NCBI GenBank assembly: GCA_947453205.1 | Contig: CANGFT010000002.1 | Location: forward strand, 55,884 to 119,883 | DNA length: 64,000 bases | Source of the DNA: Beijerinckiaceae bacterium | GTDB taxonomy: Bacteria; Pseudomonadota; Alphaproteobacteria; Rhizobiales; Beijerinckiaceae | Reading direction: 5' to 3' | Part shown: piece after piece, positions 1 to 64,000 of the stretch | Position numbering within the stretch: the first letter of the stretch is position 1 | How the letters are laid out: the number at the start of each line of letters is the position of its first letter | Made by a program: the position numbers and the translations under genes | Notes under the pieces: model-generated | What the model saw: only the letters and a program-made list of their open reading frames with translations | Told to the model about the DNA's origin: nothing | Databases searched by the model: none

Positions 1-795
1 GGCGTCATGCTGCCGCATTATGCGCCGCTGAAAGTGGCGGAGCAGTTCCGCGTGCTGGAGGCCATCGCCCCCGGCCGCATTGATCTGGGCCTCGGCCGCG
101 CGCCGGGCGGGGATGGGCGCACCTCATGGGCGCTGAACCCCATGGGCGACGACGCCGTGCAGCGCTTTCCCGCCAATGTGCGGGACATCATCGCCTGGAC
201 GTCAGGCAAGCCGCTGGCGGAGGGTCATGCGCTGGCGAGCCTCAAGGTGACTCCGCAATCCTCCACGGCGCCAGAGGTCTTCGTGCTCGGCAGCTCCGAT
301 TATGGCGCGCAGGTCGCAGCCTATCTGGGCATACCCTTCTGCTTCGCCGCCTTCATCAACGAACATGGCGCCGAACAGGCTTTCGAAATCTATCGCCGCT
401 ACTACCAGCCAAGCGAACGCCATTCGGCGCCGCAGCCCTCGGTCTGCGTCTTCGCGCTGGCGGCGCAGAGCGAGGCGCAGGCGCGCCACGTCTTCGCCAC
501 GCGCGCGCTCTCGCGCATCAACCGCGATCGCGGGGTGCGCAAGCCCCTTCTGCCTGCGCAAGAGGCGCTGGAAGAATTGCGCGCGCGCGGCGATGAGGCC
601 CGCGCCGAACAACTCGCTGATGAGGCCATGATCGGGGATGGAGCAGCGGTTGCGCGGAAGCTGCGCCACTATGCGCGAGGGCTCGGCGTCGCCGATGTCG
701 CCATCCTCACGCAGGCCCATGACATCGAGGACCGCAAGGCGTCCTACGCCGAGATCGCGAAGGCCTTCGATCTGTCCTTGCTCAGCGCGGCTTGA
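1..795 (+). CDS. LLM-class flavin-dependent oxidoreductase (luciferase-like), 5' end outside window
   Basis: MLPHYAPLKVAEQF...PGRIDLGLGRAPG and LGSSDYGAQVAA motifs; the frame is open at the window edge. Confidence 0.85.
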   Translation, partial: GVMLPHYAPLKVAEQFRVLEAIAPGRIDLGLGRAPGGDGRTSWALNPMGDDAVQRFPANVRDIIAWTSGKPLAEGHALASLKVTPQSSTAPEVFVLGSSDYGAQVAAYLGIPFCFAAFINEHGAEQAFEIYRRYYQPSERHSAPQPSVCVFALAAQSEAQARHVFATRALSRINRDRGVRKPLLPAQEALEELRARGDEARAEQLADEAMIGDGAAVARKLRHYARGLGVADVAILTQAHDIEDRKASYAEIAKAFDLSLLSAA

Positions 796-1801
796 AGATT
801 TCGTCGAAGAGCTTCTGCGAGACCTTCGACTGTTCGGCTGAGTGTTGTTCGAAGATGATCTTCTTCTCGGCCATGCGCTGCCGCAAATCCTTGGGGTTGG
901 ACTCCACGTCAAGACGGGTCGGCACGCGCCCGCCCGTTTTCGCTGCAAACTCCTGCGCCTCGCGGCTCAAGAGGAAATTCGCGGCGAGCATGGCGGCCTT
1001 GGGATGGGGCGCGTTCTTGTTCACGCCGACCATGCCGAACCACAGATGCACGGGGTCGAGCACGACATAATCGGTCGGGGCGCCCTGCTGCTTCAGGTTC
1101 GTAGTGAGCATGGAATAGTTCATGAGGGCGATGGGATATTCGCCCGCCGCGATCTGCCGCGCCATGGCGAAATGGCCGTCGAGCACCACGGGCTTCAGCG
1201 TCGCCTGAATGTCACGCAGGAGCTTGAGGCCCTTGTCGCGGCCATAGTGCTTCAACAGCGCGTCCATCCACTCGCGGTCGGTGGCCTCGATGGCGAGTTT
1301 GCCGACCCATTGCTTGCGGTCGAGGAAGTCCTCGAAGGTCCGGGGCAGCTCCTCCGCCTTCACCAGATTGGTGTTGTATTGGGGCACGCTGTAGCCGGCG
1401 TAGACTCCATACCAGCGCTTATTGGGATCGCGCGCCTCGGGCATGATGTCCCGTGCGTTGGGGGGATCGAATTGCAGCGCGAGGTTGGGCGGGATCATGT
1501 TCACCGTGCCCGCGTTATGCACATCCCATGATTGCTGGCCTGTGCGCGCCTCGATGGCGATTTTGGAATGAAGGGGCGACTCTGCGCCGCGCACATAATT
1601 GACCTTGATGCCCGTGGCGTCCTCATAGAGCTTCCAGAGCGGCAGGGCCTCCTGCTCATTGGTCGAGGAATAGATGGTCACCTGCCCCTCGGCCTTCGCC
1701 GCCGCCAGAATCTCCGGCATGATCCAGGAGGGCTGCGGCGCTTGCGCATGAGCTGTGCCGCTGACGAGCGTCGCGACGGCGAGAAGAAAAAGGCGCTTCA
1801 T
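782..1801 (-). CDS. ABC transporter extracellular solute-binding protein (Fe3+/polyamine/thiamine-like), no adjacent permease
   Basis: Signal peptide MKRLFLLAVA...AHA; AAAKAEGQVTIYSS and KNAPHPKAAMLAANFLLSREAQ motifs. Confidence 0.8.
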   Translation of the reverse strand: MKRLFLLAVATLVSGTAHAQAPQPSWIMPEILAAAKAEGQVTIYSSTNEQEALPLWKLYEDATGIKVNYVRGAESPLHSKIAIEARTGQQSWDVHNAGTVNMIPPNLALQFDPPNARDIMPEARDPNKRWYGVYAGYSVPQYNTNLVKAEELPRTFEDFLDRKQWVGKLAIEATDREWMDALLKHYGRDKGLKLLRDIQATLKPVVLDGHFAMARQIAAGEYPIALMNYSMLTTNLKQQGAPTDYVVLDPVHLWFGMVGVNKNAPHPKAAMLAANFLLSREAQEFAAKTGGRVPTRLDVESNPKDLRQRMAEKKIIFEQHSAEQSKVSQKLFDEIFKPR

Positions 1802-2072
1802 GGGGCCCTCCCGGACAGGCTCCGGCTTGGCGCCGGATGGTTGGCTCCATTCTGCCAGCGGTGCGGCTGATGTCAAACGGGGGCGATGCGCAGCGCCGGA
1901 GGTGAGCCATTATTTCGACGCAAACGCAAAGACTTGACTGAACCCGAGCTGGTGAAGTTTAAGGTTAGAAAACTTAAGTATTGTTTCTGATTACTCCGCT
2001 CAAGGTTGCAATAAATACTAGCAAGTTTATTTCTATTTCTGAATTTATTTCTGGCCACCTGAGGATTCGACA

Positions 2073-2711
2073 ATGGCAGAGTTTACGTTTTTACGCGACC
2101 GCATGGTGGCGGAGCAGATCGAGCCGCGCGGCGTGCGGGATCGGCGCATCCTTGAGGCCATGCGGCAGGTTCCGCGCGAACGGTTCGTGGACCCTGATTA
2201 CGCCGGTCACGCCTATGAGGACCGTCCGCTCCCCATCGCCGAGGGGCTGACCATGGCCCCGCCCTTCGTCATCGCCCTCATGGCGCAGGCGGCGGGCGTC
2301 GGCCCGGCTGACCGCGTGCTCGAAATCGGCGCGGAGTCGGGCTATGGCGCCGCGATCCTGAGCCAACTGGCCGGGCGGGTCTGGAGCATCGAGCCCCATC
2401 CGAGGCTTGCGCGCATCGCGGGCTCGCGCATCGCCGAACTCGGGCGGGCCAATGTCACGGTTCTGCGGGCCGATGGCGCCAATGGCTGGCCGCCTGCGGC
2501 GCCCTTCGACGTCATCCTCGTGACGGCTGGCGGCCCGGGGGCGCCGGACGCCCTCAAGGCGCAGCTTGGCGTCGGCGGGCGTCTCGTCATGCTGGTCGGG
2601 CCTGAAGGCGCGCAAAGGCTGGCCAAGGTCACCCGCGCCGGGCCGCAGGAGTGGCGGGAGGAGGATCTGGGGCCCCTGGCCTTCGCCCCCGCGGCGTCCG
2701 CGGGCGGTTGA
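2073..2711 (+). CDS. pcm: Protein-L-isoaspartate O-methyltransferase-like
   Basis: RDRMVAEQI..RGVRD..ILEAMRQVPRERFV, AYEDRPLPI and DGANGWPPAAPFDVILVTA. Confidence 0.8.
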   Translation: MAEFTFLRDRMVAEQIEPRGVRDRRILEAMRQVPRERFVDPDYAGHAYEDRPLPIAEGLTMAPPFVIALMAQAAGVGPADRVLEIGAESGYGAAILSQLAGRVWSIEPHPRLARIAGSRIAELGRANVTVLRADGANGWPPAAPFDVILVTAGGPGAPDALKAQLGVGGRLVMLVGPEGAQRLAKVTRAGPQEWREEDLGPLAFAPAASAGG

Positions 2712-2770
2712 GCGCCCTTGCCCCCCCGATGCGAATGGTCCAAAAACCATCACATAAGGGGGAAACGAAC

Positions 2771-3763
2771 ATGAAGCTCAATCTCAGCATCGCCTTCGCC
2801 GCCAATCCGCGCACCTGGCCCGTTCTCGACGGGCGGGTGAAGGTCGAGGGCGTCGAACTGACGCCCAGCGTCGTCGGCCCGTCCGAACTCTTCTGGCGCC
2901 AGCTGAAATTCGCCGATTTCGACGTGGCGGAAATGTCCATGTCCTCCTACATGATCGCGCTCTCCAAGGGCGACGACCGTTTCGTGGGCCTGCCGATCTT
3001 CACCACCCGCCGCTTCTTTCATTCCCACATTCTGGTCCGCCGGGACTCCGGCATCGAACGCCCAGAGGATCTCAGGGGCAAGCGCGTGGGGGTGACCGAA
3101 TATCAGCAGACCGGCGCGCTGTGGACGCGCGGCGCGCTGGAGCATGAATGGGGCGTGAGGTCGAAGGACTGCGAATGGTTCATGGAGCGCACGCCCGAGC
3201 TCAGCCACGGCGGCGCCACGGGTTTCCGCCCGCCCGAGGGCGTGACCGTGAACCAGATCCCCACCGACAAGAGCGTCGCCACCATGATGCTTTCGGGCGA
3301 ATTGCACGCCTGCATCCACTATCGCGGCCACGCCACCATCGTGAACCGCAGCAATGTCGACCTGAAGAACCGCCCGGAGATCCGCACCCTCTTCCCGGAT
3401 GTGGCGGCCGAAGGGGCGCGCTACTGGCGCAAGACCGGCATCCACCCCATCAACCACGGCATGGTGCTGCGCCGGGAGCTGGCCGAAAAGCATCCCTGGC
3501 TCGCCCTCAACCTCGTGAAGGCCTTCAACGAGGCGGCCGCCATCGCCGACGCCGAACGGATGGAGCATTGCGACTATCATTTCGACACGGGGCTTCTGCC
3601 CGCCGAGGCGCGCAAGGCACTGGCGACCCCGCTGGTGCGCCACGGCGTCGCCTCCAACCGCAAGACGCTCGACGCCGCCGCGCTCCATCTCGTGGAGCAG
3701 GGCCTCGCCCCGCGCCGCCTCGAGATGGAGGAGATCTTCGCCAAAAGCACCATCGAGCTCTGA
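2771..3763 (+). CDS. 4,5-dihydroxyphthalate decarboxylase-like (periplasmic-binding fold) protein
   Basis: LDGRVKVEGVEL, ELFWRQLKFADFDVAEMSMSSY, LPIFTTRRFFHS, GKRVGVTEYQQT and TGIHPINHGMVLRRE. Confidence 0.75.
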   Translation: MKLNLSIAFAANPRTWPVLDGRVKVEGVELTPSVVGPSELFWRQLKFADFDVAEMSMSSYMIALSKGDDRFVGLPIFTTRRFFHSHILVRRDSGIERPEDLRGKRVGVTEYQQTGALWTRGALEHEWGVRSKDCEWFMERTPELSHGGATGFRPPEGVTVNQIPTDKSVATMMLSGELHACIHYRGHATIVNRSNVDLKNRPEIRTLFPDVAAEGARYWRKTGIHPINHGMVLRRELAEKHPWLALNLVKAFNEAAAIADAERMEHCDYHFDTGLLPAEARKALATPLVRHGVASNRKTLDAAALHLVEQGLAPRRLEMEEIFAKSTIEL

Positions 3764-3775
3764 GGGGCGACTTTC

Positions 3776-3847
3776 GGTTCCGGCCCAGCCTCTTTCCAAC
3801 GGACGCCGCAAGGCATAAAAGTCCGGGAAAGTCAGCTGACCGGAACC
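3776..3847 (+). promoter_or_regulatory. Long imperfect hairpin (GCAA tetraloop) upstream of fumarase
   Basis: Nested pairings GGTTCCGG/CCGGAACC, CAGC/GCTG, TTTCC/GGAAA, GGAC/GTCC and GCC-GCAA-GGC. Confidence 0.4.
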
Positions 3848-3854
3848 TTCCCCC

Positions 3855-5471
<1,617 letters not shown>

Positions 5472-5541
5472 GGCTCGGGTTCGCCTCGACAATCCAGCCC
5501 CTGCGTGGCAAAAGCCGCGCGTCCCCGCACCAGAGATCCCG

Positions 5542-6624
5542 ATGTCTGACCTCACCGCTCTTGAAGCCGAAACGCTGAACGCTATCGCCGCCGCGCAGGA
5601 CGAGGCGTCGCTTGAAAGCGTGCGCGTCGGCGCGCTCGGCAAGAAGGGCTCCATCTCGGCCCTGCTGGCGACCCTTGGCAAGATGTCGCCGGACGAGCGC
5701 AAGAGCGCGGGCGCCGGCATCAACGCGCTGAAGGACAAGGTGACGGAGGCTCTGAGCGCCCGCAAGGGACTGCTCAAGGAAGCGGCGCTGGAAGCCCGCC
5801 TCGCCTCCGAGCGTCTGGACGTCACCCTTCCCGTGCGGGAGACAGGCGTCGAGACCGGCCGCATCCACCCCATCAGCCAGGTCATGGACGAACTGACGGC
5901 GATCTTCGCCGATCTGGGCTTCTCCATCGCCGAAGGGCCGGATGTGGAGAGCGACGACTACAATTTCACCAGACTGAACTTCCCCGAGGGCCATCCCGCC
6001 CGCGAGATGCACGACACCTTCTTCTTCGCGCCCAATGCGGCGGGCGAGCGCAAGCTGCTGCGCACCCACACGAGCCCCGTGCAGGTGCGCACCATGCTGG
6101 CCAACAAGCCGCCGATCCGCGTGATCTGCCCCGGCCGCACCTATCGCTGCGACAGCGACCAGACGCATACGCCCATGTTCCATCAGGTGGAGGGGCTGGT
6201 CATCGACAAGCAGGCCAATCTTGGCCATCTCAAGTGGATCCTGGAGGAGAGCTGCAAGGCCTTCTTCGAAGTGCCCTCCGTCAAGATGCGCTTCCGCCCC
6301 TCCTTCTTCCCCTTCACCGAGCCGTCCATGGAAGTCGACATCCAGTGCTCGCGCAAGGGCGGCGAGATCCGCTTTGGCGAGGGCGAGGACTGGCTGGAGA
6401 TCCTGGGCTGCGGCATGGTCCACCCCAATGTGCTGCGCAACTGCGGGCTGGATCCTGACGAATATCAGGGCTTCGCCTGGGGCATGGGCATCGACCGCAT
6501 CGCCATGCTGAAATATGGCATGCCGGACCTGCGCCCCTTCTTCGACGCCGACGTGCGCTGGCTGTCGCATTATGGCTTCAGGCCGCTGGACTTCCCGACG
6601 CTGGCGGGCGGATTGAGCGGCTGA
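5542..6624 (+). CDS. pheS: Phenylalanine--tRNA ligase alpha subunit
   Basis: [43 protein letters not shown] and [17 protein letters not shown]. Confidence 0.98.
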
Positions 6625-6781
6625 TACCGGGAGATCGCCAGGTCTGCTGAAACAGCCTCGCCTGACCGCGCCTGCCCAGCCCCAAATCATGCGCCCCCAC
6701 TTCCCCTGTGGCTGACGCCATCTTGCGAATTGCGGCGGGGCGCTGAGGGTCTATATTCGGCCCCGAAAAACGGAGCCTCCC

Positions 6782-7735
6782 ATGACCTCGAAACTCGATC
6801 AGCTCAGGACCATGACCACCGTGGTCGCCGACACCGGGGACATGGAGGCGATCCGCGCTTTCAAGCCAACGGACTGCACGACCAATCCGACCCTGATCCT
6901 CAAGGCCGCGCAGATGGAGGCCTACAAGGACATCGTGGACGAGGCCATTCGCTGGGGCCGCGAACACAAGGCCGATGTGGGGCGGGTGACCGACCGGCTC
7001 GCCGTCAGCTTCGGCGCGGAGCTTGCGCGCATCGTGCCCGGCCGCGTCTCGACCGAGGTCGATGCGGACCTCTCCTTCGACACCGAAGGCTCGCTCGCCA
7101 AGGCCCGCGCGCTGATCGCCGACTATGCCTCGCGCGGCATCGGACGCGAGCGCATCCTCATCAAGCTCGCCGCCACCTGGGAGGGCGTTCAGACCGCCCG
7201 CATCCTTCAGAAGGAGGGCGTCGACTGCAACATGACCCTCATCTTCAACCTCGCCCAGGCCGTCGCCTGCGCCGATGCGGGCGCCTATCTCATCTCCCCC
7301 TTCGTGGGGCGCATCTATGACTGGTTCGTCAAGAACGAGGGCAAGGCCTATACGCCGGAGACCGACCCCGGCGTGCTCTCGGTCCGCAACATCTACGCCT
7401 ATTACAAGGCCCATGGGATCGACACCGTGGTGATGGGCGCCTCCTTCCGAAACATCGGCCAGATCGAGGCTCTGGCGGGTTGCGACCGGCTGACCATCTC
7501 GCCGCAGCTGCTTGACGAACTCGCCCGCAGCCAGGACGGTCTGGCCCGCCGCCTCGACCCCGCGCAGGCCAGAGCCAGCGCCCCCGCGCGCCTGACGCTG
7601 GACGAGAAAGCCTTCCGCTTCCTGCTCAACGAAGACGCCATGGCCACCGAGAAGCTGGCCGAGGGCATCCGCATCTTCGCCCGCGACCTCACCCATCTGC
7701 GCGGACTCGTGTCGCAGAAGATGAGCGCCGCCTGA
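6782..7735 (+). CDS. tal: Transaldolase (long TalB type)
   Basis: [42 protein letters not shown] and VMGASFRN. Confidence 0.96.
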
Positions 7736-7927
7736 GCGAAAAGGCGCCTTGGGGCCACGCAGGGGCCCCACTTGCGCCGTCAAGCCAGCCTATTGGACGC
7801 GCAGAGCGGGGCCGGATGCGGCTGCGCCGGGAAAACGCATTCAATGGAGTGAGCTAGCGCTTATCTGTTTCATTTTGGGACAAAGACGCTCTAGTTACAG
7901 GCAGACTGATTCGACGGAACGAAGGCG

Positions 7928-8704
7928 ATGGCCCCCATCAACTCAAAGCGCTGGCTCGACCAAATCTGCGCCGCGGCGCTCGCAATGCTTGTCTCCATGG
8001 GCGCCGGGGCGCTTCAGGCCCAGACCACCGCCCCGCAGGGTGAGGAAGAAGAGGTCCGCTGGACCCTGCCCCCGCCAACCCACCTGCTGACTACGCCGCC
8101 GCAGCCCGCCGCCGCCGCGAGCCCAGCCGAAGCGCCGCAACCCTTCGGCGGCCCGCCCGTGATGCGCGCCCAGACGCAAGCCGCGCCGCAGGAGGCAGCG
8201 CCCGAAGCCGCCTCCATGCTCGCGCCGTCCGTCGCGCCGCCGCCGCCTTTGCTGGCCCCGGCCGCGACGCCCTATTTTGCGCCCCAACCAGCCCCCGTCG
8301 CGGCGACGCAGCCCGCCCCGGCGCCCGAGCCTGCGCCCGTCCAGGCGGCGGCCGAGCCCAAAAAGGGGAAAAAATCGGCAGCCAAAACCACGACGCCTGC
8401 GGCCAAATCTGCGGAGACCAAAGCCGTCGCCGCCAAGCCCGTCGCCGCAAAGCCTGCAGCCGGCGCCAAGCCTGTGGCCAACACGCCCGCAGCCGCGCCG
8501 AAACCAGCGGTCGCCGCCAAGCCTGCGGCGGTCAAGACAGCCAAGACCGCAAAACCTGCGGCCACGACACGCCCCCCCGAACCCGTGCCGCCGCCGCCCT
8601 CCATGACGCAGAAAGAGCCGGAGGACAGCCGCATCCCCGTCATTTCAACGGTCATGGATGGCGTGAGCACGGTCGGCCGCAAGATCGGCGGCCTCTTCGA
8701 CTAG
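7928..8704 (+). CDS. Hypothetical exported Pro/Ala/Lys-rich low-complexity protein
   Basis: Signal-like N-terminus, AAKP/KPAA repeats, amphipathic C-terminus. Confidence 0.6.
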   Translation: MAPINSKRWLDQICAAALAMLVSMGAGALQAQTTAPQGEEEEVRWTLPPPTHLLTTPPQPAAAASPAEAPQPFGGPPVMRAQTQAAPQEAAPEAASMLAPSVAPPPPLLAPAATPYFAPQPAPVAATQPAPAPEPAPVQAAAEPKKGKKSAAKTTTPAAKSAETKAVAAKPVAAKPAAGAKPVANTPAAAPKPAVAAKPAAVKTAKTAKPAATTRPPEPVPPPPSMTQKEPEDSRIPVISTVMDGVSTVGRKIGGLFD

Positions 8705-8756
8705 CGTCCGCCCCGTTCAAAGGCCCGCAATCCCGGCGATCAGACGGGAAGGCGAG

Positions 8757-8785
8757 TTGACTTCACTCTCCAAACCCATAAAGCT
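8757..8785 (+). promoter_or_regulatory. Possible sigma70 promoter for infC
   Basis: TTGACT at 8757 and TAAAGC 16 bp downstream. Confidence 0.3.
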
Positions 8786-8875
8786 TGTGTCGGGTCCGGC
8801 GTCCCGCAGCTCTGCTGCGGGGCCTTTCCGCCGTTGCGCGGCCGGGTTCGATAAGTTCACCGATGGAGACAGACC

Positions 8876-9415
8876 ATTCGCCGCCCAATGAAAGCACCGC
8901 CCGTTCCGCAGAAGACGGGGCCGAAAATCAATCGTGAGATCCGCGCCCATGAGGTGATGCTCATCGATCAGGATGGCCAGAATCAGGGGGTCAAGGACGT
9001 CGAGGAGGCCCTTCAGCTGGCCGAAGCCGCCGGTCTCGATCTGGTCGAAATCGTGCCGAACGCGACGCCGCCGGTCTGCAAGATCCTCGATTACGGCAAA
9101 TTCCGCTTTCTTGAGCAAAAGAAGGCCGCCGAGGCCCGCAAGCGGCAGAAAATCGTGGAAGTCAAGGAAATCAAGCTGCGTCCCGGCATTGACGACCATG
9201 ACTACGAGACCAAGATGAAGGCGGTGCGCCGGTTCTTCGAGGAGGGCGACAAGGTCAAGGTGACCCTGCGCTTCCGTGGCCGCGAACTGGCCCATCAGGA
9301 TCTCGGCTACGCCCTCCTGAACCGGGTCAAGACGGAGACCGCGACCTACGCCAAGGTGGAGGCCGAGCCCTCCATGGAAGGCCGACAGATGATCATGATC
9401 CTGGCGCCGAGGTAG
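8876..9415 (+). CDS. infC: Translation initiation factor IF-3, probable ATT start
   Basis: [27 protein letters not shown] and [10 protein letters not shown]; GGAG at 8865 followed by in-frame ATT CGC CGC CCA ATG. Confidence 0.95.
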
Positions 9416-9426
9416 CGCCATCCTCG

Positions 9427-9816
9427 ATGGAGGGCCGGACGATGGTGATCGTATTTTACGTGATTCTCGTCTGGCTCAAGGTCATCGTGGGCAACTCTCT
9501 TGCGCTTCTCTGGCTCTGGGTGGCCCGCGACCGCGGCGTGAGCGGCCTGCGCGCAAGGCTCAACGCTGTGGCGGTCCTGCTGGTCTGGGCCGCCCCATGG
9601 GCCGTCTTCCTCATCATTCAGGCCGACCTCCATCAGGGCCATTGCGGCCTTCGACAGGGCGTCCACGATTGCGGCTTGGCCGCGTTTCTCTGGGGCCGCC
9701 TGCGCTGGGTCCGGGCAGGCCTGTTGCTGGACATCTGCATGATCGCAGGCGTCTTCGCGCTGATGGCGGCCTCGCGCGTCTCCCACGAAGAGTCCCGCGC
9801 CCTGCGCGCGAACTGA
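9427..9816 (+). CDS. Hypothetical small multi-pass membrane protein
   Basis: 129-aa ORF with three hydrophobic segments. Confidence 0.45.
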   Translation: MEGRTMVIVFYVILVWLKVIVGNSLALLWLWVARDRGVSGLRARLNAVAVLLVWAAPWAVFLIIQADLHQGHCGLRQGVHDCGLAAFLWGRLRWVRAGLLLDICMIAGVFALMAASRVSHEESRALRAN

Positions 9817-9937
9817 TCCGCAACGGCCTGCGGCCCTCAATCCGGTTTACCGTCCCCCTTCGACATGCGAATAAGGCTGATGCGGCTGGCCAACGACGCC
9901 AGCCCGAGCCGATTCAAGAATGCAAGGAGGATGCGCC

Positions 9938-11209
9938 GTGCTGACGCGTGAGCAAAATGAACGCCTCGTCCGGGTTGGGCCGGGAACGCCCGCAGGCGAG
10001 CTTTTCCGCCGCTATTGGCAGCCCGCCGTGCTCAGCGAGGAAGTCCCCGAAAAGGATGGCGCCCCCGTGCGCGTGCGCCTGCTCGGCGAGGATCTTCTGG
10101 CGTTCCGCGACACGGACGGGGTTGTGGGCCTCGTCGACGCCTACTGCCCCCACCGGCTCGCGCCCATGTTCTTCGGCCGCAACGAGGAATGCGGCCTGCG
10201 CTGCGCCTATCACGGCTGGAAATTCGACCGCAACGGCGACTGCATGGACATGCCGACGGAACCGGGCAACGAGGTCATGAAGCAGAAGACCAAGCTCAAG
10301 GCCTATCCCACGGTCGAGCGCGGCGGCATGGTCTGGGCCTATATGGGCCCGCCCGAGCGCAAGCCCCCGCCGCCGGACTATGAATGGACCCGCGTGCCCC
10401 ACGACTTCCTGCATGTCTCCAAGACCTACGAGGAATGCAACTATCTGCAGGCCCTGGAGGGCGGGCTCGACACCGCCCATTCCTCCTACGCCCATAACAA
10501 CAACATGGCCGCCAAGAACGATCCGCGCCTCGTCGACAAGTCGCCGCGCCTCGACGTGAACCCCACGGACTACGGCTACAACTATGTCTCGACGCGCCAG
10601 ATGGGCGGGGGCGACACCTATGTGCGCCTTTATCACTATGTCATGCCCTTCCAGCAGATGCGCGGCGGCATCCATGAATTCAGCGGCGCACGCCGCAAGG
10701 CGCCCGCCATCGACGGCCATCTATGGGTTCCGATCGATGACGAGACGACCTATGTCTACAACTGGCATCACACCTATGACGACACGACGCCGGTCGATCA
10801 GGCCCATCGCGACGCCACCGAGACCTTCTATGGCCGCGGCCCCGACGACATGATTCCCGGCACCTATCGGCTGAAGAAGAACAAGTCGAACGACTATATG
10901 ATCGACCGCAAGCTCCAGAAGGAGAAGGTCTTCACGGGCATCGTCGGCATCAACACCCAGGACTTCGCCCTGCAGGAGGGCATGGGGCCCATCGTCGACC
11001 GCACGAAGGAGCATCTGGGCTCGACCGACCGCGCCATCATCGCCATGCGCGCCATGCTGCTGCGCGCCATCGACACGGTGGAGAAGGGCGGCGACGCGCC
11101 GGGCGCCGATCCGCAGACCCATCGGGGCATGCGGCCCTTCGATAATTTCGTGAAGGCGGGCGAGGACTGGCGCGAAATCTTCGAGCCCGAGACCAAGGCC
11201 AAATGGTGA
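9938..11209 (+). CDS. Rieske non-heme iron oxygenase alpha subunit (phthalate 4,5-dioxygenase/LigXa-like)
   Basis: CPHR...CAYHG Rieske motif; EGGLDTAHSSYAH iron site; AGGAGG before a GTG start. Confidence 0.88.
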   Translation: MLTREQNERLVRVGPGTPAGELFRRYWQPAVLSEEVPEKDGAPVRVRLLGEDLLAFRDTDGVVGLVDAYCPHRLAPMFFGRNEECGLRCAYHGWKFDRNGDCMDMPTEPGNEVMKQKTKLKAYPTVERGGMVWAYMGPPERKPPPPDYEWTRVPHDFLHVSKTYEECNYLQALEGGLDTAHSSYAHNNNMAAKNDPRLVDKSPRLDVNPTDYGYNYVSTRQMGGGDTYVRLYHYVMPFQQMRGGIHEFSGARRKAPAIDGHLWVPIDDETTYVYNWHHTYDDTTPVDQAHRDATETFYGRGPDDMIPGTYRLKKNKSNDYMIDRKLQKEKVFTGIVGINTQDFALQEGMGPIVDRTKEHLGSTDRAIIAMRAMLLRAIDTVEKGGDAPGADPQTHRGMRPFDNFVKAGEDWREIFEPETKAKW

Positions 11210-12564
11210 CGCAAGACAAAGCCGAGACGCAAGACAGCATCACCCGCGCCATCGTCGATTTCGCCTTCGCGAGCTACGCGCGCCCCCTCGACGCCCCGCG
11301 ACGCGAGGCCCTGACGGCGCGCGTGATGGACATGCTGGGCTGCGCCATCGCGGCCTGCGAGGACGAGGAGGTGCGCCGCATCGCCCGCGCCATCGGCTTC
11401 ACGGGCGAAGCGGGCCCCTGCACCGCCCTGTCGCTGGGGCGCGGGAGCGTGGACTCCGCCGCCTTCCTCAATGGCCTCATGGTGCGCTTCCATGACTGGA
11501 ACGACACCTATGTGGGCAAGAACGGCGGCCATCCCTCGGACATCATCGCCGCAGCCATGGCGGCGGGCGAGGAGAGCCATCGCAGCGGCGATGAAGTCCT
11601 GCGCGCCATCGCGACGGGCCAGCATCTCATGCTCGACATGTGCGACGGCTCCAATGCGCTGGCGCGGGGCTGGGATCACGCGACCTATGTGGGCATAGCC
11701 GCCACGGTCGCGGTCGGCCTGCTGCGCGGCCTTGACCGCAAGCAGTTCGCCCATGCGCTGTCCATGATGACGGCGGCGAACAACATGCTGCTGGCGCGCT
11801 CCGCCAAGGTCTCGGCCTGGCGCAGCCTCGCCTCGCCGCAGGCCCTGCGCAACGCCCTCTTCGTGACGGCGCTGGCCAAGGCGGATGTCTCCGGCCCCGA
11901 TCCCGTCTTCGAGGGCAAGCTCGGGTTCCTCGACGTCGTCTGCGGCGATCTCGACCTTGCGCTCGACCCCACGCGCGAGCGCAGCGGCGACACCCATCTC
12001 AAGCGCTTTCCGGCGGTCTTCCACGCACAGGCGCCCTGCGAGATCGCGCTCGCCATGCGCGAGGAGATCGGCCCCGAACTGCTGTCGCAAATCGAGGCGG
12101 TCGAGGTCGCGACCCACGCCTTCGCCATCCATTGGGCAGGCACGATCCCCGCGCTCTGGGAGCCACAGAACCGCGAGACCGCCGACCACAGCATCCCCTT
12201 CATGACGGCGCTCGCCCTTCTGCGCGGGCAGGTGCATCACCACGACATCGAGGCGGGGATCCAGGACGAGGCCGTGCGCGTACTCACAAGGAAGGTTCGC
12301 GTCGTCGAGGATCCCGCCTATTCCGCCGCCTGGCCCAAACAGGCGCCGGCGCGGATCACGGTTGCGGCGGGCGGGCGCAAGTTTGAAAAGGCGCTGATCG
12401 CGGGCCGTGGCCATGCGGCGCGGCCCCTGAGCCCTGACCAGCGGGCTGACAAGCTCATCGACAACGCGACGCCCGTGATCGGCGCGGCGCGCGCGCAGGC
12501 CTGGGCGAAGACTTTGGCGGGCTTCGCCGACATGGCGGATATTTCAGCGGCCCTCCAGCCCTGA
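11203..12564 (+). CDS. MmgE/PrpD family protein
   Basis: AAFLNGLMVRFHDWNDTY..GGHPSD, GWDH, RETADHSIPF and RGH..RP; overlaps the Rieske stop codon. Confidence 0.88.
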   Translation: MVTQDKAETQDSITRAIVDFAFASYARPLDAPRREALTARVMDMLGCAIAACEDEEVRRIARAIGFTGEAGPCTALSLGRGSVDSAAFLNGLMVRFHDWNDTYVGKNGGHPSDIIAAAMAAGEESHRSGDEVLRAIATGQHLMLDMCDGSNALARGWDHATYVGIAATVAVGLLRGLDRKQFAHALSMMTAANNMLLARSAKVSAWRSLASPQALRNALFVTALAKADVSGPDPVFEGKLGFLDVVCGDLDLALDPTRERSGDTHLKRFPAVFHAQAPCEIALAMREEIGPELLSQIEAVEVATHAFAIHWAGTIPALWEPQNRETADHSIPFMTALALLRGQVHHHDIEAGIQDEAVRVLTRKVRVVEDPAYSAAWPKQAPARITVAAGGRKFEKALIAGRGHAARPLSPDQRADKLIDNATPVIGAARAQAWAKTLAGFADMADISAALQP

Positions 12565-12606
12565 CCAGGCAAACCGGCGCATACGGCGCCCAAGGAGATT
12601 GACGAC

Positions 12607-13854
12607 GTGTTGCGAACCAGCGTTTTCGGAGGAGCGGCGAGCGCCCTGCGGGTGCCCATCTTCCGCCGCTACTTCCTCGGCCATTTCATGGCGAGCATCG
12701 GACGCTGGATGTACCGCATGTCCATCGGCTGGCTCGCCTATGACCTCACGGAGTCGACGGTCTGGCTTGGCGCGGTGGCCTTCGCGGACCTTGTTCCCAG
12801 CGCCCTCCTGACGATCTTCGCCGGCGCCATCACCGACCGTTTCGGCTATATGCGGATCATCCGCCACAGCCTCGTCGCGGTGATCCTGCTCTCGACCCTG
12901 CTCGGCGGCCTCGTCATCACCCGCACGATCACAGTCGAATGGCTGCTGCTGATCGCCTTGCTGGCGGGGTCAGCCGAGTCCCTGGGGCAACCGGCGCGCC
13001 TCGCCATCGTCAATGCGCTTGTGCCCAAACATGACCTTTCCGCTGCCATCGCGCTGGGATCGACATCCTTCAACGCCTCGCGCATCGTGGGCCCGAGCAT
13101 TGCGGGCCTGCTCATTCAGGTGACCGGCCCCGGCGTCGTCATGCTGCTGTGCGCGCTGGCGGTCTTCTATTTCTGGCTGGTCGTGCGCCGCATCAATCTT
13201 GAGGAAAAGAGCAAGCCGGCCGCCAAGGGGGATTCGCTCTGGCGCGATACGCTGGCGGGCTTCACCTATGTGCTGGACCATCGCGGCATCCGCTTCGTGA
13301 TGATCCTGCTCACGGCGACGAGCCTGCTGGTGCGGCCGGTGATCGAACTGCTTCCCAGCATCGCACGCCGGATTTTTGAATCCGAGGCGACGGGGCTTTC
13401 GATGATGCTGTCAGGGATCGGCGTCGGCGCCGTCACGGCCAGTCTCGTTCTGGCGCGGCGGGGACAGACGCAGGGCCTCACAAAGGTTCTGGTCTGGTCC
13501 ACCTTCGGCACGGGGCTGAGCGTCTGGGCGGCGCTTCACATGCCCAGCATCCAGCTTGCGGCGGTCGCCTTCTGCTTCATGGGCGTCTTCATGCTCTGCG
13601 GCAATGTCTCAGCGCAGACACTGGTGCAGAACAGCGTCTCCACCGAGATGCGCGCCCGCGTGCTCGGGCTCTTCATCGTCTTCGGCCATGGCCTGCCGGC
13701 GCTGGGCGCGCTGGTGCAGGGCTGGCTCGCGACCTTCTTCGGCCTGCCCGCCGCCGTCGGCGGCAGCGCCATCCTCATGTTGGCCTTCTGGATCTGGGCC
13801 ATGTTCCGCCAGCGCGCCATGGTCGGCCAGCTGGAGATGGGCAGCGACGCCTAG
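12607..13854 (+). CDS. MFS transporter (DHA3/MFS_3-like)
   Basis: About 12 hydrophobic segments; AGAITDRFG, QPARLAIV and EMRARVLG. Confidence 0.85.
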   Translation: MLRTSVFGGAASALRVPIFRRYFLGHFMASIGRWMYRMSIGWLAYDLTESTVWLGAVAFADLVPSALLTIFAGAITDRFGYMRIIRHSLVAVILLSTLLGGLVITRTITVEWLLLIALLAGSAESLGQPARLAIVNALVPKHDLSAAIALGSTSFNASRIVGPSIAGLLIQVTGPGVVMLLCALAVFYFWLVVRRINLEEKSKPAAKGDSLWRDTLAGFTYVLDHRGIRFVMILLTATSLLVRPVIELLPSIARRIFESEATGLSMMLSGIGVGAVTASLVLARRGQTQGLTKVLVWSTFGTGLSVWAALHMPSIQLAAVAFCFMGVFMLCGNVSAQTLVQNSVSTEMRARVLGLFIVFGHGLPALGALVQGWLATFFGLPAAVGGSAILMLAFWIWAMFRQRAMVGQLEMGSDA

Positions 13855-15188
13855 CCTTTCTTGTAGCGGCTTTCGGGGCGCGGCAGGCCCAGATGGTCGC
13901 GCAGGGTCACGCCCGTATATTCCGTGCGGAACAGGCCGCGCTTCTGCAATTCGGGCACGACCATGTTGCAGAAGTCGACGTGCTGGCCGGGCATATAGGG
14001 CGGCAGCACGCAGAAGCCGTCGCAGGCCCTGCTCGTGAACCACTCCTCCATATAGTCCGCGACCTTTTTGGGGCTGCCGTGGATGGAGTTCTTGCCGCGC
14101 GCGCCCGCGCAACGCGCGCCAAGCTGGCGGATGGTGAGGTTCTCGCGGCGGGCCATGGAGACGATGGAATCGTAATGGCCCTTGCTGACGTTGGTGCCCG
14201 GCAGGGGATCGGGCAGCGGCTCGTCGAGCGGATAGGATGAGAGATCGAGCCCGCCCAGCATGGTCGAGAGGATCTCACGCCCGACGATGGGATGGATGAG
14301 GTTCTGCAGACGGTCGAAATCCTCCGCCGCCTTGTCGTCGCTCTCGGCCACCACGACGCTGAGGCCCGGCAGCACCTTCAGGTGATCGGGATTGCGGTTG
14401 TAGTTCTTCTGCATGCGGCCCTTGAGGTCGTCGTAATAGGCCTTGGCTTCCGGGATGTTCAGATGGGGCGAGAAGACGGCCTCGGCGAGTTCGGCCGCAA
14501 GCTCGCGCCCCTCGTCGGAGGCGCCCGCCTGCACCTGCACCGGATAGCCCTGCGGGCAGCGGGGAATATTGAGGGGCCCGCGCACCTTGTAATGCTCGCC
14601 CTGATGGTTGAGGTAGTGCATCCGGTCCGGCTCGAAATAGAGCCCGCCCTCGACGTCGCGCACGAAAGCGTCGTCATCCCAGCTATCCCAGAGGCCATAG
14701 ACGATCTTGGCGAATTCGCGCGCGCGGCCATAGCGCTCGGCGTGATTGCCCACGCGGTCGCGGCCGAAGTTCAGGGCTTCGGCGGGCTGGGCGGAGGTGA
14801 CGAGGTTCCAGCCCGCGCGCCCGTGGCTGATATGGTCGAGCGAGGCGAATTTGCGGGCGAGGTTATAGGGCTCCTGATAGGTGGTGGAGGCGGTGGCGGT
14901 CAGGCCGATGCGCTTCGTCACCATGGCCAGAGCCGAGAGCAGGGTCAGCGGCTCGAAATGGGCGACGAACTGCACGGAGCGCGAGATGGCTTCGATATGG
15001 GCCTGGCGCGTGGCGTTGCTGTCGGCGAGGAAGATCATGTCGAACTTCGCGCGCTCGGCGGCCTGCGCCATCTCGACATAATGTTCGATGCTGACATTGG
15101 CCGCCGGCTCGGCGCGCGGATGGCGCCAGGACGCCACATGATGGCCCGTCGGGTTGAAATAGGCCGCAAGGGTCATCTGCCGCGTCAT
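13851..15188 (-). CDS. LLM-class monooxygenase, NtaA/SnaA/DszA family
   Basis: AERAKFDMIFLADS, FEPLTLLSALA, LDHISHGRAGWNLVTS, VQAGAS..GRELAAE and LRDHLGL. Confidence 0.9.
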   Translation of the reverse strand: MTRQMTLAAYFNPTGHHVASWRHPRAEPAANVSIEHYVEMAQAAERAKFDMIFLADSNATRQAHIEAISRSVQFVAHFEPLTLLSALAMVTKRIGLTATASTTYQEPYNLARKFASLDHISHGRAGWNLVTSAQPAEALNFGRDRVGNHAERYGRAREFAKIVYGLWDSWDDDAFVRDVEGGLYFEPDRMHYLNHQGEHYKVRGPLNIPRCPQGYPVQVQAGASDEGRELAAELAEAVFSPHLNIPEAKAYYDDLKGRMQKNYNRNPDHLKVLPGLSVVVAESDDKAAEDFDRLQNLIHPIVGREILSTMLGGLDLSSYPLDEPLPDPLPGTNVSKGHYDSIVSMARRENLTIRQLGARCAGARGKNSIHGSPKKVADYMEEWFTSRACDGFCVLPPYMPGQHVDFCNMVVPELQKRGLFRTEYTGVTLRDHLGLPRPESRYKKG

Positions 15189-15296
15189 GCTTGTCTCCGC
15201 TCCCTTCAATCTGTCCGCCACCGAGATGGCATGGCGCGCCCGTCATGCCAAGCGCCTTCGCCGTGCGTCTTGATGTGAGTCAAAACGCCCCGCGCC

Positions 15297-16133
15297 TCAC
15301 AACTCCTGTTCGCCGCGGCCCTTGCCGAGCTCCTTGGCCTGGGGCGTCTGCATGTAGAAATTCAGGAACTCATAGGCGAGCCCCGCGTCGTGGATGGAGT
15401 TGAAGGCCGCCAGCGCGGGCTTGTTGAGCACGCGCTTTGTCATGGCCAGCGCATAGGCGTTGCGGCGCAGCAGGGCCTGGGCGATCTCATCGGTCTTGGC
15501 GTCGAGCTGATCGGCGGGAACGGCGTAGTTCACGACGCCCATGGTCGCCAGCTCCTTCGCGGTGAAGGGCCGCGCGAGCATCAGATATTCCTTGGCCATG
15601 GCCATGGGCATCTTGAGCGGCGCGAAGACCGATCCGCCATCCCCCGGCGCCATGCAATGATCGGCCGAGCCGACGATCTTGCCGTCGATCTTGAGGTCGC
15701 CCGCGCTCATGTGATGGTCGGCGATGATGGCGTCCTCGCGCGCGATGATGAAGTCGCAGCCGAGCACGAGATTGGCGCCGAAGCCCACCGCATGGCCGTT
15801 GACCTTGGCGATGATCGGCTTCTCGATGGTGCAGAGCGCCTCGACCGCCCGGGTCACGCCGTTCATGATGTCCCAGTCCGAACCGGGATTGCCGTGATGG
15901 CCATAGGAGGAGGGCGGGATGGTGAAGACGTCCTCCTTGCCGGTGATGACGATCACGCGCACGGATCGATCATCGCGCAATTCCCCCAGCGCGCGCGCCA
16001 CCTCGTCGGCGCGCTGCGCCCCGCCCGGCCTGCCGGTCTCGGCCTTCTCGCGCAGGTGACGCTCAAGACGCTTCAAGGTGATGGTGGCGACCTGCCCCTC
16101 GCGGGTGATGTCGAGCAAAAGATAGTCATACAT
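15297..16133 (-). CDS. Enoyl-CoA hydratase/isomerase (crotonase) family protein, atypical
   Basis: KPIIAKVNGHAVGFGANLVLGCD, PGDGG and AKEYLMLARP...GVVN. Confidence 0.8.
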   Translation of the reverse strand: MYDYLLLDITREGQVATITLKRLERHLREKAETGRPGGAQRADEVARALGELRDDRSVRVIVITGKEDVFTIPPSSYGHHGNPGSDWDIMNGVTRAVEALCTIEKPIIAKVNGHAVGFGANLVLGCDFIIAREDAIIADHHMSAGDLKIDGKIVGSADHCMAPGDGGSVFAPLKMPMAMAKEYLMLARPFTAKELATMGVVNYAVPADQLDAKTDEIAQALLRRNAYALAMTKRVLNKPALAAFNSIHDAGLAYEFLNFYMQTPQAKELGKGRGEQEL

Positions 16134-16167
16134 GGGCGTCTCTCCTGAATTGATGTCGTGGCGCTCG

Positions 16168-17214
16168 TCACATGCCCAAAAGCCTGGCGAATCTCTGCCG
16201 GATGTCGCGCGGGGCCTTTGCGGCCTCGGCGATGAGCGAACGGATGGCCTCGCCGTCGATGGGGCTCGTCAGGATGCCAGCCTTCAGGATCTCCGCGCGG
16301 AACTCCTCATTGGTGGCCATGGCCATGAAGCTCTTCGACAGAACCGCCGCCCGGTCCGCAGGCACGCCGGGAGGAGCTGCGAAGGGGAAGGCCATGAAGA
16401 AAGGCATTTCGGCGAAGTCGAGCAAGGCGAGGTCGTTCGGGTCTTTCACGAGTTCGCGTGCGGTCGGAGCGTCCGGCGCCTCGGGCATCCGCTCCTTGCG
16501 CCCGAAGACGACGAGCGGCCGGAACGCGCCTGCCCGCCATGCGTCGGCGCGCCCGACCAGAACCGCGCTCAGATCGACGACCTGCCCGTCAAGCTCGCCG
16601 CGCTCCATCGCCAGCCAGACTTCGGACACGCCGGGAAAGCCTCTGACCAGCCCGACGCGCGCCTTCAGCATGTCGCGGGCCATCAGGCCGAAGACGATGT
16701 TCGTCGCCCCCGCCGCCGTTCCGCCGAGCTGGACCGGCGGCTCCTGCGCCAGCAGATCAGCGAAGGTTTTGGCCTTATGCGCCTTGTTGACGATGAGCAT
16801 GTAGCCGTCGTCGCGGTAGGAGGTGAGGCTGCCGAGCCAGGTCAGCTTCAGGGGATCGAAGTTGACGTTGGGATCCTCGAGCAGGGCCAGTTGCGGCAGG
16901 GCCCGGTTCATGGCGACGAGGGTGAGGCCTTCGCGCTCCATGCCGTTGGCCATGCGGTTGGCCAGCGCCAGCCCCCCGCCGCCCGGCTGGTTCTGGACCA
17001 CGATGGTCGGATTGCCCGGAACGAACTTGCCGAGATAGCGCGCCACGATTCGCGCGCCGATGTCGTAATAGCCGCCCGGCGAGGATCCCACGAGGATGGT
17101 GACCGTCTTGCCCGCGTAGAAGCCGCCGTCGGTTTGCGCTGATGCGGCGCCGGCGGCGCACAGCAGCGACAGAGCCGCCAGCCATCGGCCAGCCTCACGA
17201 AACAAGCGATCCAT
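16168..17214 (-). CDS. Bug/TctC tripartite tricarboxylate transporter substrate-binding protein
   Basis: FYAGKTVTILVGSSPGGYYD, VVQNQPGGGG and AMERGELDG. Confidence 0.88.
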   Translation of the reverse strand: MDRLFREAGRWLAALSLLCAAGAASAQTDGGFYAGKTVTILVGSSPGGYYDIGARIVARYLGKFVPGNPTIVVQNQPGGGGLALANRMANGMEREGLTLVAMNRALPQLALLEDPNVNFDPLKLTWLGSLTSYRDDGYMLIVNKAHKAKTFADLLAQEPPVQLGGTAAGATNIVFGLMARDMLKARVGLVRGFPGVSEVWLAMERGELDGQVVDLSAVLVGRADAWRAGAFRPLVVFGRKERMPEAPDAPTARELVKDPNDLALLDFAEMPFFMAFPFAAPPGVPADRAAVLSKSFMAMATNEEFRAEILKAGILTSPIDGEAIRSLIAEAAKAPRDIRQRFARLLGM

Positions 17215-17754
17215 TCCAATTCCTCCCGATTATGGGTCAAACCTACCACAGGCCCGCCGCCCCGCAACTTGGCCCATCGCGACCGCTTCCCATAAAGCCG
17301 ATCCGCGCCTATTCTGCCCTGCAAGAACGGTCCAGCAGGGCGAACAGCGGAGGAAAGCATGAAGATCACCCATGGGATCGCGTCTCTTGGCCGGGGCCTC
17401 GCCCTCGCAGGACTGATGCTGACCGCTGGCGGCGCGCAGGCGCAGGAGCCCCCGGATTTCTACCGCAACAAGACGATCCAGCTGATCGTGCCCTTCTCGC
17501 CCGGCGGCATCTACGACCTGACCTCGCGCATCCTCATCCGCTACATGCCCGAGTTCATTCCCGGCCGTCCGCAGATGGTGGTTCAGAACCAGCCGGGCGG
17601 CGGCGGCATCACCGGCGCCAACCGGCTCGCCAGCGCGGTTGAGAAAGACGGCCTCACCATCGCCGCCATCAGCCGCGGCATTCCCCAGCTCGCCATGGTG
17701 GGCGACCCCAACGTCACCTTCGATCCCCTGAAGCTGACCTGGCTCGGCAGCCTC
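16825..17754. repeat. Inverted repeat pair (37 bp identical) inside two head-to-head Bug paralogs
   Basis: CTTCGATCCCCTGAAGCTGACCTGGCTCGGCAGCCTC on the plus strand near 17718-17754 and as the reverse complement near 16825-16861. Confidence 0.8.
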
Positions 17755-18411
17755 TCCTCCTATGACAACGACGGCTATTTGCTGACGATCAACGCCTCGA
17801 ACGCCGCCAAAAGCATCGAGGACATGCGCAAGGGCAAAAGCGTGCATCTGGCGGGGGTGGGCGTCGGCGCCACCAACACCACCTTCGCCCTCATCGCGCG
17901 CGATCTCCTGGGCATGAACATCGCGGAGGTCCGCGGCTTCCCCGGCGCCAACGACATCTGGCTCGCCATGGAGCGCGGCGAGATCGACGGTCAGGTGATC
18001 GACCTCAGCGCCATCATGTCGGCCCGCCCGAACCTTTGGCGCGACGGCCAGCTGCGGGTTCTCGTCCAGTTCGCCCGCAAGACGCGCCTGCCCGGCTTGC
18101 CCGACGTGCCTGTCGCCCGTGAGCTCGTCACCAACCCGGCGGACCGCGCCCTGCTCGAATTCGCCGAAAGCCCCTTCTTCATGGCACTGCCCTTCGCCGC
18201 GCCGCCGAACATTCCGGCTGATCGTGCGAAGATCCTGAAAGACGCCTTCATGAAGGCCTCGGCGGACGCAGCCTTCAAGGCGGAGATGGAGAAATCCGGC
18301 TTCCTCATCAGCCCCATCGATGGGGATGCGGTCGCCGCCGTCATCACGGAGGCCGCCAAGACCCCTGCGGATGTGAAAGCCCGCATGGGCAAGCTGATCC
18401 TGCCGAACTGA
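17359..18411 (+). CDS. Bug/TctC substrate-binding protein
   Basis: FYRNKTIQLIVPFSPGGIYD, QNQPGGGG and AMERGEIDG. Confidence 0.88.
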   Translation: MKITHGIASLGRGLALAGLMLTAGGAQAQEPPDFYRNKTIQLIVPFSPGGIYDLTSRILIRYMPEFIPGRPQMVVQNQPGGGGITGANRLASAVEKDGLTIAAISRGIPQLAMVGDPNVTFDPLKLTWLGSLSSYDNDGYLLTINASNAAKSIEDMRKGKSVHLAGVGVGATNTTFALIARDLLGMNIAEVRGFPGANDIWLAMERGEIDGQVIDLSAIMSARPNLWRDGQLRVLVQFARKTRLPGLPDVPVARELVTNPADRALLEFAESPFFMALPFAAPPNIPADRAKILKDAFMKASADAAFKAEMEKSGFLISPIDGDAVAAVITEAAKTPADVKARMGKLILPN

Positions 18412-19412
18412 TGGCTTCGACGCTGCGCCGCATCTGCCTGATGCGCGGTCCCGGAACCCTGCCAAGCCAGGGCCGGGACCGGATGGACCTCACCCATTAC
18501 AACGTCAAGTTCAGCGGCAAGGGCCTCATGTCGACGCGCGACATGGTGGCCGCGATCCCCGAGGTGCACGCCATCGCCGAGATCGTCCATGACGACGATG
18601 GCCCCAACGACCAGTCGACCCACGAGCATCTGCGCCTGCTGGCGCGCAAGATGAACGGCGTGCTCGCGCGCGAGGACATCGAGGGCGTCGTCTATGTGCA
18701 GGGCACGAACACGCTGGAGGAGACCGCCTATTTCCTCAACCTCACGGTGCGCTCGGACAAGCCGCTGGTCATCGTGGGGGCGCAGCGGCCCTTCACGGGG
18801 CTCAGCACCGACGCCCATCTCAATCTCGTCAACGCCATCCGCGTCGCCGCCTGCGAAGAGGCGCGCGGCAAGGGGGTGGTCACCGTCACCAACAGCGAGA
18901 TCAACGCCGCCCGCGACGTGACGAAGACCTCGACCTTTCAGCTCCAGACCTTCCGCAGCCGCGACCTCGGCCTGCTCGGCTACGCCGATCCCGACCGCAT
19001 CGTGTTTTACCGCGCGCCCCTGCGCGGCCACACGATCCATTCGGAATTCGACATCATGGCCATCGACGCCCTGCCCCCGGTCGAGATTCTCTATCCCCAT
19101 ACCGGAACGAACCCCAGGCTCGCGCGCGCCGCCGTGGCGCTGGGCGCGCAGGGGCTGGTCATCGCCGGCATCGGCGCGGGGGCGCTCGGGCTTTTCAGCG
19201 CGGAGTTGAAGGCGCTGGCGGCGGAGGGCGTGATCGTGGCGCGCAGCGCAAGGGTGGGCGAAGGCCGGGTGCTGCCCATCGGCAACGCCCATGAGGACGG
19301 CATGGTCGCCACCGACAACCTCAACGCCCAGAAGGCCGCCGTGCTGCTGGCGCTGGCCATGACGCGCACGCGCGACCCGGCGGAGCTGCAACGCTATTTC
19401 GACGAATACTGA
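18411..19412 (+). CDS. Asparaginase/glutaminase family amidohydrolase
   Basis: QGTNTLEETAYFLNL, KPLVIVGAQRP, RDVTKTST and DNLNAQKAAVLL. Confidence 0.85.
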   Translation: MASTLRRICLMRGPGTLPSQGRDRMDLTHYNVKFSGKGLMSTRDMVAAIPEVHAIAEIVHDDDGPNDQSTHEHLRLLARKMNGVLAREDIEGVVYVQGTNTLEETAYFLNLTVRSDKPLVIVGAQRPFTGLSTDAHLNLVNAIRVAACEEARGKGVVTVTNSEINAARDVTKTSTFQLQTFRSRDLGLLGYADPDRIVFYRAPLRGHTIHSEFDIMAIDALPPVEILYPHTGTNPRLARAAVALGAQGLVIAGIGAGALGLFSAELKALAAEGVIVARSARVGEGRVLPIGNAHEDGMVATDNLNAQKAAVLLALAMTRTRDPAELQRYFDEY

Positions 19413-19422
19413 GGGAGGGACC

Positions 19423-20448
19423 ATGCGCAGATCGGTTCACGCTTTCGCCTTGCTCGCGGCGCTGGCGCCCGCAGCCGCCCTCGCCGATCCCATCGAGGAT
19501 TTCTACAAGGGCCGCACCATCGATTTCACCGTGCCGGGCTCGCCGGGCGGCGATTATGACCTGCGCGCGCGCATGGTGGCGCGGCATCTGGGCCGGCACA
19601 TCCCCGGCCAGCCCCAGATCGTCGTCCGCAACATGCCCGGAGGCATCGGCATCGCCGCAGGCAACCATCTCGCCAACGCCGCGGCGCGCGATGGCTCGGT
19701 CATCACCATCGTCTTCCAGAACATGCCGATCCTGCAGGCCATAGGCTCGCCCGGCATCCAGTTCGACGCGCGCGCCTTCAACTGGATCGGCAACACCACC
19801 GATGGCCCCAACGTCCTCAACGCCTGGCATACGACCGGCGTCACGAAGATCGAGCAGGTCTATGACAAGGAGCTTGTCGTCGGCGCCTCGGGCACGGGCT
19901 CGGGCGGCTATGTCTATCCCGCCGCCATGAACGCCCTGCTCGGCACGAAGTTCAAGATCGTCGGCGGCTATCCCGGCGGCAACGAAATCAACCTCGCCAT
20001 GGAGAAGGGCGAGGTCGGCGGGCGCGGCTCCAACTCATGGGCCTCATGGAAGAGCGGCCATCCCCACTGGATCGCCGAAAAGAAGATCCATATCCTCGTC
20101 CAGATCGCCCTCAAACGCGCCCCCGACCTGCCGGACGTTCCGCTCATGCATGAGCTTGCGAAGAACGATGAGGACCGGCAGGTGCTCCAGTTCCTGTCCT
20201 CCGACATGGGCATAGCCCGCGCCATCGCGACGACGCCGGGCGCCCCGCCCGAACGTGTCGCCGCCCTGCGGAAGGCCTTTCAGGACATGCTGCGCGACCC
20301 CGCCTTCATCGCTGAGGCCGACAAGGCGCAGATGGAGATCGCGCCCTCGACCGGCGAGGAGGCGCAGAAGGTGGCGGCCTCCATGCTCAACATGCCCGCC
20401 AATGTCATCGCCCGCGCCAAGCAGTTGATCGAGGGGCCCTCGAAATAA
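19423..20448 (+). CDS. Bug/TctC substrate-binding protein
   Basis: FYKGRTIDFTVPGSPGGDYD, VRNMPGG and GYPGGNEINLAMEKGEV. Confidence 0.88.
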   Translation: MRRSVHAFALLAALAPAAALADPIEDFYKGRTIDFTVPGSPGGDYDLRARMVARHLGRHIPGQPQIVVRNMPGGIGIAAGNHLANAAARDGSVITIVFQNMPILQAIGSPGIQFDARAFNWIGNTTDGPNVLNAWHTTGVTKIEQVYDKELVVGASGTGSGGYVYPAAMNALLGTKFKIVGGYPGGNEINLAMEKGEVGGRGSNSWASWKSGHPHWIAEKKIHILVQIALKRAPDLPDVPLMHELAKNDEDRQVLQFLSSDMGIARAIATTPGAPPERVAALRKAFQDMLRDPAFIAEADKAQMEIAPSTGEEAQKVAASMLNMPANVIARAKQLIEGPSK

Positions 20449-20457
20449 TCGGGCCGC

Positions 20458-21483
20458 TCAGCGCTCCCCCGCCGCCATCCGCTCGATCATGCCGCGCGCC
20501 AGAAAGGACGCGCGGTCGTTGATGGTGCTGACCTTGCGGGCCTCGGGGCGCTCGATCATGCGGCGCTGCTGGGCTTCGAGGATGACGAAATCCTCGTGGA
20601 AGACGTCCACCATGACCTCGCTGAACATGCGCTCGACCTGCGGATCGTCATGGGCGAAGGCGCGGCAGAAGCCGAAGAAATAATGGCAGGTCGTGTCGGT
20701 GGCAGGCGTCGGCAGGCTGATGGCGACAAGCTCGACCCGGCGCGGACTTGCGGCCAGATCGCCCTGCGGCCCGCCATAGCCCACGTCGACGCAGCCCGCG
20801 AAATTGATGGCGAGCGCGGGAGCGCGAAATTCGACGGCCGCCCAGCGGTCGGCGTTGGCCTCGAAGCCTCCTGCCTTGGCGTACATGGGCGGGGGCGGGC
20901 GATCGAGCACCCAGCGCGAGACCCGCACATGGTTTTCGCCCGTTTCGATCACTGGCGCGACCTCGGTCAGGCCGCCGCTGCCGATGGAGCTGGCGTGAAC
21001 ATAGGTCAGATGCGTGGCGTCCAGCACATTGTCGACGATGAGCCGCGCGTCGCAGGCGACCGGAACCATGGTGGGGGTGGTGAAGGTCCAGTCGGGATGA
21101 TCGCACCACCAGAGGTCCGGAATCTCTGAGGGATCGGCGCGGGCCTGATCGCCGAGCCAGATCCAGACCCAGCGCCAGCGCTCGACCACGGCGAAGGACC
21201 GCACGGCGGCGTTGGGCGGGATCGCGCTCTGACCAGGAATCTCGACGCAGGCGCCAGAGGCGTCGAAGCGATAGCCATGGTAGCCGCAGCGCAGACCATC
21301 GCCCTCGACCTTGCCGAGCGACAGGGGCAGCGACCTGTGGCAGCACTGATCCTCCAGCGCGGCCGGCGCCCCGTCGAGGCGGCGGAAAAGGACGACGTCC
21401 TCGCCGAGGATCCTGCGCGCCAGAGGCTCGCGCCCGACCTCGCTCGCCCAGGCGGCGACATACCATGCGTTGCGTGGAAACAT
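20458..21483 (-). CDS. Rieske O-demethylase oxygenase, VanA-like
   Basis: MFPRNAWYVAAW, CCHRSLPL...CGYHG, DNVLDATHLTYVH and EDFVILEAQQ. Confidence 0.88.
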   Translation of the reverse strand: MFPRNAWYVAAWASEVGREPLARRILGEDVVLFRRLDGAPAALEDQCCHRSLPLSLGKVEGDGLRCGYHGYRFDASGACVEIPGQSAIPPNAAVRSFAVVERWRWVWIWLGDQARADPSEIPDLWWCDHPDWTFTTPTMVPVACDARLIVDNVLDATHLTYVHASSIGSGGLTEVAPVIETGENHVRVSRWVLDRPPPPMYAKAGGFEANADRWAAVEFRAPALAINFAGCVDVGYGGPQGDLAASPRRVELVAISLPTPATDTTCHYFFGFCRAFAHDDPQVERMFSEVMVDVFHEDFVILEAQQRRMIERPEARKVSTINDRASFLARGMIERMAAGER

Positions 21484-21577
21484 GAGACCTCCCCAGGCTT
21501 CGTGTCGGCGCCGATGTTCAGCATCGGTCACCCCTGATGTTAGCCCCGACGGGCGCAGGGCGCCAGAACATCCCGTC

Positions 21578-22912
21578 TTATCGCCCGGGTTTCGCTTCCC
21601 TGGCCGCGGGCTTTGGCGTGCTGACAAGACCGGCCGTCAGGGTCATGCGCGCGGGCTCCCACTGGAGCTTGGCGAGTTCGGCGCGGGCCATTTTCGAATA
21701 GTCGCCGGTGATGACCATCAGCTTGCTGGCGGCGGGCTTGCTTGCCGGCTTGCTCGCGGGCTTGCCGTCCCCGGCGTCCGGCTTCGCCGCATCGAGGCTG
21801 GCGCCGAGCGCGCTGATGTCCTGCCTGTTTTTCGTCGTCCAGAAAAGCTGGTCGGCAGGCAGGGCGAGCAAGTGACGACGATCCCTGAGGACCATGAGCA
21901 CGAAGCCATCCTGCGCCAGAAAACGCGCGAAGGCGAAGGAGCGCTTCAGGCCGGCATACATTTCGGCCTGCTGACGGTTGAGATAGGCGGTGGTGCGGTC
22001 CTGCGCCATGCTGCTCTGGCGCACAAAGACCTCCGGATCTTTCGCGCCGGTCTGCTCCAGCGCCGTCGCGATCACCAGCAGATCGGCGGGCGTGTAGTTC
22101 TTGTTGCTGAGGAGCACATCCACAAGCTCGGCGTCTGCGGTCAGCGCGGTGAGCTTCTCACGGCAGTCGCGCATGATCTGCCCGGCGGTCTTGGTGCGCA
22201 GGGCCTCCTGAAGGCCCTGGGCGGCGCCGACCGATGAGGCGCTGAACATGACGGTGCGTGTGGTCGTGGCCGTGAGGTTGGGCAGGGCCGCGCCGCCGGG
22301 CACAGCCATCAAGGCGCCGCGCAGGGAGAGGCTGCCGACGCCGCGCGCCGCCGCCAGCTCCTGCAGGCGTTTGGCGAGGGGCGGGAAATCCGTATAGGGG
22401 TCGACCTGCGCCTGCGCCGCCAGATCCCGCCGCGCGCTGTCGGTGCCCAGAACCCCGCCCATGAAGCTGCCTCGCTCGGCGTCCTTGTTCTCCCCGGATG
22501 AGGAGAGCGAATCAAAGAAATTGCCGATCCCCTGCGCCGACTGTTTCGCCGTCTCGATGGGACTGATGATGAGCTGGCCGCCAAACTTGAGGGGCGCGAT
22601 CGCAGAGGAGCCGAAGGACTGGATGAACTGCCCCAGCCCGGTGTCCTCGTTCAACTGCTCGACGACGCCCCATTCATGCAGACGAACCGCCATGAGCGCA
22701 TCGCTGACGATGGTGAAGGCGCCCGCGCTGGTCTCCAGAACATATTTGCGATGGACGCCATCGATCTCGACATCCTCGGCGATGCGCCAGGACTTGCCCT
22801 GGACGCGCTCGCCCCAGATCGCCTTGGCGGAGCCCTTCACCGGCGCCTCATCGCCCAGGGCCGCCCCGGACAGAAAACCAAGAAGCAAGGCGGGGCCGCA
22901 GAGCGCTTTCAT
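21578..22912 (-). CDS. Hypothetical exported protein immediately downstream of mlaB
   Basis: Long ORF with a signal peptide and a VDPYTD motif; no family recognised; start at 22912 or 22939. Confidence 0.65.
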   Translation of the reverse strand: MKALCGPALLLGFLSGAALGDEAPVKGSAKAIWGERVQGKSWRIAEDVEIDGVHRKYVLETSAGAFTIVSDALMAVRLHEWGVVEQLNEDTGLGQFIQSFGSSAIAPLKFGGQLIISPIETAKQSAQGIGNFFDSLSSSGENKDAERGSFMGGVLGTDSARRDLAAQAQVDPYTDFPPLAKRLQELAAARGVGSLSLRGALMAVPGGAALPNLTATTTRTVMFSASSVGAAQGLQEALRTKTAGQIMRDCREKLTALTADAELVDVLLSNKNYTPADLLVIATALEQTGAKDPEVFVRQSSMAQDRTTAYLNRQQAEMYAGLKRSFAFARFLAQDGFVLMVLRDRRHLLALPADQLFWTTKNRQDISALGASLDAAKPDAGDGKPASKPASKPAASKLMVITGDYSKMARAELAKLQWEPARMTLTAGLVSTPKPAAREAKPGR

Positions 22913-22925
22913 CGGGGCCATGCGC

Positions 22926-23246
22926 TCAGGCCTCGCCATGGGGGGACAGGATGTCCTGAAGCCCGTAGAGTTCGATGATGGCGGCGAAGGCTTGCGGCAG
23001 CGGCCGCAGATCGACGCGCATATGGCTTTCGCGCGCCTGACGCAGGAGCGAGGTCATCAGGGCGAGCGCGCTGGAATCGGCTGTGGTGACGCCGCTGGCG
23101 TCCAGCACCAGCAGCCCGCCGCCATTCAGGGGCTTCAGCCTTGAACAGATGTCGCCCACGCTGTCCATGGTCAGGGCGCCGCTGAGCCTGACATGATGCG
23201 CATCGGCGCTGATGTCATGGGCGACGGCGCCGGACGCGCTGGTCAT
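22926..23246 (-). CDS. mlaB: STAS domain protein MlaB
   Basis: LSGALTMDSV, LDASGVTTADSSALALM and IIELYGL. Confidence 0.85.
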   Translation of the reverse strand: MTSASGAVAHDISADAHHVRLSGALTMDSVGDICSRLKPLNGGGLLVLDASGVTTADSSALALMTSLLRQARESHMRVDLRPLPQAFAAIIELYGLQDILSPHGEA

Positions 23247-23830
23247 TTCGCGTTCTTCTGCTTCAGGGCCGCGATGAGGCCGGGCACGCCGGAGGAGCCC
23301 ACAATGCTGTTGAACTCGTCGCGATAGGCGGTGATGAGGCTCACGCCCTCGACGGTCACGTCATAGACGCGCCAGCCGCCCGAGGCGCTCGAGAGCGTGT
23401 AGTCGATGGCGACCGGCTTGGCCCGCCCGATCATCTGGGTGCGCACCGTGACGTCCGAGCCGCTGTTGGAGCGGGAGTCGCGCACCTGCACGTCGAGATC
23501 CCGCAAGCTGGCGAGCGCATTGGAATAGGTGCGCACCAGCAGCTTGCTGAACTCCGCCACCACCTGGCCCTGCTCCCCGCCCGAGGCGCGCGGCCAGTTG
23601 CGGCCCATGGCCATCTGGGTGACGCGGTTGAAGTCGAAACGCGGCGCAAGGCGCTGCTCCACCAGCGCCGCAAGCTGGGCGGGGGAGTTCACAAGCTCAG
23701 GATTCTTGCGGACCTGCGCAGTGACCTCCGCCGCCATGCGGCGCACCAGATCCTCGGCGCCGGCGTTTTGCGCCCGCGCAGGAGCCATGCAGAGGACGGC
23801 GAGACAAAGCGAAACGACGAAACGCAACAT
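23243..23830 (-). CDS. mlaC: Phospholipid-binding protein MlaC (Ttg2D)
   Basis: FDFNRVTQMAMGRNW, LLVRTYSNAL and WRVYDVTVEGVSLITAYRDEF. Confidence 0.92.
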   Translation of the reverse strand: MLRFVVSLCLAVLCMAPARAQNAGAEDLVRRMAAEVTAQVRKNPELVNSPAQLAALVEQRLAPRFDFNRVTQMAMGRNWPRASGGEQGQVVAEFSKLLVRTYSNALASLRDLDVQVRDSRSNSGSDVTVRTQMIGRAKPVAIDYTLSSASGGWRVYDVTVEGVSLITAYRDEFNSIVGSSGVPGLIAALKQKNAK

Positions 23831-23852
23831 GATATGGCCCTGACTGGGAAGA

Positions 23853-24560
23853 TCAGCGCGCGCCCGCAGCCTCCCGACCGGATTGCACGATGGCTGCGCG
23901 ACGCTGGAGATAGAGATTGCGGGTGAAGGCATATTTATCGAGGCTCGATGTGTCGATCAGATTGGCGTTGTCGACATTATCGGCCTTGATCTGGACGAAT
24001 TCGAGGCCGATCAGGCCATAAGACCAGGCGTCGACCATATAGGTGCGCGGGTCGGAGGCGACGCGCGCCGCACGGCCGATGGTGTCGCGGGCGGACGAGG
24101 GGCCCATGAGCGGCAGCACCAGATAGAAGCCCGGCTCCGCGCCCCAGACGCCGAGCGTCTGGCCGAAGTCGCCCTCGCCCTTCTGAAGGTTCTGCGTCGA
24201 GGCGACGTCGATGAGGCCAGCGATGCCGACGGTCGAATTGATGAGGACGCGCGAGAAATCGGTCATGGCGTCCCTGCCGCGCCCCTGCAGCAGGTGATTG
24301 GCGCCGATGAAGACGTCGTCGAGATTGCCGAAGACATTGGCCACGCCCATGCGCACGGGTTTCGGCAGCACGGTGTTCCAGATCGTCGCGATGGGCTTCA
24401 GGGCCACCGTGTCGAGCGCCTCGTTCAGGGCGAAAAAGCCCCTGTTGACCGGCTCAAGCGGGTCATTATGCGGCGCTGGGCTCTGGGCGAGCGCGCAGGA
24501 AAGGCTGGAGCCAGCGAAGAAAACCGCCGCGATGACCGCAGAACGAACGGATCGAATCAT
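23853..24560 (-). CDS. mlaA: MlaA/VacJ outer membrane lipid asymmetry protein
   Basis: DPLEPVNRGFFALN, RVLINSTVGIAGLID, DFGQTLGVWG and YLVLPLMGPSSARD. Confidence 0.92.
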   Translation of the reverse strand: MIRSVRSAVIAAVFFAGSSLSCALAQSPAPHNDPLEPVNRGFFALNEALDTVALKPIATIWNTVLPKPVRMGVANVFGNLDDVFIGANHLLQGRGRDAMTDFSRVLINSTVGIAGLIDVASTQNLQKGEGDFGQTLGVWGAEPGFYLVLPLMGPSSARDTIGRAARVASDPRTYMVDAWSYGLIGLEFVQIKADNVDNANLIDTSSLDKYAFTRNLYLQRRAAIVQSGREAAGAR

Positions 24561-25030
24561 TTCTTGTCTCCAGAGCTTTCAGCCGCCTTGTTATACAGAA
24601 ACTGCCCGATGAGCTTCTCAAGAACCATGGCGGACTGGGTTTTGATAAATCGTTCACCATCCTTAAGATATAATGAATCCCCGCCCGCGTCTAAGCTTAA
24701 GTACTGCTCTCCCAGGAGACCCGAGGTCACGATGGCGGCGATCGTATCGGTGGAGAAACGAAATTCCGGGCGGATGCGCAGCTGCGCCACCGCCTCATAG
24801 GTGTCCCGGTCGAGATGGATGGATTCGACCCGCCCGACCACGACGCCCGCGCTCTTGACCGGCGCCCGCACGCGAAGGCCCCCGATATTGTCGAACCGGG
24901 CTTCGAGCCGATAGCCCTCGGCGCTGTCGAAGCTGACGAGATTGCCGACTTTCAGCGCCATGAACACCAGCGCGACGACGCCCAGCGCCACGAAGGCGCC
25001 GACGGCGACGTTGGTTTTGGAGCGGTTCAT
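24557..25030 (-). CDS. mlaD: MCE protein MlaD
   Basis: VGAFVALG, ARFDNIGGLRVRAPVKSAGVVVGRV, TSGLLGEQY and TQSAMVLEKLIGQFL. Confidence 0.95.
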   Translation of the reverse strand: MNRSKTNVAVGAFVALGVVALVFMALKVGNLVSFDSAEGYRLEARFDNIGGLRVRAPVKSAGVVVGRVESIHLDRDTYEAVAQLRIRPEFRFSTDTIAAIVTSGLLGEQYLSLDAGGDSLYLKDGERFIKTQSAMVLEKLIGQFLYNKAAESSGDKK

Positions 25031-25815
25031 CAGTTCAACCCCCTAAACATCAGGACGGTCAGGATAAAATCGAGCGTCAGGACGCTCAAGGAAGAGATGA
25101 CCACCGTGCGGGTGGTGGCGCTGGACACGCCCTCGGCGGTCGGCGCGGCATGGTAGCCCTCGAAGACCGAGATCAGCCCCACGGCCAAGCCGAAGACCAG
25201 CGCCTTGAAGAGGCCATTGAGCACATCAAGCCGGAAATCGACGCTGGCGCGCATCTGCGACCAGAAGGCCCCGGCGTCGATGCCGATCAGCTCGACGCCC
25301 ACGAGATAGGCGCCGATGACGCCCGCGCTCGAGAAGATCACCGCCAGAATCGGCAGAGACACGAGCGCGCCCATGAAGCGGGGCACGACGACCCGCGAGA
25401 TCGGATCGACCGCCATCATGTCCATGGCGGCGAGCTGCTCGGTGGCGCGCATGAGGCCGATCTCCGCCGTGACGGCGGAACCGGCGCGGCCCGCAAAGAG
25501 CAGGGCCGTCACCACCGGCCCAAGCTCGCGCACCAGGGAAAGCGCGACGAGGGAGCCCAGCGCATCGGCCGAGCCGAACCGCTGGAGCACCTCATAGCCC
25601 TGCACCGCCAGCACCATGCCCACAAACAGGCCGGAGACGAGGATGATGGCGAGGGAGCGTACGCCGGAGAAATGGATCTCGCGCACCAGCAGGGCGCCCC
25701 GCTTCAGCCCGCGCCAGGTCCGGGCGAAGACGGCGCCGAAGAACAGGGTGGCGAGGCCGAGCCGCGCCAGCGCGCCAAGGGTGACGGCGCCGAGCCGGTC
25801 GAGCAGGTCAAGCAT
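25030..25815 (-). CDS. mlaE: MlaE permease
   Basis: VRELGPVVTALLFAGRAGSA.TAEIGLMRATEQL and GVSSATTRTVV. Confidence 0.95.
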   Translation of the reverse strand: MLDLLDRLGAVTLGALARLGLATLFFGAVFARTWRGLKRGALLVREIHFSGVRSLAIILVSGLFVGMVLAVQGYEVLQRFGSADALGSLVALSLVRELGPVVTALLFAGRAGSAVTAEIGLMRATEQLAAMDMMAVDPISRVVVPRFMGALVSLPILAVIFSSAGVIGAYLVGVELIGIDAGAFWSQMRASVDFRLDVLNGLFKALVFGLAVGLISVFEGYHAAPTAEGVSSATTRTVVISSLSVLTLDFILTVLMFRGLN

Positions 25816-26644
25816 CGGCGCCCCCGCTCCCGCTCGCCCCGCCCAGCAACTGCCGGCCATAGGCGGGGGCCGGATAATGGAAGGGCACCGGCCCGTCGGG
25901 CAGGCCATCGGCGAACTGGCGGATGAAGATGTCGTCGCTGACGCGCACCTCGGCGGGAGTCATGTCCCGGACAATGCGCCCATCCGAGACCAGCACGATG
26001 CGGTCGGCGATGCGCAGGGTCTCGTTCACATCATGGGTGACGATGAGGGAGGTCATGCCGAAGGCGTCGTTGAGCCGCCGGATCAGGCGCCCGATGATGC
26101 CCGCCGAAATCGGATCAAGCCCCGTGAAGGGCTCGTCATAGAGCATCAGCATGGGGTCGAGCGCGATGGCGCGGGCCAAAGCCACCCGTCGCGCCATGCC
26201 GCCGGAGAGCTGGGAGGGCATGGACTGCGCCGCCCCCCGCAGGCCCACGGCCTCAAGCTTCATCAGCACGAGGTCGCGAATCACGGGCTCGGGCAGGTTG
26301 GTCTGCTCACGATAGGGAAAGGCGATGTTGTCGAAGACCGAAAGGTCGGTGAAGAGCGCCCCGAACTGGAACAACATGCCCATGCGCCGCCGCAGGGCGT
26401 AAAGGCCCGGCCCATTGAGGCGGCCGACATCCTGTCCATCCACATGGACGCTGCCCGCCCAGGCGACGTTGCGCCCGCCCAGAAGGCCCAGAAGCGACGT
26501 CTTGCCATTGCCCGACCCGCCCATGACCGCAAGGATCTGGCCGCGCGGCACGGATAGATCGAGCCCGTCAAGAACCACGCGCTCGCCATAACCGAATCGA
26601 ACGTTCTTCAACTCGATGAGGGGCGCGGCAACGGGGTGAGACAA
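25808..26644 (-). CDS. mlaF: MlaF ATPase
   Basis: GGSGNGKTS Walker A, GMLFQFGALFTDL, LSGGMARRVALARAIALDP and YDEPFTGLDP; TTG start. Confidence 0.93.
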   Translation of the reverse strand: MSHPVAAPLIELKNVRFGYGERVVLDGLDLSVPRGQILAVMGGSGNGKTSLLGLLGGRNVAWAGSVHVDGQDVGRLNGPGLYALRRRMGMLFQFGALFTDLSVFDNIAFPYREQTNLPEPVIRDLVLMKLEAVGLRGAAQSMPSQLSGGMARRVALARAIALDPMLMLYDEPFTGLDPISAGIIGRLIRRLNDAFGMTSLIVTHDVNETLRIADRIVLVSDGRIVRDMTPAEVRVSDDIFIRQFADGLPDGPVPFHYPAPAYGRQLLGGASGSGGADA

Positions 26645-26749
26645 GGACGTGATCCTGTGGCGGAGGACGCCAGCCAGCCGCTCGGTGTGGAAGGGAACGA
26701 CCCTGTTTACACCCGCCGACGCTCAGGCCGCAAATGGAAATCGCCCCGG

Positions 26750-27175
26750 TCAGCGGATCGGCTTGCCCCGCACATCCTGCGCGCGCTCGATCCTGATGAG
26801 CACGCCCACGCCCGTATCCGCCCCGTCGTGGGTCGATTCGCGCTCGTTCAGCCGCGCGAAGATGGCGTCGTGGATCGGACCGCTCTCATGCAGCTCCGCG
26901 ACGCCATAAAAGCGCAGGATGCCCGATTCCAGCACCTTGTCGCGCTGCGCCTGCATGTTGCTGTAGACGACGATGACGCGGTTGTCGTGGCGCAGATTGG
27001 CCAGCGCCTGCTTCTTCGAGCGCTCCCAATAGGCGAGATGGTCGTCATCGAACAGCATCATGCTGCCCTTGGGGCTGATGTTGGGGCCATCCTCGCCGGA
27101 GGTGCCGAGCAGGCAGACATAGCCGTCCTCCCAGGCGTTGGTGATGAGGCGGCGGATGGTTTCGCTGAAAGCCAT
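26750..27175 (-). CDS. Pyridoxamine 5'-phosphate oxidase-like flavin-binding split-barrel protein
   Basis: LGTSGEDGPNISPKGS and ALANLRHDNRV. Confidence 0.75.
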   Translation of the reverse strand: MAFSETIRRLITNAWEDGYVCLLGTSGEDGPNISPKGSMMLFDDDHLAYWERSKKQALANLRHDNRVIVVYSNMQAQRDKVLESGILRFYGVAELHESGPIHDAIFARLNERESTHDGADTGVGVLIRIERAQDVRGKPIR

Positions 27176-27199
27176 GGGATGTTCCTCTGGATCGTCCGG

Positions 27200-27439
27200 T
27201 CAGACGGGCTCGTCATAGACGCTGTAGCGTCGGGGATTGGTGATGTCGTGGCTGAGCGAAATGCAGTGGGCCGGGCAATCGTCCTCGCAGAGATAGCAAA
27301 CCTGACAATCCGCGCCGTAAGCCACTTTGGCCTTGCCGCTTTGCGCATCCATGCGGATCACATCGGCGGGGCAGGCCAGCACGCAGAGGCCGCAGCCGGT
27401 GCAGGCGAGGGGGTCGATGGAGATCGCATGACCGCCCAT
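27200..27439 (-). CDS. 2x[4Fe-4S] ferredoxin (AprB-like)
   Basis: CTGCGLCVLACP and CQVCYLCEDDCP. Confidence 0.88.
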   Translation of the reverse strand: MGGHAISIDPLACTGCGLCVLACPADVIRMDAQSGKAKVAYGADCQVCYLCEDDCPAHCISLSHDITNPRRYSVYDEPV

Positions 27440-27440
27440 G

Positions 27441-29201
27441 TCACGCCCCCTTCGCCGGTTGATGCTGCGCGCTCATGATCGCGCCGATGGGGCCAAGCCC
27501 GCTCTGCTCGCCCTGCGGCTTGAACCGCACCCCCTCCTGCGGGAAGCCCTGCTTGTCGAAGGCGAATCCCTGGCCGGTCGACGTCACGCCATGGGAGCAG
27601 AACCAGGACGGATCCGTCATGGGAAAATCCTCGCGATAGAACTGTTCGCGGCTCTCCTTCCGGTCGAGGCCGGAGCGGTAGACGACTTCCGCATTCAGCG
27701 AGACGTTGCGCGCCTCGTGCCATTTGACGAGATCATGCAGATCGCCCGCCGCCGTCTCATCCAGCGCGTCCGCCACGTCGCGCGCGCCCTTCAGGAGTTC
27801 GGTGAGGCGGTTCTCGCTGAGGATCATGCTCTTGACCACGCTGCTCTCGAGCCTTGCGAGATCATCGTGCAGGCGGTCCGCGCTGCGTAAGCCCCTCGCC
27901 CGGCTCAGGGGGGCGAAGGCCTGCTCCTGCAGCATGGCGATGAGGCCCTGCGGCGCTGATTCGCGCGCAGAGCTGCGGCTTTCAAGCGCCGCCGTCTCCC
28001 CGGCGTGCCAACCCGAAACCTTGGCGAAGGCGGTCGGCGAGCCTGCGCTGGCGTGGGTGCCGGTGGCGTCGTTCTTGGCCGCCGATCCCGCCGCCAGAAG
28101 GCCCGGCAGATTGGTGCGCGCCCCAAGGTCGATCTGCAATCCGCTGCGCCCGCTCGCCCAGAGGCCCCATGTGGGCTCGATCTGGAGCGGGTTCTTGCGG
28201 GGGTCGGGCACATGTTCGGACAGAAGGATCGAGCCCCCGCGATGCAGCTTGGCGAGATCGGTCCAGTAGCTCGCGTCCACATGGCGCAGATCGACGAAGA
28301 CCGGCCCGCGCCCCTCGACGATCTCCTTGGCGAAGGCCGCCACCACATTGGAGAGCTCGCCGCGCTCGAGGCGCACGGGATCGTGCTGCTCCATGAAGCG
28401 CTCGCCAAGGGCGTTGATGAGCCGCGCCCCATGGGCGACCGCCACATTGTAGCTGGGGAAGTCGAACTTCTTCATCAGCACATTGAAGGTGCCGCCGAAG
28501 GTGAACTCCATGTCCACGAGCCGCCCGCCCGCACGGAAGGCCATGGCCACGCCGTCGCCGGTGTCATTGTCGACGCGGTGCGTTCCCTTCATCGCGATCA
28601 TGCCGGTGGCGACGATGGTGCGCTTGGCGTTGATGAAGATGAACTGGCCCGTATAGATGTTGAAGCCCACGGCGCCGATGATCCCGGCGTTGCTGGGCCA
28701 TTGGCCGTCGGCGGTCACAAGCTCGGTGACATGCACGCGGTCGAGAATGCGCACGCCCCGCGCCGTGATGCGCCTGCGCAGCTCGATCATCGCCGCCTTC
28801 GGCTGATATTGCATGCCCCGCACATCAATCATGCCGCGGCTGGCGAAGCGGCGGATGGAGCCGTCTTCCGCGCGAGAGATCGGCACGCCCCAGGCGACAT
28901 AATCCTTCACCCGCGCTTTTTGTCCCTCCAGCAGCTGATAGGTCCAGCGCTGGTCGCACATATAGTCGCCGCGCTCGATGAACTCGCGCGCCCACAGGTC
29001 GATGTCATCCGTGTCGAGCGGGCAGGTGGTGATGCCGCCCGACATGGTTGAGGCGCCGCTCTTGCTGACATAGGCCTTGTCGACCAGCGTGACGCTGGCG
29101 CCAAGATCAGCGGCGCGCAAGGACGCCCAGGTCCCGGCGAAGCCGCCGCCGATGACCAGCACATCCGTCTGCAGAACCTCGATGCTCCCGCGCATGGTCA
29201 T
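27441..29201 (-). CDS. FAD-dependent oxidoreductase of the AprA/Sdh/Frd flavoprotein family
   Basis: TDVLVIGGGFAG, TGDGVAMAFRAG...DMEF, TNLPGLLAAG and RKESR. Confidence 0.82.
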   Translation of the reverse strand: MTMRGSIEVLQTDVLVIGGGFAGTWASLRAADLGASVTLVDKAYVSKSGASTMSGGITTCPLDTDDIDLWAREFIERGDYMCDQRWTYQLLEGQKARVKDYVAWGVPISRAEDGSIRRFASRGMIDVRGMQYQPKAAMIELRRRITARGVRILDRVHVTELVTADGQWPSNAGIIGAVGFNIYTGQFIFINAKRTIVATGMIAMKGTHRVDNDTGDGVAMAFRAGGRLVDMEFTFGGTFNVLMKKFDFPSYNVAVAHGARLINALGERFMEQHDPVRLERGELSNVVAAFAKEIVEGRGPVFVDLRHVDASYWTDLAKLHRGGSILLSEHVPDPRKNPLQIEPTWGLWASGRSGLQIDLGARTNLPGLLAAGSAAKNDATGTHASAGSPTAFAKVSGWHAGETAALESRSSARESAPQGLIAMLQEQAFAPLSRARGLRSADRLHDDLARLESSVVKSMILSENRLTELLKGARDVADALDETAAGDLHDLVKWHEARNVSLNAEVVYRSGLDRKESREQFYREDFPMTDPSWFCSHGVTSTGQGFAFDKQGFPQEGVRFKPQGEQSGLGPIGAIMSAQHQPAKGA

Positions 29202-29215
29202 TTTCGCTTCCAAAT

Positions 29216-30199
29216 TCAGGGGACCGCCACGCCGGCGGCTTCGACCATCTTGGCCCAATTGGCGATTTCAGATTTGAAATAGGCCGCGGACTCAGGCTGG
29301 CTGCGATTGGCGACGATGAGGCCCATGGAGTCGATCTTCGCCTTCACATCCGGGTCTTTCAACGCTGCGTTGATCTCGGCGTTGAGCTTCGTCAGCACAC
29401 CCTCGGGCGTGCCCTCGGGCGCGAAGAAGCCGGCCCATGAGCTTGCGAGGAAGCCGGGAAATCCGAGCTCCGCGAAGGTGGGAACGTCGGGAATGGCGGG
29501 GTCGCGCTCTGCGCTGGCGACAGCGAGGCCGAGGATCTCCTTGTTCACCATGGCGGGAATGGTCGCGGCGGTCGCCGTGCTCGACAACACGCTCACGTCG
29601 CCCGCCAGAAGGCCGAGCTTGGCGGGGGCGCCGCCGGGAAAGGGAATATGCCGCACATTCGCCTTGGCGAGGACCTTGAAGAAATATTCCGCCGCCAGAT
29701 GCGAGCCGCTGCCGATTCCGGGGGTGCCGAGGAACACGGTCTCGCCCGCCTTGGCCTGCGCGAGAAGGTCGCCAAGCGACTTGATGTTCGACTTCGGATT
29801 CGAGGCGAAGGACTCGGGCGCAGAGACCGGCAGCGCCACGGGCGTCAGGCCCTTAGCCGAGAAGCCCTTCGTCTTGTAGAGCGTGTCGTTGATGGCCAGC
29901 GACGTGGTGGTGACGAGGATCGTGTAGCCGTCAGGCGCGGCCCCGGCGACGTGGCGCGCCGCGATGTTGCCGCCCGCGCCATCCATGTTCTGCATGACGA
30001 CCTGCTGGCCCAGCTTGTCGCCGAGTTTGGCGCCGATGATGCGCGCGACGCTGTCGGCGAAACCGCCGGAGGCGAAGCCGATGGTCAGCGAAATGCGCTT
30101 GGTCGGCCAGTTCTCCTGCGCAAGGGCGGGCGCCTGCGCGCAGCCGAAGGCGGCGAAGCTTAGGCAGATGGCGCCAAGAAGGTTCGATTTCATGCTCAT
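29216..30199 (-). CDS. Bug/TctC substrate-binding protein
   Basis: WPTKRISLTIGFASGGFADSVAR, GAGGNIA and PDVPTFAELG. Confidence 0.9.
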   Translation of the reverse strand: MSMKSNLLGAICLSFAAFGCAQAPALAQENWPTKRISLTIGFASGGFADSVARIIGAKLGDKLGQQVVMQNMDGAGGNIAARHVAGAAPDGYTILVTTTSLAINDTLYKTKGFSAKGLTPVALPVSAPESFASNPKSNIKSLGDLLAQAKAGETVFLGTPGIGSGSHLAAEYFFKVLAKANVRHIPFPGGAPAKLGLLAGDVSVLSSTATAATIPAMVNKEILGLAVASAERDPAIPDVPTFAELGFPGFLASSWAGFFAPEGTPEGVLTKLNAEINAALKDPDVKAKIDSMGLIVANRSQPESAAYFKSEIANWAKMVEAAGVAVP

Positions 30200-30228
30200 G
30201 CTCCACTCCCCATGATTGCGTTCTATTT

Positions 30229-31020
30229 TTATTCGGCGACGACCCTGTTGCGCAGCACGCCGATGCCCGAAATTTCGATCTCGAGGTCATCTCCGGGCTT
30301 CATGTTGAGCGGCTTGTCATCGGTGCCAAGCCAGATCACGTCGCCGGGCGACATGGTGTTGTATTTCGATATTTCGGCGATGACGGCGGCCGCATCGAAC
30401 TGCATGGCGCCTGTGGGAAAGGAATGGACCGTCACGCCGTTGAGCCGCACATCGGTGCGCATGCCCGAGGGATTCACCCCCTGCACGATCCACGGCCCCA
30501 TGGGCTTGAAGGTGTCGCAGTTCTTGGCGCGGATGTTGGTGGGATCCTTGACCTGCCAGTCACGCTCGCTGACGTCATTGCCGATGGTCCAGCCAAAAAT
30601 ATATTGCGCCGCCTCCGCATGGGAGACGCGGCGCGGCACAGTCTTGCCGATGACCGCGACAAGCTCCGCCTCATATTGGAATTGCTCGCCGGAATCGGCG
30701 GGCTTCACGATGTCCTCGCCATGGGCGATGAGGGCGCTGTTGGCGCGGTAGCCGACGCGCGGCCTGTCGTAGAAGATCGGCTTGCGGCCCATGGCCTCGG
30801 CCATCTTCACGACATGGTCGTGATAGTTGGAGCCGATGGCGTAGAAGGTGGGCGGCACGACGGGAACGAGCAGGCGCGCCTGCGCCAGAGGCGTGACCTG
30901 CCCGGTCTTTTTGAAATCTGCGAAGGGCGAGCCTTCGACAAGGGCGACATCATCGCCTTCCACAAGGCCGAAGCTTGGGCCCTGCGGCGTCTCCACGCGG
31001 CACCATTTCACGATTCCCAT
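30229..31020 (-). CDS. Fumarylacetoacetate hydrolase family protein
   Basis: IGSNYHDH, YEAELVAVIGK, GWTIGNDVSERDWQ, KNCDTFKPMGP and PGDVIWLGT. Confidence 0.9.
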   Translation of the reverse strand: MGIVKWCRVETPQGPSFGLVEGDDVALVEGSPFADFKKTGQVTPLAQARLLVPVVPPTFYAIGSNYHDHVVKMAEAMGRKPIFYDRPRVGYRANSALIAHGEDIVKPADSGEQFQYEAELVAVIGKTVPRRVSHAEAAQYIFGWTIGNDVSERDWQVKDPTNIRAKNCDTFKPMGPWIVQGVNPSGMRTDVRLNGVTVHSFPTGAMQFDAAAVIAEISKYNTMSPGDVIWLGTDDKPLNMKPGDDLEIEISGIGVLRNRVVAE

Positions 31021-31045
31021 CGGGCGTTCCTCGCTATTTTTTTGA

Positions 31046-31633
31046 TCACTTCGGCGCCCGGCGGATCAGGCGCTCGTCATAAACGGTCGTGTCCTGCCCC
31101 CGCACGGGATTGTCGATGGCTTCCTCAAGGCTTTTGGCGCCCTTCCATTCGGAGGGCGGACGCGTGATCCCGTCGCCGCCGACCTGATCGAGGCCCCAGT
31201 AGATCTCCAGCATATGGCCGTCGGGATCGGCGAATTCGACGGCGATCTGCACGCCCGCGCGCCGGCGCCCCTCGACGATGATCGGCACATTGTTGCGCTC
31301 GAGATGCTCGCGGGCCCGGAACACTTCATCAAGCGTGGAGACGGCGAAGGCCATGTGGTGCAGCTCGATGTTGGGCGAGCTGTCGGGCAGGGAGCCGATC
31401 AGCGCGACGCCGTGATGATCCGCGTTGAAGCGCATGAAGACCATGCCGCCGGGCACCATGTCGTCGCCGTAGATGTCGGAGATCTTGAAGCCCAGCACAT
31501 GGGTGTAGAACCGGACGGAGGCCTCGAGGTCGCGGCAATTCAGCACGACATGGCCGATCTTGGTGATGGCGAAAGGCGCGCGGCCGGCCTGCGCGATCGC
31601 CCGAAGGCGGTCATGAAGTCCTGCGTCGCTCAT
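31046..31633 (-). CDS. VOC family protein (extradiol dioxygenase-like)
   Basis: KIGHVVL, DHHGVAL, LHHMAF and DPDGHMLEIY. Confidence 0.85.
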   Translation of the reverse strand: MSDAGLHDRLRAIAQAGRAPFAITKIGHVVLNCRDLEASVRFYTHVLGFKISDIYGDDMVPGGMVFMRFNADHHGVALIGSLPDSSPNIELHHMAFAVSTLDEVFRAREHLERNNVPIIVEGRRRAGVQIAVEFADPDGHMLEIYWGLDQVGGDGITRPPSEWKGAKSLEEAIDNPVRGQDTTVYDERLIRRAPK

Positions 31634-31971
31634 CGCCTGCTCCCTTGCAAAAATCGCTGATCGGATTTGCCGGAGGCTATAACACACGTTTTCATGAAAG
31701 CGGTCCAGCGCCAGCCTCGGCGAAGGCTTGAGCGGGGCCGCAATCGCCGGAAAAGGTGTTTTTCCGACATGAAGGCTATATAAGGACGCAAGCGGACGAG
31801 GTCTTCGTCCTTGACAAAGCAAGGGTGAAGGTGCTGATCGGTGCGAGCCGTCCGGCGCGTCTTTCGCCGATCCGCTCAACCAATCCGGGAAAGCTCAAGC
31901 GCCTGCGCCTTTGTCGCGCGCGTCCCGCCACTCCTCTCGCTCCCCCCTCCTGAAGTCAGGCCCCACGCCTC

Positions 31972-33963
31972 ATGCCCTTTCCGTCCACCAATCCAAGCCT
32001 TGAGCGCGCCCTTGAGGCGCGCGGCTATGGCGAGCCCACCCCCGTGCAAGCCGCCGTCCTTCAGCCAGAAGCCGCCGAGCGCGATCTTCTGGTCTCGGCC
32101 CAGACCGGCTCAGGCAAGACCGTCGCCTATGGCCTCGCCCTCGCCTCGACCCTGCTTCTGGGCGAGGAGCGGTTCGAGGCCCCCTCCGTCCCCATGGCGC
32201 TGATCGTCGCGCCGACGCGCGAACTCGCCATGCAGGTGCAGCGCGAACTGATCTGGCTCTACGGCCCGGCGGGGGCGAGGGTCGCCGCCTGCATCGGCGG
32301 AATGGACGTGCGCCGCGAAGCGCGGGCGCTGGAGGATGGCTGCCATATCGTGGTCGGCACGCCCGGGCGCCTGCGCGACCATCTGGAGCGCGGACGGCTC
32401 GATGTGAGCGCCCTGCGCGCGGTCGTCCTCGACGAGGCCGACGAGATGCTCGATCTGGGCTTTCGCGAGGATATGGAGTTCATTCTCGACGCGACGCCGC
32501 CCGAGCGCCGCACCCTGCTTTTCTCCGCCACCATCCCCCGGGAGATCGCGACCCTGGCGCGGCGCTATCAGCGCGACGCCTTCCGCATCGACACGGTGGA
32601 CCAGACCCAGTCCCATGGCGACATCGACTACCGCGCCCTGCTGATCGCGCCAAACGAGATCGAGCACGCCGTCGTCAATGTGCTGCGCTATTTCGAGCCG
32701 CCGGGCGCGCTGATCTTCTGCCAGACCCGCGAGGCCGTGCGCCATCTGCACGCCAGCCTCGTCGAGCGCGGCTTCGCGGCCGTGGCCCTGTCAGGCGAAT
32801 TCTCCCAGAACGAGCGCACCCACGCCCTGCAATCCCTGCGCGACGGGCGCGCGCGGGTCTGCGTGGCGACCGATGTGGCGGCGCGCGGCATCGACCTGCC
32901 CGGCCTCGAACTCGTCATCCACGCCGAATTGCCCAATGACCGCGACACCCTGCTGCACCGCAGCGGGCGCACGGGCCGCGCGGGCCGCAAGGGCGTGTGC
33001 ATTCTGCTCGCGCCCTATACGCGCCGCCGCAAGGCGGAAGGCCTGATCGCTCAGGCGCGCATCGACGTGCTCTGGGCGGGTCCGCCCACCGCTGAAGAGA
33101 TCCGCCGCGCCGACCAGCAGCGAATCAAGAACGATCCGATTTTCGCAGAGGCCAGCACCGAGGAGGATCTGGAGCTGGCGAAGATGCTCATGGCCGAACG
33201 CAGCCCGGAGGACATCGCCGGCGCCCTCGCGCGCATGTACCGCGCCAAGCTCCCCTCGCCCGAGGACGTGTTCCAGCCCGGCGAAACCGGCAGGCCGCCG
33301 CGCGAACGCCGAGACCGCGAGCGTCCCGACAAGCGCGAGCGCGAAGTGCGCCGCACGCAGGGCCCCGTCCCGGAGGGCGGCGACGCCAGCATGGACCGCT
33401 CGTTCCAGCGCCGCGCCAGCGGACCCATGATCTGGTTCCGCATGAATGTGGGCCGCAACAACAATGCGGACCCCAAGTGGATCGTGCCGGTGATCTGCCG
33501 CCTAGGCCGCATCACCAAGAACGAGATCGGCGTCATCAAGATTTTCGACAAGGAGACGAAGTTCGAGATCCTTGAAGAGGCCGCCCAGAAGTTCGCCGCC
33601 AGCGTGCGCCGCGCCTCTGGCGAGGAGAACGTCAACATCCAGCCCGCCGCAGGCTCCTTGCAGGAGATCCGCAAATTCGCGCCCAAGGCTCCGGGCTCCT
33701 ACATCGACACGCGCAAGCGCGAGGCGGACAGGGGCGCAGGCGAGGGCAAGCCGCGCAGCGCCGACAAGCCCCGCAGCTTCGATAAGCCCCGCAGCTTCGA
33801 CAAGCCCCGCGAAGACGGCGAGCGCAAGGGCAAGTTCAAGAAGGACTTCGCAGGCGGCAAACCCGCGCCCGACAAGCGCCCGCCCTTCGCAGACAAGGCG
33901 GGGGCAGGCGCGCCAGCCGGGCCGAAGAAGTTCGGCAAGAAGCATCGCCCCAAGGCCGACTGA
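31972..33963 (+). CDS. deaD: DEAD-box RNA helicase with DbpA-type RNA-binding domain (DeaD-like)
   Basis: AQTGSGKT, PTRELA, GTPGRL, DEADEML, SAT, TDVAARGID and HRSGRTGRAG. Confidence 0.9.
   Translation: MPFPSTNPSLERALEARGYGEPTPVQAAVLQPEAAERDLLVSAQTGSGKTVAYGLALASTLLLGEERFEAPSVPMALIVAPTRELAMQVQRELIWLYGPAGARVAACIGGMDVRREARALEDGCHIVVGTPGRLRDHLERGRLDVSALRAVVLDEADEMLDLGFREDMEFILDATPPERRTLLFSATIPREIATLARRYQRDAFRIDTVDQTQSHGDIDYRALLIAPNEIEHAVVNVLRYFEPPGALIFCQTREAVRHLHASLVERGFAAVALSGEFSQNERTHALQSLRDGRARVCVATDVAARGIDLPGLELVIHAELPNDRDTLLHRSGRTGRAGRKGVCILLAPYTRRRKAEGLIAQARIDVLWAGPPTAEEIRRADQQRIKNDPIFAEASTEEDLELAKMLMAERSPEDIAGALARMYRAKLPSPEDVFQPGETGRPPRERRDRERPDKREREVRRTQGPVPEGGDASMDRSFQRRASGPMIWFRMNVGRNNNADPKWIVPVICRLGRITKNEIGVIKIFDKETKFEILEEAAQKFAASVRRASGEENVNIQPAAGSLQEIRKFAPKAPGSYIDTRKREADRGAGEGKPRSADKPRSFDKPRSFDKPREDGERKGKFKKDFAGGKPAPDKRPPFADKAGAGAPAGPKKFGKKHRPKAD
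33747..33810 (+). repeat. Coding 18-bp tandem repeat (DKPRSF) in the helicase tail
   Basis: AAGCCGCGCAGCGCC GACAAGCCCCGCAGCTTC GATAAGCCCCGCAGCTTC GACAAGCCCCGC. Confidence 0.8.
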
Positions 33964-34046
33964 GCCTCGACCAAAGCAAAAGGCGGAGATCCTGCGCGAC
34001 TCCGCCGCCGCCCTGTGCGCGCGGCTCGGGCGGCTGGCCTGAACGC

Positions 34047-34077
34047 AAAAAGCCCCCGCGGAAGATCCGCGAGGGCT
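34047..34077 (-). terminator. Rho-independent terminator of the omp25-like gene
   Basis: Minus strand AGCCCTCGCGG-ATCT-TCCGCGGGGGCT followed by TTTT. Confidence 0.65.
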
Positions 34078-34103
34078 CACGCTGAAACGCTACGCCACTG
34101 ATC

Positions 34104-34961
34104 TCAGTAACGGGCCAGAACCGGGGCTGGAGCCGCGACCGGGCCGCCGAAGCGGTAATTTACGCCAAGACGCGCCACATCGACGGAATCGCGACGGCTG
34201 TCCGTGAAGAAGGCATAGCCGGTGTAGCCGCTGTTCGAGGACACATAGACATTATCGCCCCGGTTGAACTGCGAATGCAGATATTCAAGCTTGAGGGAGA
34301 CATTGTTGGTGAAGGCCCATTCGAGGCCGCCGCCCAGCGACCAGCCGACATTGTTGCGGCTGGAGTTGGGAGCGAAGGCCGCGACCTGCACGCCCGAGTT
34401 GTTATAGGCGTAGACGACCTCGTCGCGGCCGCTGTTGCGGAAGGCCGCGCCGCCCGCGATATAGAGCATGGCGCGGTCGAAGGACCAGCCGAGGCGGCCG
34501 CGGACGCCGCCCAGCATGTTGCTGTGCGCGCTGCCTTCCAGCGAATAGGCGTAGGCCGAGCCAATGCCGTTCGGGCCGACATAGTTGACGAAGCCGCGCT
34601 TGGTGTCGTTGCCGACCCAGTTCACATCGCCCTCGATGCCGAAGACCACCGAGCCCATCTGCCAGTTGAAGCCGGCCTGGACGCCGCCGGTGAAGGCCGT
34701 GTCCTCGGAATTGCAGGCGGGCGAGAAGGCGGTGTAACGCGAGCCGAGGACGCCGTTGGAGTAATTATAGAGGCCGGGGCAGTCGTTAGCGCCATGCCAG
34801 GCGGCGCCGGCGTTCACGCCGACGTAGAAGCCGGTCCAGGTGAAGAGCGGAGCCACGTAAGGCGCAGGCGCCACAGACCCGCGCGCGGGCATATCAGCCG
34901 CCGAGGCGGTGGCGGCCATCGCACCGAACGCGATCGCCGACATAAGTACCGTTTTCTTCAT
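34104..34961 (-). CDS. Omp25/RopB family outer membrane beta-barrel protein
   Basis: AADMPAR, FTWTGFYVGVNAG, GFNWQMGSVVFGIEGD, GGGLEWAF, KLEYL and RLGVNYRF. Confidence 0.93.
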   Translation of the reverse strand: MKKTVLMSAIAFGAMAATASAADMPARGSVAPAPYVAPLFTWTGFYVGVNAGAAWHGANDCPGLYNYSNGVLGSRYTAFSPACNSEDTAFTGGVQAGFNWQMGSVVFGIEGDVNWVGNDTKRGFVNYVGPNGIGSAYAYSLEGSAHSNMLGGVRGRLGWSFDRAMLYIAGGAAFRNSGRDEVVYAYNNSGVQVAAFAPNSSRNNVGWSLGGGLEWAFTNNVSLKLEYLHSQFNRGDNVYVSSNSGYTGYAFFTDSRRDSVDVARLGVNYRFGGPVAAPAPVLARY

Positions 34962-35248
34962 TTCAAATCTCCTTGCTGCTGGTCAGCACAAACGGACAGT
35001 CGCGTTTTTTTATTCGAAGAACAAGATAGTAAAACTCAAATGCATTTATTGTGCTTTTATTGTAACATATCCTGTGACTTGACCTTATTTATTACCTAAC
35101 GTCAGAATTTATTATTTATATTTAATTCAATACATTATTCCTGAAGCTTATCTATTCATGCGGGCCGCGCCATGGCCATGCCCCGCGCGACAGGATGCGC
35201 CACAAGGCTGCAGGGCCTATGATGCAGGGCGAATGGAGACAGCAAGCC

Positions 35249-35641
35249 ATGACCAGCGAGGAGCAGATCCTGCGCGCCAACGCCGCCTATTACCGCGCCT
35301 TCCGCACCGGCGATGACGCGCTGATGGGCCGCGTCTGGAACGATTCGGATGTGGTTTGCCTGCACCCGGGCTGGCCGCCGATCATGGGTCGCGCGGAGGT
35401 GCTGGCCTCCTACCGGCGCATCATGTCGAACCCCGACCAGCCGCCCGTCACAAGCCACGAGGAAGCAGTCGTCATCACCGGCGATGTGGCGCGGGTCATC
35501 TGCGTGGAGCGGGTGGCGGGCGCGCAGCTCATCGCCACCAATATGTTCCTGCGCGTTGGCGAGGACTGGCGCATGATCCATCATCACGCCAGCCTCTTGT
35601 CGGCGCCGCGCGCAGCGCCTTCATCGTCAAGACTGAATTGA
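35249..35641 (+). CDS. NTF2/SnoaL-like domain protein
   Basis: ANAAYYRAF, CLHPGWPPI.GR..VLASY, ATNMF and WRMIHHHAS. Confidence 0.85.
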   Translation: MTSEEQILRANAAYYRAFRTGDDALMGRVWNDSDVVCLHPGWPPIMGRAEVLASYRRIMSNPDQPPVTSHEEAVVITGDVARVICVERVAGAQLIATNMFLRVGEDWRMIHHHASLLSAPRAAPSSSRLN

Positions 35642-36670
35642 TCAGGCGGCGGCCGCCGTCACATCGGACTTGCGCAGCGCCGGCATGACCTCCTTCGCGA
35701 AGAGGCTGACGGAGGTCTCCATCTCCGCAAGGGTCAGATCCCCGAAGGCCATCTGGCCGACGCAATAATTGCACAGGGACGTGCCGAGCTGATCCTGCAG
35801 GAAGGCCGCCACCGTCGCGGGGCTGCCGGCGATTCCCTTGCCCTGACGGGCGAGTTCGTCCCAGCTGTCGGGGCGCGGATGGCGGGCCATGCGGCCGAGC
35901 GCCCGGAAGAGATGGGTGAAGCCGCGATGCCAGGCAGGATAGGCCCGCCGCGCGATCTCCAGCGCCTTCTCGTCCGTCTCCGCCACCACAATGAACCGGC
36001 CAAGGCCCATGAGCGGCAGGGGCGCCTCGCCATGCGCCTGCCGCCAGACGTCGCGGAAGACGAGATTGCATTCGCGGGCTTCGTCGGTCTTGTCGAGGTT
36101 GATGGTCTGCCAGCCCCTGCGCGCCGCACGCTCGGCGCTCTCCACGGTGTGCACGCCATACCAGACGCGGGGCGTGGGCTTCTGCAGGGCCGTGATCTTC
36201 AGCACGATGTCGCGATAGGGCTCTTCCTGCTCGGCGACATGCATGACGCCGGTCTCGAGCGCCTCGAGGATGCGCGGCTGGTCGCGCTGGAAGATTTCCT
36301 CCGTCCTGGCGGGATCAATGCCGAAATAGGCGATCTCGACCGGCGAGGAGCCGCGCCCGAAGCCGATGTCGAGCCGTCCGCCGCTCATCTGGTCGATCAT
36401 GGCGATCTCTTCGGCGAGCCGCACGGGATGGTAGAGCGGCAGGGCGTAGACCATGGGGCCGAAGCGCAGCTGCTTCGTGCGCTGGGCGACCGCCGACAGG
36501 AAAACATTGGGGGACGGCGCCATGCCCAGGGTCGTCGCATGGTGCTCGGCCAGATGGTAGGAATGGAACCCGAAGCGGTCGAAAAGCTCGATGACCCTCA
36601 GCCGCTCCTGATAATATTGCTCGAAGGGCTTCGACTCATTGTCGAGGTGGTCGAAAATGCCAAATTCCAT
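35642..36670 (-). CDS. LLM-class flavin-dependent oxidoreductase
   Basis: MEFGIFDHLD, LAEHHATTLG..PSP and IDQMSGGRLDIGFGRG. Confidence 0.9.
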   Translation of the reverse strand: MEFGIFDHLDNESKPFEQYYQERLRVIELFDRFGFHSYHLAEHHATTLGMAPSPNVFLSAVAQRTKQLRFGPMVYALPLYHPVRLAEEIAMIDQMSGGRLDIGFGRGSSPVEIAYFGIDPARTEEIFQRDQPRILEALETGVMHVAEQEEPYRDIVLKITALQKPTPRVWYGVHTVESAERAARRGWQTINLDKTDEARECNLVFRDVWRQAHGEAPLPLMGLGRFIVVAETDEKALEIARRAYPAWHRGFTHLFRALGRMARHPRPDSWDELARQGKGIAGSPATVAAFLQDQLGTSLCNYCVGQMAFGDLTLAEMETSVSLFAKEVMPALRKSDVTAAAA

Positions 36671-36739
36671 GGATCGTTTGCTCCCGGGTCTGCGCGGGCA
36701 GATTGCCACAAGGCGGCGCACAGGCAAAGCGCGACAGAT

Positions 36740-37546
36740 TCACTCCGCCGACCAGCCCCCGTCATGGGCGATCACCTGCCCCGTGACATAGGAGGAGGCG
36801 GGGCTCGCCAGATAGACCGCAAGGCCCACGAGATCGTCAGGCAGTCCCCTCCGCCCCATGGGAATGCGGCTGTTGACCATGGATTCGAGATGGGCGAGCT
36901 CGTCAGGCGAAAGCCCGGAGAGGCGCGCCCCGCCAAGCCGCGTTCCCCCGTGCCAGCCCGGCGCGATGGCGTTCACCCGGATGCCCTCGCGCGCATATTC
37001 CATCGCCGCCTGCCGGGTGAGCCCGATGACGCCCGCCTTCGAGGCGGCGTAATTGACGCAGAGCCGCGCCGTGCCGGGATAATAGCCCGCCAGCCCCGCG
37101 ATCGAGGAGATGTTGACGATGGAGCCGGAGCCCCGCTCCAGCATCATGCCGATGGCCGCCCGCGTGCACAGGAAGACCCCGCGCAGGTTGATGCCCATCA
37201 GCCGGTCCCAGTCCTCGACCGCCAGCTCGTGCAGCCGCCGGGGCCCGGTGGAAATGCCGGCATTGTTGATGAGAATGTCGAGGCGGCCATGCAGGCGCGC
37301 GATCTCGCCAAAGAGCCCGTCCACGGACTGGGTCTCCGCCACATCGACGAAAATCGCCTCCGCCGAGCCGCCGCCCGAGCGGATCATGGCGGCCGTCTCC
37401 TCGGCGTCGGCGATGTTGCGGTCTGCGCAGATGACATGGGCGCCGAAATCGGCGAGGCCGCGGGCGAAGGACCGGCCGAGGCCGAAAGCGGCCCCCGTGA
37501 CCAGCGCAACCTGTCCATCCATGCGGAAAATCGTCTCAAAGCCCAC
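36740..37546 (-). CDS. SDR family oxidoreductase (start uncertain)
   Basis: TGAAFGLG, NNAG, NISS, YAASK and IRVNAIAPG. Confidence 0.9.
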   Translation of the reverse strand: MGFETIFRMDGQVALVTGAAFGLGRSFARGLADFGAHVICADRNIADAEETAAMIRSGGGSAEAIFVDVAETQSVDGLFGEIARLHGRLDILINNAGISTGPRRLHELAVEDWDRLMGINLRGVFLCTRAAIGMMLERGSGSIVNISSIAGLAGYYPGTARLCVNYAASKAGVIGLTRQAAMEYAREGIRVNAIAPGWHGGTRLGGARLSGLSPDELAHLESMVNSRIPMGRRGLPDDLVGLAVYLASPASSYVTGQVIAHDGGWSAE

Positions 37547-37710
37547 GGCGCCCTCCCGGATCGGCGCGGTCCCGCGCCGTCTCACATTGGCGTCATCTGA
37601 ACATGCCGATCGCCAGCGTGGCAAGGGCGCGAGCCCCTTGAGCGCCTCTGAGGCGGCTTTCCCCGCCGTTCCCGCTTTGCAGGCTTCGCGCAGGGTGCTA
37701 TCTGCCACCC

Positions 37711-39516
37711 ATGACGACGCATCCCTTCGACAACATCCGCAATTTTTCCATCGTGGCCCATATCGACCACGGGAAATCGACCCTCGCCGACCGGCTCATC
37801 CAGCAGACCGGCACGGTGGCCGCGCGCGACATGGTCGAGCAGGTGCTCGACTCCATGGACATCGAGCGCGAGCGCGGCATCACCATCAAGGCCCAGACCG
37901 TGCGGCTCGACTACAAGGCGCAGGATGGCAAGTCCTACATCCTGAACCTCATGGACACGCCCGGCCACGTCGACTTCGCCTATGAAGTGTCCCGCTCGCT
38001 GGCGGCCTGCGAAGGCTCGCTGCTCGTGGTGGACGCCTCGCAGGGCGTGGAGGCCCAGACCCTCGCCAATGTCTATCAGGCCCTCGATGCCGGCCATGAG
38101 ATCGTGCCCGTCCTCAACAAGATCGACCTGCCCGCCGCCGAGCCCGAGCGCATCAAGCAGCAGATCGAGGACGTGATCGGCCTCGACGCATCCGAGGCCG
38201 TGCCCATTTCAGCAAAGACCGGCATCGGCATCGACCTCGTGCTGGAGGCCATCGTCCAGCGCCTGCCGCCGCCCAAGGGCGACGAGACCGCGCCGCTCAA
38301 GGCCATGCTGGTCGACAGCTATTACGACGCTTATCTGGGCGTCGTCGTCATCGTGCGCGTCATCGATGGCGTGATGAAGAAGGGGCAGCGCATCAAGATG
38401 ATGGGCGCCGACGCCCATTACGAGATCGAGAAGATCGGCGTCTTCAAGCCGAAGATGCAGGACATCGCCCAGCTCGGCCCCGGCGAGGTCGGCTTCATCA
38501 CCGCGCAGATCAAGCAGGTCGCGGACACCCGCGTCGGCGACACGATCACAGATGAAAAGCGCGGCTGCACGGAGGCCCTGCCGGGCTTCAAACCGGCGCA
38601 GCCCGTGGTCTTCTGCGGTCTCTTCCCCGTGGACGCCGCCGACTTCGAGGATCTACGCGCCGCCATGGGCAAGCTGCGCCTCAACGACGCCAGCTTCTCC
38701 TATGAGATGGAGACCTCGGCGGCGCTGGGCTTCGGCTTCCGCTGCGGCTTCCTCGGGCTCCTGCATCTCGAGATCATTCAGGAGCGCCTGTCGCGCGAGT
38801 TCAACCTCGACCTGATCGCGACCGCGCCCAGCGTCGTCTACCAGATCACGCTCACCAACGGCGAGACGATCGAGCTGCACAATCCCGCGGACATGCCGGA
38901 TGTCGTGAAGATCGAGGAGATCGCAGAGCCCTGGATCCGCGCCACCATCCTGACCCCCGACGAACATCTGGGCTCCGTGCTGAAGCTCTGTCAGGAGCGG
39001 CGCGGACTGCAGATTGATCTGAGCTATGTCGGCAAGCGCGCCATGGCCGTCTATGACCTGCCGCTGAATGAAGTTGTGTTCGATTTCTATGACCGGCTGA
39101 AGTCGATCTCGAAGGGCTACGCCAGCTTCGACTACCAGATCACCGACTATCGCGCGGGCGATCTTGTGAAGATGTCGATCCTCGTCAACGCCGAGCCCGT
39201 GGACGCCCTGTCGATGCTCGTGCATCGCACGCGGGCGGACCATCGCGGACGCGGCATGGTGGAGAAGCTGAAGGATCTCATCCCCCCGCATATGTTCCAG
39301 ATTCCGATTCAGGCGGCGCTGGGGGGCAAGATCATCGCCCGCGAAACCGTCCGCGCCCTGCGCAAGGATGTGACCGCCAAATGCTATGGTGGCGACGCCA
39401 GCCGCAAGCGCAAGCTGCTCGACAAGCAGAAAGAGGGCAAGAAGCGCATGCGGCAGTTCGGCAAGGTCGAAATTCCGCAGGAAGCCTTCATCGCCGCCCT
39501 CAAGATGGATAGTTGA
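37711..39516 (+). CDS. lepA: Elongation factor 4
   Basis: [43 protein letters not shown] and KCYGGD. Confidence 0.98.
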
Positions 39517-39519
39517 GGC

Positions 39520-39909
39520 TCAGGCCAGCAGCGCCCGCAGCCTCGCCTCGAGCGCCGCTTCATCCCTGAGCTCGCATTCCCACACGACAAGCGTTCTCCA
39601 ACCCTCGCGCGACAGCCGCGCGAGGGTTTCTTCGTCGCGGGCGCGGTTGCGCGCGATCTTGGCGGTCCAGTAGCCGCGGTTGTCTTTTGGCACGCGCGAC
39701 CCGCGCTTGCAGTCGTGCCCATGCCAGAAACAGCCATGCATGAAGATGGCGATCCTGCGGCCGATGAAGGCGATGTCGGGGGAGCCGGGAATGTCGCGCC
39801 GGTTGAGCCGGTAGCCCGGCGCTATGGCGCGGACCTTCTGGCGCAGGATGCGTTCGGGCTTTGTATTCTTGCCCTTTATGGCGCGCATGATGTCGGAGCG
39901 GGTGGTCAC
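39520..39909 (-). CDS. vsr: Very short patch repair endonuclease
   Basis: RSDIMRAIKGKNTKPE, GSPDIAF, FMHGCFWHGH, KIARNRARD and VVWEC. Confidence 0.92.
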   Translation of the reverse strand: MTTRSDIMRAIKGKNTKPERILRQKVRAIAPGYRLNRRDIPGSPDIAFIGRRIAIFMHGCFWHGHDCKRGSRVPKDNRGYWTAKIARNRARDEETLARLSREGWRTLVVWECELRDEAALEARLRALLA

Positions 39910-41054
39910 GCCGCCGCCTGAACAGGTCCGCCCCTGACAAAGGCGTCGAGCAGATGCTCGCGCAGGAAACGCACCGCCGAAACGGCCAGCCCGTCGCCCA
40001 GGAGATGATAGGCCTCGTTATAGCGTACGGGCAGGATGTAATCGTCGGGCAGGCCCATGAGGCGCGCGGCCTCGCGCCCCGACAGGAGCCGCGTGCGCAC
40101 AAGCGCGCCGTCGACCACCATGATGAACTGGCGGCTCGATCCGCCGCCTGGCGTGCGCAGGCAGCCCGCGAGCCCGTCAAAGCGCACTTCGGCGCGCTGC
40201 GCCTTGTCGCCTTTTTCATCAAGGCGCGTGCGTCGATAGATCGTCCCGACCATGCGCAGGCCCGCAGCTCTGGCCGCATCGAGCTTGCGCAGATTGGCCT
40301 GCGACATGAGCCCGACGAGCCGCGCGGTCTCTTCGCGCGAGTGCCATGGCGCGTCGGCGGGGTTCTCCTCGATGAGATCGACAAGCCGCAGGTTGTGGGC
40401 GACAGGCGCGGGCAAAGACCACCAGCGCCAATGGGCCTTCGCGTCAGGCGGCAGCGCGGCGACGGCGCGCGTCAGGGCGGGGGAATGCCAGGGCGGGGCA
40501 GGCTCGCCGAGGGCTGCGCCCGCAAGATCCGCACGCACGCAAAGAACGAAGAGGCGCGGGCGCGACTGCGGCAGGAAATGCGCGGCGTCGATGGTGAGCG
40601 CGCCCACGGCATAACCCAGCGCCGCCAACGCCGTGATGAGCTGCGCGAAATCGGCGCCGCCATTGGAGGTCAGCGCGCCCAGGACATTTTCGATGACGAG
40701 CAACTTGGGCGCCCGGCCCTCGCCGCGCAATTCATCGATGATGCGACGGAAGCCGAAGAAGGCGCCGGAGCGCGCGCCCTTGAGCCCCGCCCCCTGCCCC
40801 GCGAGCGAGAGATCCTGACAGGGAAAGGAGGCCCAGGCGAGATCGGGCGCGCCCGGCAGGTCCGCCATGGTCAGCCCATGGATGTCGCCCACATGCATTT
40901 CGCCATCGCCCCAGTTGCGGCGATAGCTCTGCGCTTTTCCGGCGTCGAAATCATTGGCGAAGAGACAGCGCCAACCCTCTCCGAGCCCCGCGCGCGCCAT
41001 GCCGCCGCCCGCGAAGAATTCGTAGAAGGTGGGTTGGCCCGGAGTCTCCGTCAT
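39906..41054 (-). CDS. DNA (cytosine-5)-methyltransferase
   Basis: Motif I FFAGGG, IV FPCQ, VI ENV, VIII QSRPR and IX REAARL. Confidence 0.93.
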   Translation of the reverse strand: MTETPGQPTFYEFFAGGGMARAGLGEGWRCLFANDFDAGKAQSYRRNWGDGEMHVGDIHGLTMADLPGAPDLAWASFPCQDLSLAGQGAGLKGARSGAFFGFRRIIDELRGEGRAPKLLVIENVLGALTSNGGADFAQLITALAALGYAVGALTIDAAHFLPQSRPRLFVLCVRADLAGAALGEPAPPWHSPALTRAVAALPPDAKAHWRWWSLPAPVAHNLRLVDLIEENPADAPWHSREETARLVGLMSQANLRKLDAARAAGLRMVGTIYRRTRLDEKGDKAQRAEVRFDGLAGCLRTPGGGSSRQFIMVVDGALVRTRLLSGREAARLMGLPDDYILPVRYNEAYHLLGDGLAVSAVRFLREHLLDAFVRGGPVQAAA

Positions 41055-41069
41055 GTGCGGCGCAGAACC

Positions 41070-42587
41070 CTATTTCGCGTAAAGATCCTTGTAGGTGTCA
41101 CGCAGCACGTTCTTCTGCACCTTGCCCATGGTGTTGCGGGGAAGGTCGTCGACGAAGATCACGCGCTTGGGCTGCTTGAATTTCGCCAGCCGGTCTTCGA
41201 GCGCGGCGAGCACCGCCTTCTCGTCGATGGCCGCGGCCTTGTCGCGCACCACCACCGCCGTCACGCCCTCGCCGAAATCGGCATGGGCGAGACCGATGAC
41301 GGCGCTTTCGATGACGCCGGGCATGGCGTCGATCTCGTCCTCGACTTCCTTCGGATAGACGTTGAAGCCGCCGGTGATGACGAGATCCTTGCCGCGGCCG
41401 ACGATATGGACATAGCCGCGCTCGTCGATCTTGCCGAGATCGCCGGTGATGAAGAAGCCGTCGGCGCGGAACTCGGCCTGCGTCTTCTCGGGCATGCGCC
41501 AATAGCCCTTGAACACATTGGGGCCCTTCACCTCGATCATGCCGATCTCGCCCTGGGGCGTCGGCGCGCCGGTCTCGGGATCGCAGATGCGGGCTGAGAC
41601 GCCCGGCAGCGGCATGCCAACAGTGCCCGCCACGCGGTCGCCGTCATAGGGGTTCGAGGTGTTCATGTTGGTTTCGGTCATGCCGTAGCGTTCGAGGATC
41701 GCATGGCCCGTGCGGGCCCGCCATTCGCGGTGGGTTTCGGCGAGCAGCGGCGCCGAGCCTGAGATGAACAGGCGCATGTGGCCGGTCGTTTCGGGCGTGA
41801 GATCAGCGCGCTGCAGAAGGCGCGTGTAGAAGGTCGGCACGCCCATCATGGAGGTCGCGCGCGGCATCAGGCGCATGATGGCGTCGGGGTCGAGCTTGGG
41901 CAGGAAGAGCATGGTCCCGCCCGCCAGCAGCAGGGTGTTGGTCGCCACGAAGAGCCCGTGGGTGTGGTAGATCGGCAGGGCGTGGATCAGCACGTCAGAG
42001 GCGTTGAAGCGCCAGAAATCCACCAGCGTCAGCGCGTTGGACGCGAGGTTGTCATGGCTGAGCATGGCGCCCTTGGAGCGGCCCGTGGTGCCGGAGGTGT
42101 AGAGGATGGCGGCGAGATCGTCGGGGCCGCGCTCGACATCGCTGAACTGCGCTGAAGCGGCGGCCATGCGCTCAGCGAGCGTGCCGTCCAGATTGACGCC
42201 AAGCGTCTCGACATGGGCGACCTTCGCGCCCGCCGCAACGCTGGCCAGCTTGTCCCGGGTCGTGGGGTCGCAGACGAAGACGCGCGGCTCGGCGTCGCCC
42301 AGGAAATAGGCGATTTCATTGGGCGTATAGGCCGTGTTCAGGGGCAGGAAGACGGCGCCGGCCCGCAGGCAGGCGAGATAGAGCAGGATCGCCTCCGGCG
42401 ACTTCTCGACCTGCACCGCCACCCGGTCCCCGGCCACGACGCCGAGCCCCGCCAGAACATTGGCGAGCCGCGCGGAGCCCGCATCAAGGTCCGCATAGCT
42501 GATGAGGCGGCCATCATGGTTTTCGATGAAGGTCTTGGCGCCCTCGGGCATGCGGCGGCGGATGATGTCGTAGAGATAAGCGGCCAT
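41070..42587 (-). CDS. matB: Malonyl-CoA synthetase
   Basis: YTSGTTGRSKGAMLSH, HALPIYHTHGLFV, ERYGMTET and LPRNTMGKVQK. Confidence 0.92.
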   Translation of the reverse strand: MAAYLYDIIRRRMPEGAKTFIENHDGRLISYADLDAGSARLANVLAGLGVVAGDRVAVQVEKSPEAILLYLACLRAGAVFLPLNTAYTPNEIAYFLGDAEPRVFVCDPTTRDKLASVAAGAKVAHVETLGVNLDGTLAERMAAASAQFSDVERGPDDLAAILYTSGTTGRSKGAMLSHDNLASNALTLVDFWRFNASDVLIHALPIYHTHGLFVATNTLLLAGGTMLFLPKLDPDAIMRLMPRATSMMGVPTFYTRLLQRADLTPETTGHMRLFISGSAPLLAETHREWRARTGHAILERYGMTETNMNTSNPYDGDRVAGTVGMPLPGVSARICDPETGAPTPQGEIGMIEVKGPNVFKGYWRMPEKTQAEFRADGFFITGDLGKIDERGYVHIVGRGKDLVITGGFNVYPKEVEDEIDAMPGVIESAVIGLAHADFGEGVTAVVVRDKAAAIDEKAVLAALEDRLAKFKQPKRVIFVDDLPRNTMGKVQKNVLRDTYKDLYAK

Positions 42588-42613
42588 GTCGATCGTCCAG
42601 TGCTCGGATGAGC

Positions 42614-43975
42614 CTAGTTGGACGAGCCCGGCGAAACTTGCAAGCGTGAACGCCCATTGCCCCGCAACATGCGGCGCACGGCGCTGGAGGCGGCCACTTC
42701 CTTCTTGTTGGCGTAGGCCTCGTGGTTCGCCTCGATCTCCTCGAGGTCATAGAGATAGTTGACCATCAGCCCCGCCCCGTCGCGCAGGGCCTTGGGCGAG
42801 AGGTCGCCCATGTAATTGATGCGCTCAAGCCTTGCGCCATTGCCCAGATGGAAACGCGCCACCGGATCGCGCGGGCGGCCATTCGCGCCCTTGGCGTGCA
42901 GGAAATAGTCCGCAGCAAGGCTCTCGACCCCCTTGCGCAGGGCCTCGGGCCGTCCGGCCTCATGCGCCCAGGCGGGGTCGGCGAGGAGGGCGGCGATCTG
43001 GCGATCCTCCTCGGGCAGGGCCTGCGCCTCGCCGCCCAGCCATTTCATGAAGCCGGGGACGGGCGACAGGGTCACGAAGTTCTCGAGCCGCGGCAATTCG
43101 CGACGCAGCTCCTCGACCACCTGCTTGATGAGAAAATTGCCAAAGGAGATGCCGTCGAGGCCGCGCTGGCAGTTGGAGATGGAATAGAACACCGCTGTGC
43201 GCGCGCGGCTGAGCTCGGCGACCTCGCGCGTCGCCGCCAGCAGGGGCGCGATGGCGTTGGGGATCTGGTCGGTCAGCGCGACCTCGACGAAGATCAGGGG
43301 GTCATCGACCAGCGCCGGGTGGAAGAAGGCGTAGCAGCGCCGGTCCACGGGATCGATGCGGCTGCGCAGGTCGTCCCAGTCGCGGATGGCGTGGACAGCC
43401 TCGTAGCGGATGATCTTCTCAAGCACGCTGGCCGAGGTCGACCAGTCGATGCGGCGCAGCACGAGAAAGCCCCGGTTGAACCAGGACGCCAGCAGATGGG
43501 CGAAGTCCCGGTCGACGGTGGCCAGATCCTCCTGCCCGTTCTTGAAGTCCAGCAAGTCCTGACGCATGCGCACCAGACCCGCCGTGCCGCCGGGGGCCCG
43601 GTTGATGCGGCGGAACAGTTCCTGCCGACGCGGCTCGGCGGCGAAATGCAGCTCCGTGCCCGTGCGCCCGCAGGGATCGCGTCGCCAGTCCTCCACCGCG
43701 CGGGCCAGCCTGTCGGGATCAGCGCCGAAGCGAGCGGCCAAAGCCTCGAAAAAGGTCAGCCGCGCAGGCGGGTCGAGCCGCGCATAGCCATCCAGCGCCT
43801 CGCGGGCCAAAGCCACGCCAGAGGCCTCGCCCCGGCCTGACAGAACGGCCTCGCAAAGCTCGATGACGGAGGCGGCGCGGCGCAGCGGATCGACATCCAG
43901 CTCCCGGCGGCCGAGCAGGTTGCGCCCCCGTTCGGAGATGCTCGTCAGCAGATCGGAGAAGAAGGCCGTGTTCAT
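42614..43975 (-). CDS. Malonyl-CoA decarboxylase
   Basis: SWFNRGFL, LEKIIRYEAVH, FYSISNCQ.GL.GISFGNFLIKQV, FVTLSPVPGF and DPVARFHLGNGA. Confidence 0.93.
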   Translation of the reverse strand: MNTAFFSDLLTSISERGRNLLGRRELDVDPLRRAASVIELCEAVLSGRGEASGVALAREALDGYARLDPPARLTFFEALAARFGADPDRLARAVEDWRRDPCGRTGTELHFAAEPRRQELFRRINRAPGGTAGLVRMRQDLLDFKNGQEDLATVDRDFAHLLASWFNRGFLVLRRIDWSTSASVLEKIIRYEAVHAIRDWDDLRSRIDPVDRRCYAFFHPALVDDPLIFVEVALTDQIPNAIAPLLAATREVAELSRARTAVFYSISNCQRGLDGISFGNFLIKQVVEELRRELPRLENFVTLSPVPGFMKWLGGEAQALPEEDRQIAALLADPAWAHEAGRPEALRKGVESLAADYFLHAKGANGRPRDPVARFHLGNGARLERINYMGDLSPKALRDGAGLMVNYLYDLEEIEANHEAYANKKEVAASSAVRRMLRGNGRSRLQVSPGSSN

Positions 43976-44126
43976 GGACTGACCCAATCTCGGAAACCAG
44001 TCCTGAGAGACTAATGACATGCGCCGCCCCGGTCCATACCTCAGGGAATGGACGGCCAAAAGCCCGTCCCGCCCCGACCACAACCCTTCAGGCCGCGCCT
44101 GGTTCCCGGCTTCGGCGGGGGGATTG

Positions 44127-44174
44127 TTGACAAAAGGGAGCCAAGACCCAAATATGTAACCAAGGCTACATATT
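44127..44174 (+). promoter_or_regulatory. mntH promoter (-35 TTGACA) with overlapping MntR-like palindromic operator
   Basis: TTGACA at 44127; AATATGTAACC-AA-GGCTACATATT at 44151-44174 (10/11 arm symmetry). Confidence 0.65.
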
Positions 44175-44198
44175 CGGGCGAAGGCGAACAGTCACGCC

Positions 44199-45508
<1,310 letters not shown>

Positions 45509-45512
<4 letters not shown>

Positions 45513-45712
45513 GGAGTCGAGGGCTCGGGGACAGGATTGCCCACACACTGCGCAGCGGCGATCCACGCGAGGATGGCGCACCGCAGTTCACTTGCGGCTT
45601 CCTCTGGTGTCTCACCAAAGGCCGAACAACCCGGCAAGTCCGGCGCAAGCGCTATGAAGCCTCCATCCTCATCGCTCCTGAACACTTCCAATCGGTAACG
45701 CGATGCGTCCAT
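45509..45712 (-). CDS. HicB-like antitoxin (short form without DNA-binding domain)
   Basis: YRLEVF...EDGGFIA..PDLPGCSAFGETPEEA...W...GNPVPEP. Confidence 0.75.
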
Positions 45713-45722
45713 GAGCGTCCCC

Positions 45723-46130
<408 letters not shown>

Positions 46131-46137
46131 CTTGTCC

Positions 46138-47826
46138 TCACTTCACCAGAGACACGTTGAGAATGGCGGTGCGGCCTTCGGCGAGCGCCGCCAGAGCGCC
46201 CTCGAAAGCGCTGCGCAGTTCGGCGGCGGTCTTCGCCTTGGCGCCGAAGAAGCCGAAATGACAGCCAAGCTCGTCATATTCCGGCCCCTCGATATGGACG
46301 CCATGGTGCGAATCCGTCGCGACCGCCGCGCCTTGCGGATAATAGAGCACATGGCCCTTGCGCATGGCCTCGTAGCGGCCGTTGTTGCAGACCACGATGA
46401 GGATCGGCAGGTCATAGGCCTTGGCCGCGCCGAAGGCCTGGATGATGGGATTGTAGAGGAACGATCCATCACCCACGAAAAGGACCACCGGACGGTCCCG
46501 CGCCGCAAGCTTCGCCCCCAGCGCCGCGCCGATTCCCTGCCCCAGCGCGCCCCCCGTGACGCGGAAGAAGCTCTGGGGATGGTTGATCGGCAGATGCGGC
46601 CGCATCTGCGGCATATGGGTGATGGTCTCGTCCACATAGATCGTATCGGACGGCAGCATCTCCCGCGCCACCGCAGCCAGTGCGACGCAGTCGAGCCCAT
46701 CCGCCTTGAGCGAATCAGCCCGCGCCTTTTCAAGACGGGCCGTGAAGGCCGCATTGGCGCTGGTCCAGCGCGCCGTGCGTTCGCCCACCACATCGGGCTC
46801 GCAACGCGCCGCGCCCGCAAGCAGGGTCAGCGCGCTCGCCATGTCGCCTTCAAGATAGAGGTCGGCGTGGAGGTTCTGATAGGCGAGGTGGTGCTTCAGC
46901 GGGTTCTCGCCGATGGAGACGATCTTGCCCTTGCCCGGCCTTTTGTGGGCGGGATACCAGGGCGCCTTGCCGCCCACGAGCAGAATGAGGTCGGCGCCTT
47001 CAAGATGCTCATAGGTCTGGAAGCCCAGCCAGAGCGGATGGTCCTGCGGAAAGCTCGCATAGGTGCTGGCGCGCGCCGAGATCACGGGGGCGCCGAGGCT
47101 TTCGGCCAGAGCCACGAGCCCATGGAAGGCGGCGGGGTCGCGGCCGGAGATTTCGACGACGATGACGGGATTGCTGGCCGCGCGCGCCAGCGCCGCCACC
47201 GCCTCGATGTCCTGCCGGGGCGCCTGCGTGCGCGGGGCGGGAGCGGCCGGGCGCAGATCGTCCGGCTTGCTCCAGGGCTGCATCATCGCTTCAAGGGACA
47301 TGTTGAGATAGACCGGCCCCTGCGGCGTGCGCTGGGCCATTTCGCCCGCGCGCAGCACGGCCTGATGGATGTTGGAGGCATGGGTGACCTGCCCCGCCCA
47401 TTTCACCAGGGGCTGGATCATGCGATGGGCGCCGCCGACGCTCACCCCGCCATACCACTGGGGCTCCATGGCGATCTCCGGATCTTCGCCGAAGGTGGTG
47501 GATTCGCCGGACATGACGACCAGGGGAATCTCGGCCTGAGTGGCGCTGAGCACCGCCATGGAGCCATGCATGAGGCCGACGCCCGCATGGATCAGCACCG
47601 CCTGCGGGCGCCCAGTATAGGCCGTGTAGCCCATGGCCATGTCGACCGCGAGGGTCTCGTGCCAGCAATCAATGAAGGTGGGTCCGGAAGCGCCCTCGAC
47701 CTTCTGGCGCGCCATGGCCTCCCAGACAGGGCTCCATTCGGAGCCCGGGGAGGACAGGATGTAGTCCACGGAAAGATTGCGAAGAGCCTCGACAATCGCC
47801 TCGCCGCCGTCATGGTAGTTCTTCAC
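46138..47826 (-). CDS. Thiamine pyrophosphate-dependent enzyme
   Basis: HETLAVDMAMGY, GALGQGIGAALG and GDGSFLYN...NNG. Confidence 0.9.
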   Translation of the reverse strand: MKNYHDGGEAIVEALRNLSVDYILSSPGSEWSPVWEAMARQKVEGASGPTFIDCWHETLAVDMAMGYTAYTGRPQAVLIHAGVGLMHGSMAVLSATQAEIPLVVMSGESTTFGEDPEIAMEPQWYGGVSVGGAHRMIQPLVKWAGQVTHASNIHQAVLRAGEMAQRTPQGPVYLNMSLEAMMQPWSKPDDLRPAAPAPRTQAPRQDIEAVAALARAASNPVIVVEISGRDPAAFHGLVALAESLGAPVISARASTYASFPQDHPLWLGFQTYEHLEGADLILLVGGKAPWYPAHKRPGKGKIVSIGENPLKHHLAYQNLHADLYLEGDMASALTLLAGAARCEPDVVGERTARWTSANAAFTARLEKARADSLKADGLDCVALAAVAREMLPSDTIYVDETITHMPQMRPHLPINHPQSFFRVTGGALGQGIGAALGAKLAARDRPVVLFVGDGSFLYNPIIQAFGAAKAYDLPILIVVCNNGRYEAMRKGHVLYYPQGAAVATDSHHGVHIEGPEYDELGCHFGFFGAKAKTAAELRSAFEGALAALAEGRTAILNVSLVK

Positions 47827-47909
47827 GCGCTTCCCCCTGTGGTTGGCCGCAATCGGGCGGCTGGGGAATTAGAGCGATTTCAGCGCCCGAGGCAACAGGC
47901 GCGTGATCG

Positions 47910-49055
47910 CTAATCCAGCGTCTGCCTGAACCGGCGCACCGCGATGGTCATGGCGATCAGCATCAGGCCGGCCAGCCAGAGCCCGTCCTGCTGGAGGTCG
48001 GCGAGGTCGGAGCCTTTCAGCATGATGCCGCGGACGATGCGGATGTAATGGGTGAGCGGGAGACATTCGCCGATCCACTGCGCCCAGACCGGCATGCCCG
48101 CAAAGGGGAACATGAAGCCTGACAGCAGAATGTTCGGCAGGAAGAACATCATCGCCATCTGCACGGCCTGCAGCTGGTTCTGGGCCAGCGTCGAGAAAGT
48201 GTAGCCGATGGAGAGATTGGCCGCGATGAAGAGGGTGGAGAGCGCCGCCAGCAAGGCAAGGCTGCCCAGCATCGGCACGCCGAAGACGAAGACGCCTGCC
48301 GAGATGATGAGCGTCGCCTGCAGAAAGCCAACCACCACATAGGGCGCGATCTTGCCCAGCATGATCTCCAGCGGGCGGATGGGCATGGCGAGCAGGCTCT
48401 CCATCGTGCCCCGCTCGACCTCGCGCGTCACCGAAAGCGCGGTGAAGATCAGCATGGTCATGGTGAGGATGGTGCCGAGCAGCCCCGGCACGATGTTGAG
48501 CTGGGAAGAGCCTGCAGGATTGAAACGCCGGTGCTGGCGGATTTCAAATGCGGGTTGCGCAGGGGGGCTGACGCCGGTGACGCGGTCGCGGCTCAGAGCA
48601 CTGTGCACCACGCCCTCCAGCGCGGCGAGCGCCGAGCCCGCCGCCACAGGATCGGTCGCGTCGGCGGAGACCAGCATGGCCGGCGTCTCGCCGCGCCGCA
48701 GCGCCCGCTCGAAACCTGCGGGGATCTCGACGGCGAAGAGCACGGCGCCCGAGCGCAGCAGCGATTCAACCTCCGCCTCGCTCGTCGCGACCTTGCGGAT
48801 GTCGAAAAAGGCCGTGTTGCGCAGGGCCGCCAGAATGGAGCGGCCGACGTCGGTGTTCTCCTGCAGCAGCACGGCGGTGGGCAGATCGCGCGGGGTCGTG
48901 TTGATGGCGAAGCCGAAGAGGAAGAGCTGCATCAGGGGCACGGAGACCATCGTGGCGAGCGTGACGCGATCGCGCCCCAGCTGGATGAGCTCCTTCATCA
49001 GCATGGCGTAGAAGCGCGAGAGGGCGCCGCGCGCGCGGGCGGGGAGGAGGCTCAT
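47910..49055 (-). CDS. ABC-2 type efflux permease (YbhS-like)
   Basis: KELIQLGRDR, IVPGLLG, REVERGTME.LL and LLSGFMFP. Confidence 0.9.
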   Translation of the reverse strand: MSLLPARARGALSRFYAMLMKELIQLGRDRVTLATMVSVPLMQLFLFGFAINTTPRDLPTAVLLQENTDVGRSILAALRNTAFFDIRKVATSEAEVESLLRSGAVLFAVEIPAGFERALRRGETPAMLVSADATDPVAAGSALAALEGVVHSALSRDRVTGVSPPAQPAFEIRQHRRFNPAGSSQLNIVPGLLGTILTMTMLIFTALSVTREVERGTMESLLAMPIRPLEIMLGKIAPYVVVGFLQATLIISAGVFVFGVPMLGSLALLAALSTLFIAANLSIGYTFSTLAQNQLQAVQMAMMFFLPNILLSGFMFPFAGMPVWAQWIGECLPLTHYIRIVRGIMLKGSDLADLQQDGLWLAGLMLIAMTIAVRRFRQTLD

Positions 49056-49999
49056 GGGGCGTCATCCCCGAAATCGTCGCGCTTGCGGTTCATGAGGTCA
49101 ATGAAGACATCCTCGAGGGTGGGCTCGTCGGCGCGCCAGACATAGCGCGGATCGCTGCGCCAGGGGGCGATGGCGGCCTCCACCGCCGCATGGTCGCGCC
49201 CGCCCACATGCAGGCTCGCCCCGAAGGGCGCGACGAGTTCAAGGCCGGGCTGTTTCGCCAGCGCCTGCGCGAGGGCGCGCAGATCCTCGCCGCTCACGCG
49301 CCAGGTGCTCAGGCCCGCGCCGCGCACCACATCCTCCACGGGCCCATGGGCCAGCAATTCGCCATAGGCGATATAGGCGATCTCGTGGCAACGCTCGGCC
49401 TCGTCCATGTAATGGGTGGAGACGAGCACGGTGAGCCCCTCGGCGGACAGTCCATGGATCTCGTTCCAGAAATCGCGCCGCGCCTTGGGATCGACGCCCG
49501 CCGTCGGCTCGTCGAGCAACAGAAGATCGGGCCTTGGCAGGATGCAGGCGCCCAGCGCGAGGCGCTGTTTCCAGCCGCCCGAAAGCTCGCCCGCGAGCTG
49601 GTCCTCGCGGCCCCTCAGTCCCAGCCTGTCGATGGCCTCGCTCGCGGCGCCGCGCGGATCGGCGAGGCCGAAGACGCGGCCGACGAATTCGAGATTCTCG
49701 CGGATGGAGAGATCCTGATAGAGCGAGAACCGCTGGGTCATATAGCCGACGCGCGGCTTGATGAGACGGCTCTGGGTGCGGATGTCATAGCCCAGACATG
49801 TCCCCGAGCCGCCGTCGGGCGTCAGCAGGCCGCACAACATGCGGATGGTCGTGGTCTTGCCCGAACCATTGGGGCCTAGAAATCCATAGATCTGCCCGCG
49901 CCGCACCTGAAGGGTGAGGTTTTTCACCACCGTGCGCGCGCCGAAGGTCTTGGTCAGGCCCGCCACATCGATCACGATGTCAGGCGCCGCCTGCCTCAC
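49052..49999 (-). CDS. ABC efflux ATP-binding protein (YbhF-like)
   Basis: GPNGSGKTT, LSGGWKQRL, LLDEPTAGVDP and STHYMDEAE. Confidence 0.92.
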   Translation of the reverse strand: MRQAAPDIVIDVAGLTKTFGARTVVKNLTLQVRRGQIYGFLGPNGSGKTTTIRMLCGLLTPDGGSGTCLGYDIRTQSRLIKPRVGYMTQRFSLYQDLSIRENLEFVGRVFGLADPRGAASEAIDRLGLRGREDQLAGELSGGWKQRLALGACILPRPDLLLLDEPTAGVDPKARRDFWNEIHGLSAEGLTVLVSTHYMDEAERCHEIAYIAYGELLAHGPVEDVVRGAGLSTWRVSGEDLRALAQALAKQPGLELVAPFGASLHVGGRDHAAVEAAIAPWRSDPRYVWRADEPTLEDVFIDLMNRKRDDFGDDAP

Positions 50000-50994
50000 G
50001 GGGCGAGCTCCACAGTCACGGGTTGGCCGACCCGCAGGCGCCCGGGCTGATCGGGCCGGGCCTCGATCTTGTAGACGAGCTTGTGGCGCTCCTCGAGGGA
50101 GTAGATCACGGGCGGGGTGAACTCCGCCTGCTGGGCGATGAAGCTCACGCGGCCCGTCAGCCCGGCCTCACAGCCATCGCAGGTGATGGAGACCGCGCCG
50201 TTGATGGCGATGCGCGGCAGGACATCCTGCGGCGCGAAGAAGCGCACCTTGACGTTTTCGGGCGGCAGCAGCGAGACCACCGGCCGACCCTGGGGGGCGA
50301 CCTCGCCCTGCCGGTAATAGATCTCTTCGATGCGGCCGCCGGCCTGCGCCATGACGCGGGTGCGCGCGGCCCTCGCCTGCGCATTGGCGAGGGAGGCCTG
50401 CGCGCCCTCCACAGCGTAGCGGGCGGCGTCGATGTCCTCGCGCCGACCGCTGAGGCGGGCGACCTCGATCTGGCGGTTGATATAGTCGAGCACGGCGCGG
50501 TCGCGGTCGTAATTGGCCTGCGCCTGATCGAGCTGCTGGCGCGTCGAGACGCCCTTCTCCACCAGCGGACGCACGCGGGCGATCTCCGAGGTGGTGAACT
50601 CCAGCGCCGCCTGCGCCTGATTGCGGCTGGCCTCAAGGACCGCGATCTCTTCGGGGCGCTGCTGGGCGGCCTCGATGCGCGCGAGGCGGGCCTTCGCCTG
50701 ATCGAGCGCGGCCTTGGCGGCCTCGACCTCGGCGGTCTGGACGGCGGAATCGACGGCGAAGAGGAAATCCCCCGCCTTCACCTGCCGCCCCTCAGAAACC
50801 GCAAGCTCGGTCACGCGGCCGGAATCCTCAGGGCCGATGAACATGAAATCGCCCTCGACCCAGCCCTGATGGCCGCGCTGCGCGGGCTTGCAGCCCAGGA
50901 GCGTGAAGAGGGGCGCGGCGAGGGCGAGGCCGCAGGCGAGCGCCCGGTAAGGAAATCGATGGCCTTCGCGATCAATGACCGAAATATCGGGCAA
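49996..50994 (-). CDS. HlyD family efflux adaptor (YbhG-like), start uncertain
   Basis: QGWVEGD, coiled-coil hairpin and IAQQAEFTPPVIYS. Confidence 0.88.
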   Translation of the reverse strand: MPDISVIDREGHRFPYRALACGLALAAPLFTLLGCKPAQRGHQGWVEGDFMFIGPEDSGRVTELAVSEGRQVKAGDFLFAVDSAVQTAEVEAAKAALDQAKARLARIEAAQQRPEEIAVLEASRNQAQAALEFTTSEIARVRPLVEKGVSTRQQLDQAQANYDRDRAVLDYINRQIEVARLSGRREDIDAARYAVEGAQASLANAQARAARTRVMAQAGGRIEEIYYRQGEVAPQGRPVVSLLPPENVKVRFFAPQDVLPRIAINGAVSITCDGCEAGLTGRVSFIAQQAEFTPPVIYSLEERHKLVYKIEARPDQPGRLRVGQPVTVELAP

Positions 50995-51253
50995 TGCCGG
51001 CCGCCACGAAGATCGCGATGACAAACCCGATCAATTGAACGGTGGTGGGCATGGCGTCGGCCTTGCCACGCAGATAGCTCAGATCAACCAGAACCTTTTT
51101 CAGGTCTGCCTTGATCTCCTTCATATCTGCTTCGAGGGCGGCGACGCGAGGTTCCATCCCGTCATAAGTGCCGCCTCCACCGCCCGAATTCAAGGGGGAA
51201 TCGTCACGGGTCAGGCGCACGACGTTGCTGTCAGAGCCGCGATCAACCTTCAT
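50972..51253 (-). CDS. Hypothetical coiled-coil protein with C-terminal TM helix
   Basis: GGGGGTYDGMEPRVAALEADMKEIKADL followed by a hydrophobic LIGFVIAIFVAAGI. Confidence 0.65.
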   Translation of the reverse strand: MKVDRGSDSNVVRLTRDDSPLNSGGGGGTYDGMEPRVAALEADMKEIKADLKKVLVDLSYLRGKADAMPTTVQLIGFVIAIFVAAGIARYFGH

Positions 51254-51557
51254 GGGCTAACCTCGCCTGTAAAAATTTACGATCGAGCAATTTAGTGTTC
51301 CCGCAACTCAAGCACGTGAGGGCGACGCAAAATCGAACAGCCAATGCGAAAGATGGGTTTTCCAAATCATAGAAAGGCAGGCAGGGCGCTGACACCCCAG
51401 CAGACTGCAAACTAAATTGGTCCTGCAAGCAAATCTCGCATTTGAATTGCGGGTTTAGATCGAGCAACAGGCTCTTGAGACTCTCGAAATCGAGGCTCTC
51501 CGAATCGGTGGCGACGGGAGCCCCAGCAGGAGCCTTCAAGTCCTGATCGTCATCCAT
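51243..51557 (-). CDS. Hypothetical Zn-ribbon-like protein
   Basis: CEIC...CLSCG; AT-richer than flanking genes. Confidence 0.6.
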   Translation of the reverse strand: MDDDQDLKAPAGAPVATDSESLDFESLKSLLLDLNPQFKCEICLQDQFSLQSAGVSAPCLPFYDLENPSFALAVRFCVALTCLSCGNTKLLDRKFLQARLAHEG

Positions 51558-51638
51558 TGATGAGCCCCAAAAGCAAAGTTCATGCTAAAAGACACACAAT
51601 GGAAGCGAAGATTTGTCAAGTTTATGTAGAATCCAGCC

Positions 51639-52298
51639 CTACACAGCCGCCACGCCCGTCCCGATCTGGCAGGTCACGCCCGTGCCGCCGAGGCCGCAAT
51701 AGCCGTTCGGGTTCTTGGCGAGATATTGCTGATGATAGGCCTCGGCGTAATAAAACTCCGGGGCGTCGAGGATCTCGGTCGTGATGGCGTTGAAGCCCTT
51801 GGCGGCCAGGGCCGCGCCGAAGCTCGCCTTCGAAGCCTCCGCCGCCGCGCGCTGGGCGGGGGAATAGACATAGACGCCCGAGCGGTACTGGGTGCCCACA
51901 TCATTGCCCTGACGCATGCCCTGGGTCGGATCATGGCTCTCCCAGAAGCATTTCAGGAGCTGCTCAAAGGAAACTTTCGCGGGGTCGAAGACGACCAGCA
52001 CGACCTCGTTATGGCCTGTGAGGCCGGAACAGACCTCCTCGTAGGTGGGATTTGGCGTGAGCCCCGCCGCATAGCCCACGGCGGTGGAATGGACGCCTTC
52101 GCCGAGCTGCCAGAACTTGCGCTCCGCGCCCCAGAAACAGCCAAGGCCGAACATGGCCGTCTCGAAGCCCGCAGGCCATGGCCCTTGCAAGGGATGGCCG
52201 TTGACGGCGTGGCGGGTGGCGGTGGGGATCTTCTGGGTGCGTCCGGGCAGCGCCTCATTCGGGGCCGGCAAGGTCTTGCGCTTCATGAAACCGAACAT
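51639..52298 (-). CDS. msrA: Peptide methionine sulfoxide reductase A
   Basis: [39 protein letters not shown] and GYC. Confidence 0.96.
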
Positions 52299-52668
52299 GG
52301 GGCTCTCCTGATCTCGCCCCTATGTAAGCACGCCAGCCGCGCTTTGTAGAGACGCAGGCGTATTCGAAGCCGGCGAAACGCTCATAGCCCGCCCTGCGGC
52401 GGACCATCAGGAGCAGCAGAAGCCCGGACATGCCCACAAGCAGCCCCAGGGGCGCCCGCATGATCTGGACCGCCAGGGGATCCCAGAGCCAGGGGCTGAC
52501 CTTGTCGAGCGCGCCCTGAAGGCCGGGGAGCCGAGGGCGCAGCACATCCTCGGCATAGGTCAGGGAAAGGGCGCCCGCCGCGATGGAGCGCGCGCCATCC
52601 ACGACGGCGGCCACGAAGCCGCCGGTCAGGCAGAGATAGGCGGCGATGACCAGAAAACCCCGCAGCAT
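52255..52668 (-). CDS. Hypothetical membrane protein
   Basis: N-terminal TM helix ([14 protein letters not shown]), WLWDP and a second TM helix. Confidence 0.55.
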
Positions 52669-52733
52669 TCTGTCGACACCTCAATCGATACATAACCTTA
52701 GCTGACGAAGGCGAGGCCTGTCCACGCCTGCCC

Positions 52734-53261
52734 TCAGCGCGGCGATGGGGCCCCTGAGCCTCCCGTCGCGCTTCCCATGGTCGAGAGACGGTCGAGCAGG
52801 CGCCCAACGGCGTCGATGCATTCATTCAGCCGGACATCCGGGGGGCAGCGCATATTGACGGCTGATTCGCCCCGGCGCAGATGGATCCGCGTCCCGCTGA
52901 ACGCATGGCTCATCATGGCGGGCCCCATGCCATGGCCCACGGTTGGCCCCATGCCCTGCCCCATGTTTGGCCCCATGCCCTGCCGGAACATGCCCGGACG
53001 CCAGCCGCCAGGACCGCGCCAGCCGCCGTCATCCTCGCCATCCTCATCGCGATACATGCGCTCGCCGCGCCTCATGCGGTCGCGGTCGGCGCCGCCACGA
53101 TCCTGCACGAGCTGTGCGGCGGGCGCGTCAGATCCGGCCGCGATGCGCCCTTCGGGCCGAAAGACCGCGGGATCAGCGGCCTGCGCAAGAGCGCCGCTGT
53201 AGGCGGGCATGGCGCCGGCGACAAGGGCGCAACCCAGGGCGATGATGAGCCTGTGCGTCAT
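52734..53261 (-). CDS. Hypothetical exported Gly/Met-rich protein
   Basis: Signal peptide; GMGP repeats; C-terminal RCP..V.LNECIDA. Confidence 0.6.
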   Translation of the reverse strand: MTHRLIIALGCALVAGAMPAYSGALAQAADPAVFRPEGRIAAGSDAPAAQLVQDRGGADRDRMRRGERMYRDEDGEDDGGWRGPGGWRPGMFRQGMGPNMGQGMGPTVGHGMGPAMMSHAFSGTRIHLRRGESAVNMRCPPDVRLNECIDAVGRLLDRLSTMGSATGGSGAPSPR

Positions 53262-53476
53262 TTGAAAGCCTCTCCGGTGGTGGGACCATGGCTAGAACCC
53301 CCGAGGGATCAGCGGGTTCCCGCCCCGGCGAGGCGCCTTTCGCCTGTGGGGATCGGACACAATCGCCCCCGGCCACGTTTTGCAGCTTGGCGAGACGGAC
53401 GCGATGGTTTATGCCCTGCGCACGTTTGGTTGATTTGCGCGGCGCTGATGCGCCCGGATCAAGCAAACGATGAGCC

Positions 53477-53615
53477 TGCGCCACGGCGCATGCTGCGGAG
53501 GGGTAGCCGAATGGTCTCAGGCGCACAGCGCGCCTGCGGCGCGCGTCCCCTCCAGAAAATTCGCGTGCGCCACGGCGCATGCTGCGGAGGGGTGGCCGAG
53601 TGGTTGAAGGCGCAC
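53477..53615 (+). repeat. Direct repeat (45/50 nt, offset 89 bp) of the tRNA leader plus 5' half
   Basis: TGCGCCACGGCGCATGCTGCGGAGGGGT (28 nt identical) at 53477 and 53566, continuing with 5 mismatches. Confidence 0.85.
53497..53554 (+). ncRNA. Candidate tRNA-Ser-derived mini-tRNA-like element
   Basis: GGAGGGG...CCCCTCC-A acceptor stem, D-arm-like segment and one GC hairpin; no T arm, anticodon arm or CCA. Confidence 0.35.
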
Positions 53616-53675
53616 GCCTGGAAAGTGTGTATACGGGAAACCGTATCGCGGGTTCGAATCCCGCCCCCTCCGCCA
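53586..53675 (+). tRNA. tRNA-Ser (GGA)
   Basis: GGAGGGGTGGCCGAGTGG...CTGGAAA anticodon loop, long variable arm, GGTTCGAATCC and CCCCTCCGCCA. Confidence 0.97.
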
Positions 53676-53719
53676 TACTCCCCTCCATCGCGATCCACCC
53701 CAGATTTCAGACCCCGAAT

Positions 53720-54550
53720 TTTCTCTCGGAAATCCAGCGCCAAGGTGACGGAAATGGGCCTGGGCTCGCTCAAGGACGTGACCCTGGAACAAGCCCGCAA
53801 CGCGCGCGAAGACCAGCGGCGCATCCTCAAATCCGGCCAGAACCCCACCGACGCCCGGCGCGACGCGAAGCGCGCTGACGCGGGCCCGAAGACCGGCAAA
53901 CGCAATTTCGGCCATGTCGCCGACGCGTTCATCAAATCCAAGGGCGCTGGAAGAACGCCAAGCACCGGGCGCAATGGGAAATGACCCTTGGCGACGCCTA
54001 TTGCGCCGCCCTTCGCCCCAAGCCCGTCGATGAAGTGACCACGGCGGACTTACTGACGGTCTTACAACCGATCTGGCAGGCCAAGCCCGAAACGGCCTCC
54101 CGGATCCGGGGGCGCATCGAGGCAGTTCTGGACGCGGCGCGGGTGCAAGAGCTGATCCCCGCCCATGAGGCGACCCCGGCCCGCTGGCGCGGCCAACATG
54201 CGGCGCTGGTCTACGAAGACGTTCCCGCTTTTGTGGCCCGCCTGCGGGAGCGTGAGGCCATGGCCGCGCTGGCGCTCGAACTGGCGATCCTTACGGCTTG
54301 CCGGACGGGCGAAGCGCTGGGCGCCGAGTGGGCCGAGATCAACCTCGCAAAGAAGCTCTGGACCATCCCCGCCTCAAGGATGAAGGCCGGGCGTGAGCAT
54401 CGCGTCCCCCTTTGCGAGCGGGCGGCGGCCATCCTCGAACGGCTGGCGAGCGCGCAGGTGGACGATCAGTTTGTGTTCCCCGGCCAGCGCCGGGGCAAGC
54501 CCCTGTCCAACATGGCGATGGCGATGCTGCTCAGGCGCATGGGCGTTGAC
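53720..54550 (+). pseudogene. Decayed P4-like tyrosine integrase
   Basis: Arm-domain [17 protein letters not shown]; frameshift near 53948 into [14 protein letters not shown]; RTGE and MKAGREHRVPL present; C-terminal HxxR/Y motifs lost. Confidence 0.88.
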
Positions 54551-54673
54551 GACGCGATCATAGAAGCGATCTGCGAAGCCTGGAACAACCTCATCAAGAT
54601 GCCCCAAACAATCAAATCAATCGGGATGAGGGAATGGGCTCATGTGGGTCCATCCGAATAGCCGCTTGCATAA
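54551..54673 (+). mobile_element. IS630-family transposase 3' remnant fused to the integrase frame
   Basis: DAIIEAICEAWNNLIKMPQTIKSIGMREWAHVG resembles the C-terminus of alphaproteobacterial IS630 transposases (recalled, not searched). Confidence 0.6.
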
Positions 54674-54778
54674 TGCAGTTTTGCACGAAGAAGCGTTGCC
54701 CGCGCTGAAGCCGAAGGTAAGTCCCGTCTGCAAAAGGCCGGGCCTTCTCATTCAAGTCAGCATGAGCGGCGGGGTCTT

Positions 54779-56344
54779 TCAGGCTCGGCGCCTTGCGCGC
54801 GGACTGGTGTCTACTGTCGCGATGATTTCCCGCATAAGGCGCTCTATCAACGTCGCCCGCACGCCTGCATAGTCCGGGTCGTCCCAAAGGTTTTGTAACT
54901 CGCCGGGATCCTTGCGAAGATCATAAAGTTCCCCCCAGGCGATATCCTGATAAACCGTCAGCCTGTGCTCCTGCGTCTGCAAGGTCCGAACAACCGCAGG
55001 TTTGGAAAAATTCATGCGGCGTTGCGTATCTTCAAATTCAATCAAAAGCGCTTCGCGAGGCTGGGTGGAGCCATCGAGGTCGCTCAGGAGATTGCGGCCC
55101 TGAATGCCGAAATAGGGCTTGACGCCAGCGCGCGCAAGAATTGTGGGCGCAAGATCGGCGGTCGATGCGAGAATATCCGATTTGCCCGGGTTACGATCGG
55201 CGGGATCCGACCAGATGAAAGGCACATTGTTGATGGAGCGGCGCATGATCGCGCCCTTCAGCATCATGCTGCAATCGCCCAGATAGTCGCCATGGTCGGC
55301 GTTAAAGACGATGACGGTGTCTTCATAGCGGCCAATGGTCTTAAGTTTTTCAACGATGGCGCCGACGGCGTCGTCGATCATCGCGATCATTCCGCAACTG
55401 AGCGCCATGGCTTCGCGAATCTCCCGCTCGCTCGCCATGAATGCTTCCTGCGTCTGGTCAGCGCGCGCGCCTGCCTTCCATTCATCATACAGAAACTGCA
55501 TGGGCGAAATTGGGTTTTTGTGCGCTGTGAAATCAGGCGGCGCGCTGAACTGTTCAGGCTTGTACATATCCCAATATTTGCCAGGAGGCGTGAAGGGATG
55601 ATGCGGGTCAGGAAAGGAGACGAAGGTGAAAAACGGCTTGTCGTCATCTTTGGCGCCTTCGAGCCAGGCGAGCGTGCGGTCGCGGATATAAGCGGTTGGA
55701 TAGAATTCTTCCGGCACAGGCGTGCGCACGGCCTGAGGGCAGATATAGTCATGGGGCGACTGGTTCTGGCGGTCGCGCCAGAAATCCGCCTGGGATGAGG
55801 CCTTGCGAAGCCATTGCAAATAATGCCCGTTGCAGACGTCGCCGTGCCACGTCACCATTTCGACGTGCTCATAGCCGTAATAAGGCAGATTAAACTTGTA
55901 GTAGTCAGCGCCTTCATAACGCGAGGGATCTTCGTTGTCGTAATCGGCTTCGTCCTGGCGCCAGGCTTCCTTGATGGGGCCGAGCGAATCAGGATCGACG
56001 CGGGGCTGGGCGGGAATGCCTGTCATTGGCTGCACATGGCTTTTGCCGATGGCGGCGGTGCGGTAGCCCGATAGACGCAGCGCCTCAACGAAAGTGGATG
56101 CGTCATAAGATAGATCGCAGCCATTGTGGCGAAGCCCATGGGTCGAGGGATAACGTCCCGTCAAAAGTGTGGCGCGGTTTGGCATGCAGACCGGCGATGC
56201 GACATAAAAATTATCAAACTTGACGCCATTTGCGGCGATCGAGTCGATGTTGGGCGTCTTCAGCACGGGATGGCCGGAGCATCCCAGATAATCTGCGCGA
56301 TGCTGATCGGTGATGATGAAGAGAAAGTTCGGCTGTTTCGCCAT
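54779..56344 (-). CDS. Cys-type (formylglycine) sulfatase, no signal peptide
   Basis: QPNFLFIITDQHR, SPVCMPNRATLLTG (CxPxR), GKSH, SFPDPHHP, ADHGD and ELYDL..DPGE. Confidence 0.92.
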   Translation of the reverse strand: MAKQPNFLFIITDQHRADYLGCSGHPVLKTPNIDSIAANGVKFDNFYVASPVCMPNRATLLTGRYPSTHGLRHNGCDLSYDASTFVEALRLSGYRTAAIGKSHVQPMTGIPAQPRVDPDSLGPIKEAWRQDEADYDNEDPSRYEGADYYKFNLPYYGYEHVEMVTWHGDVCNGHYLQWLRKASSQADFWRDRQNQSPHDYICPQAVRTPVPEEFYPTAYIRDRTLAWLEGAKDDDKPFFTFVSFPDPHHPFTPPGKYWDMYKPEQFSAPPDFTAHKNPISPMQFLYDEWKAGARADQTQEAFMASEREIREAMALSCGMIAMIDDAVGAIVEKLKTIGRYEDTVIVFNADHGDYLGDCSMMLKGAIMRRSINNVPFIWSDPADRNPGKSDILASTADLAPTILARAGVKPYFGIQGRNLLSDLDGSTQPREALLIEFEDTQRRMNFSKPAVVRTLQTQEHRLTVYQDIAWGELYDLRKDPGELQNLWDDPDYAGVRATLIERLMREIIATVDTSPRARRRA

Positions 56345-56382
56345 GGTCAAATTCCAATCGAGTGACGCAACGGGTTCACGGA

Positions 56383-57363
56383 TCACTCCGCCTTGATTCC
56401 CGCAGATTTGATGACACGGCCCCAGCGTTCCCGCTCCTGGGCCACCCAGGCGATCGCATCCTGCTCGTCATGACGCGCCGTCGGCGTCTCCGCCATGACG
56501 TCAAACTTAGCCCGCACGTCGGCTTCGTCCAGGATGGGACCGATCTGAGCAGCCATGAAGTCGCGGATGGCCTTCGGTGTGGCGGCCGGCGCAAGCAGGA
56601 GATTGGAGAAGCGTGCTTCAAAACCTGTGATGCCGGCTTCCGTCGCGCTTGGGACGTCTGGCAGCGCGTCGATCCGCGCATTGGCGGAGACGGCGAGCGC
56701 GCGCAGCGCGCCTGATTGCACATGCGGCACGAGCGCGCCTGCAACGATGAAAGTGGCGTCTATCTGGCCGGAAAGCAGATCCTGCAAGGCGAGCGCCGCG
56801 CCGCGATAGGGCACATGCGCGGCCTGGATCGGACTGACCGATTTCAGATATTCCAGCGCCAGATGCCCCGGCGACCCGACGCCCGCCGAACCGAAGGTCA
56901 GAGGCCGCGTCTTGGAGAGCGCAACGAGTTCGGGCCAAGACTTCGCTTGAACGGATTTTGCGTTGACCGCGAGCATCAACAACACATCCTCGACGCGCGC
57001 GACGGGGATCAGGTCCTTTGCGGGATCGAAACCCTGCGATGCGTACATCCACGGATTGGTCGTCAAAACGGAATCGACGGTGTAAAGCCAGGTCGATCCA
57101 TCAGCCGGGGCGTGAGCGACATAGGCCGCGCCGATGTTTCCTCCAGCGCCCGCCTTGTTATCGACGATGATCGTCCGCCCGATCCGCGCCGACATCCTGG
57201 ATGCAAGCACGCGCGCGATGACGTCGGCAGGACCGCCCGGCGCCAAGGGCACCACGATGGAGATGGTCCCCTTGGGCAGCGGATTGTCGGCAAGTTGCGC
57301 GCGGCCAGCGCTTGACGACATGACTGCGGCTAAGCCGAGCAAGCCTGCGACGCATTTGAGCAT
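56383..57363 (-). CDS. Bug/TctC substrate-binding protein
   Basis: VVPLAPGGPADVIAR, DNKAGAGGNIG and HVPYRGAALA. Confidence 0.9.
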   Translation of the reverse strand: MLKCVAGLLGLAAVMSSSAGRAQLADNPLPKGTISIVVPLAPGGPADVIARVLASRMSARIGRTIIVDNKAGAGGNIGAAYVAHAPADGSTWLYTVDSVLTTNPWMYASQGFDPAKDLIPVARVEDVLLMLAVNAKSVQAKSWPELVALSKTRPLTFGSAGVGSPGHLALEYLKSVSPIQAAHVPYRGAALALQDLLSGQIDATFIVAGALVPHVQSGALRALAVSANARIDALPDVPSATEAGITGFEARFSNLLLAPAATPKAIRDFMAAQIGPILDEADVRAKFDVMAETPTARHDEQDAIAWVAQERERWGRVIKSAGIKAE

Positions 57364-57449
57364 GTTTACAGCCCTCCCTTATTTTCTGGCATGTTAAGTC
57401 GTCCTGGGCCTCTCCGCCAGCTTGGGCGGCGAAAATTGTGACCACTTCG

Positions 57450-58277
57450 TCAAACGCCCGCTTGCCAGCTCAAACGCTGGAGCAACAAATGGGCGAGCGC
57501 ATAGCCCGTCGTCGATGACGTCTTCGGGTTGGCGGGGGATGGGTGGCCATCGATGCGGATGGACAGGTCCGCGCAGGCGGATCTGACCGCGATCTCATGT
57601 TGGTTATGCGACACGCCGGGGTCTGCGATCAGGCGCACGCGCGTGGCGTCGAGACCCGCGCCCGCGAGCGCGATGGTGGCGGCCACGTTGGCGTTCTGGG
57701 GAAAGAGGCGCGCTGCGTCGCGGGCCGTTCCTTCGAAAAAGATCGCTTCTTTCTGAAGGTCGGCGAGCGCCACCAGTTCGCCGGCTTTCGTGCCGACCCA
57801 TGCGAGCGGCGGTTTGCGAGACGTATAGAGAACCTCGACAAGGCCCGAGAGCTTCGCCGCGGCGAGAATGTCGAGCCCGCCGATGGCGCCGGGCGAAATG
57901 ATGAGCGCGGCGCCCGAAGCACGCGCAGCCTCCTCAAGCCGGGCGCGCAGGGCGTCGTCGGACAGAGCCCCGACGGCGCTGACGATCAGATCGACGCCCG
58001 CCGCCAGCACCGATGGCCCGGCCTCCGCCAAGGCCTCATGGCCAGCCGCTTCCGCCACGACCTCCGGGCGCGCGGCGAGGAAGGCCTCAAGCGTCGTCTC
58101 GATCCTGACGTCCCGCGCGACGCTGCGGCTCAGGCGCGACGCCCATTGCGCAGCCTTGCCCGCGCTGGCGGGGCGCGCGAGACAGATCAGCGCCTCAAAG
58201 GGTGTGGCGATATTGCGCTCAAGAGCCTCGAAAGCCAGGGTGGCGACAGCGCCATGGCCGATCAGTCCCAGCCTCAC
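57450..58277 (-). CDS. L-aspartate dehydrogenase (NadX)-like protein
   Basis: LIGHGAV Rossmann fold, EAAGH, PGAIGGLD, YTSRKPP, FPQNANVAAT and NPKTS. Confidence 0.85.
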   Translation of the reverse strand: MRLGLIGHGAVATLAFEALERNIATPFEALICLARPASAGKAAQWASRLSRSVARDVRIETTLEAFLAARPEVVAEAAGHEALAEAGPSVLAAGVDLIVSAVGALSDDALRARLEEAARASGAALIISPGAIGGLDILAAAKLSGLVEVLYTSRKPPLAWVGTKAGELVALADLQKEAIFFEGTARDAARLFPQNANVAATIALAGAGLDATRVRLIADPGVSHNQHEIAVRSACADLSIRIDGHPSPANPKTSSTTGYALAHLLLQRLSWQAGV

Positions 58278-59962
58278 CTTGCGCCTCCGGCCGCGCCAGC
58301 AGGAGGACCGCCAAAGGCCGTCGCATAGGGCCCGATGGTCGTCATGTCGACGTCAAGCAGGCTGGGTCCGTCCTGCGCCAGGGCGCGATCAAAGGCGTCC
58401 GCGAAAGCGGCGATGTCGCTGACCCCCTCGTAACGCAAGCCGATGCTCGCGGCGACGAGGCTGAAATCCGGCGTCAACAGTTTGCTGTAGACGCGACGAC
58501 TTTGATATTGCGCGTCCTGAATGTTCTGGATGACGCCATAGGCCTGATCGTTCATGAGGACATAGACGATCTGGCATTGGTGCTCGACCGCGGTCGCAAG
58601 CTCGCCGATGTTCAGCTGCGCGCCGCCATCCCCCAGAAGCGCGACCGTCTTGACGCCCCGGACCGCAAAGGCCGCGCCGATGGCCATGGCTATGCCCTGC
58701 CCGATGCCGCCGCCCAGCGCGTGAACGCCAAGGTGCGGCGAGGCGAGGCGCACATAGCGATTGCCGAAGGTCGAATTGCCGACGGTGACGTCGCGCACCC
58801 AGGGCAGAGCTCCGGCATGGACGCGCGCGCTCAGATGCCGCGCCAGCGCCCCATAGGGCCCGAGCCCCTTTTCAAGATTGGCTTCGGCCTGACGCCGCCC
58901 GGCCGCGAAATCGGCGGCGAAGGACGCATCGGTTTCAAGGCGTGCAGGAAGCCGGGCAAGCAGACCCTCCAGCGCGAGGCGCGCGTCTCCATGAATGAAC
59001 ATGTCGACCGCGCAATTACGGCCGCCCTGGGAGGCGTCGGCGTCGATCTGGATGAGCGGGCGCGGGAACCGCATTTCGTTGTTGCGCGTCTCGTTGCCGC
59101 GCAGGCGCGAGCCGACGACGATCAGGAGGTCGGCGGCGTCATAAAGCGACTGCGTCTCCGGCGTCATGTTGTAGGCGCCGAGCGAATGGGGATGATCCTC
59201 CGGGACGACGGCGCGGCCATTGGCGCTCGTCACGGCGCAGAAGCCCCGCTCCACCAGTTCGGTGGCGGCGGCGCTGGCGGCGCGTGACCCGCCGCCGAGG
59301 AGGAGGATGGGACGACGCGCGGCCCTGACGAGGCGCGCGAGTTCGTCGAGCTGCGCCTCGTCAGGCGTCGCCGCCAGCTGCGCAGGCCGGGGAAAGACTC
59401 TCGGCGTCAAAACCTTGTGACGCTGAACGTCGATCGGGATTTCAAGGCTCACCGGGCCTGAAGGCGCCGACAGGGCGGCGGAGGCCGCGGCCTGCAAGGT
59501 GGGAAGGCAGCCGCGCCCCTCCCAGATGCGGAAATAGGCCTTGGAGACGCCCTTCAGCATCTCCGGCTGCTTTGGCACGTCGTGAATGGCGGCGCGGTCG
59601 CGGTCCATATAGATCGTGTCGAGTTGCGAGGTGATGTGCAGGACTGGAGAGCCCGCCGTCAGCGCCTCGACCTGCGATCCCGCCGCATTGCCCGCCGCCG
59701 TGCCCGTGCTTGTCACGACCACGCCGAGGCTGCGCGACACCCGCGCATAGGCGTCGGCCATGTTCATGGCTCCAGCTTCGCCGCGCGCGGGCACGAAGGT
59801 GATGCGGCCCTGACGGAAGATGGCGTCGAGGATCGGCATGTTGTGAATTGAAATGACGCCGAAGACATGGGTCACGCCGATTTCGGCGAGATAACGCGCG
59901 ACGGCGTCGCCGACCGCCTCCTCGGCAAGCGGCGCGGCGGCGACCAAAGTCATCTCACTCAT
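58274..59962 (-). CDS. Thiamine pyrophosphate-dependent enzyme
   Basis: FGVISIHNMPILD, ARGEAGAMNMADA, GGGIGQG and GDGG...MND..YGVI. Confidence 0.9.
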   Translation of the reverse strand: MSEMTLVAAAPLAEEAVGDAVARYLAEIGVTHVFGVISIHNMPILDAIFRQGRITFVPARGEAGAMNMADAYARVSRSLGVVVTSTGTAAGNAAGSQVEALTAGSPVLHITSQLDTIYMDRDRAAIHDVPKQPEMLKGVSKAYFRIWEGRGCLPTLQAAASAALSAPSGPVSLEIPIDVQRHKVLTPRVFPRPAQLAATPDEAQLDELARLVRAARRPILLLGGGSRAASAAATELVERGFCAVTSANGRAVVPEDHPHSLGAYNMTPETQSLYDAADLLIVVGSRLRGNETRNNEMRFPRPLIQIDADASQGGRNCAVDMFIHGDARLALEGLLARLPARLETDASFAADFAAGRRQAEANLEKGLGPYGALARHLSARVHAGALPWVRDVTVGNSTFGNRYVRLASPHLGVHALGGGIGQGIAMAIGAAFAVRGVKTVALLGDGGAQLNIGELATAVEHQCQIVYVLMNDQAYGVIQNIQDAQYQSRRVYSKLLTPDFSLVAASIGLRYEGVSDIAAFADAFDRALAQDGPSLLDVDMTTIGPYATAFGGPPAGAAGGAR

Positions 59963-59969
59963 GGCGACC

Positions 59970-60761
59970 TCATATGAACCTTGAAACGCCGCCCGAAATC
60001 TCAAGGGCGGCGCCTGTGACATAGGCCGAGGCGGGGGAGGCCAGGAAGACGATGGCGCGCGCCACCTCGTCCGGCTTGCCGAGACGGCCGAGCGGGATAT
60101 GTTTCGACTTCGCGAGTTCGGCCAGCCAGACGTCGCGGCTCTGCGACTTGTCCGCCCGCGCCTCGAACCTGCGCTCCCATTGGCCGGACTCGATGAGGCC
60201 AAGCAGGACGGAATTGACGCGGATCGTCGGCGCGAATTCAACCGACAGGGACTTCAGGAGATTCTGCACCCCGGCGCGCGCGGCGGAGGTGCAGACCATA
60301 TGCGCCTCGGGCTGCATGGCGAGGAGCGAATTGACCGCCAGAATGGAGGCCGCATCGCTTTGGGCGAGCAAAGGCTTGAAGGCGCGGATGGGCAGCACCT
60401 GGCTGAAGAACTTCAGGTCGAGCTCAGCGCGCCAATCCTCGTCCGATGTCGTCTGGAACGTCGAAACGCGCCCTTGCCCCGCATTGTTGACGAGCAGGTC
60501 AAGCCGCCCGCGCCAGGCCTCGACGGCGCCGGCGAAAGCGGCGACATCCTGCGACTTCGTCACGTCGCAGGCCCTCGCCAGCAGCCGTCCGGCGCCATAG
60601 CGTTCCGCAAAGACCGCAGCGACTTTCGACAGCCGGGCTTCGTCGCGGCCGCACAAGGCGACGTCGGCGCCTTCCTGCAGAAGAACCTCCACACAGGCTA
60701 GCCCGATGCCGGAGGTTCCGCCGGTCACGACGGCGACGCGTCCATTCAGCCCCAGATCCAT
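59970..60761 (-). CDS. SDR family oxidoreductase (atypical: M-x-x-T-S-A-A-R in place of YxxxK)
   Basis: TGGTSGIG, NNAG and HMVCTSAARAG. Confidence 0.88.
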   Translation of the reverse strand: MDLGLNGRVAVVTGGTSGIGLACVEVLLQEGADVALCGRDEARLSKVAAVFAERYGAGRLLARACDVTKSQDVAAFAGAVEAWRGRLDLLVNNAGQGRVSTFQTTSDEDWRAELDLKFFSQVLPIRAFKPLLAQSDAASILAVNSLLAMQPEAHMVCTSAARAGVQNLLKSLSVEFAPTIRVNSVLLGLIESGQWERRFEARADKSQSRDVWLAELAKSKHIPLGRLGKPDEVARAIVFLASPASAYVTGAALEISGGVSRFI

Positions 60762-60781
60762 TTCGCCCCCTCGCCCCGGAC

Positions 60782-61345
60782 TTACTTCTTGGGACGCTTG
60801 ATCTTCGCGAGTGGGTGATCGGGCGGATAGGTGGGGGTCTCAGGCTTGGTGGAGCCCACCATCACGCACATCAGCGCCTCCTCGCGGCCCTCGTTCACCA
60901 GCCCGCGGTAGACGCCGGCCGGCACCGAGATCAGGTCGCGCTCTTTCAGGACGGTCTCGACGAGTTCGCCCTTATGTTCGACCATGATGCGCACGCGCTC
61001 GCCGCGCAGGATGAAGAAGACCTCCTCCGCATCGGTGTGCAGATGCAGCGGGCCTTCGCAGCCCGCCGGAAGCACCATGGTGGAGAAGGTGAAATGCTCC
61101 GCCGGAACGGCGTTTGGATCCGCCGCGACGCCGGTGGCGCCGGTGCCCACATAGCGCATCTGGGCGCGCTTGTATTTTGGATCGTAGTCAGCCTGGAACT
61201 TCAGCGCATCCCAGTCGAGCGTGCGCGTCTCATAGCGCGCGACCCGCGACTCCACCCATTGGGCCAGCGTCTTGCCGTCGGGAATCCTGACGTCGTCGGG
61301 AAAGGTCTCCTTCAGATCCGCCTGCAGATCCGCCTGCTCACTCAT
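60782..61345 (-). CDS. Cupin domain protein
   Basis: YKRAQMRYVGTG, GPLHLH.DAEEVFF and SVPAGVYRG. Confidence 0.85.
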   Translation of the reverse strand: MSEQADLQADLKETFPDDVRIPDGKTLAQWVESRVARYETRTLDWDALKFQADYDPKYKRAQMRYVGTGATGVAADPNAVPAEHFTFSTMVLPAGCEGPLHLHTDAEEVFFILRGERVRIMVEHKGELVETVLKERDLISVPAGVYRGLVNEGREEALMCVMVGSTKPETPTYPPDHPLAKIKRPKK

Positions 61346-61453
61346 GGCTCACCTCCGTGCTGCCGCGCCGCTCCTCGCGAGATCCGGGATCTTGTCGCCC
61401 CAGGACCGAAATCGAACTTTACAGACGATAAACGACAACGTAGGCTGTTGCAA

Positions 61454-61482
61454 ATATGAACTACCGTTTCATATGTGAAACG
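61454..61482. promoter_or_regulatory. Two overlapping palindromes between divergent operons (candidate operator)
   Basis: ATATGAA-N7-TTCATAT (61454-61474) and CGTTTCA-TATG-TGAAACG (61465-61482). Confidence 0.55.
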
Positions 61483-61521
61483 CAAAGTTCCGGTCCCAAG
61501 GGGCTGGCGGAGGCTCAGTCG

Positions 61522-61746
61522 ATGACGAAAGAGACCCAATATCTCGTCGTTCACCAGACACGCGAACATGAACCGACGGATTACGAAAACCTCCTTGGCG
61601 ATGGGCTTGAGCAGGCTTTCGCGCGCGGCTTGCAGGAGCCGGCGGAGATCGTCGCGGCGCTGAATGCGGCCTGTGTTCCCTCGCCGGGCGGCAAGCCCTG
61701 GACTGAGGATTTGTTCTTCTCCGAATTGAAGCGCCTTGGCGCCTGA
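61522..61746 (+). CDS. Small recombinase-like helix-turn-helix protein
   Basis: YLVVHQTR..EPTDYENLLGDGLEQAF...WTEDLF.SELKRLG. Confidence 0.7.
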   Translation: MTKETQYLVVHQTREHEPTDYENLLGDGLEQAFARGLQEPAEIVAALNAACVPSPGGKPWTEDLFFSELKRLGA

Positions 61747-61759
61747 GCGGGAGTTGGCC

Positions 61760-62797
61760 ATGACCGAGATCTCGAAAGACGCGATCGAAACCCTGCTCCA
61801 GAACGGCCTGCGCAACGTCTGGTACATGCTCTGCCCCTCCCATTTCGTCGCGGAGAAGCCGGTGTCCTTGCGCCGGTGCGGCTACAAGATGGTTTTGTGG
61901 CGCGATCTTGCGGGCGTCGTCCATGCCCTCGAAGATCATTGCCCCCATCGCGGCGCGCCCCTGTCCCTGGGCATCCTGATGGATGACCGGATCGCCTGCG
62001 GCTATCATGGCGTGCAGGTGGACGCGAACGGCGTCGCGGTGTCGGTCCCCGGGAGCCCCGGCTGCGCGCTGGAAGGGCGCAAGGCCACGAGGGCTTTTCC
62101 GACGAAGGAGATCGCCGGCGCGATCTTCGCCTATATTGGCGATCGGCTGCATCCCGAGCCGCCTGAACTCGACCTGCCGGAGGAACTGACGAGCCCTGAG
62201 TTCAGCCGCTTCCTCTGCTATGCCGAATGGAATGGCGACTATCGCTACGTCATCGACAATGTGATGGACCCGATGCATGGAACCTTCCTGCACAAGCAGT
62301 CCCATTCCATGTCATTCGGCGACACCATCGCGGAATTTCAGGTGCGCGACACGCCCATCGGCTTCGTCTTTGAAAAAGTCGGACAGCGGAACGTCAACTT
62401 CGACTGGACGGAATATGCCGAGACCGGCGTCGCCTGGCTTCGCCTTGAGATTCCCTATCCCAAGACCGGCGGCCCCGGCGGCAATTTCCACATCGTGGGC
62501 ATGTGCACGCCCATCTCGCCGAACAAGACCGCCATCGCCTTCTGGCGTTGCCGCAAAGTTTCGGGCTGGCGCCGCGACGCCTGGCGCTTCCTCTACAAAA
62601 ACCGGCTCGAAGCGCGCCACTGGCATGTGCTCGAACAGGACCGCGTGCTGATCGAGCGGTTCGAGCCCGACGCCAACCAGCGCGAGATGCTCTACCAGCA
62701 CGACATCGGCCTCGTGCGGATGCGCAAGATCATGCGCGCCAAGGCCGAGGCGCAACTGCAGGCGCTCGCCCGGGCGGGATCGGGACGCGCCGCCTGA
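61760..62797 (+). CDS. Rieske aromatic ring-hydroxylating oxygenase alpha subunit
   Basis: CPHRGAPL...CGYHG and DNVMDPMHGTFLH. Confidence 0.9.
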   Translation: MTEISKDAIETLLQNGLRNVWYMLCPSHFVAEKPVSLRRCGYKMVLWRDLAGVVHALEDHCPHRGAPLSLGILMDDRIACGYHGVQVDANGVAVSVPGSPGCALEGRKATRAFPTKEIAGAIFAYIGDRLHPEPPELDLPEELTSPEFSRFLCYAEWNGDYRYVIDNVMDPMHGTFLHKQSHSMSFGDTIAEFQVRDTPIGFVFEKVGQRNVNFDWTEYAETGVAWLRLEIPYPKTGGPGGNFHIVGMCTPISPNKTAIAFWRCRKVSGWRRDAWRFLYKNRLEARHWHVLEQDRVLIERFEPDANQREMLYQHDIGLVRMRKIMRAKAEAQLQALARAGSGRAA

Positions 62798-62820
62798 TCG
62801 GCTTGCGCCGGAGCTGCGAC

Positions 62821-63600
62821 ATGACGAAACGAAGGCTTGAGTTCCGCGGGGTCACAAAACGCTTCGCCTCACGAAAGGGCGATGCGGTGACGGCCGTCAC
62901 CGCTCTCGATTTTCATATCGAAGATGGCGAAGTGGTCTCCATCATCGGTCCGTCCGGCTGCGGCAAGAGCACGCTGTTGAACATGGGCTCGGGCCTCGAC
63001 CCCGCCAGCGAAGGCGAGGTCTTCGTGGACGGCGAACTCGTCACAAAGCCCAACGCCCATGTCGCCTTCATGCTGCAGAAGGATCTCCTGCTGCCCTGGC
63101 GCACGATCCGCGAAAATGTCGAGTTCGGCCTCGAAGTCCTGCACCGGCCTGCGCGGGAACGAGGCGAGACCGCGCTCGAACTCCTGCGCAAATGCCGCTT
63201 GAGCGATTTCGTCGACCATTATCCGCATCAGCTTTCCGGCGGCATGCGCCAGAGGGCGGCGCTGGCGCGGACGCTCGCCGTGGATCCCGCCGTGCTCCTG
63301 ATGGACGAGCCTTTCTCGGCCCTCGACGCGCAGACCAAGATGGTGCTCCAGCAGGACCTTGGCCGCACGCTGGCCGAAACCGGCAAGACCGCGCTCTTCG
63401 TCACCCACGACCTCGTGGAGGCGATCGCGCTGTCGCATCGCGTGCTCGTCATGAGCCAGCGGCCGGGGCGGATCATCCGCGAACTCATCATCGACATTCC
63501 GGACATGGGCAATCCGATGGCCCGGCGCAAACACCAGAAAGTCGGCGGCTATGTCGCCGAACTGATGGAACTTCTGCACATTGAGGAAGCCGTCGCCTGA
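62821..63600 (+). CDS. NitT/TauT family ABC ATP-binding protein
   Basis: GPSGCGKST, LLPWRT, LSGGMRQR, DEPFSALD and FVTHDL.EA. Confidence 0.92.
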   Translation: MTKRRLEFRGVTKRFASRKGDAVTAVTALDFHIEDGEVVSIIGPSGCGKSTLLNMGSGLDPASEGEVFVDGELVTKPNAHVAFMLQKDLLLPWRTIRENVEFGLEVLHRPARERGETALELLRKCRLSDFVDHYPHQLSGGMRQRAALARTLAVDPAVLLMDEPFSALDAQTKMVLQQDLGRTLAETGKTALFVTHDLVEAIALSHRVLVMSQRPGRIIRELIIDIPDMGNPMARRKHQKVGGYVAELMELLHIEEAVA

Positions 63601-63626
63601 AGGCGCGGCATTGGAGGGGGTCTGAT

Positions 63627-64000
63627 ATGAAGCTCGTTCGCACTCGCCTGCTGCCCGCGCTTGCGGCCATTGGTCTATCGCTTGCGTCCCTCGCGGCGCC
63701 CGCCAGCGCCCAGGATGTGACCTATCTCCTGCCCGCGCCCGGCTCCCTGCCGGCCTTCGCGCCCTGGATGGTCGCCCAGCAGCGCGGCTACTTCAAAAGC
63801 GAAGGCCTCAACGTCACCTTTCAGGTGGCGCGCGGCGGGGTCGACGTCGCCAAGCAGGTCGGCGCCGGCAACGCAGTGATCGGCGGCGCCATCGGCGACA
63901 CGCCGATCCTCGTGCGCGCCAATGGCGTCCCCGTGAAATCCGTCGCGGTGCTGGGCGGGCGCTCCCTGACCCAGCTCGTCCTCAACAAGGACAAGGGCGT
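63627..64000 (+). CDS. NitT/TauT (NMT1/THI5-like) ABC substrate-binding protein, truncated by window end
   Basis: Own translation: MKLVRTRLLPALAAIG...APWMVAQQRGYFKSEGLNVTF..ARGGVDVAKQVGAGN. Confidence 0.8.
   Translation, partial: MKLVRTRLLPALAAIGLSLASLAAPASAQDVTYLLPAPGSLPAFAPWMVAQQRGYFKSEGLNVTFQVARGGVDVAKQVGAGNAVIGGAIGDTPILVRANGVPVKSVAVLGGRSLTQLVLNKDKG

What the first reader, a model, noticed from the sequence alone, without database searches (positions are those of the whole stretch)
9938..13854. Rieske oxygenase translationally coupled to an MmgE/PrpD enzyme and an MFS transporter
Seen: ATGGTGA start/stop overlap between the oxygenase and MmgE/PrpD; no prpB/prpC and no reductase gene adjacent. 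Established: MmgE/PrpD members include dehydratases, cis-aconitate decarboxylase and iminodisuccinate epimerase. Inference: an undescribed route in which MmgE/PrpD dehydrates or decarboxylates the oxygenase product, possibly replacing a cis-diol dehydrogenase.
Basis: partly seen in the sequence, partly recalled or inferred. Interest (0 to 1): 0.55.

Follow-up and report, generated by a model that had tools for sequence, protein, structure and literature searches.

The report
Conserved Rieske oxygenase plus PrpD-like operon
A phthalate-type oxygenase gene and an overlapping PrpD-family gene form a real two-gene unit kept together in one group of uncultured freshwater bacteria; it probably breaks down an unidentified carboxylate-rich organic acid, and the neighbouring transporter is not part of the unit.

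Summary
A Rieske oxygenase (9938-11209) ends in ATGGTGA, which holds the start of an MmgE/PrpD gene (11203-12564). An efflux-type MFS gene follows after 42 nt. No reductase, prpB or prpC is adjacent.

The oxygenase-PrpD pair and its overlap are kept in all 12 related loci examined, in at least six different flanks. PrpD identity there falls to 59%. All loci come from one genus-level lineage of Beijerinckiaceae. PrpD-linked oxygenases form one clade (100/100 support). Sister oxygenases at 58-71% identity have no PrpD partner. The MFS gene is present only in the two closest relatives.

The PrpD-like protein is not a 2-methylcitrate dehydratase: it scores 92-116 bits against cut-offs of 458-950. 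It does carry dehydratase-type motifs. In all 43 proteins of this clade the family's otherwise conserved lysine is arginine. The oxygenase is closest to RO_CH34, whose substrate is unknown, and keeps the carboxylate-binding residues of phthalate and isophthalate dioxygenases.

My reading: a two-enzyme catabolic unit for a carboxylate-rich acid. Substrate and reaction order are untested.

Earlier notes of this scan mention Rieske-PrpD neighbours in other genomes; I did not check them.

The parts
9924..9930 (+). Shine-Dalgarno-like AAGGAGG, 7 nt before the GTG start of the oxygenase gene
   Evidence: read directly from the sequence
9938..11209 (+). Alpha-only Rieske non-haem iron oxygenase, 423 aa, phthalate-dioxygenase family (Rieske + LigXa_C). 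Rieske ligands C70, H72, C89, H92. Iron ligands H181, H186, D342. Bridging D178. Carboxylate-binding face T179, S182, R197, R220, R230, H261, R300.
   Evidence: Pfam. PDB sequence matches: 7FHR 1.4e-95, 9INA 3.1e-93, 7FJL 1.3e-80. Residues mapped through those alignments and PMC8649396 / PMC12445078.
11203..11209 (+). ATGGTGA start/stop overlap, or GTGA if GTG 11206 is the start
   Evidence: A(A/G)TGGTGA is kept in 12 of 12 related loci.
11203..12564 (+). MmgE/PrpD-family protein, 453 aa, dehydratase-like branch. Carries R95-x-x-D98-x-N100-D-T, H110, W157-D158-H159 and K267, with Arg207 in place of the family's conserved Lys.
   Evidence: Pfam. NCBIfam PrpD models 92-116 bits against cut-offs 458-950. 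PDB: 1SZQ 1.3e-23, IDS epimerase 4.7e-12. Model pLDDT 77; best TM-scores 0.76 and 0.75 to PrpD/MmgE structures. Residue census.
12607..13854 (+). MFS transporter, 415 aa, DHA3/EntS-like efflux type. A local neighbour, not part of the conserved unit.
   Evidence: Pfam MFS_3 7.9e-43; TIGR00900 159 bits, below its 319.6 cut-off. Present only in the window, L014 and L016.
13851..15221 (-). NtaA/DmoA-family FMN-dependent luciferase-like monooxygenase, convergent, with a 4-nt end overlap on the MFS gene. A local neighbour only.
   Evidence: TIGR03860 550 bits, over its cut-off. Shared only with L014 and L016.

Best explanation
The oxygenase and PrpD-like genes form a translationally coupled two-enzyme catabolic unit that acts on one carboxylate-rich organic acid.

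The likely substrate carries two neighbouring carboxylates, that is, a C4 1,4-dicarboxylate substructure. It may be aromatic, heteroaromatic or alicyclic.

Proposed steps:
1. The alpha-only Rieske oxygenase draws electrons from a PDR-type reductase encoded elsewhere in the genome and hydroxylates or dihydroxylates the substrate.
2. The PrpD-like enzyme, a divergent member of the dehydratase branch of its family, converts the oxygenated product. The most likely reaction is loss of water; decarboxylation or isomerisation is less likely.

Shown here: gene identities, the overlap, its conservation, a single origin of the linkage, the non-PrpD status of the partner, and the residue signatures.

Inferred: the shared pathway (about 0.7), PrpD acting after the oxygenase as a hydro-lyase (about 0.35-0.4), and an aromatic dicarboxylate substrate (about 0.3).

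The MFS exporter and the NtaA-type monooxygenase are local neighbours, not members of the unit.
For: Linkage:
- Every PrpD-like orthologue of 59% identity or more with enough flank has the LigXa-type oxygenase directly upstream (12 loci). The overlap junction is kept in all of them.
- The flanks differ in at least six ways: infC/MFS, TctC, ALTTAQ-repeat protein, CoA-transferase/cupin, ABC transporter/Amidohydro_2, and a GerE regulator.
- Identities of the two proteins fall in parallel (Rieske 95 to 74%, PrpD 88 to 59%).
- PrpD-linked oxygenases form one clade with 100/100 support. Sister oxygenases at 58-71% identity lack PrpD.
- Both partners carry clade-specific changes. The oxygenase has H277, H278 and R291 next to the strand that carries Phe278 in PDO. 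The PrpD-like protein has H97, H159 and R207.

Chemistry:
- The oxygenase keeps PDO's carboxylate face: T179 for S179, S182, R220 for R231, R230 for R244, and probably R197 for R207. It also keeps IPDO's H257 as H261.
- All characterised MmgE/PrpD substrates share a C4 1,4-dicarboxylate backbone (PMC12290011).
- The PrpD-like protein has the R-x-x-D-x-N-D-T and D-H signatures seen in the aligned 2-methylcitrate dehydratase structures, where IDS epimerase has H-x-x-D-x-D-D and H-P. It is the most PrpD-like of the genome's paralogues. Its model superposes best on PrpD/MmgE structures.
- PDR-type reductases (FAD_binding_6, NAD_binding_1, Fer2) exist elsewhere in the genome, beside other Rieske genes.
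Against: - There are no expression, activity or substrate data.
- All linked loci come from one genus-level lineage. The conservation therefore reflects one evolutionary event plus vertical inheritance.
- No fused Rieske-PrpD protein was found (weak evidence).
- PDO's stacking phenylalanines are replaced by V273 and I338, so an aromatic substrate is uncertain.
- The closest solved oxygenase, RO_CH34, has no known substrate.
- Lys207 is essential in cis-aconitate decarboxylase. Arg at that position could mean altered or reduced catalysis.
- Nearby TctC genes carry little weight, because the genome has at least 109 of them.
- The active-site loops of the PrpD model have low confidence.
Confidence: 0.55

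Rival explanations
1. The order is reversed. The PrpD-like enzyme acts first, as an isomerase, epimerase or decarboxylase on an imported polycarboxylate, and makes the compound that the oxygenase then hydroxylates.
For: Characterised family members include epimerases, isomerases and a decarboxylase. Gene order does not fix reaction order. The Lys-to-Arg change could mark a chemistry other than dehydration.
Against: The motifs and the fold are closest to the dehydratases. The H-x-x-D-x-D-D and H-P signatures of IDS epimerase in the alignment are absent.
Confidence: 0.2
2. The two enzymes are co-transcribed but chemically unrelated. The adjacency arose once in one lineage and has simply been inherited.
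For: The pairing is restricted to one genus-level clade. Relatives of each partner function without the other: sister oxygenases are orphans, and PrpD relatives at 51% identity or less mostly lie next to TctC-like, isochorismatase or IMPase genes; one (L002/L028) follows a different, VanA-type Rieske gene. The genome is rich in both families.
Against: The overlap survived in 12 of 12 loci while the flanks were reshuffled at least six times. Both proteins acquired clade-specific changes, near the pocket or at conserved positions, on the same branch. No example of one gene of this clade without the other was seen.
Confidence: 0.17
3. The PrpD-like protein is a non-catalytic partner of the oxygenase, for example a substrate-binding, product-trapping or stabilising subunit. 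The loss of the conserved Lys would reflect this.
For: There is translational coupling without an adjacent reductase. Lys207 is Arg in all 43 clade members.
Against: The other catalytic or binding residues (D98, H110, H159, K267, H329) are invariant. Arg can still bind a carboxylate. No fusion was found. No such role is known for this family.
Confidence: 0.05
4. The PrpD-like gene is the genome's genuine 2-methylcitrate dehydratase for propionate catabolism.
For: It is the closest match to the PrpD models in this genome. One prpB-scoring gene exists on another contig.
Against: It scores 92-116 bits against cut-offs of 458-950. No prpC or acnD over cut-off was found. It has no prpBC neighbours. 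The conserved Lys is replaced. Its distribution within the genus is patchy and always tied to an oxygenase.
Confidence: 0.03

Closest known systems
RO_CH34 of Cupriavidus metallidurans (PDB 7FHR; PMC8649396)
   Same: Best sequence match among solved structures (1.4e-95, full length). It is an alpha-only phthalate-family Rieske oxygenase with the conserved Arg (R233, here R230) and His257 (here H261). Its substrate is unknown and its gene context is uninformative.
   Different: RO_CH34 has Ala182 where the window protein has Ser182, as PDO does. Its neighbours are alcohol and aldehyde dehydrogenases, not a PrpD-family gene.
Phthalate 4,5-dioxygenase PDO_KF1 (7FJL) and isophthalate dioxygenase IPDO_KF1 (9INA) of Comamonas testosteroni, with their pathways (reductase, cis-diol dehydrogenase, decarboxylase)
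   Same: Same fold and metal sites. The carboxylate-binding residues are kept: PDO S179, S182, R231 and R244, and IPDO T175, R234, H257, I246 and F249.
   Different: PDO's stacking Phe278 and Phe339 are V273 and I338 here. IPDO's V178, I294 and F333 are S182, R300 and I338 here. No reductase, cis-diol dehydrogenase or decarboxylase gene is adjacent; a PrpD-family gene overlaps instead.
2-methylcitrate dehydratase PrpD/MmgE (PDB 1SZQ, 5MUX, 5MVI, 6S62)
   Same: Closest solved relatives by sequence (1.3e-23) and by fold (TM 0.75-0.76). Shares the R-x-x-D-x-N-D-T motif, GHPSD, the shifted His in D-H, and the second conserved Lys.
   Different: Far below the equivalog cut-offs. No methylcitrate-cycle context. 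The strictly conserved Lys (hCAD K207) is Arg207.
Other characterised MmgE/PrpD enzymes: cis-aconitate decarboxylase, iminodisuccinate epimerase, (S)-(R)-methylsuccinate isomerase (PMC6789909, PMC12290011)
   Same: Same fold, and conserved Asp, His and Lys residues that hold a C4 1,4-dicarboxylate.
   Different: Weaker similarity (4.7e-12 and below). In the alignment IDS epimerase has H-x-x-D-x-D-D and H-P where this protein has R-x-x-D-x-N-D and D-H.

Membership tests
Rieske non-haem iron oxygenase, alpha-only phthalate family | Rieske [2Fe-2S] ligands CxH...CxxH | tested here: met
   C70, H72, C89, H92. Pfam Rieske 2.8e-18.
Rieske non-haem iron oxygenase, alpha-only phthalate family | 2-His-1-carboxylate iron site and bridging Asp | tested here: met
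   H181, H186 and D342 align with PDO H181, H186 and D343. D178 aligns with Asp178.
Rieske non-haem iron oxygenase, alpha-only phthalate family | No beta subunit; electrons from a PDR-type FMN/[2Fe-2S] reductase | tested here: inconclusive
   No beta-subunit or reductase gene is in the flanks. Two PDR-type reductases lie elsewhere, beside other Rieske genes. Which one serves this enzyme is unknown.
Phthalate 4,5-dioxygenase proper | Substrate residues Arg207, Arg244, Ser179, Ser182, Phe278, Phe280, Phe339 | tested here: not met
   R230, S182 and T179 are kept, and R197 possibly stands for R207. Phe278 and Phe339 are V273 and I338, and Phe280 falls in a PDO insertion.
Isophthalate dioxygenase proper | R234, H257, T175 plus V178, F249, I294, F333 | tested here: not met
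   R230, H261, T179 and F248 are kept. V178, I294 and F333 are S182, R300 and I338.
2-methylcitrate dehydratase PrpD | Score over the curated equivalog cut-off | tested here: not met
   PRK09425 116 bits against 575. TIGR02330 92 against 458. NF042438 109 against 950.
2-methylcitrate dehydratase PrpD | Methylcitrate-cycle partners prpB and prpC in the operon or genome | tested here: not met
   None is adjacent. No prpC or acnD over cut-off in the genome. One prpB-scoring gene lies on contig C5.
MmgE/PrpD superfamily | Two-domain MmgE_PrpD_N and MmgE_PrpD_C architecture and fold | tested here: met
   Pfam 5.9e-50 and 1.6e-36. Foldseek probability 1.00 to PrpD, CAD and IDS-epimerase structures.
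MmgE/PrpD superfamily | Strictly conserved Asp93, His103, Lys207, Lys272 (hCAD numbering) | tested here: not met
   D98, H110 and K267 are present. Lys207 is Arg207 in 43 of 43 clade members. It is Lys in 76 of 77 other near relatives (the exception is a truncated clade member) and in 140 of 151 sequences in the census of 50%-cluster representatives, which includes the query.
MFS DHA3 / EntS-type exporter | Family HMM over cut-off | tested here: inconclusive
   Pfam MFS_3 147 bits, over its cut-off of 27. TIGR00900 159 bits, below 319.6. EntS 91 bits, below 324.

The most novel reading that the evidence does not exclude
The pair is an undescribed two-step route. A phthalate-family oxygenase adds oxygen to a compound with two neighbouring carboxylates, for example a benzene- or pyridine-polycarboxylate or an alicyclic carboxyl-rich acid of humic lake water. 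A PrpD-type hydro-lyase with Arg in place of the family's conserved Lys then removes water (or CO2) without NAD+. It would take the place of the usual cis-diol dehydrogenase. This would be the first PrpD-family enzyme working on an oxygenase product.
Probability: 0.2. Interest if true: 0.6.

Novelty: new variant of a known kind. Interest (0 to 1): 0.38.

Why it matters
Both superfamilies are full of paralogues with no known substrate. RO_CH34, the closest solved oxygenase, is itself an orphan. Only five activities are assigned in the MmgE/PrpD family (counting fungal aconitate isomerase from my own recall).

A conserved, overlapping pair gives each protein a partner. That narrows the substrate search to compounds that both can bind, namely vicinal dicarboxylates. 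It also supplies a clean test: product mass plus 16 or plus 34, then minus 18 or minus 44.

If the PrpD-like enzyme does process the oxygenase product, it would add a new reaction type to the family and an NAD-independent variant of aromatic or alicyclic acid breakdown. The host lineage is an uncultured lake bacterium with an unusually large organic-acid repertoire: at least 109 TctC binding proteins, 21 Rieske oxygenases and 9 PrpD paralogues.

If not, this is one more uncharacterised catabolic operon.

Tried and rejected
- Genuine PrpD: rejected on HMM cut-offs and on missing prpC/acnD.
- MFS as part of the unit: rejected. It is present only in the window, L014 and L016.
- Wide distribution: the oxygenase at E<=1e-120 was found in 0 of 400 class genomes and only in the window's own genus among 250 family genomes. 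The PrpD-like protein at E<=1e-35 was found in 2 of 400 phylum genomes, neither next to a Rieske gene.
- Fused Rieske-PrpD proteins: none found. P0289 is a PrpD-PrpD tandem.
- Arg207 as a marker of Rieske linkage: not general. The only other Arg207 representative, P0380, sits in a TctA/MaoC/SDR operon without an oxygenase.
- TctC neighbours as evidence for the substrate: discounted, because the genome has at least 109 TctC genes.
- Iso_dh next to the pair in L019: it is the housekeeping NADP-isocitrate dehydrogenase.
- Cupin genes in L020 and L021: only a faint likeness to 5-aminosalicylate/gentisate dioxygenases.
- Promoter and terminator scans: nothing useful.
- Literature searches for a described Rieske-PrpD route: none found. 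The only relevant hit is a Sphingobium camptothecin gene table in which an RHD alpha subunit, an NtaA/DmoA monooxygenase and an MmgE/PrpD protein are neighbours; no function is assigned to the PrpD protein.
- A first NCBIfam scan of the other PrpD paralogues at 1e-20 returned nothing. It was replaced by the whole-genome family search.
Full report
**1. What is in the sequence**

The window has about 66% G+C, so long antisense ORFs are common and do not count as genes. Three co-directional ORFs fill the finding.

- 9938-11209: a 423-aa protein with Rieske and LigXa_C domains.
- 11203-12564: a 453-aa protein with both MmgE/PrpD domains.
- 12607-13854: a 415-aa MFS protein.

The oxygenase starts at GTG 9938, 7 nt after AAGGAGG. 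Its stop TGA (11207-11209) lies inside ATGGTGA, which holds the ATG of the next gene. The MFS gene follows after 42 nt, with its own AAGGAG.

Upstream are housekeeping genes: fumarase, pheS, transaldolase and infC. Downstream and convergent are an NtaA/DmoA-family FMN monooxygenase and an enoyl-CoA hydratase. Further on lie TctC-type binding proteins, an asparaginase and a second, VanA-type Rieske oxygenase. No reductase, beta subunit, prpB or prpC is nearby.

**2. Is the pairing more than chance?**

The host genome carries 21 Rieske alpha-type genes and 9 MmgE/PrpD paralogues. One adjacency alone would therefore prove little.

The PrpD-like protein has a discrete set of close relatives. 43 proteins share 59% identity or more. 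About 34 share 42-51%. The rest share 38% or less.

I fetched 23 genome loci and several metagenome loci. Every relative at 59% or more with enough flank has the LigXa-type oxygenase directly upstream. That makes 12 loci, counting the window and counting records of the same contig once. The junction A(A/G)TGGTGA is kept in all 12. The start is ATG or GTG with a 7-nt overlap, or the invariant GTGA.

The flanks differ in at least six ways:
- infC and a small membrane ORF upstream, MFS downstream;
- a divergent TctC gene;
- an ALTTAQ-repeat protein;
- a divergent family III CoA-transferase with a convergent cupin protein;
- Amidohydro_2 with a NitT/TauT-type ABC transporter;
- a GerE-type regulator.

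The MFS and NtaA-type genes occur only in the window and its two nearest relatives. They are not part of the unit.

**3. How far does the pairing reach?**

It does not reach far.

- The oxygenase at E<=1e-120 was found in 0 of 400 genomes drawn across the class. Among 250 genomes of the family it was found only in the window's own genus, in 5 of 8 drawn.
- The PrpD-like protein at E<=1e-35 was found in 2 of 400 genomes of the phylum, neither beside a Rieske gene.
- Within the genus, only 5 of 37 genomes sampled, counting the window's own, carry the close form.
- The record titles of the closest loci are Beijerinckiaceae and 'Rhizobiales' metagenome-assembled genomes. The isolate names suggest lake surveys, but that is my inference.
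- In a library of 1.84 billion 50%-identity representatives, the linked clade is one full-length cluster plus fragments.

A maximum-likelihood tree of the oxygenases puts all ten PrpD-linked sequences in one clade (100/100, stem 0.32). Their sisters at 58-71% identity have no PrpD neighbour in the seven cases where the flanks could be read, and sit in varied contexts. The linkage therefore arose once and has been kept since. Identities of the two partners fall in parallel.

One more distant PrpD relative (45% identity, L002/L028) follows a different, VanA-type Rieske gene with an ATGA overlap. Most of its kin instead follow TctC-like, isochorismatase or inositol-monophosphatase genes. Earlier notes of this scan mention Rieske-PrpD neighbours in other genomes. 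I could not check them.

**4. The oxygenase**

Its best solved relatives are:
- RO_CH34 of Cupriavidus metallidurans (7FHR, 1.4e-95);
- isophthalate dioxygenase (9INA, 3.1e-93);
- phthalate 4,5-dioxygenase (7FJL, 1.3e-80).

RO_CH34 has no known substrate, and its gene context gave its authors no clue (PMC8649396).

I mapped the published active-site residues through the alignments.
- Rieske ligands are C70, H72, C89 and H92. Iron ligands are H181, H186 and D342. The bridging Asp is D178.
- The carboxylate face of PDO is largely kept. Ser179 is T179. Ser182 is S182. Arg231 is R220. Arg244 is R230. R197 lies in the loop that carries PDO Arg207.
- H261 matches His257 of isophthalate dioxygenase, which binds that substrate's second carboxylate.
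- T179, R220, R230, H261 and R300 are invariant across the linked clade and its orphan sisters; S182 and R197 are kept in 26 of the 28 sequences.
- PDO's ring-stacking Phe278 and Phe339 are V273 and I338 here.
- The linked clade alone has H277, H278, R291 and T294, just after the strand that carries Phe278 in PDO.

The pocket is therefore strongly cationic and built for carboxylates. It is neither a phthalate nor an isophthalate dioxygenase by its residues, and the substrate need not be aromatic.

Two PDR-type reductases (FAD_binding_6, NAD_binding_1, Fer2) lie elsewhere in the genome beside other Rieske genes. A missing adjacent reductase is therefore unremarkable.

**5. The PrpD-like protein**

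It is not a 2-methylcitrate dehydratase. It scores 92-116 bits against equivalog cut-offs of 458-950. The genome has no prpC or acnD over cut-off.

It is, however, the most PrpD-like of the genome's paralogues: 91 bits, against 29 or less for the four others that matched the model at all. Its best solved relatives by sequence are the dehydratases, at 1.3e-23 against 4.7e-12 for IDS epimerase. An AlphaFold model (pLDDT 77, with weak active-site loops) superposes best on E. coli PrpD and B. subtilis MmgE, at TM 0.76 and 0.75, against about 0.68 for the decarboxylases and the epimerase.

It shares with the dehydratases the motif R95-x-x-D98-x-N100-D-T. IDS epimerase has H-x-x-D-x-D-D there. It also shares the D158-H159 arrangement, with the His shifted by one residue, as described for the B. 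subtilis enzyme.

Of the four residues reported as strictly conserved in cis-aconitate decarboxylase, IDS epimerase and 2-methylcitrate dehydratase (Asp93, His103, Lys207, Lys272; PMC6789909), three are present: D98, H110 and K267. The fourth is Arg207.
- It is Arg in all 43 proteins of the linked clade.
- It is Lys in 76 of 77 other near relatives. The one exception is a truncated member of the linked clade.
- In the census of 151 sequences (50%-identity representatives plus the query) it is Lys in 140. Arg occurs only in the linked clade and in one unrelated protein.
- That protein, P0380, sits in a TctA/MaoC/SDR operon without an oxygenase. Arg207 is therefore rare but not a general mark of oxygenase linkage.

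**6. Most likely mechanism**

All characterised MmgE/PrpD substrates contain a C4 1,4-dicarboxylate backbone, held by the conserved His and Lys residues (PMC12290011). The oxygenase's PDO-like face binds two neighbouring carboxylates in phthalate, and those form the same substructure. Both enzymes can thus be read as recognising one vicinal-dicarboxylate compound.

My best model: the oxygenase, fed by a reductase encoded elsewhere, hydroxylates or dihydroxylates such a compound, and the PrpD-like hydro-lyase then removes water from the product.

Two chemistries fit, and both are inference:
- vinylogous dehydration of a cis-dihydrodiol to a phenol;
- dehydration of a newly made substituted malate to a substituted maleate, as in the 2-methylcitrate reaction.

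I put the shared pathway at about 0.7, this reaction order and type at about 0.35-0.4, and an aromatic dicarboxylate substrate at about 0.3.

Some flanking genes in other genomes have a weak catabolic flavour: a dicarboxylate-type CoA-transferase, a cupin faintly like gentisate-type dioxygenases, a hydrolase like meta-cleavage-product hydrolases, and a lactonase-like Amidohydro_2. None recurs widely. TctC neighbours mean little in a genome with at least 109 TctC genes.

**7. Rivals**

- Reversed order, with PrpD first as isomerase or decarboxylase: 0.2.
- Co-transcription without shared chemistry: 0.17.
- A non-catalytic partner: 0.05.
- A genuine PrpD: 0.03.

**8. Comparison and verdict**

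Each gene is a new member of a well-known superfamily. The new element is the combination: an alpha-only phthalate-family oxygenase, translationally coupled to a dehydratase-branch PrpD protein that carries Arg for the conserved Lys. I found no description of such a route in the literature searched.

The closest mention is a gene table from a Sphingobium camptothecin-transformation region. There an RHD alpha subunit, an NtaA/DmoA monooxygenase and an MmgE/PrpD protein are neighbours, with no function assigned to the last.

I class the finding as a new variant of a known kind of catabolic operon. It is of moderate interest: real and conserved, but narrow in distribution and with substrate and chemistry still unknown.

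Noticed in passing
whole genome G000: The 4.2-Mb genome holds at least 109 TctC-family binding-protein genes, 21 Rieske alpha-type genes, 9 MmgE/PrpD paralogues and 8 PEP-mutase/isocitrate-lyase-family genes. This is an unusually large organic-acid uptake and oxygenase repertoire.
   Followed up: partly
G000 contig C5, 106134-111541: The only gene scoring over the prpB equivalog cut-off lies about 3 kb from two tandem MmgE/PrpD paralogues. The genome has no prpC, prpD or acnD over cut-off. This may be a non-canonical acid-cleavage cluster.
   Followed up: no
L002 6955-9380 (same contig as L028): A second kind of pairing: a 349-aa VanA_C-type Rieske oxygenase overlaps by ATGA a PrpD-like gene that is 45% identical to the window's and keeps Lys207. 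Related loci L033 and L036 have the same IMPase neighbour but no oxygenase.
   Followed up: partly
window 20458-21627 (-): A second alpha-only Rieske oxygenase (Rieske + VanA_C) lies 7 kb downstream, next to two TctC-like genes and an asparaginase (17359-20448).
   Followed up: no
window 13851-13854: The MFS gene and the convergent NtaA/DmoA-family monooxygenase gene overlap by 4 nt at their ends. The monooxygenase is 95% identical in L014 and L016, more conserved than the MFS protein (85-88%).
   Followed up: no
window 9427-9816 (+): A 129-aa hydrophobic ORF lies between infC and the oxygenase gene. It has no family match and is 78% identical to an ORF at the same place in L014.
   Followed up: partly
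window 7928-8704 (+), 16168-17214 (-), 21578-22939 (-): Three ORFs with coding-like composition gave no Pfam match. 16168-17214 clusters by BLAST with TctC-like genes.
   Followed up: no
P0289: A 917-aa protein made of two complete MmgE/PrpD units in tandem.
   Followed up: no
L054 1-7395: P0380 is the only Arg207 representative outside the linked clade in the 151-sequence census. It ends an operon with Amidohydro_2, NifU, two MaoC-type hydratase subunits, an SDR, two unannotated genes (328 and 149 aa) and TctA.
   Followed up: partly
L037 1710-9294: In Methylocella sp. CPCC 101449 an orphan sister oxygenase (64% identity) lies in a row with an IclR regulator, an NMT1-type ABC transporter, CobW, an Amidohydro_1 enzyme and a phosphonate-binding-like protein. 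This is a possible clue to the wider family's substrate class.
   Followed up: no

Follow-up and report, generated by a model that had tools for sequence, protein, structure and literature searches.

An AprAB-like flavoprotein–ferredoxin pair beside organic-acid genes in a Beijerinckiaceae bacterium: a probable soluble oxidoreductase with its own substrate pocket

Introduction

Among the described systems closest to the gene pair considered here are two reductases. The first is the APS reductase AprAB (PDB 1jnr/2fja), a flavoprotein with a 2×[4Fe–4S] subunit, and the second is the PAPS reductase (PAPSR) of Methanothermococcus thermolithotrophicus (PDB 8a8o; PMC10322725). AprAB-like assimilatory complexes encoded beside sulfur-assimilation genes have also been reported (PMC8477390).

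The locus studied here lies in a stretch of 64,000 nucleotides from a Beijerinckiaceae bacterium (GCA_947453205.1, CANGFT010000002.1:55884-119883), referred to as the window. A first-pass annotation of this DNA recognized the architecture of AprAB, i.e., a non-covalent flavoprotein and an adjacent gene for a 2×[4Fe–4S] subunit, and this assignment was confirmed. Our analysis favors, with a probability of roughly 0.55, the reading that the flavoprotein and the dicluster ferredoxin form a soluble cytoplasmic FAD/2×[4Fe–4S] oxidoreductase of AprAB architecture, which has a substrate pocket of its own and acts on an imported organic carboxylate. Since the catalytic residues of both AprA and FrdA are absent, the pair probably represents a soluble redox enzyme, so far unstudied, that handles an imported organic acid.

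Gene organization

ORF listing and translation give six co-oriented genes on the minus strand (Table 1), and the Pfam assignments agree with the run as first annotated. From VOC to PNPOx, the intergenic gaps are 25, 29, 14, 1, and 24 bp, with a single base between the stop codon of the FAD gene (TGA, 27441–27443) and the ATG of the ferredoxin gene (27439). The VOC length is counted from an ATG backed by homologues. As first annotated, none of the six genes is sat, qmo, aprM, or sdhCD-like, and none of their products matches a membrane anchor or SdhC/D-type family in Pfam.

Table 1. Genes of the operon, in window coordinates and in the order of transcription
Gene product	Position	Strand	Family evidence
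VOC, one-domain (glyoxalase/extradiol-dioxygenase-like) metalloenzyme, 195 aa	31046..31633	-	Pfam Glyoxalase 6e-23
FAH-family enzyme (HpaG/HpcE-like isomerase/decarboxylase/hydrolase), 263 aa	30229..31020	-	Pfam FAA_hydrolase 7e-55 + Rv2993c-like_N
Bug/TctC periplasmic carboxylate-binding protein, signal peptide, 327 aa	29216..30199	-	Pfam TctC 2e-48
Non-covalent FAD flavoprotein (SdhA/FrdA/NadB/AprA superfamily), 586 aa, proposed alpha subunit	27441..29201	-	Pfam FAD_binding_2 7e-31 + Succ_DH_flav_C
2×[4Fe–4S] ferredoxin, 79 aa, proposed beta (electron-transfer) subunit	27200..27439	-	Pfam Fer4 families
PNPOx-like split-barrel flavin (or haem) binding protein, 141 aa, accessory	26750..27175	-	Pfam PNPOx_N 1.6e-10

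Fold, phylogeny, and active-site residues of the flavoprotein

The AF2 model of the flavoprotein (pLDDT 87.2, pTM 0.90) contains the complete four-domain SdhA/FrdA/AprA fold, with Foldseek TM-scores of 0.79–0.85 against FrdA, SdhA, PAPSR, and AprA. Together with this fold, the scores for FAD_binding_2 (108.2 bits, cut-off 20.4) and Succ_DH_flav_C (32.7 bits, cut-off 20.8) place the protein in the superfamily. None of the curated family cut-offs is reached, all NCBIfam equivalogs scoring far below: the top-scoring model is TfrA (185 vs. a cut-off of 718), with lower scores for sdhA_frdA (TIGR01812, 157 vs. 567 bits), NadB (TIGR00551, 126.5 vs. 452.75 bits), and aprA (TIGR02061, 63.3 vs. 641.75 bits, in an alignment limited to the N-terminal 193 positions). 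A PDB search returned 8a8o_A, from the methanogen AprAB-type PAPS reductase, as the closest solved structure (E 7e-30), and no characterised member of the family was found described in the literature.

In a quick IQ-TREE phylogeny of 65 sequences, from which TfrA was left out, a branch with 100% SH-aLRT support separates Frd, Sdh, and NadB from AprA, PAPSR, and the radiation to which the flavoprotein belongs. AprA and PAPSR form a clade with 100% support; the window family lies outside it as a separate clade, also with 100% support and on a long stem. The flavoprotein is thus on the AprA side of the split, yet outside bona fide AprA, when it is placed against AprA, SdhA, and NadB as the first-pass annotation had proposed.

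In the alignment, residues 46–56 (SKSGASTMSGG) match RSHTVAAEGG of E. coli FrdA, which puts Gly49 at the position of the covalent-FAD histidine; the loss of this histidine noted in the first reading is borne out. All 58 of the 58 family members have this Gly, and the GxGxxG motif is likewise invariant throughout the family. In the literature numbering for FrdA, with H44 as the covalent-FAD histidine and H232, R287, H355, and R390 as catalytic/dicarboxylate ligands, the latter four correspond to K244, L283, G346, and A384 in an alignment that, short of a superposed structure, is ambiguous around flavoprotein R277–L283 and 343–352. These replacements are invariant or nearly so across the family, and the His/Arg ligands of NadB, which are the same as those of Frd, are replaced with them.

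For AprA, the active-site/substrate residues in the structural papers are N74, Y95, E141, Q145, W234, R265, and H398, with the A. fulgidus numbering checked on the 2fja alignment. The first six correspond to T59, E73, A120, M124, H208, and K244, of which only K244 retains a character of its counterpart, the basic one of R265; no His is found in the stretch 343–352 aligned with H398. In place of both sets, the family has an invariant set of its own, K244, H257, W345, W348, and H383, the last adjoining A384 at the FrdA R390 position. The pocket residues are specific to the family, and the scaffold residues are common to the whole radiation.

These data bear on another reading, in which the flavoprotein would be a diverged paralogue of fumarate reductase, succinate dehydrogenase, or L-aspartate oxidase that still works on the customary C4 dicarboxylate or amino acid. 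Its fold (TM 0.80–0.82 to FrdA and SdhA), the position of the TfrA and Sdh/Frd models at the head of the NCBIfam list, and the public annotation of homologues as [quoted passage not shown] are what such a paralogue would show. However, we regard this as extremely improbable, given the distance of the TfrA, sdhA_frdA, and nadB scores from their cut-offs, the missing covalent His, the replacement of all four FrdA ligands, a dicluster ferredoxin as partner in place of a three-cluster SdhB/FrdB, the lack of a membrane anchor, and a canonical SdhA encoded elsewhere in the same genome, on contig 22.

The ferredoxin and the conservation of the pair

The ferredoxin carries two CxxCxxCxxxCP motifs, CTGCGLCVLACP and CQVCYLCEDDCP, and all eight of their cysteines are invariant in 13 aligned ferredoxin partners, distant ones included. 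Judged by its sequence, the protein is a ferredoxin of the generic dicluster type, 34% identical to the ferredoxin domain of one proteobacterial AprB. The Trp position of the AprB CWxC motif is occupied by Q in the operon ferredoxin and by H or S in its relatives. AprB adds a beta-sheet segment and a long C-terminal tail to its ferredoxin domain; that tail is absent here, and family ferredoxins have a conserved C-terminal tail of their own, NPRRxS(I/V)YD.

The ferredoxin gene lies immediately downstream of the FAD gene in all 20 genome loci with DNA downstream, and the adjacency holds in every related locus with enough DNA. Among metagenomic relatives at 25–59% identity, 33 of 59 have a co-oriented small dicluster ORF at most 600 bp away, and more than half of the relatives examined have an adjacent ferredoxin gene. 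Two loci contain a ferredoxin ORF that is missing from the public annotation.

The two genes could also be functionally independent neighbours, the ferredoxin serving other enzymes and the flavoprotein acting as an oxidase that uses O2 directly. The generic sequence of the ferredoxin and the ability of NadB-type members to use O2 are consistent with this, but it is highly improbable: the adjacency, with genes often overlapping or nearly abutting, spans 25–93% identity and several phyla of contexts, a pattern difficult to account for unless the two proteins are physical or functional partners, and the ferredoxin tail is conserved across the family.

Beyond the pair itself, a Bug or NMT1-type ABC carboxylate-binding protein is usually present, as is an FAH or alpha/beta hydrolase; MarR, IclR, and LysR regulators also occur near family loci. 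VOC adjoins the pair only in nine near-clade loci, VOC and FAH accompany it together only in the near clade (at least 66% identity), and a PNPOx gene lies 3′ of the ferredoxin gene only in three genomes (the window, L009, and L001/G594). The six-gene set is therefore not a conserved unit; the conserved unit consists of the binding protein, the FAD protein, and the ferredoxin, usually with some hydrolase. The conserved neighbourhood expected from the first reading thus holds for the FAD–ferredoxin adjacency in all related loci, but not for the full operon. With the adjacency kept and the flavoprotein outside bona fide AprA, the proposal of an enzyme distinct from AprA stands on both counts.

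More distant family members are flanked by NMT1/NitT-TauT-type ABC binding proteins, and further relatives sit with TctABC, UbiD/UbiX, and LarA. Together with the binding proteins, regulators, and hydrolases named above, these genes give the pair an organic-acid setting, which favors the proposed role. Genes for alpha/beta, DLH-like, Amidohydro_2, and M24/creatinase-like hydrolases are found repeatedly near family members, as are class II aldolase-like genes. No conserved gene for an electron acceptor or donor was found near the pair. The operon itself is rare and patchy, occurring in 3 of 25 congeners and in none of 300 other genomes of the order; one carrier that can be cultured is Pigmentiphaga daeguensis JCM 14330. 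A representative search gave 403 clusters (50% identity) with E < 1e-30, and none of the ten sampled reaches a curated family.

Searches by gene map or tblastn detected no sat, cysC, TauE, sulfite reductase, or sulfite dehydrogenase gene in about 29 family loci. The whole genome of the window has no aprA above cut-off, whereas 43 of the 301 genomes sampled from the phylum do. A sulfur enzyme is very unlikely, whether an assimilatory "AprAB-like" APS/PAPS reductase or a desulfonating enzyme that attacks an imported sulfonate through an FAD-N5-sulfite adduct. Such an enzyme would be in keeping with the PAPS reductase alpha subunit as best solved relative, the AprAB architecture of the pair, the basic K244 at the position of AprA R265, the NMT1/NitT-TauT-type proteins beside more distant members, the ATP-sulfurylase and TauE genes beside some far relatives, and the AprAB-like complexes with sulfur-assimilation neighbours already on record (PMC8477390). 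However, the flavoprotein shares no more than about 21–22% identity with PAPSR and AprA, the aprA model scores a tenth or so of its cut-off, N74, Y95, E141, Q145, and W234 are replaced and H398 has no aligned His, the family is outside the AprA/PAPSR clade, sulfur genes are absent from those of its loci that were examined, and the ferredoxin has neither the Trp nor the tail of AprB. The first-pass annotation had proposed a new soluble oxidoreductase for an aromatic, sulfonated, or ring-cleavage substrate. Its novelty stands, in that no curated family is reached and no characterised member was found; its substrate class is not supported, the "sulfonated" option in particular, because the sulfate/AMP ligands of AprA are replaced and no sulfur gene accompanies the family.

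The VOC, FAH, Bug, and PNPOx-like proteins

The VOC protein matches the catalytic C-terminal domain of type I extradiol dioxygenases (3b59 and 1han, BphC), and a His/His/Glu metal triad is suggested by its aligned HVVL, HH, HHMAF, and LEIY motifs. Type I extradiol dioxygenases have a 2-His-1-Glu Fe(II) triad and, in the second sphere, a catalytic His and Tyr. In the alignment with 3b59, three motifs (His, His-His, and His) and one Glu fall at plausible positions; in comparison with the BphC motifs, Phe appears to replace the conserved Tyr and Arg appears to replace the His of GRH. The protein is far below the cut-off in every NCBIfam dioxygenase model. The FAH protein, also under every NCBIfam cut-off, has HpaG (1gtt, 1e-45) and CHM isomerase (4pfz) as its best PDB matches.

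The Bug/TctC protein scores 165.6 bits against PF03401 (cut-off 27) and covers profile positions 1–273 of 274. It resembles the adipate-, aspartate-, and terephthalate-binding Bug structures about equally, so these structures do not point to any one ligand. It is an orphan, with no adjacent tctAB, in a genome with about 110 TctC matches over cut-off and seven TctA matches elsewhere; with this pattern, an orphan Bug gene tends to belong to the operon in which its ligand is used. PDB matches of the PNPOx-like protein are 2htd (COG3576) and HupZ, and it is a possible redox partner of the pair.

Proposed function

The genes, the fold, the cofactor motifs, the place in the tree, the loss of the Frd and AprA catalytic residues, the conserved pairing, and the distribution of accessory genes are established above; what follows on the complex, the type and direction of its reaction, the kind of substrate, and the electron partner is our inference. 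An organic carboxylate, probably cyclic, aromatic, or unsaturated, would be caught in the periplasm by the orphan Bug protein and imported via one of the TctAB units of the genome. At FAD N5, the flavoprotein would then oxidize or reduce its substrate by two electrons, a reaction that by analogy with the superfamily may be an alpha,beta C–C (or C–N) dehydrogenation or its reverse. The two [4Fe–4S] clusters would pass electrons one at a time between FAD and an outside partner whose gene is not part of the conserved unit; in the window clade, this partner may be the PNPOx-like flavoprotein. The product, or the precursor, would be processed by a hydrolase or isomerase, here presumably the HpaG-like FAH with the one-domain extradiol-type VOC; other clades may use an HsaD/BphD/PcaD-like alpha/beta hydrolase instead. 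Because the acid/base and carboxylate ligands of FrdA are absent at the aligned positions, a fumarate-reductase-like working is itself uncertain. Given that the accessory genes vary by clade, the substrate of the pair may differ from host to host; the NMT1/NitT-TauT transporters at some loci are also compatible with sulfonates.

A variant in which the pair is a C–N (amine/imine) dehydrogenase with NadB-like chemistry and takes as substrate an amino- or N-heterocyclic carboxylate whose imine or enamine is then hydrolysed by the accompanying hydrolase, is unlikely. NadB belongs to the same superfamily, varied hydrolases and class II aldolase-like genes recur beside the family, and the window operon encodes a PNPOx-like protein. 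However, neither an aminotransferase nor a deaminase gene is a conserved neighbour of the family, the substrate ligands of NadB are not kept, and VOC and the HpaG-like FAH point more to carbocyclic ring-cleavage chemistry.

More speculatively, and with considerable doubt, the pair may be the first glimpse of a large and still unexplored radiation of soluble flavoprotein–ferredoxin enzymes with AprAB architecture, recruited from sulfur-nucleotide chemistry to organic-acid catabolism in aerobic soil Proteobacteria. Within it, the window family would catalyze a reaction new to the superfamily with its own catalytic set (K244, H257, W345/W348, and H383) instead of the Frd or AprA residues; for example, a cyclic or aromatic carboxylate could be desaturated, aromatised, or reductively changed and so be primed for C–C hydrolysis.

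Comparison with known systems

PAPSR has the highest target-normalised TM-score to the flavoprotein (0.85) and falls with it on one side of the branch that divides off Frd, Sdh, and NadB; in both systems, the alpha subunit, about 570 aa long with non-covalent FAD, is paired with a short ferredoxin-only beta subunit lacking the long AprB tail. However, the two alpha subunits are only about 22% identical, the window flavoprotein falls outside the AprA/PAPSR clade, and the catalytic and nucleotide-binding residues are not retained. The window family is found with organic-acid genes in aerobic Proteobacteria, rather than with sat, cysC, or sulfite reductase.

AprAB has in common with the window pair the combination of a flavoprotein and a 2×[4Fe–4S] subunit, the Gly at the covalent-His site, the DLH(D/E)L helix and RKE(S/T)R motifs, and a basic residue at R265. 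It differs in its active-site residues N74, Y95, E141, Q145, W234, and H398, in the AprB Trp and tail, and in the sat, qmo, and aprM genes, none of which is kept at this locus. In addition, the window flavoprotein has an Sdh-like loop, GTHASAG, which is absent from AprA and PAPSR.

FrdA and SdhA share the four-domain fold, and hydride transfer to flavin N5 in the Frd/Sdh/TfrA/NadB superfamily is the template for the mechanism proposed above, whereas their covalent His, dicarboxylate ligands, and catalytic Arg are all missing from the window flavoprotein. Its partner is a plain 79-aa dicluster ferredoxin instead of FrdB/SdhB (2Fe–2S, 4Fe–4S, 3Fe–4S) or TfrB, and the window pair, in contrast to Frd and Sdh, is predicted from Pfam to be soluble and free of a membrane anchor.

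Organization of the operon

The flavoprotein and ferredoxin genes lie in a run of six co-oriented minus-strand genes, which are separated by gaps of 25, 29, 14, 1 and 24 bp according to the ORF listing and translation, and all six assignments are backed by Pfam. These six genes, with the 1-bp gap and the SKSGASTMSGG string, had been described accurately in the first-pass annotation. The upstream neighbour is a gene for a divergent DEAD-box helicase, and the MlaFED operon lies 105 bp downstream; a promoter/terminator scan gave no signal exceeding the shuffled expectation. Synteny across helicase, six-gene operon and MlaFED is kept in L009, a Beijerinckiaceae MAG locus at 92% identity. A close MlaF homologue (85–88% identity) was present in one of six congeneric genomes searched, with two copies there, showing that the neighbouring Mla operon is accessory in the genus.

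Features of the operon and its surroundings, with two further Bug examples from the same genome (window positions unless contig C2 is named)
Feature	Position	Strand	Basis or remark
VOC protein, one-domain	31046-31633	-	Pfam
FAH-family enzyme	30229-31020	-	Pfam
Bug/TctC binding protein	29216-30199	-	Pfam
Flavoprotein, 586 aa	27441-29201	-	Pfam
Ferredoxin, 79 aa, two CxxCxxCxxxCP motifs	27200-27439	-	Pfam
PNPOx-like protein, 141 aa	26750-27175	-	Pfam
MlaD, MlaE, MlaF	24557-26644		directly downstream of the operon
Bug example	C2:112281-113102		
Bug example	C2:73458-74237		

Family scores and fold of the flavoprotein

The flavoprotein contains the Pfam domains FAD_binding_2 and Succ_DH_flav_C and reaches no cut-off among the curated NCBIfam models, the scores against the cut-offs being 185 vs. 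718 (TfrA), 164 vs. 587 (PRK08275), 157 vs. 567 (sdhA_frdA), 126 vs. 453 (nadB) and 63 vs. 642 (aprA). Its top sequence match among solved structures is 8a8o_A (E 7e-30), the AprAB-type PAPS reductase alpha subunit from Methanothermococcus thermolithotrophicus (PMC10322725), followed by Sdh, Frd and NadB chains, and the alignment to A. fulgidus AprA is restricted to the N-terminal 230 residues. AlphaFold2, given 64 sequences of the family, produced a confident model (pLDDT 87.2, pTM 0.90). The Foldseek TM values were 0.80–0.82 for FrdA/SdhA, 0.81/0.85 for PAPS reductase and 0.79/0.72 for AprA; this near-equality (TM 0.79–0.85) means that the fold gives the superfamily rather than the subfamily, and structure comparison was rejected as a subfamily classifier.

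At the C-terminus (window 27441-27580, residues ~540–586), the family carries an extension of ~45 residues past the Frd/AprA-homologous region, with a conserved LSPIAAIM motif that forms a short helix in the model. At the subunit interface, this extension may stand in for the tail of AprB. The full-text literature searched yielded no characterised member of the family; what it did yield was the PAPS reductase paper and the "AprAB-like" note in DiSCo.

Residue replacements in the pocket

The reference residues compared here (FrdA H44, H232, R287, H355 and R390, AprA N74 and others) have roles that we take from the structural literature, and their mapping was computed. The family alignment used E. 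coli FrdA, SdhA and NadB (NC_000913) and proteobacterial AprA sequences as references, with the sequence and numbering of A. fulgidus AprA and PAPS reductase taken from HMMER alignments.

Reference residues and their counterparts in the close relatives of the flavoprotein (window family)
Reference residue	Window family
Covalent-FAD His (FrdA H44)	Gly49, invariant
FrdA H232 / AprA R265	K244; Lys in 53/58
FrdA T244-E245	A256-H257
FrdA/Sdh catalytic Arg (R287; AprA R317), gap-free alignment	L283, nearly invariant
FrdA H355	G346; W345 and W348 on either side, nearly invariant
FrdA R390	A384, beside invariant H383
AprA N74, Y95, E141, Q145, W234	T59, E73, A120, M124, H208
AprA H398	no aligned His

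Two arginines, R277 and R280, are invariant in the window family and lie 3–6 residues upstream of L283, and the loop GTHASAG, which holds H383 and A384, is absent from AprA and PAPS reductase. In a sequence alignment with 109 more distant relatives, the pocket positions were unique to the window family and the scaffold positions were shared, and the covalent-His motif occurred in only 1 of 59 metagenomic relatives at 25–59% identity. Thus, the replacements leave the flavoprotein unclassifiable as an APS reductase, a fumarate reductase or an aspartate oxidase. The public labels "succinate dehydrogenase/fumarate reductase flavoprotein" and "FAD-binding protein" are almost certainly wrong for the window family.

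Phylogeny

A quick IQ-TREE analysis (LG+G4, 65 sequences, 583 columns, short search, with TfrA and other characterised branches left out) separated Frd/Sdh/NadB, including the genome's own SdhA, from all other sequences by a branch with 100% SH-aLRT. In this tree without TfrA, AprA and PAPS reductase formed one clade (100%), and the flavoprotein fell within a different clade, of 13 sequences (100%, stem length 0.53), so that the comparison with AprA, SdhA and NadB called for by the first-pass annotation places it outside the AprA and PAPS reductase clade. Classical Frd/Sdh/NadB activity, which the fold would allow, is very improbable given the replaced residues.

The 13-sequence clade is nested in a large, unnamed flavoprotein radiation, and ten representatives taken from this radiation reached none of the curated family cut-offs. 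An exhaustive search of 1.84 billion representatives returned 5720 relatives at E <=1e-3 and 403 at <=1e-30, among which only about eight 50%-identity clusters are nearer than 43% identity to the flavoprotein.

The ferredoxin and its pairing with the flavoprotein

By sequence, the ferredoxin is a generic dicluster protein, for which the PAPS reductase beta subunit is one match among many (E 3e-7). It shares 34% identity with the ferredoxin domain of a proteobacterial AprB, from which it differs in missing the CWxC tryptophan and the C-terminal extension, and it has a conserved end of its own, NPRRxS(I/V)YD.

The pairing is very stable. Every one of the 20 genome loci whose DNA extends past the flavoprotein gene has the ferredoxin gene directly after it, further loci agree, and the ferredoxin gene is present in relatives at 31–36% identity too; among the metagenomic relatives at 25–59% identity, 33 of 59 carry a small two-motif ORF in the same orientation within 600 bp. 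That the two genes function independently, as the generic sequence of the ferredoxin might allow, is very improbable in view of this pairing. Dicluster ferredoxin genes at L027:9783-10025 and L054:1715-1954 are present and were missed by public gene calls, so automated neighbourhood surveys undercount the pairing.

Neighbourhood across relatives

The flavoprotein–ferredoxin pair is conserved, and the other four genes are not conserved partners; the six genes as a fixed unit were rejected, since the accessory genes vary between clades. VOC and FAH genes lie with the pair in nine near-clade loci (at least roughly 66% identity), and PNPOx only in the window, L009 and L001/G594. In the 53–64% identity range, three layouts occur: in Pigmentiphaga, a MarR regulator beside TctC-FAD-Fdx-alpha/beta hydrolase-NHL; in Ramlibacter, a LysR regulator beside DoxX-FAD-Fdx-TctC-esterase; and an IclR regulator beside FAD-Fdx with an NMT1-type ABC transporter and alpha/beta or DLH-like hydrolases, with some tandem duplicates. 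The hydrolases of these relatives are nearest to HsaD, BphD and PcaD (C–C hydrolases and enol-lactonases), far below cut-off.

Several loci showed further features. In Ramlibacter sp. WS9, a single locus, a DoxX-family membrane protein gene (L025:7581-7994) ends 7 bp before the flavoprotein gene, and its product could connect the pair to the membrane or to quinone there. Two copies of the pair lie in tandem or nearby on one contig at L028:4783-10085 and at L010:188-2175 / 6735-8721; each L028 copy has a separate NMT1-type binding protein beside it, suggesting that the pair duplicated and diverged in substrate inside a single catabolic island. In three MFD long-read MAG contigs (L019, L020, L021; match 7001-8750), the flavoprotein, Bug and ferredoxin matches fall in several frames; for these apparent frameshifts, errors in long-read assembly are a likelier cause than pseudogenes.

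At 32–35% identity, relatives lie beside UbiX/UbiD prenyl-FMN decarboxylases, LarA and TctCBA (L056:1648-8579, L054:37-4904), which hints that the wider radiation handles aromatic or unsaturated carboxylic acids. Pfam families counted over 123 genes neighbouring far metagenomic relatives were mixed, containing sulfate/citrate symporters, TauE, ATP-sulfurylase, DctM, TctC and amidohydrolases, and pointed to no common theme across the radiation. The ATP-sulfurylase and TauE genes fit the assimilatory "AprAB-like" complexes on record (PMC8477390) and the PAPS reductase (PMC10322725). No sulfur-metabolism gene was seen beside members of the family proper in the loci examined. The substrates first suggested for the pair, above all sulfonates, found no support; sulfur chemistry, to which the best structural match and these far relatives would point, is highly improbable.

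Distribution and Bug receptors

The family occurred in one of 301 genomes drawn evenly from the order, the window's own. Within the genus, 3 of 25 genomes carry it, the identities being 78% and 72% and the flanks different. Named carriers are Xanthobacteraceae, Beijerinckiaceae, other Hyphomicrobiales MAGs, Pigmentiphaga and Ramlibacter; related loci occur in the culturable Pigmentiphaga daeguensis JCM 14330 (L016), Pigmentiphaga humi (L023) and Ramlibacter sp. WS9 (L025). Such rarity and patchiness are typical of a mobile accessory catabolic module.

The window's genome has about 110 TctC/Bug matches over the Pfam cut-off and 7 TctA matches, making the operon's Bug protein one of many orphan receptors (without adjacent tctAB). 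Such an expansion is of the Bordetella/Cupriavidus style, here in an alphaproteobacterium (Hyphomicrobiales). A ligand guess from the Bug protein was rejected, its similarity to adipate-, aspartate-, nicotinate/citrate- and terephthalate-binding structures being about equal.

Proposed function and comparison with known systems

We consider it most likely (roughly 0.55) that the two proteins form a soluble FAD/2x[4Fe–4S] oxidoreductase acting on a Bug-delivered carboxylate, with the clusters linking to a partner outside the conserved unit. The interpretation first given is partly supported, its "new soluble oxidoreductase" still standing. The carboxylate delivered by the Bug system would be the substrate, the clusters would carry electrons between the enzyme and a partner encoded elsewhere, and a hydrolase or isomerase, here also the VOC metalloenzyme, would act upstream or downstream. 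We infer the direction and the substrate, and the reaction may, by analogy with the superfamily, be C–C desaturation or reduction. That analogy is weaker than usual, because the pocket no longer has the customary acid/base Arg or the ligands for the carboxylate. C–N dehydrogenation, an alternative reading, is unlikely.

If correct, the proposal would add a new substrate class to one of the best-studied flavoenzyme folds, reveal the AprAB subunit design at work outside sulfur metabolism, and give a handle on a route by which soil Hyphomicrobiales and Burkholderiales break down a carboxylate, with the operon's own Bug protein as a ready-made bait for finding the substrate. A further benefit would be to the annotation of metagenomes, in which these genes are open to confusion with respiratory complex II or sulfur-cycle markers.

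The pair is an uncharacterised variant within a known superfamily, mis-annotated in public records. The AprAB-like architecture first noted for it holds: the covalent-FAD position is Gly in both AprA and the flavoprotein, and both contain the helix motif DLH(D/E)L.

Follow-up and report, generated by a model that had tools for sequence, protein, structure and literature searches.

The window, by which we mean the whole 64,000-nt stretch of DNA that was analysed, carries upstream of its tRNA-Ser(GGA) gene a truncated copy of the leader and 5' part of that gene, followed by a new hairpin and a pyrimidine tail. Our best reading, to which we would give a probability of about one half, is that this copy is a co-transcribed, tRNA-like leader module that is maintained by recombination and whose fold is kept by selection. 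Partial tRNA genes are usually written off as integration scars or debris. The family to which this one belongs brings together a truncated 5' copy, structural selection at the level of RNA, concerted evolution with the parent gene, and evidence of transcription.

Anatomy of the partial tRNA copy

The mini-element is 58 nt long (53497-53554), starts 89 bp upstream of the start of the tRNA and reads, in order, GGAGGGG, TA, GCCG-AATGGTCTCA-GGC, G, CAC, A, GCGCGCC-TGC-GGCGCGC (53528-53544), GT, CCCCTCC (53547-53553) and A. It is preceded by a leader copy, L1 (53477-53496), which matches the leader of tRNA-Ser(GGA) at 53566-53585 in 20/20 positions. Pairwise alignment gives identity from the leader through GGCGCAC, with 25/30 matches over tRNA nt 1-30, and none beyond, which bears out the description of the element as tRNA-derived. 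The two repeat copies are separated by 39 bp of non-repeated sequence. The copied tRNA part, H, covers the acceptor 5' strand, the D arm and the first three bases of the anticodon stem, and its first seven nucleotides (GGAGGGG) can form 7/7 Watson-Crick pairs with the tail CCCCTCC. Anticodon, variable and T arms are absent from the sequence of the element, as are a T loop and a 3' RCCA; the tail is followed by AGAAAA, and a GT linker stands before the 3' strand. The initial annotation had listed a leader copy, a 5'-half copy, a 7-bp GC hairpin, acceptor pairing and the lack of CCA, and this observation was correct in every detail. The features of the locus are:

53387-53415, plus strand: putative tRNA-Ser promoter, TTGGCG (53387-92), 17 nt, TATGCC (53410-15); from block conservation
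53430-53462, plus strand: hairpin of low conservation early in the leader; stem-loop predicted in the fold of the presumed precursor
53477-53496, plus strand: L1, a TGCGCC-ACG-GCGCA hairpin plus TGCTGC; 20/20 to the real leader
53497-53526, plus strand: H, the copy of tRNA nt 1-30; 25/30 identical to 53586-53615
53528-53544, plus strand: hairpin B, GCGCGCC-TGC-GGCGCGC; covariation, and stem invariance in the window's clade
53547-53553, plus strand: tail CCCCTCC; complementary to H nt 1-7
53555-53562, plus strand: A-rich spacer; varies freely among clade members
53563-53585, plus strand: L2, the leader of the real tRNA; starts with GCGTGCGCC and forms a local hairpin
53586-53675, plus strand: genuine tRNA-Ser(GGA); ARAGORN, Rfam RF00005
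53754-54661, plus strand: decayed P4-type integrase, frameshifted and C-terminally truncated, given as context only; translation, Pfam

The real tRNA-Ser(GGA) at 53586-53675 was called by ARAGORN, which found no tRNA at the element, and it matched the Rfam tRNA model RF00005 with 59.8 bits. Rfam with the tRNA model included gave no match to 53497-53554 even at E<=10. The element is not a decoding tRNA, and together the two programs rule out a second tRNA or a model-recognised pseudo-tRNA. When the element was searched with BLAST against its own genome it matched only itself and the real gene (E 6e-13), and since it is unique in the genome a dispersed repeat of the REP or MITE type is also ruled out. 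The genome has nine generic GCGCGCC...GGCGCGC palindromes, which share no flanks. A scan with mismatches allowed found a partial copy within 500 nt for only one of the 41 tRNAs of the genome, tRNA-Ser(GGA). The motif GCGTGCGCC in L2 is the reverse complement of tRNA nt 24-32, and this complementarity of 9 nt between leader and tRNA body is the longest among the 41 tRNAs, tied with that of tRNA-Leu(TAG).

The arrangement is not an artefact of assembly, a concern raised in the initial annotation, because independent metagenome assemblies from different studies carry it. Contigs from two studies (X1 and X3) cover 53380-53602 with zero differences, and those of two variant strains (X5 and X6) cover 53472-53599. 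H is polymorphic between strains at 53502 and 53505, and one strain of the window's species has the change G6>A with no compensating change in the tail.

Distribution and evolution of the repeat family

Relatives carry the same unit, consisting of H (tRNA nt 1-30), I (hairpin, pyrimidine tail and spacer) and L (leader with GCGTGCGCC), hereafter H-I-L. Tandem units are found upstream of tRNA-Ser(GGA) in 9/37 genomes of the window's genus, in numbers from 1 to 4+, and the spacing of units in relatives is 83-132 bp. Units also occur in about 30 other alphaproteobacterial species, including Xanthobacter, Chelatococcus, Methyloligella and MAGs, the range of the architecture extending from Xanthobacter to Caulobacterales-like MAGs, and a metagenome scan added 15 further loci. 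An even sample of the order gave 1/401 positive genomes, a lower bound because the order-wide pattern was too strict even for the diverged D loop of the window's own unit. This rarity in the order sample shows that the module is dispensable. Full-text literature searches did not find repeats of tRNA-Ser 5' fragments upstream of the gene described, and the family is apparently both rare and undescribed.

The scan pattern specified the H part alone, and units were counted beside tRNA-Ser(GGA) (n=43). In all 43 parsed units a perfect hairpin of at least 6 bp stands straight after GGCGCAC-A and is followed by GCGTGCGC, and the GCGTGCGCC motif lies 3' of hairpin B in 43/43 as well.

The copied parts, H and L, evolve in concert with the real gene. 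H is exactly the genome's own tRNA sequence in 23/32 genomes, and the leader copies differ at no more than 2/20 positions in 20/32 genomes, compared with about 14/20 between genomes. The window itself has 5 changes in H versus 0 in L1, which is unlike tight homogenisation. In about eight genomes the leader before a single unit is unrelated to L, yet H matches the tRNA, as in a cassette-like insertion. Decay is seen too: the distal units of long arrays have degenerated in nt 1-12 (L125), and some relatives have lost the hairpin (L021) or the acceptor pairing (L006, L008). We also considered whether the unit arose when GCGCAC at the start of transcription (53418-53423) and tRNA nt 25-30 underwent unequal crossover. 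This was rejected as a general explanation because the GCGCAC repeat at the transcription start is confined to the window's clade (the window, L004, L094 and L143) and is not found in other lineages.

Folding and selection on structure

Folded alone, the element reaches -30.5 kcal/mol (z = -2.2), and the minimum-energy fold of 53427-53680 retains both its acceptor-like helix and the full cloverleaf of the tRNA. Modelled as RNA, the window unit would form a three-way junction at which hairpin B meets a D arm and an acceptor-like helix of 7 bp. The 7/7 match between tail and acceptor strand is by itself modestly unlikely in a C-rich tail (shuffle p 0.07), and it gains weight from the data of the relatives.

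In an alignment of 15 sequences of hairpin B 100% of the cells in the stem are paired, 13 cells are changed on both sides, both-side changes fall at 3/7 pairs, and 0/500 shuffles were as good; since the units are related by descent, shuffle p-values overstate their independence. The check for covariation in relatives that the initial annotation had proposed thus identifies the hairpin as a selected structure with compensatory changes. The family as a whole has about 15 different hairpin stems, and L068, L091 and L131 show G·U pairs on the sense strand. In the 11 units of the window's clade the stem is unchanged throughout, whereas 8 loop variants occur and the spacer varies freely; here the hairpin at 53430-53462, which is heavily substituted between clade members, served as a near-neutral yardstick.

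The acceptor-like helix, described at the outset as intact, is conserved in the window's clade and tracks the acceptor sequence in other lineages. CCCCTC is kept in 10/11 clade units (2 with one extra C), and the spacer behind it varies. In other lineages a tRNA start of GGAGAGG goes with the tail TCTCTCC, and one of GGACAGG with TCTGTCC. Tail and acceptor strand pair at 6/7 positions or more in 19/37 non-redundant units (Fisher p 2e-5; p 0.025 when 5' strands are swapped between units), the acceptor-like pairing being missing in about half of the family. When RNAalifold was applied to the family it preferred an alternative fold, in which the GCGTGCGCC motif pairs with H nt 24-30, together with hairpin B.

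Putative promoter and transcription

The block at 53387-53415 is as conserved as the tRNA across six clade members and its flanks are not. Genus members that do not carry the unit (for example L027 and L020) have the same promoter 11 nt before tRNA +1. We infer from this conservation that the block is the promoter of tRNA-Ser, and keep it as putative because a strict consensus promoter scan made no call at 53387-53415. As the unit lies between this candidate promoter and the gene, it would be made as part of the pre-tRNA-Ser leader.

A search for RNA runs containing the window's own unit gave none; the evidence from RNA comes from relatives. In L165 the sequence of hairpin B is identical to that of the window (AGCGCGCCTGCGGCGCGCGT), and its H-I-L-H stretch was recovered as an exact contig of 122 nt in 8/8 lake metatranscriptomes, whereas the roughly 120 nt of intergenic and promoter DNA immediately before it were missing from all eight. 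These are assembled contigs of depth 3-6, which give presence in RNA and carry no information on strand or ends. In an activated-sludge metatranscriptome one contig runs from the hairpin through tail and L into the tRNA of a Xanthobacter-like organism. The evidence from relatives agrees with the initial suggestion of a transcribed element, in that it places the unit inside the tRNA-Ser transcription unit, with the unit of L165 present in RNA. A further run from Xanthobacter AM11 (X25) was dropped as evidence of transcription, its coverage being low, even and DNA-like over 8 kb. Before the 8-kb view was taken this coverage had at first sight resembled transcript boundaries.

Proposed mechanism

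In the reading that we prefer, the window element would be one unit of a tandem repeat templated by tRNA-Ser(GGA), built of H, one A, hairpin B, the pyrimidine tail, the spacer and L. It would have arisen by partial duplication, and exchange with the real gene through recombination and gene conversion would maintain it, giving both the concerted evolution and the copy numbers from 1 to 4+ in relatives. Since H is a homologue of the tRNA gene, the insert of I plus L has tRNA homology on either side, and homologous recombination alone could thus lengthen or shorten the array and probably carry the insert between related genomes. Movement of this kind would fit the patchy distribution.

In this reading, selection keeps the stem of hairpin B throughout the family and, in the window's clade, the acceptor-like helix too. 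The most likely role is one in cis, where the tail, or alternatively the L motif, would lock the surplus 5' half into a compact domain and so keep it from pairing wrongly with the genuine tRNA that follows in the transcript, either with its 3' half or with its leader. RNase P would moreover find in this fold a second place to cleave, at 53497, and the domain may be clipped off there.

Alternative explanations

The unit could also act in trans, which we consider less likely. It would then be a small RNA, an anticodon-less mimic of tRNA-Ser freed by RNase P and 3' trimming and stabilised by hairpin B, that targets a factor recognising tRNA-Ser (SerRS, a modification or processing enzyme, or a toxin) or base-pairs via its 5' half. 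The acceptor helix, D arm and single extra helix of the window unit suit such a role, as does the selection on the helices; RNA of I-L was present in all eight metatranscriptomes at a depth similar to that of neighbouring transcripts, and each unit of L042 comes with its own promoter-like sequence and with a hairpin that runs into T6, arranged as in a small-RNA gene. However, the unit has no CCA or discriminator context, half of the family does without acceptor pairing, distal copies decay, and the module is rare and often lost. The hairpin loop, with its 8 variants in 11 units, is unconstrained, so that no loop-mediated tertiary or protein contact is conserved. More speculatively, and with rather low confidence, H-I-L may represent an undescribed tRNA-Ser-derived class that recurs across bacterial phyla, either as an anticodon-less mimic or as a self-homing cassette. 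One possibility is that a factor recognising acceptor helix, D arm and extra arm reads the mimic, be it SerRS or a tRNA-Ser-specific enzyme or toxin. The other is that the cassette carries a copy of the 5' end of its target and is inserted by homologous recombination with any near-identical tRNA-Ser gene, so that it would not have to encode an enzyme. The mechanism would include the antisense motif conserved in the leader, with its pairing to tRNA nt 21-32.

It is unlikely that the unit is a neutral leftover of tandem duplication that is slowly decaying, its conservation coming from the dynamics of GC-rich palindromes and from shared ancestry. The patchy occurrence (9/37 in the genus and 1/401 in the order sample), the variable copy number, the decayed versions in L021, L006 and L008 and the strain polymorphism in H are what this account would lead one to expect, but in sequences whose 3-nt loop and 9-nt spacer have become saturated with changes the stem stays invariant, compensatory changes occur in many lineages and include G·U pairs, which are mismatches at the level of DNA, and the tail tracks the acceptor sequence. 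We consider it quite improbable that hairpin B is an intrinsic terminator or attenuator limiting read-through into tRNA-Ser. UUCG-type loops are common, and AT-richer relatives do have a T-run after the hairpin (TTTTTT in L042, ATTTTTAT in L095 and GTCTTTTCT in Xanthobacter). In the window, though, GTCCCCTCCAGAAAA comes after the hairpin and the first 15 nt contain just two U, the RNA contigs continue through hairpin B into L and the next H, and a U-tract would not explain why the tail of L045 holds a G that pairs with C4 of GGACAGG. A terminator scan was empty at hairpin B in the window, and for this genome a terminator is ruled out.

We give hardly any credence to the remaining account, which takes the copy for a decoy attB or for an att site left behind by an integrative element. 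The locus does invite it, for tRNA-Ser(GGA) is an integration hot spot, the DNA downstream of the tRNA differs between relatives, and the decayed P4-type integrase, with Pfam matches to Arm-DNA-bind_3, Phage_int_M and Phage_integrase (profile positions 7-118 of 172), adjoins the 3' end of the tRNA downstream of the full gene. On anatomy both the scar and the decoy are ruled out. The duplication covers the 5' leader plus nt 1-30 instead of the 3' part, its two copies are separated by only 39 bp, and the integrase is on the opposite side, all of which upholds the early view that this is no simple att scar. The stretch from the partial copy to the full gene contains neither an integrase nor mobile cargo, there is no second copy of the tRNA 3' end within the window, and the unit is stable across species with different downstream islands. 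Integrases that target tRNA genes reportedly use the T arm and 3' end, and the decoy site that had been proposed fails on this point, since the element has neither.

Significance

Should the fold matter in cis, the module would illustrate how cells neutralise a hazardous tRNA fragment beside a real tRNA. Action in trans would make it a tRNA-derived regulatory RNA of a new kind, and spread through recombination with the tRNA gene itself would make the cassette a minimal form of mobile DNA. The carriers available in culture include Xanthobacter tagetidis DSM 11602 / ATCC 700314, Xanthobacter sp. KR7-225, which has 4 units, Chelatococcus reniformis CGMCC 1.12919 and Methyloligella halotolerans VKM B-2706, and the cis, trans and cassette ideas are therefore all directly testable.

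Comparison with known systems

Partial tRNA genes left by integration (attL/attR) flank kb-scale elements (PMC9897764). They resemble the window copy in being truncated tRNA copies near an intact tRNA gene that is an integration hot spot. Such scars form blocks of identity at both ends of kb-sized elements and normally hold the 3' part, whereas the window copy is a 5' part, lies upstream, stands 39 bp from the next copy and has a conserved hairpin of RNA type.

The E. coli tyrT operon reportedly has tRNA-linked repeats with rtT RNA (Rfam RtT) as their product. Like H-I-L, the tyrT repeats are tandem units that adjoin a tRNA gene, contain a piece of the tRNA and are co-transcribed; both have arisen and been resized by unequal recombination. 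Tandem units holding part of a tRNA in variable copy number, the tyrT-type trait, are seen here in relatives with 1 to 4+ units. The tyrT repeats lie downstream and contain the last 19 nt of the tRNA. H-I-L lies upstream, contains the first 30 nt and, unlike the tyrT repeats, has a hairpin that covaries as well as a tail with which an acceptor-like helix is formed anew. A search for homology to RtT gave no Rfam match besides tRNA and no sequence match.

Plant mitochondrial t-elements and model hairpins of acceptor and T stem such as pATSer serve as tRNA-like processing signals and minihelix substrates of RNase P. The window unit differs from them in having a 2-nt linker between hairpin B and the acceptor 3' strand, and the T stem-loop on the acceptor helix and the 3' RCCA are absent. 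What it shares with them is a 7-bp acceptor-type helix with a single-stranded 5' leader inside a longer transcript, and by analogy this makes the acceptor-type helix of the window unit a plausible site for RNase P.

The truncated tRNA-Ser unit in the window

The unit consists of a copy of the start of the tRNA (H, tRNA nt 1-30), an intervening segment (I: hairpin B, pyrimidine tail and spacer) and a leader (L). Its parts in the window and their neighbours are the following.

53380-53425: conserved block with TTGGCG, 17 nt, TATGCC; putative promoter
53477-53496: L1, exact copy of the 20-nt leader TGCGCCACGGCGCATGCTGC
53497-53554: truncated element, 58 nt, directly after L1
53497-53526: H, copy of tRNA nt 1-30, identity 25/30
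53527: single A between H and hairpin B
53528-53544: hairpin B, perfect, GCGCGCC-TGC-GGCGCGC
53545-53546: GT linker from hairpin B to the tail
53547-53553: tail CCCCTCC, 7/7 pairs with GGAGGGG of nt 1-7
53554: terminal A of the element, CCA absent
53555-53562: A-rich spacer
53563-53585: L2, leader of the real gene, starting with GCGTGCGCC
53566-53585: 20-nt leader of the real tRNA, TGCGCCACGGCGCATGCTGC
53586-53675: genuine tRNA-Ser(GGA) (ARAGORN; Rfam tRNA, 59.8 bits)
53754-54661: P4-type integrase pseudogene, downstream and adjoining the tRNA-Ser 3' end

The initial annotation had described a leader copy, a copy of the tRNA 5' half, a GC hairpin and CCCCTCC without CCA, and a check of the sequence found this accurate. 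Identity to the tRNA stops immediately past GGCGCAC. The five changes in the window's H all lie outside stems and L1 is identical at 20/20 positions, which makes this an unusual unit. The same annotation had raised the possibility of an assembly artefact. The source genome is a freshwater MAG. Across 53380-53602, contigs built from the runs of two different studies show no difference, and two further runs carry strain variants of the duplication, so the duplication is real DNA. Strain variants in other metagenomes are G6>A at 53502 (run X5), which disrupts the acceptor-like helix between nt 1-7 and the tail, and A9>G at 53505 (runs X5 and X6), which returns to the tRNA base.

No second copy of the element exists in the 4.2-Mb genome, the 40 other detected tRNAs all lack a partial copy within 500 nt, and hairpin B does not belong to a dispersed repeat in this genome. 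The element is recognised neither by ARAGORN nor by any Rfam model including tRNA, even at E<=10.

Across six close relatives the block at 53380-53425 is conserved as strongly as the tRNA, while its flanks are not, and genus members lacking the unit (e.g. L027, L020) have the same promoter-like block 11 nt ahead of the tRNA +1. A strict consensus promoter scanner made no call for this block. From its conservation and its place in those members we infer that transcription would start near 53422, so that the element would lie within the 5' leader of pre-tRNA-Ser. The divergent ORF further upstream (52734-53261, minus strand, 175 aa) has a signal-peptide-like N-terminus, Met/Gly/His-rich repeats (GMGPNMGQGMGPTVGHGMGP) and no Pfam match, and could encode a periplasmic metal-binding protein.

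Distribution of the family

The element is a real, unique, tRNA-derived unit of a repeat family. Within the genus, 9 of 37 genomes have the unit (G000, G020, G035, G006, G013, G004, G012, G031 and G025). A scan of one genome per species, with a pattern covering only the D-loop and GGCGCACA(G/T) portion of H, gave about 30 loci with a match 83-132 bp upstream of a tRNA-Ser(GGA); all other matches were rejected as chance occurrences in coding sequence, such as a conserved Solirubrobacterales gene. Carriers include Xanthobacter tagetidis (two strains), Xanthobacter sp. AM11 (2 units), KR7-225 (4 units), Chelatococcus reniformis (2 units), Methyloligella halotolerans, M. solikamskensis and MAGs labelled Methylobacterium, Bosea, Beijerinckiaceae, Methyloligellaceae, Caulobacterales and Robiginitomaculum. 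A metagenome scan contributed 15 extra loci with 1, 2 or at least 3 units. With everything 3' of H left unspecified by the scan pattern, all 43 parsed units have a perfect 6-10 bp hairpin beginning 1-5 nt past GGCGCAC, a pyrimidine-rich tail after it, and a GCGTGCGC-type motif 11-21 nt beyond the hairpin. Such units are uncommon: among 401 genomes sampled evenly across the order, a strict pattern detected 1 carrier, which is a lower bound, as this pattern would miss even the window's diverged D loop.

Some units are decayed and represent natural loss intermediates (L037/G025, L006 and L008). In G025, hairpin B and part of the D loop are gone; L006 and L008 lack the 5' acceptor strand or the tail. 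At L042, in a marine MAG labelled Rickettsiales, units stand about 132 bp apart with part of another unit upstream, each having a promoter-like TTGATT-N17-TTAATG and a hairpin followed by TTTTTT; these truncated tRNA 5' copies resemble separate small-RNA genes of about 65 nt.

Conservation of structure

Judged by covariation, hairpin B is under structural selection. In a 15-sequence alignment all cells are paired and 3 of 7 pairs have changed on both sides (13 cells), a level reached by 0 of 500 shuffles. There are about 15 distinct stems (e.g. GACCGCC, GGTCGCC, GCGATGCC, GCATATGGC, GCTTGCCG), and the loops are often UUCG-like. Three stems (L068, L091, L131) include G·U pairs on the strand that is sense for the tRNA; at these positions the opposite strand, or a palindrome at DNA level, would have A·C mismatches. 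The window's clade provides 11 distinct units, taken from species and from metagenome populations; their 14 stem positions are free of substitutions, against 8 variants of the 3-nt loop. In distal units of long arrays at L125, nt 1-12 have decayed and hairpin B is still kept.

The acceptor-like helix is, by the constancy of its tail, conserved in the window's clade. Ten of the 11 units keep CCCCTC as the first six tail bases (two of these have an additional C), and the seventh is C or T, the latter giving G1·U; the spacer after the tail and the leader ahead of L1 vary freely. In the wider family, pairing of at least 6/7 is found in 19 of 37 non-redundant units, above composition-preserving shuffles (Fisher p 2e-5) and above 5'-strand swaps between units (p 0.025), although these p-values overstate independence because the units share descent. 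The tail is CCCCTCC or TCCCTCC where the tRNA starts GGAGGGG, TCTCTCC with GGAGAGG (L073) and TCTGTCC with GGACAGG (L045). Three observations speak against a strict pairing requirement: Methyloligella, GGTGAGG-type lineages, L006, L008 and L074 have no such pairing, the G6>A found in one strain of the window's species is not compensated in the tail, and nt 1-12 have decayed in the distal units of the long arrays at L125. In the two-unit array of the metagenome contig L169, H and the hairpin stems are identical and the loop (TTT or TCT), tail (TCCCTTC or CCCCTCC) and spacer differ, a pattern that indicates either homogenisation or selection on H and stem only.

In the minimum free energy fold of 53427-53680, the presumed precursor, the unit's acceptor-like helix is kept, the tRNA cloverleaf is intact and the two leader copies pair with each other (z = -3.6). 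For the family, RNAalifold instead pairs H nt 24-30 (GGCGCAC) with GUGCGCC of the next L, enclosing hairpin B; this helix is beyond the reach of covariation because both partners are invariant. The two predicted folds would be mutually exclusive unless a pseudoknot forms. The leader motif GCGTGCGCC (53563-53571) is the exact reverse complement of tRNA-Ser nt 24-32 (53609-53617). This leader-to-body complementarity is, jointly with that of tRNA-Leu(TAG), the longest among the genome's 41 tRNAs and extends to 12-13 nt in L175 and L148; in L148 a single matching change is seen (tRNA GGCGCTCGC, L GCGAGCGCC). An L-type hairpin ahead of the tRNA also occurs in at least two genus members lacking the unit (L018, L035).

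Concerted evolution and transcription

Sequence identities within and between genomes indicate that the unit evolves in concert with the tRNA gene. In 23 of 32 genomes H matches nt 1-29 of the resident tRNA exactly, and the 20-nt leader before the proximal unit has at most 2 differences from the tRNA's own leader in 20 of 32; between genomes, the leaders diverge at about 14 of 20 positions. Together with the variation in copy number, this suggests that the unit recombines and undergoes gene conversion with the real gene. About eight genomes have a single unit whose upstream leader bears no relation to L, which looks like insertion of I+L+H into a gene with its own leader. The I+L insert is bounded by tRNA-homologous sequence on both sides, so homologous recombination with a near-identical tRNA-Ser(GGA) could install it, which would explain a conserved cassette with patchy distribution.

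The window's own unit was searched for in RNA runs and not found, and an apparent transcript in run X25 was discarded because its coverage was DNA-like. The unit of a freshwater relative (L165), which shares hairpin B and its flanks (AGCGCGCCTGCGGCGCGCGT) exactly with the window's unit, is present in RNA. In nine lake metatranscriptomes 75% of its sampled words are present, and an exact 122-nt contig, which starts at the unit +1, takes in hairpin B, tail, spacer and L, and ends 30 nt into the following H, occurs in 8 of 8 examined, at a depth of only 3-6 and carrying neither strand nor end information. The length of 92 plus k-1 identifies this contig as the cycle formed by the H repeat in the assembly graph. 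Directly upstream, some 120 nt of promoter and intergenic sequence are covered in 0/8; the divergent neighbouring gene is covered in 4/8, and 2/8 contain an exact contig of the tRNA plus its downstream flank, a pattern that fits RNA better than contaminating DNA. The missing 34-nt native leader is compatible with processing at the unit +1. In an activated-sludge metatranscriptome, a 140-nt contig (depth 55) from a Xanthobacter-like organism spans hairpin, tail, L and tRNA.

Interpretation and comparison with known systems

In the reading we prefer, the unit would be co-transcribed with tRNA-Ser in the window's genome and its RNA would fold as a tRNA-like three-way structure, with a putative RNase P site at 53497. 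Its role would be in cis, keeping the surplus 5' half locked away from the genuine tRNA and its leader, and it would spread via homologous recombination. For this whole package, established points included, we give a probability of about 0.5.

The unit could also act in trans as a mimic of tRNA-Ser, which we regard as a possible but rather unlikely role. That the unit is a neutral leftover we consider unlikely. Attenuators are real in some AT-richer relatives (e.g. L042, L095) but not in the window, where this account is improbable. An att scar or decoy seems very improbable to us. The integrase pseudogene, with a frameshift near 53940-53980 and its C-terminal catalytic part missing, looks like the remnant of a genomic island, and the window contains no attR-type repeat (second copy of the tRNA 3' end). 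The DNA downstream of tRNA-Ser is different in every relative while the upstream unit is common to them, which argues that the unit is unrelated to the island. Five loci (L038, L074, L091, L011, L023) share the first ~35 nt after tRNA-Ser, (C/G)TCTTTAGTCTC...CCCAGTCCGGCTT, probably the end of one island family integrating at tRNA-Ser(GGA).

Rfam has no family matching the unit, and full-text literature searches turned up no account of such units. The closest precedent is the E. coli tyrT repeat/rtT arrangement, which lies on the opposite side of its tRNA, repeats the other tRNA end and, unlike the present unit, has no rebuilt helix. Integration-derived partial tRNA genes (PMC9897764) form a comparison class, from which the present unit differs in its anatomy.

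Follow-up and report, generated by a model that had tools for sequence, protein, structure and literature searches.

Organization of the divergent operons

An L-aspartate dehydrogenase homologue of the NadX/AspDH family (AspDH) encoded among catabolic-type genes raises the question of whether such an enzyme serves the breakdown of a (hetero)aromatic compound, NAD synthesis, or both. This arrangement occurs at the right end of the window, that is, the 64,000-nt stretch of Beijerinckiaceae DNA analysed here. The original prediction placed eight genes in two packed operons diverging from a palindromic site. All eight were recovered at their predicted positions with significant Pfam/NCBIfam matches, and intergenic gaps of only −4 to 28 nt corroborated the packing. 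However, the predicted extent was too short: these genes (57450–64000) make up the left two-thirds of a catabolic module of 13 genes and 10.4 kb spanning window position 57450 to ~67828, which continues ~3.8 kb past the window to an IclR gene. The downstream genes were read from the window's own contig (locus L002, whose positions plus 57116 give window positions). Synteny with same-genus relatives begins at AspDH and ends at the IclR gene (~67760). Neighbour conservation across related loci, together with same-genus synteny, led us to reject the adjacent TctC/Bug gene and sulfatase as cluster members.

The minus-strand operon starts with a monocupin gene (60782–61345; Cupin_2, 1e-11), followed by a short-chain dehydrogenase/reductase of the PRK07062 family (SDR1; 59970–60761; adh_short_C2, 2.8e-45; NF005468, 393 bits vs a cut-off of 266) and a ThDP enzyme of the PRK07064 family (58274–59962; TPP_enzyme N, M, and C domains; NF005470, 729 bits vs a cut-off of 495). 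It ends with AspDH (57450–58277; Pfam Asp_DH_C, 7.8e-31, plus NAD_binding_3), whose GTG start overlaps the ThDP-gene stop by 4 nt. The GDG...ND ThDP motif is readable in the translation of the ThDP enzyme, which reaches 159 bits at best with PDB relatives (BbmA, acetolactate synthases). The metal site of the cupin is predicted to consist of His101, His103, and Glu107, with Arg147 in place of the usual motif-2 His; residues H101, H103, D105, E107, E108, Y146, R147, and N151 are invariant across 32 orthologues. Foldseek searches with its AlphaFold model (pLDDT 72) retrieved generic cupins only, the Ni-quercetinase QueD matching at 34% over the barrel core.

On the plus strand, a 74-aa HTH_62 ('recombinase-like HTH') small protein (61522–61746; PF20552, 2.2e-28) is encoded 13 nt upstream of an alpha-only Rieske non-haem-iron oxygenase of the VanA/phthalate family (61760–62797; Rieske and VanA_C domains). 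Residues C61, H63, C80, and H83, as well as D170, H173, and H178, are invariant in the oxygenase alignment, and its relatives are 65–92% identical across three proteobacterial classes; among PDB entries, DdmC comes closest, at 78 bits. The next genes encode a NitT/TauT-type ABC transporter ATPase (62821–63600; ABC_tran, 1.5e-30), whose top NCBIfam matches, SaoA, TauB, and NtrCD, each fall under their equivalog cut-off, and an NMT1/THI5-like periplasmic binding protein (NMT1 domain; 63627–64000 at the window edge, full gene to 64613). Beyond the window, the operon continues with a permease (~64642–65436), a second SDR (SDR2; ~65444–66202), an alpha/beta-hydrolase (~66198–66995), and the IclR regulator (66998–67828). 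It is this last protein that is the cluster regulator, not the HTH protein that headed the operon in the original prediction, which is probably an oxygenase-associated accessory protein.

The predicted divergence around a palindrome was confirmed. The control region of the plus operon (61418–61481, plus strand) contains a −35 box (TTTACA, 61418–61423), a 17-nt spacer, and a −10 box (TAGGCT, 61441–61446), directly followed by the palindrome GTTGCAAATATGAA-N7-TTCATATGTGAAAC (61447–61481), whose 14-nt arms were delimited by an inverted-repeat search. A generic promoter scan made no call at 61418–61481. The palindrome nonetheless stands far above chance, because it is conserved along with the −35/−10 pair in nine orthologous divergent loci, and it is presumed to be the IclR operator.

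A widespread cluster, trimmed in this genome

Relatives of the Rieske protein are encoded in at least 589 genome stretches, and the best 80 of these loci span Alpha-, Beta-, and Gammaproteobacteria. Co-conservation was scored in the 54 related loci having full 10-kb flanks. The Rieske gene was accompanied by IclR in 53 and by HTH_62 in 52 of them, by SDR1 in 47, and by the ThDP enzyme and the hydrolase in 45 each, whereas AspDH and the cupin were each present in 36. SDR1 and the ThDP gene co-occurred in 43/54 loci, and AspDH was invariably found with the hydrolase (36/36). The literature searched contained no experiment or paper tying any of these genes to a substrate, and neither it nor the PDB relatives yielded a described pathway matching the cluster, in agreement with the earlier claim that no substrate is assigned. 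This is therefore a widespread, co-conserved orphan catabolic-type cluster.

Its fuller form corresponds to the uncharacterised PA3498–PA3514 region of P. aeruginosa PAO1. We read the gene families of this region in a closely related Pseudomonas jinjuensis locus (L075), tied to PAO1 through PA3499: the RidA of that locus aligns end-to-end with PDB 2IG8, 'PA3499' (2e-82). Both versions share the Rieske oxygenase, HTH_62, cupin, two SDRs, PRK07064 ThDP enzyme, AspDH, alpha/beta-hydrolase, IclR, and a NitT/TauT-type ABC system. In P. aeruginosa, the expression of PA3504, PA3510, and PA3514 changes together. The copy described here is a trimmed alphaproteobacterial variant that differs in being split into two divergent operons, in residing in a genome without nadB, and in missing the extradiol dioxygenase, PDR-type reductase, aldehyde dehydrogenase, and RidA that fuller versions add, as well as a 105-aa protein.

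Comparison with characterised systems delineates what this gene set might do. The dicamba demethylase DdmC, carbazole CarAa, and VanAB, all of the VanA/phthalate family, likewise have an alpha-only Rieske subunit with a VanA_C domain. Unlike them, the oxygenase found here typically follows the HTH_62 micro-gene, and its resemblance to DdmC is distant. Moreover, fuller clusters pair the Rieske subunit with an FNR plus 2Fe-2S reductase, whereas no reductase gene occurs in the present cluster. In the arginine transaminase pathway, AruI/KauB (5-guanidino-2-oxopentanoate decarboxylase plus aldehyde dehydrogenase) follow the same logic, i.e., conversion of an amino acid to a 2-oxo acid, ThDP-dependent decarboxylation to an aldehyde, and oxidation to an acid. 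Of the named families, NF005712 is one of the closest to our ThDP enzyme, which differs in that its 257 bits are well under the cut-off of 500, in belonging to the unnamed PRK07064 family, and in having no accompanying aldehyde dehydrogenase here.

With moderate confidence, we read the locus as a trimmed catabolic module for an aromatic or N-heteroaromatic acid, whose AspDH likely also serves NAD synthesis. The IclR repressor would act at the palindrome to keep the plus operon off as long as neither the substrate nor a product of it is present. The NitT/TauT-type ABC system would take up the aromatic or N-heteroaromatic carboxylate, to be oxygenated by the alpha-only Rieske enzyme with a reductase supplied from elsewhere in the genome. 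The SDRs, the putative Fe-type monocupin, and the alpha/beta-hydrolase would open and split the ring system, while the SDR and ThDP enzyme pair would oxidise and decarboxylate a 2-hydroxy- or 2-oxo-acid side product. As a genuine aspartate/iminoaspartate enzyme, AspDH would handle the imino/amino-dicarboxylate end product and, nadB being deleted, would most likely carry de novo NAD synthesis.

A substrate of this kind fits the gene set of the fuller versions. A genome-wide search revealed no extradiol dioxygenase in this genome, which is one of at least 10 in that situation, three of them 99–100% complete. Since this enzyme is lacking, the scheme of Rieske oxygenation followed by ring cleavage depends on the cupin, whose function is putative. 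Some same-genus genomes, in turn, possess the extradiol dioxygenase and lack the Rieske gene, so that a simple linear pathway does not describe these modules.

AspDH as a probable source of iminoaspartate

AspDH passes the threshold of NF009828, the NCBIfam aspartate dehydrogenase subfamily (241 bits vs 177), and falls below that of the NadX equivalog TIGR03855 (174 bits vs 206). Its catalytic His, aligned to His193 of TM1643, is kept in 'SHNQHEIAV', and the GAIGGLD, FEG..A, NVAAT, and NPKTS motifs are likewise common to the AspDH of A. fulgidus and T. maritima. Accordingly, the NadX enzymes of T. maritima (TM1643; PDB 1J5P/1H2H) and A. fulgidus (2DC1) match it in fold family, catalytic His, and motifs, and the role proposed here would be alike, namely to feed NadA with iminoaspartate when NadB is missing. 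It differs from both in scoring only ~100–110 bits against them, in that sub-equivalog score, and in the location of its gene, which lies away from nadA/nadC in an operon with catabolic-type genes.

A genome search identified the cluster gene as the sole AspDH homologue. Both nadA and nadC are present, on other contigs than the cluster, consistent with the prediction that neither is adjacent. In contrast, nadB was not found in this draft assembly: the nadB HMM matches SdhA best, and a tblastn search using the NadB of a same-genus genome returned 29–36% identical paralogues only. In a relative, nadB lies between nadA and a TPR gene, whereas the order here is nadA-TPR; although the assemblies are drafts, this synteny argues that nadB is truly deleted here. 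Within the genus, nadB is absent from 11/11 genomes with the cluster AspDH, and the cluster AspDH is absent from 2/2 genomes with nadB; the other alphaproteobacterial cluster carriers tested (7/7) also lack nadB. With nadB apparently deleted and nadA/nadC kept, no source of iminoaspartate other than AspDH is visible, and this enzyme would thus probably also supply it for de novo NAD synthesis in this genome.

AspDH is the least conserved cluster gene (52–57% identity vs 69–85% for most neighbours), whereas an enzyme essential for NAD synthesis would be expected to be better conserved. A separate observation against a NAD role is that it occupies the last position of an operon of catabolic genes, besides scoring under the TIGR03855 cut-off.

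Alternative readings

The original prediction envisaged an enzyme repurposed for another amino/imino acid from (hetero)aromatic breakdown, e.g., an aminomuconate-like enamine, and having no NAD role. We consider this unlikely. The orthologue PA3505 of P. aeruginosa was reported by Li et al. in 2011 to be an active L-aspartate dehydrogenase, and this genome and 10 others of the genus have nadA, lack nadB, and encode no other AspDH homologue of comparable similarity. A precedent for repurposing exists in human ASPDH, which shows no activity on L-aspartate and instead reduces 2-aminomuconate with NAD(P)H during tryptophan catabolism (kynurenine pathway), a step that other lineages solve with a RidA-family deaminase instead (bioRxiv 10.64898/2026.06.05.730449). 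The parallel lies in an AspDH-family enzyme that takes part in degrading an aromatic compound (derived from tryptophan) and acts on an unstable amino/imino-dicarboxylate; fuller clusters indeed place a matching trio, i.e., extradiol dioxygenase, aldehyde dehydrogenase, and a RidA-family protein, beside AspDH. However, the human catalytic His lies two residues upstream of the prokaryotic AspDH position occupied in our enzyme. The score below the NadX equivalog cut-off would also suit repurposing, as would the retention of nadB in 18/33 cluster-bearing genomes, where AspDH must have a cluster-specific job. Because of this latter count, AspDH is a true cluster member, so that the opposite outcome, an enzyme that simply complements nadB, holds at least in part (sole AspDH, nadA/nadC kept, nadB deleted) but does not cover the whole of its role. 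What endures of the predicted degradation route is thus the catabolic-type cluster with an aromatic or N-heteroaromatic acid as fitting substrate; given the passed NF009828 cut-off and the position of the His, the repurposing from aspartate does not.

A still less probable reading equates the cluster family with the classical 'quinoline pathway' for kynurenate. The Rieske oxygenase and reductase would be kynurenate 7,8-hydroxylase and the SDR the diol dehydrogenase; the extradiol dioxygenase would cleave 7,8-dihydroxykynurenate; the ThDP enzyme and aldehyde dehydrogenase would shorten the 2-oxo-acid side chain; and the cupin and hydrolase would open the dihydroxypicolinate ring to 2-oxoglutarate and iminoaspartate, the latter taken by AspDH or RidA. 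By chemical reasoning, the enzyme set of the fuller clusters fits the reaction list of the 1960s step by step and accounts for an aspartate/iminoaspartate enzyme within the cluster, and the literature searched assigns no genes to this pathway. However, no conserved kynurenine-pathway genes lie beside the cluster, a porin being the sole extra recurrent neighbour upon ORF clustering; the extradiol dioxygenase occurs without the Rieske gene in some relatives; and its genome-wide absence here and in at least nine other genomes means that the route as written cannot run in this bacterium. Kynurenate-type acids are thus a lead only.

It is also improbable, and the least likely of these readings, that the catabolic function is decaying in the genus, with the cluster kept only for the minus-operon AspDH needed in NAD synthesis: gene content does differ between genomes of the genus, this copy has lost the five genes named above, and a cluster-type AspDH but no Rieske orthologue was found in four same-genus genomes (G001, G002, G009, and G012), the cupin-SDR-ThDP-AspDH operon being intact in the G002 locus that we read, but all remaining module genes here are intact and under purifying selection (dN/dS 0.09–0.34 vs three relatives, Rieske gene and transporter included), promoter and operator are conserved, and the recurrence of the variant without extradiol dioxygenase looks like a stable design.

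Genomic setting

The cluster had been assigned to a probable island, for which we found neither a defined far end nor an att repeat. Such an island is nonetheless plausible, as a tRNA-Ser gene is present at 53586–53675 and the cluster flanks vary among same-genus genomes.

Organization and control region of the divergent operons

The minus-strand operon encodes, in order of transcription, a 187-aa cupin (60782-61345), the PRK07062-family enzyme SDR1 (59970-60761), a PRK07064-family ThDP enzyme (58274-59962; 729 bits, cut-off 495) and a homologue of aspartate dehydrogenase (AspDH, NadX family; 57450-58277), whose GTG start overlaps the stop of the ThDP gene. On the plus strand, the gene of a 74-aa HTH_62 protein (61522-61746) comes before that of an alpha-only Rieske/VanA_C oxygenase (61760-62797). 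The next two genes specify an ABC ATPase (62821-63600) and an NMT1-type binding protein, the latter starting at 63627 and cut by the window end. Both operons are tightly packed, and the interrupted one continues on the same contig, first completing the binding protein and then encoding a permease, a second SDR, an alpha/beta-hydrolase and, as its last gene product, an IclR regulator (IclR_C, 1.7e-38) whose gene ends at window-equivalent position 67828. Because the plus operon extends to this gene, the 'HTH' listed in the original prediction, that is, the HTH_62 protein, is not the regulator; the IclR protein is.

The oxygenase matches PF00355 and PF19112 and carries both the Rieske CXH...CXXH ligands and a VanA_C domain, as well as the His pair for mononuclear iron; residues C61, H63, C80 and H83, together with D170, H173 and H178, are invariant in 20 aligned orthologues. 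The NitT/TauT-family importer set is complete, as binding protein, single permease and ATPase matched PF09084, PF00528 and PF00005, respectively; the nearest families to the ATPase are SaoA, TauB and NtrCD, each matched with a score under its equivalog cut-off. In the cupin, His101, His103 and Glu107 are conserved and, with Arg147 in place of the usual fourth ligand, would form a site of the 2-His-1-carboxylate type. A Foldseek search with its predicted structure returned generic cupins alone and no functional call.

The 176-nt intergenic region contains a palindrome with 14-nt arms (61447-61481). Alignment of nine orthologous divergent loci revealed a conserved −35 element (TTTACA/TTGACA), a 17-nt spacer and a −10 element (TAGxCT), directly followed by the abutting palindrome GTTGCAAATAYGAAAT-N-GTTTCRTAT-TGAAAC. 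The palindromic site originally noticed between the diverging operons is thus confirmed, and it is kept with the promoter across all nine loci. This arrangement suggests a promoter with an overlapping operator serving the plus operon, and the palindrome at 61447-61481 is the presumable binding site of the IclR protein.

The genes form a discrete module in a variable region

Relatives of the oxygenase, 65-92% identical and with generic names throughout, occur in Alpha-, Beta- and Gammaproteobacteria. With a single genome scanned per species, at least 589 stretches encode a relative. The best 80 loci were taken with 10-kb flanks and compared with the window proteins by tblastn, the counts being derived from the 54 loci with full flanks. 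IclR was found in 53 of these 54, HTH_62 in 52, SDR1 in 47, the ThDP enzyme and the hydrolase in 45 each, AspDH and the cupin in 36 each, and the second SDR in 30. SDR and ThDP enzyme occur together in 43/54 loci and are the most constant pair of the family; AspDH is always accompanied by the hydrolase (36/36), and in Delftia and Comamonas cupin, hydrolase and AspDH are jointly absent. On our contig the core set, that is, HTH_62, Rieske, SDR, PRK07064 ThDP and IclR plus AspDH, cupin and hydrolase, lies within 10.4 kb and comprises the same families as the 80 related loci. The genes therefore travel together, contrary to the refuting outcome named in the original prediction (genes not co-conserved elsewhere), and the cluster proposed there is real.

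Synteny with same-genus genomes starts exactly at AspDH and stops at IclR. A sulfatase gene (535 aa) and a TctC/Bug gene adjoin the cluster at 54779-57363, with a 4-nt overlap between the two and a lowered G+C content of 0.60-0.63, and are not conserved with it in any relative. Both were rejected as members, since synteny stops at AspDH, no sulfatase orthologue above 40% identity is present in any full-flank locus and the TctC/Bug matches are 28-40% identical paralogues. These limits define a discrete 10.4-kb module that occupies differing contexts between genomes. All-against-all ORF clustering of the 80 loci, performed in search of further conserved partners and noisy from shadow ORFs, added a porin (26 loci), an MFS transporter (7 loci) and a luciferase-like monooxygenase (7 loci); no kynurenine-pathway or molybdenum-hydroxylase genes appeared among the recurrent neighbours in this noisy set.

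The probable island in which the original prediction had placed the cluster is a reasonable reading, given a tRNA-Ser gene at 53586-53675, a G+C dip to 0.60-0.63 across 54-58 kb and a variable flank. DNA downstream of the same tRNA-Ser differs in three same-genus genomes (loci L103, L104 and L106), and because of this variation the tRNA-Ser locus is an integration hot spot. On the other hand, no att-type direct repeat of the tRNA-Ser 3' end turned up that would mark a far end, and the flanks of this tRNA in relatives revealed no point where synteny resumes. In the same-genus genome G006, the DNA downstream of the tRNA-Ser matches short repeated contigs of the genome that carries the window, likely insertion sequences. 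Past IclR, at window-equivalent positions ~67990-70460 (L002:10878-13344 in the extended locus of our contig), lie a minus-strand 305-aa ORF without Pfam match, another Rieske oxygenase, this one bearing a LigXa_C domain, and one more TctC-like gene, all of which may likewise be cargo of this variable region.

A trimmed variant of a fuller cluster

In Pseudomonas jinjuensis (locus L075), as in the majority of beta- and gammaproteobacterial loci, the genes form one long array. Further genes in it encode an aldehyde dehydrogenase, a VOC extradiol dioxygenase with two domains, a RidA-family protein, a 105-aa protein without Pfam match and an FNR/2Fe-2S reductase, the gene for the last being present in 42 of 54 related loci. 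The P. jinjuensis RidA aligned end to end with PDB entry 2IG8 ('hypothetical protein PA3499'; E = 2e-82, about nine-tenths identical residues as counted from the alignment). This match, together with gene order, argues that the family corresponds to the PA3498-PA3514 region of P. aeruginosa, where a joint fall of PA3504, PA3510 and PA3514 has been reported in a glpR mutant. The 105-aa protein co-varies with RidA, being encoded in 28/28 RidA loci and, alone, in four others; it is 72-93% identical between bacterial classes, and its gene and that of RidA (in P. jinjuensis, L075:9434-9751 and L075:11011-11445) flank the HTH_62-Rieske pair, both being absent from the window.

The window copy shares the core set with the PA3498-PA3514-type cluster but lacks the extradiol dioxygenase, the aldehyde dehydrogenase, RidA and the 105-aa protein. 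Neither the extradiol dioxygenase nor the aldehyde dehydrogenase has an orthologue in the cluster or elsewhere in the genome (best own-genome matches, 28% and 30%, respectively); RidA and the 105-aa protein are likewise missing from the cluster, with no match above the listing threshold genome-wide. Within the cluster, no FNR/2Fe-2S reductase gene lies beside the oxygenase, and distant homologues are encoded on contigs C3 (44% identity) and C21 (40%) of the same genome. The former, the closest match to the absent PDR-type reductase, is a possible partner for the oxygenase in the window; at C3:33651-39951 it has no adjoining Rieske gene and sits amid two TctC/Bug genes, a luciferase-like monooxygenase and another NMT1-like binding protein.

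Whole-genome searches revealed that the extradiol dioxygenase is also absent from the same-genus genomes G004, G006, G011, G012 and G014, as well as from four other alphaproteobacterial carriers, and present in G001, G002, G008, G009 and G013, of which G001, G002 and G009 lack the Rieske orthologue. Because the modules form such a mosaic between genomes, the pathway does not run in one simple line between Rieske oxygenation and extradiol cleavage. A decaying remnant is not supported either: the remaining cluster genes are all intact and show dN/dS values of 0.09-0.34 when compared with three relatives, so that the trimmed variant looks functional.

Proposed pathway and the kynurenate lead

From these assignments, IclR would repress the plus operon via the palindrome, and the ABC system would bring in an organic acid; the TTT-type binding protein that replaces this system in Comamonadaceae also points to a carboxylate substrate. 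The Rieske oxygenase, its ligands intact, would oxygenate the substrate with electrons from a reductase encoded elsewhere in the genome, and the SDRs, cupin and hydrolase would process and then split the oxygenated product. Most plausibly, the SDR and ThDP pair would oxidise and then decarboxylate a 2-hydroxy or 2-oxo acid, leaving AspDH to handle an imino/amino-dicarboxylate end product. PDB sequence searches with the Rieske protein, cupin, AspDH, ThDP enzyme, binding protein, hydrolase and extradiol dioxygenase returned no close characterised relative, and the literature searched on PA3498-PA3514, on AspDH with Rieske/cupin/thiamine and on kynurenate degradation yielded no substrate or function assignment for the cluster.

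The reaction list of the kynurenate route is known from the 1960s. The enzymes of the fuller cluster fit it, and opening of the 5-(2-carboxyethyl)-4,6-dihydroxypicolinate ring would yield 2-oxoglutarate and iminoaspartate. However, breakdown of kynurenate (the quinoline pathway) by this family is kept as a lead only, because the extradiol dioxygenase needed to cleave 7,8-dihydroxykynurenate is missing genome-wide from the window's organism; the literature search gave no confirmation. We consider it rather improbable that the PA3498-PA3514-type family is the missing genetic basis for breakdown of a kynurenate-type, tryptophan-derived N-heteroaromatic or aminoaromatic acid, with AspDH capturing the unstable imino/enamino-dicarboxylate from ring opening and itself then captured for NAD biosynthesis in this genus, permitting nadB deletion. 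If true, such capture of the ring-opening product would be a bacterial counterpart of human ASPDH as 2-aminomuconate reductase. Hundreds of Proteobacteria from soil, freshwater and clinical sources, P. aeruginosa among them, carry the cluster; naming its substrate would close a gap that recurs in genome annotation and might provide an old orphan pathway with genes.

The AspDH homologue and loss of nadB

The AspDH homologue matches PF01958 (7.8e-31) and PF03447 (4.3e-15) and passed the cut-off of subfamily NF009828 (241 against 177 bits), whereas it failed that of the NAD-biosynthetic NadX equivalog TIGR03855 (174 against 206.55 bits). It has the motifs GAIGGLD, FEG..A, NVAAT and NPKTS in common with the Thermotoga maritima and Archaeoglobus fulgidus enzymes, and HMMER alignment to 1H2H and 2DC1 placed the second His of 'SHNQHEIAV' on TM1643 His193, the prokaryotic catalytic position. 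It is also the fastest-evolving gene of the cluster, with 52-57% identity to same-genus orthologues as against 69-85% for most neighbours and dN/dS of ~0.25-0.33.

The original idea of a NadX-like enzyme repurposed away from aspartate has a real precedent in human ASPDH, which is not an aspartate dehydrogenase but a 2-aminomuconate reductase in tryptophan catabolism and has its catalytic His moved two residues upstream (bioRxiv 10.64898/2026.06.05.730449); it is not borne out here, with the His of the window enzyme at the prokaryotic position and the NF009828 cut-off passed. Ancestrally, the window AspDH belongs to the catabolic cluster, and most simply it would be a genuine aspartate/iminoaspartate enzyme. 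PA3505, the AspDH of the canonical P. aeruginosa cluster, reportedly has L-aspartate dehydrogenase activity, in a species usually credited with nadB. In P. aeruginosa Tn-seq, PA3505 nevertheless scored as essential in three out of four host-like media, and it was labelled by pathway category only (PMC9732424).

As originally noted, nadA and nadC are not adjacent to the cluster; both are encoded, above cut-offs, on other contigs (C14 and C21, respectively). In contrast to these, nadB was not found in this genome by nadB-HMM search of the contigs or by tblastn, in which NadB from one same-genus and two same-order genomes retrieved only 23-36% identical paralogues. The best HMM match, on contig C22, is SdhA by its signature FPTRSHTVAAQGG, and the second, within the window (C2:83504-85054; 127 bits), is an AprA-like flavoprotein and unlikely to be an aspartate oxidase. 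Gene order is nadA-nadB-TPR in the same-genus genome G003, whereas here nadA directly precedes the TPR gene (C14:48972-51785), which argues for a clean deletion of nadB and not an assembly gap.

The cluster AspDH is the sole AspDH homologue in this genome. Among 16 genomes of the genus, all carrying nadA, nadB is absent from the 11/11 with a cluster-type AspDH (52-57% identity), which sits inside the cluster in the 5/5 relatives whose loci were read, and the two nadB-bearing genomes (G003 and G005) lack the cluster AspDH, a mutually exclusive pattern. In this lineage, the cluster AspDH has thus very probably taken over the job of NadB and displaced it, although it is the least conserved gene of the cluster and the last of a catabolic-type operon. 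This would be a natural case of an enzyme from a catabolic cluster displacing NadB in an essential cofactor pathway, and it offers a clean genetic handle on cluster AspDH function, through tests for niacin auxotrophy or for complementation of an E. coli nadB mutant, which is timely now that the human homologue has just been reassigned to tryptophan catabolism. Outside the genus, nadB is kept in 18 of 33 cluster-bearing genomes and absent from 15; among the latter are two complete Neopusillimonas genomes and each of the seven other alphaproteobacteria.
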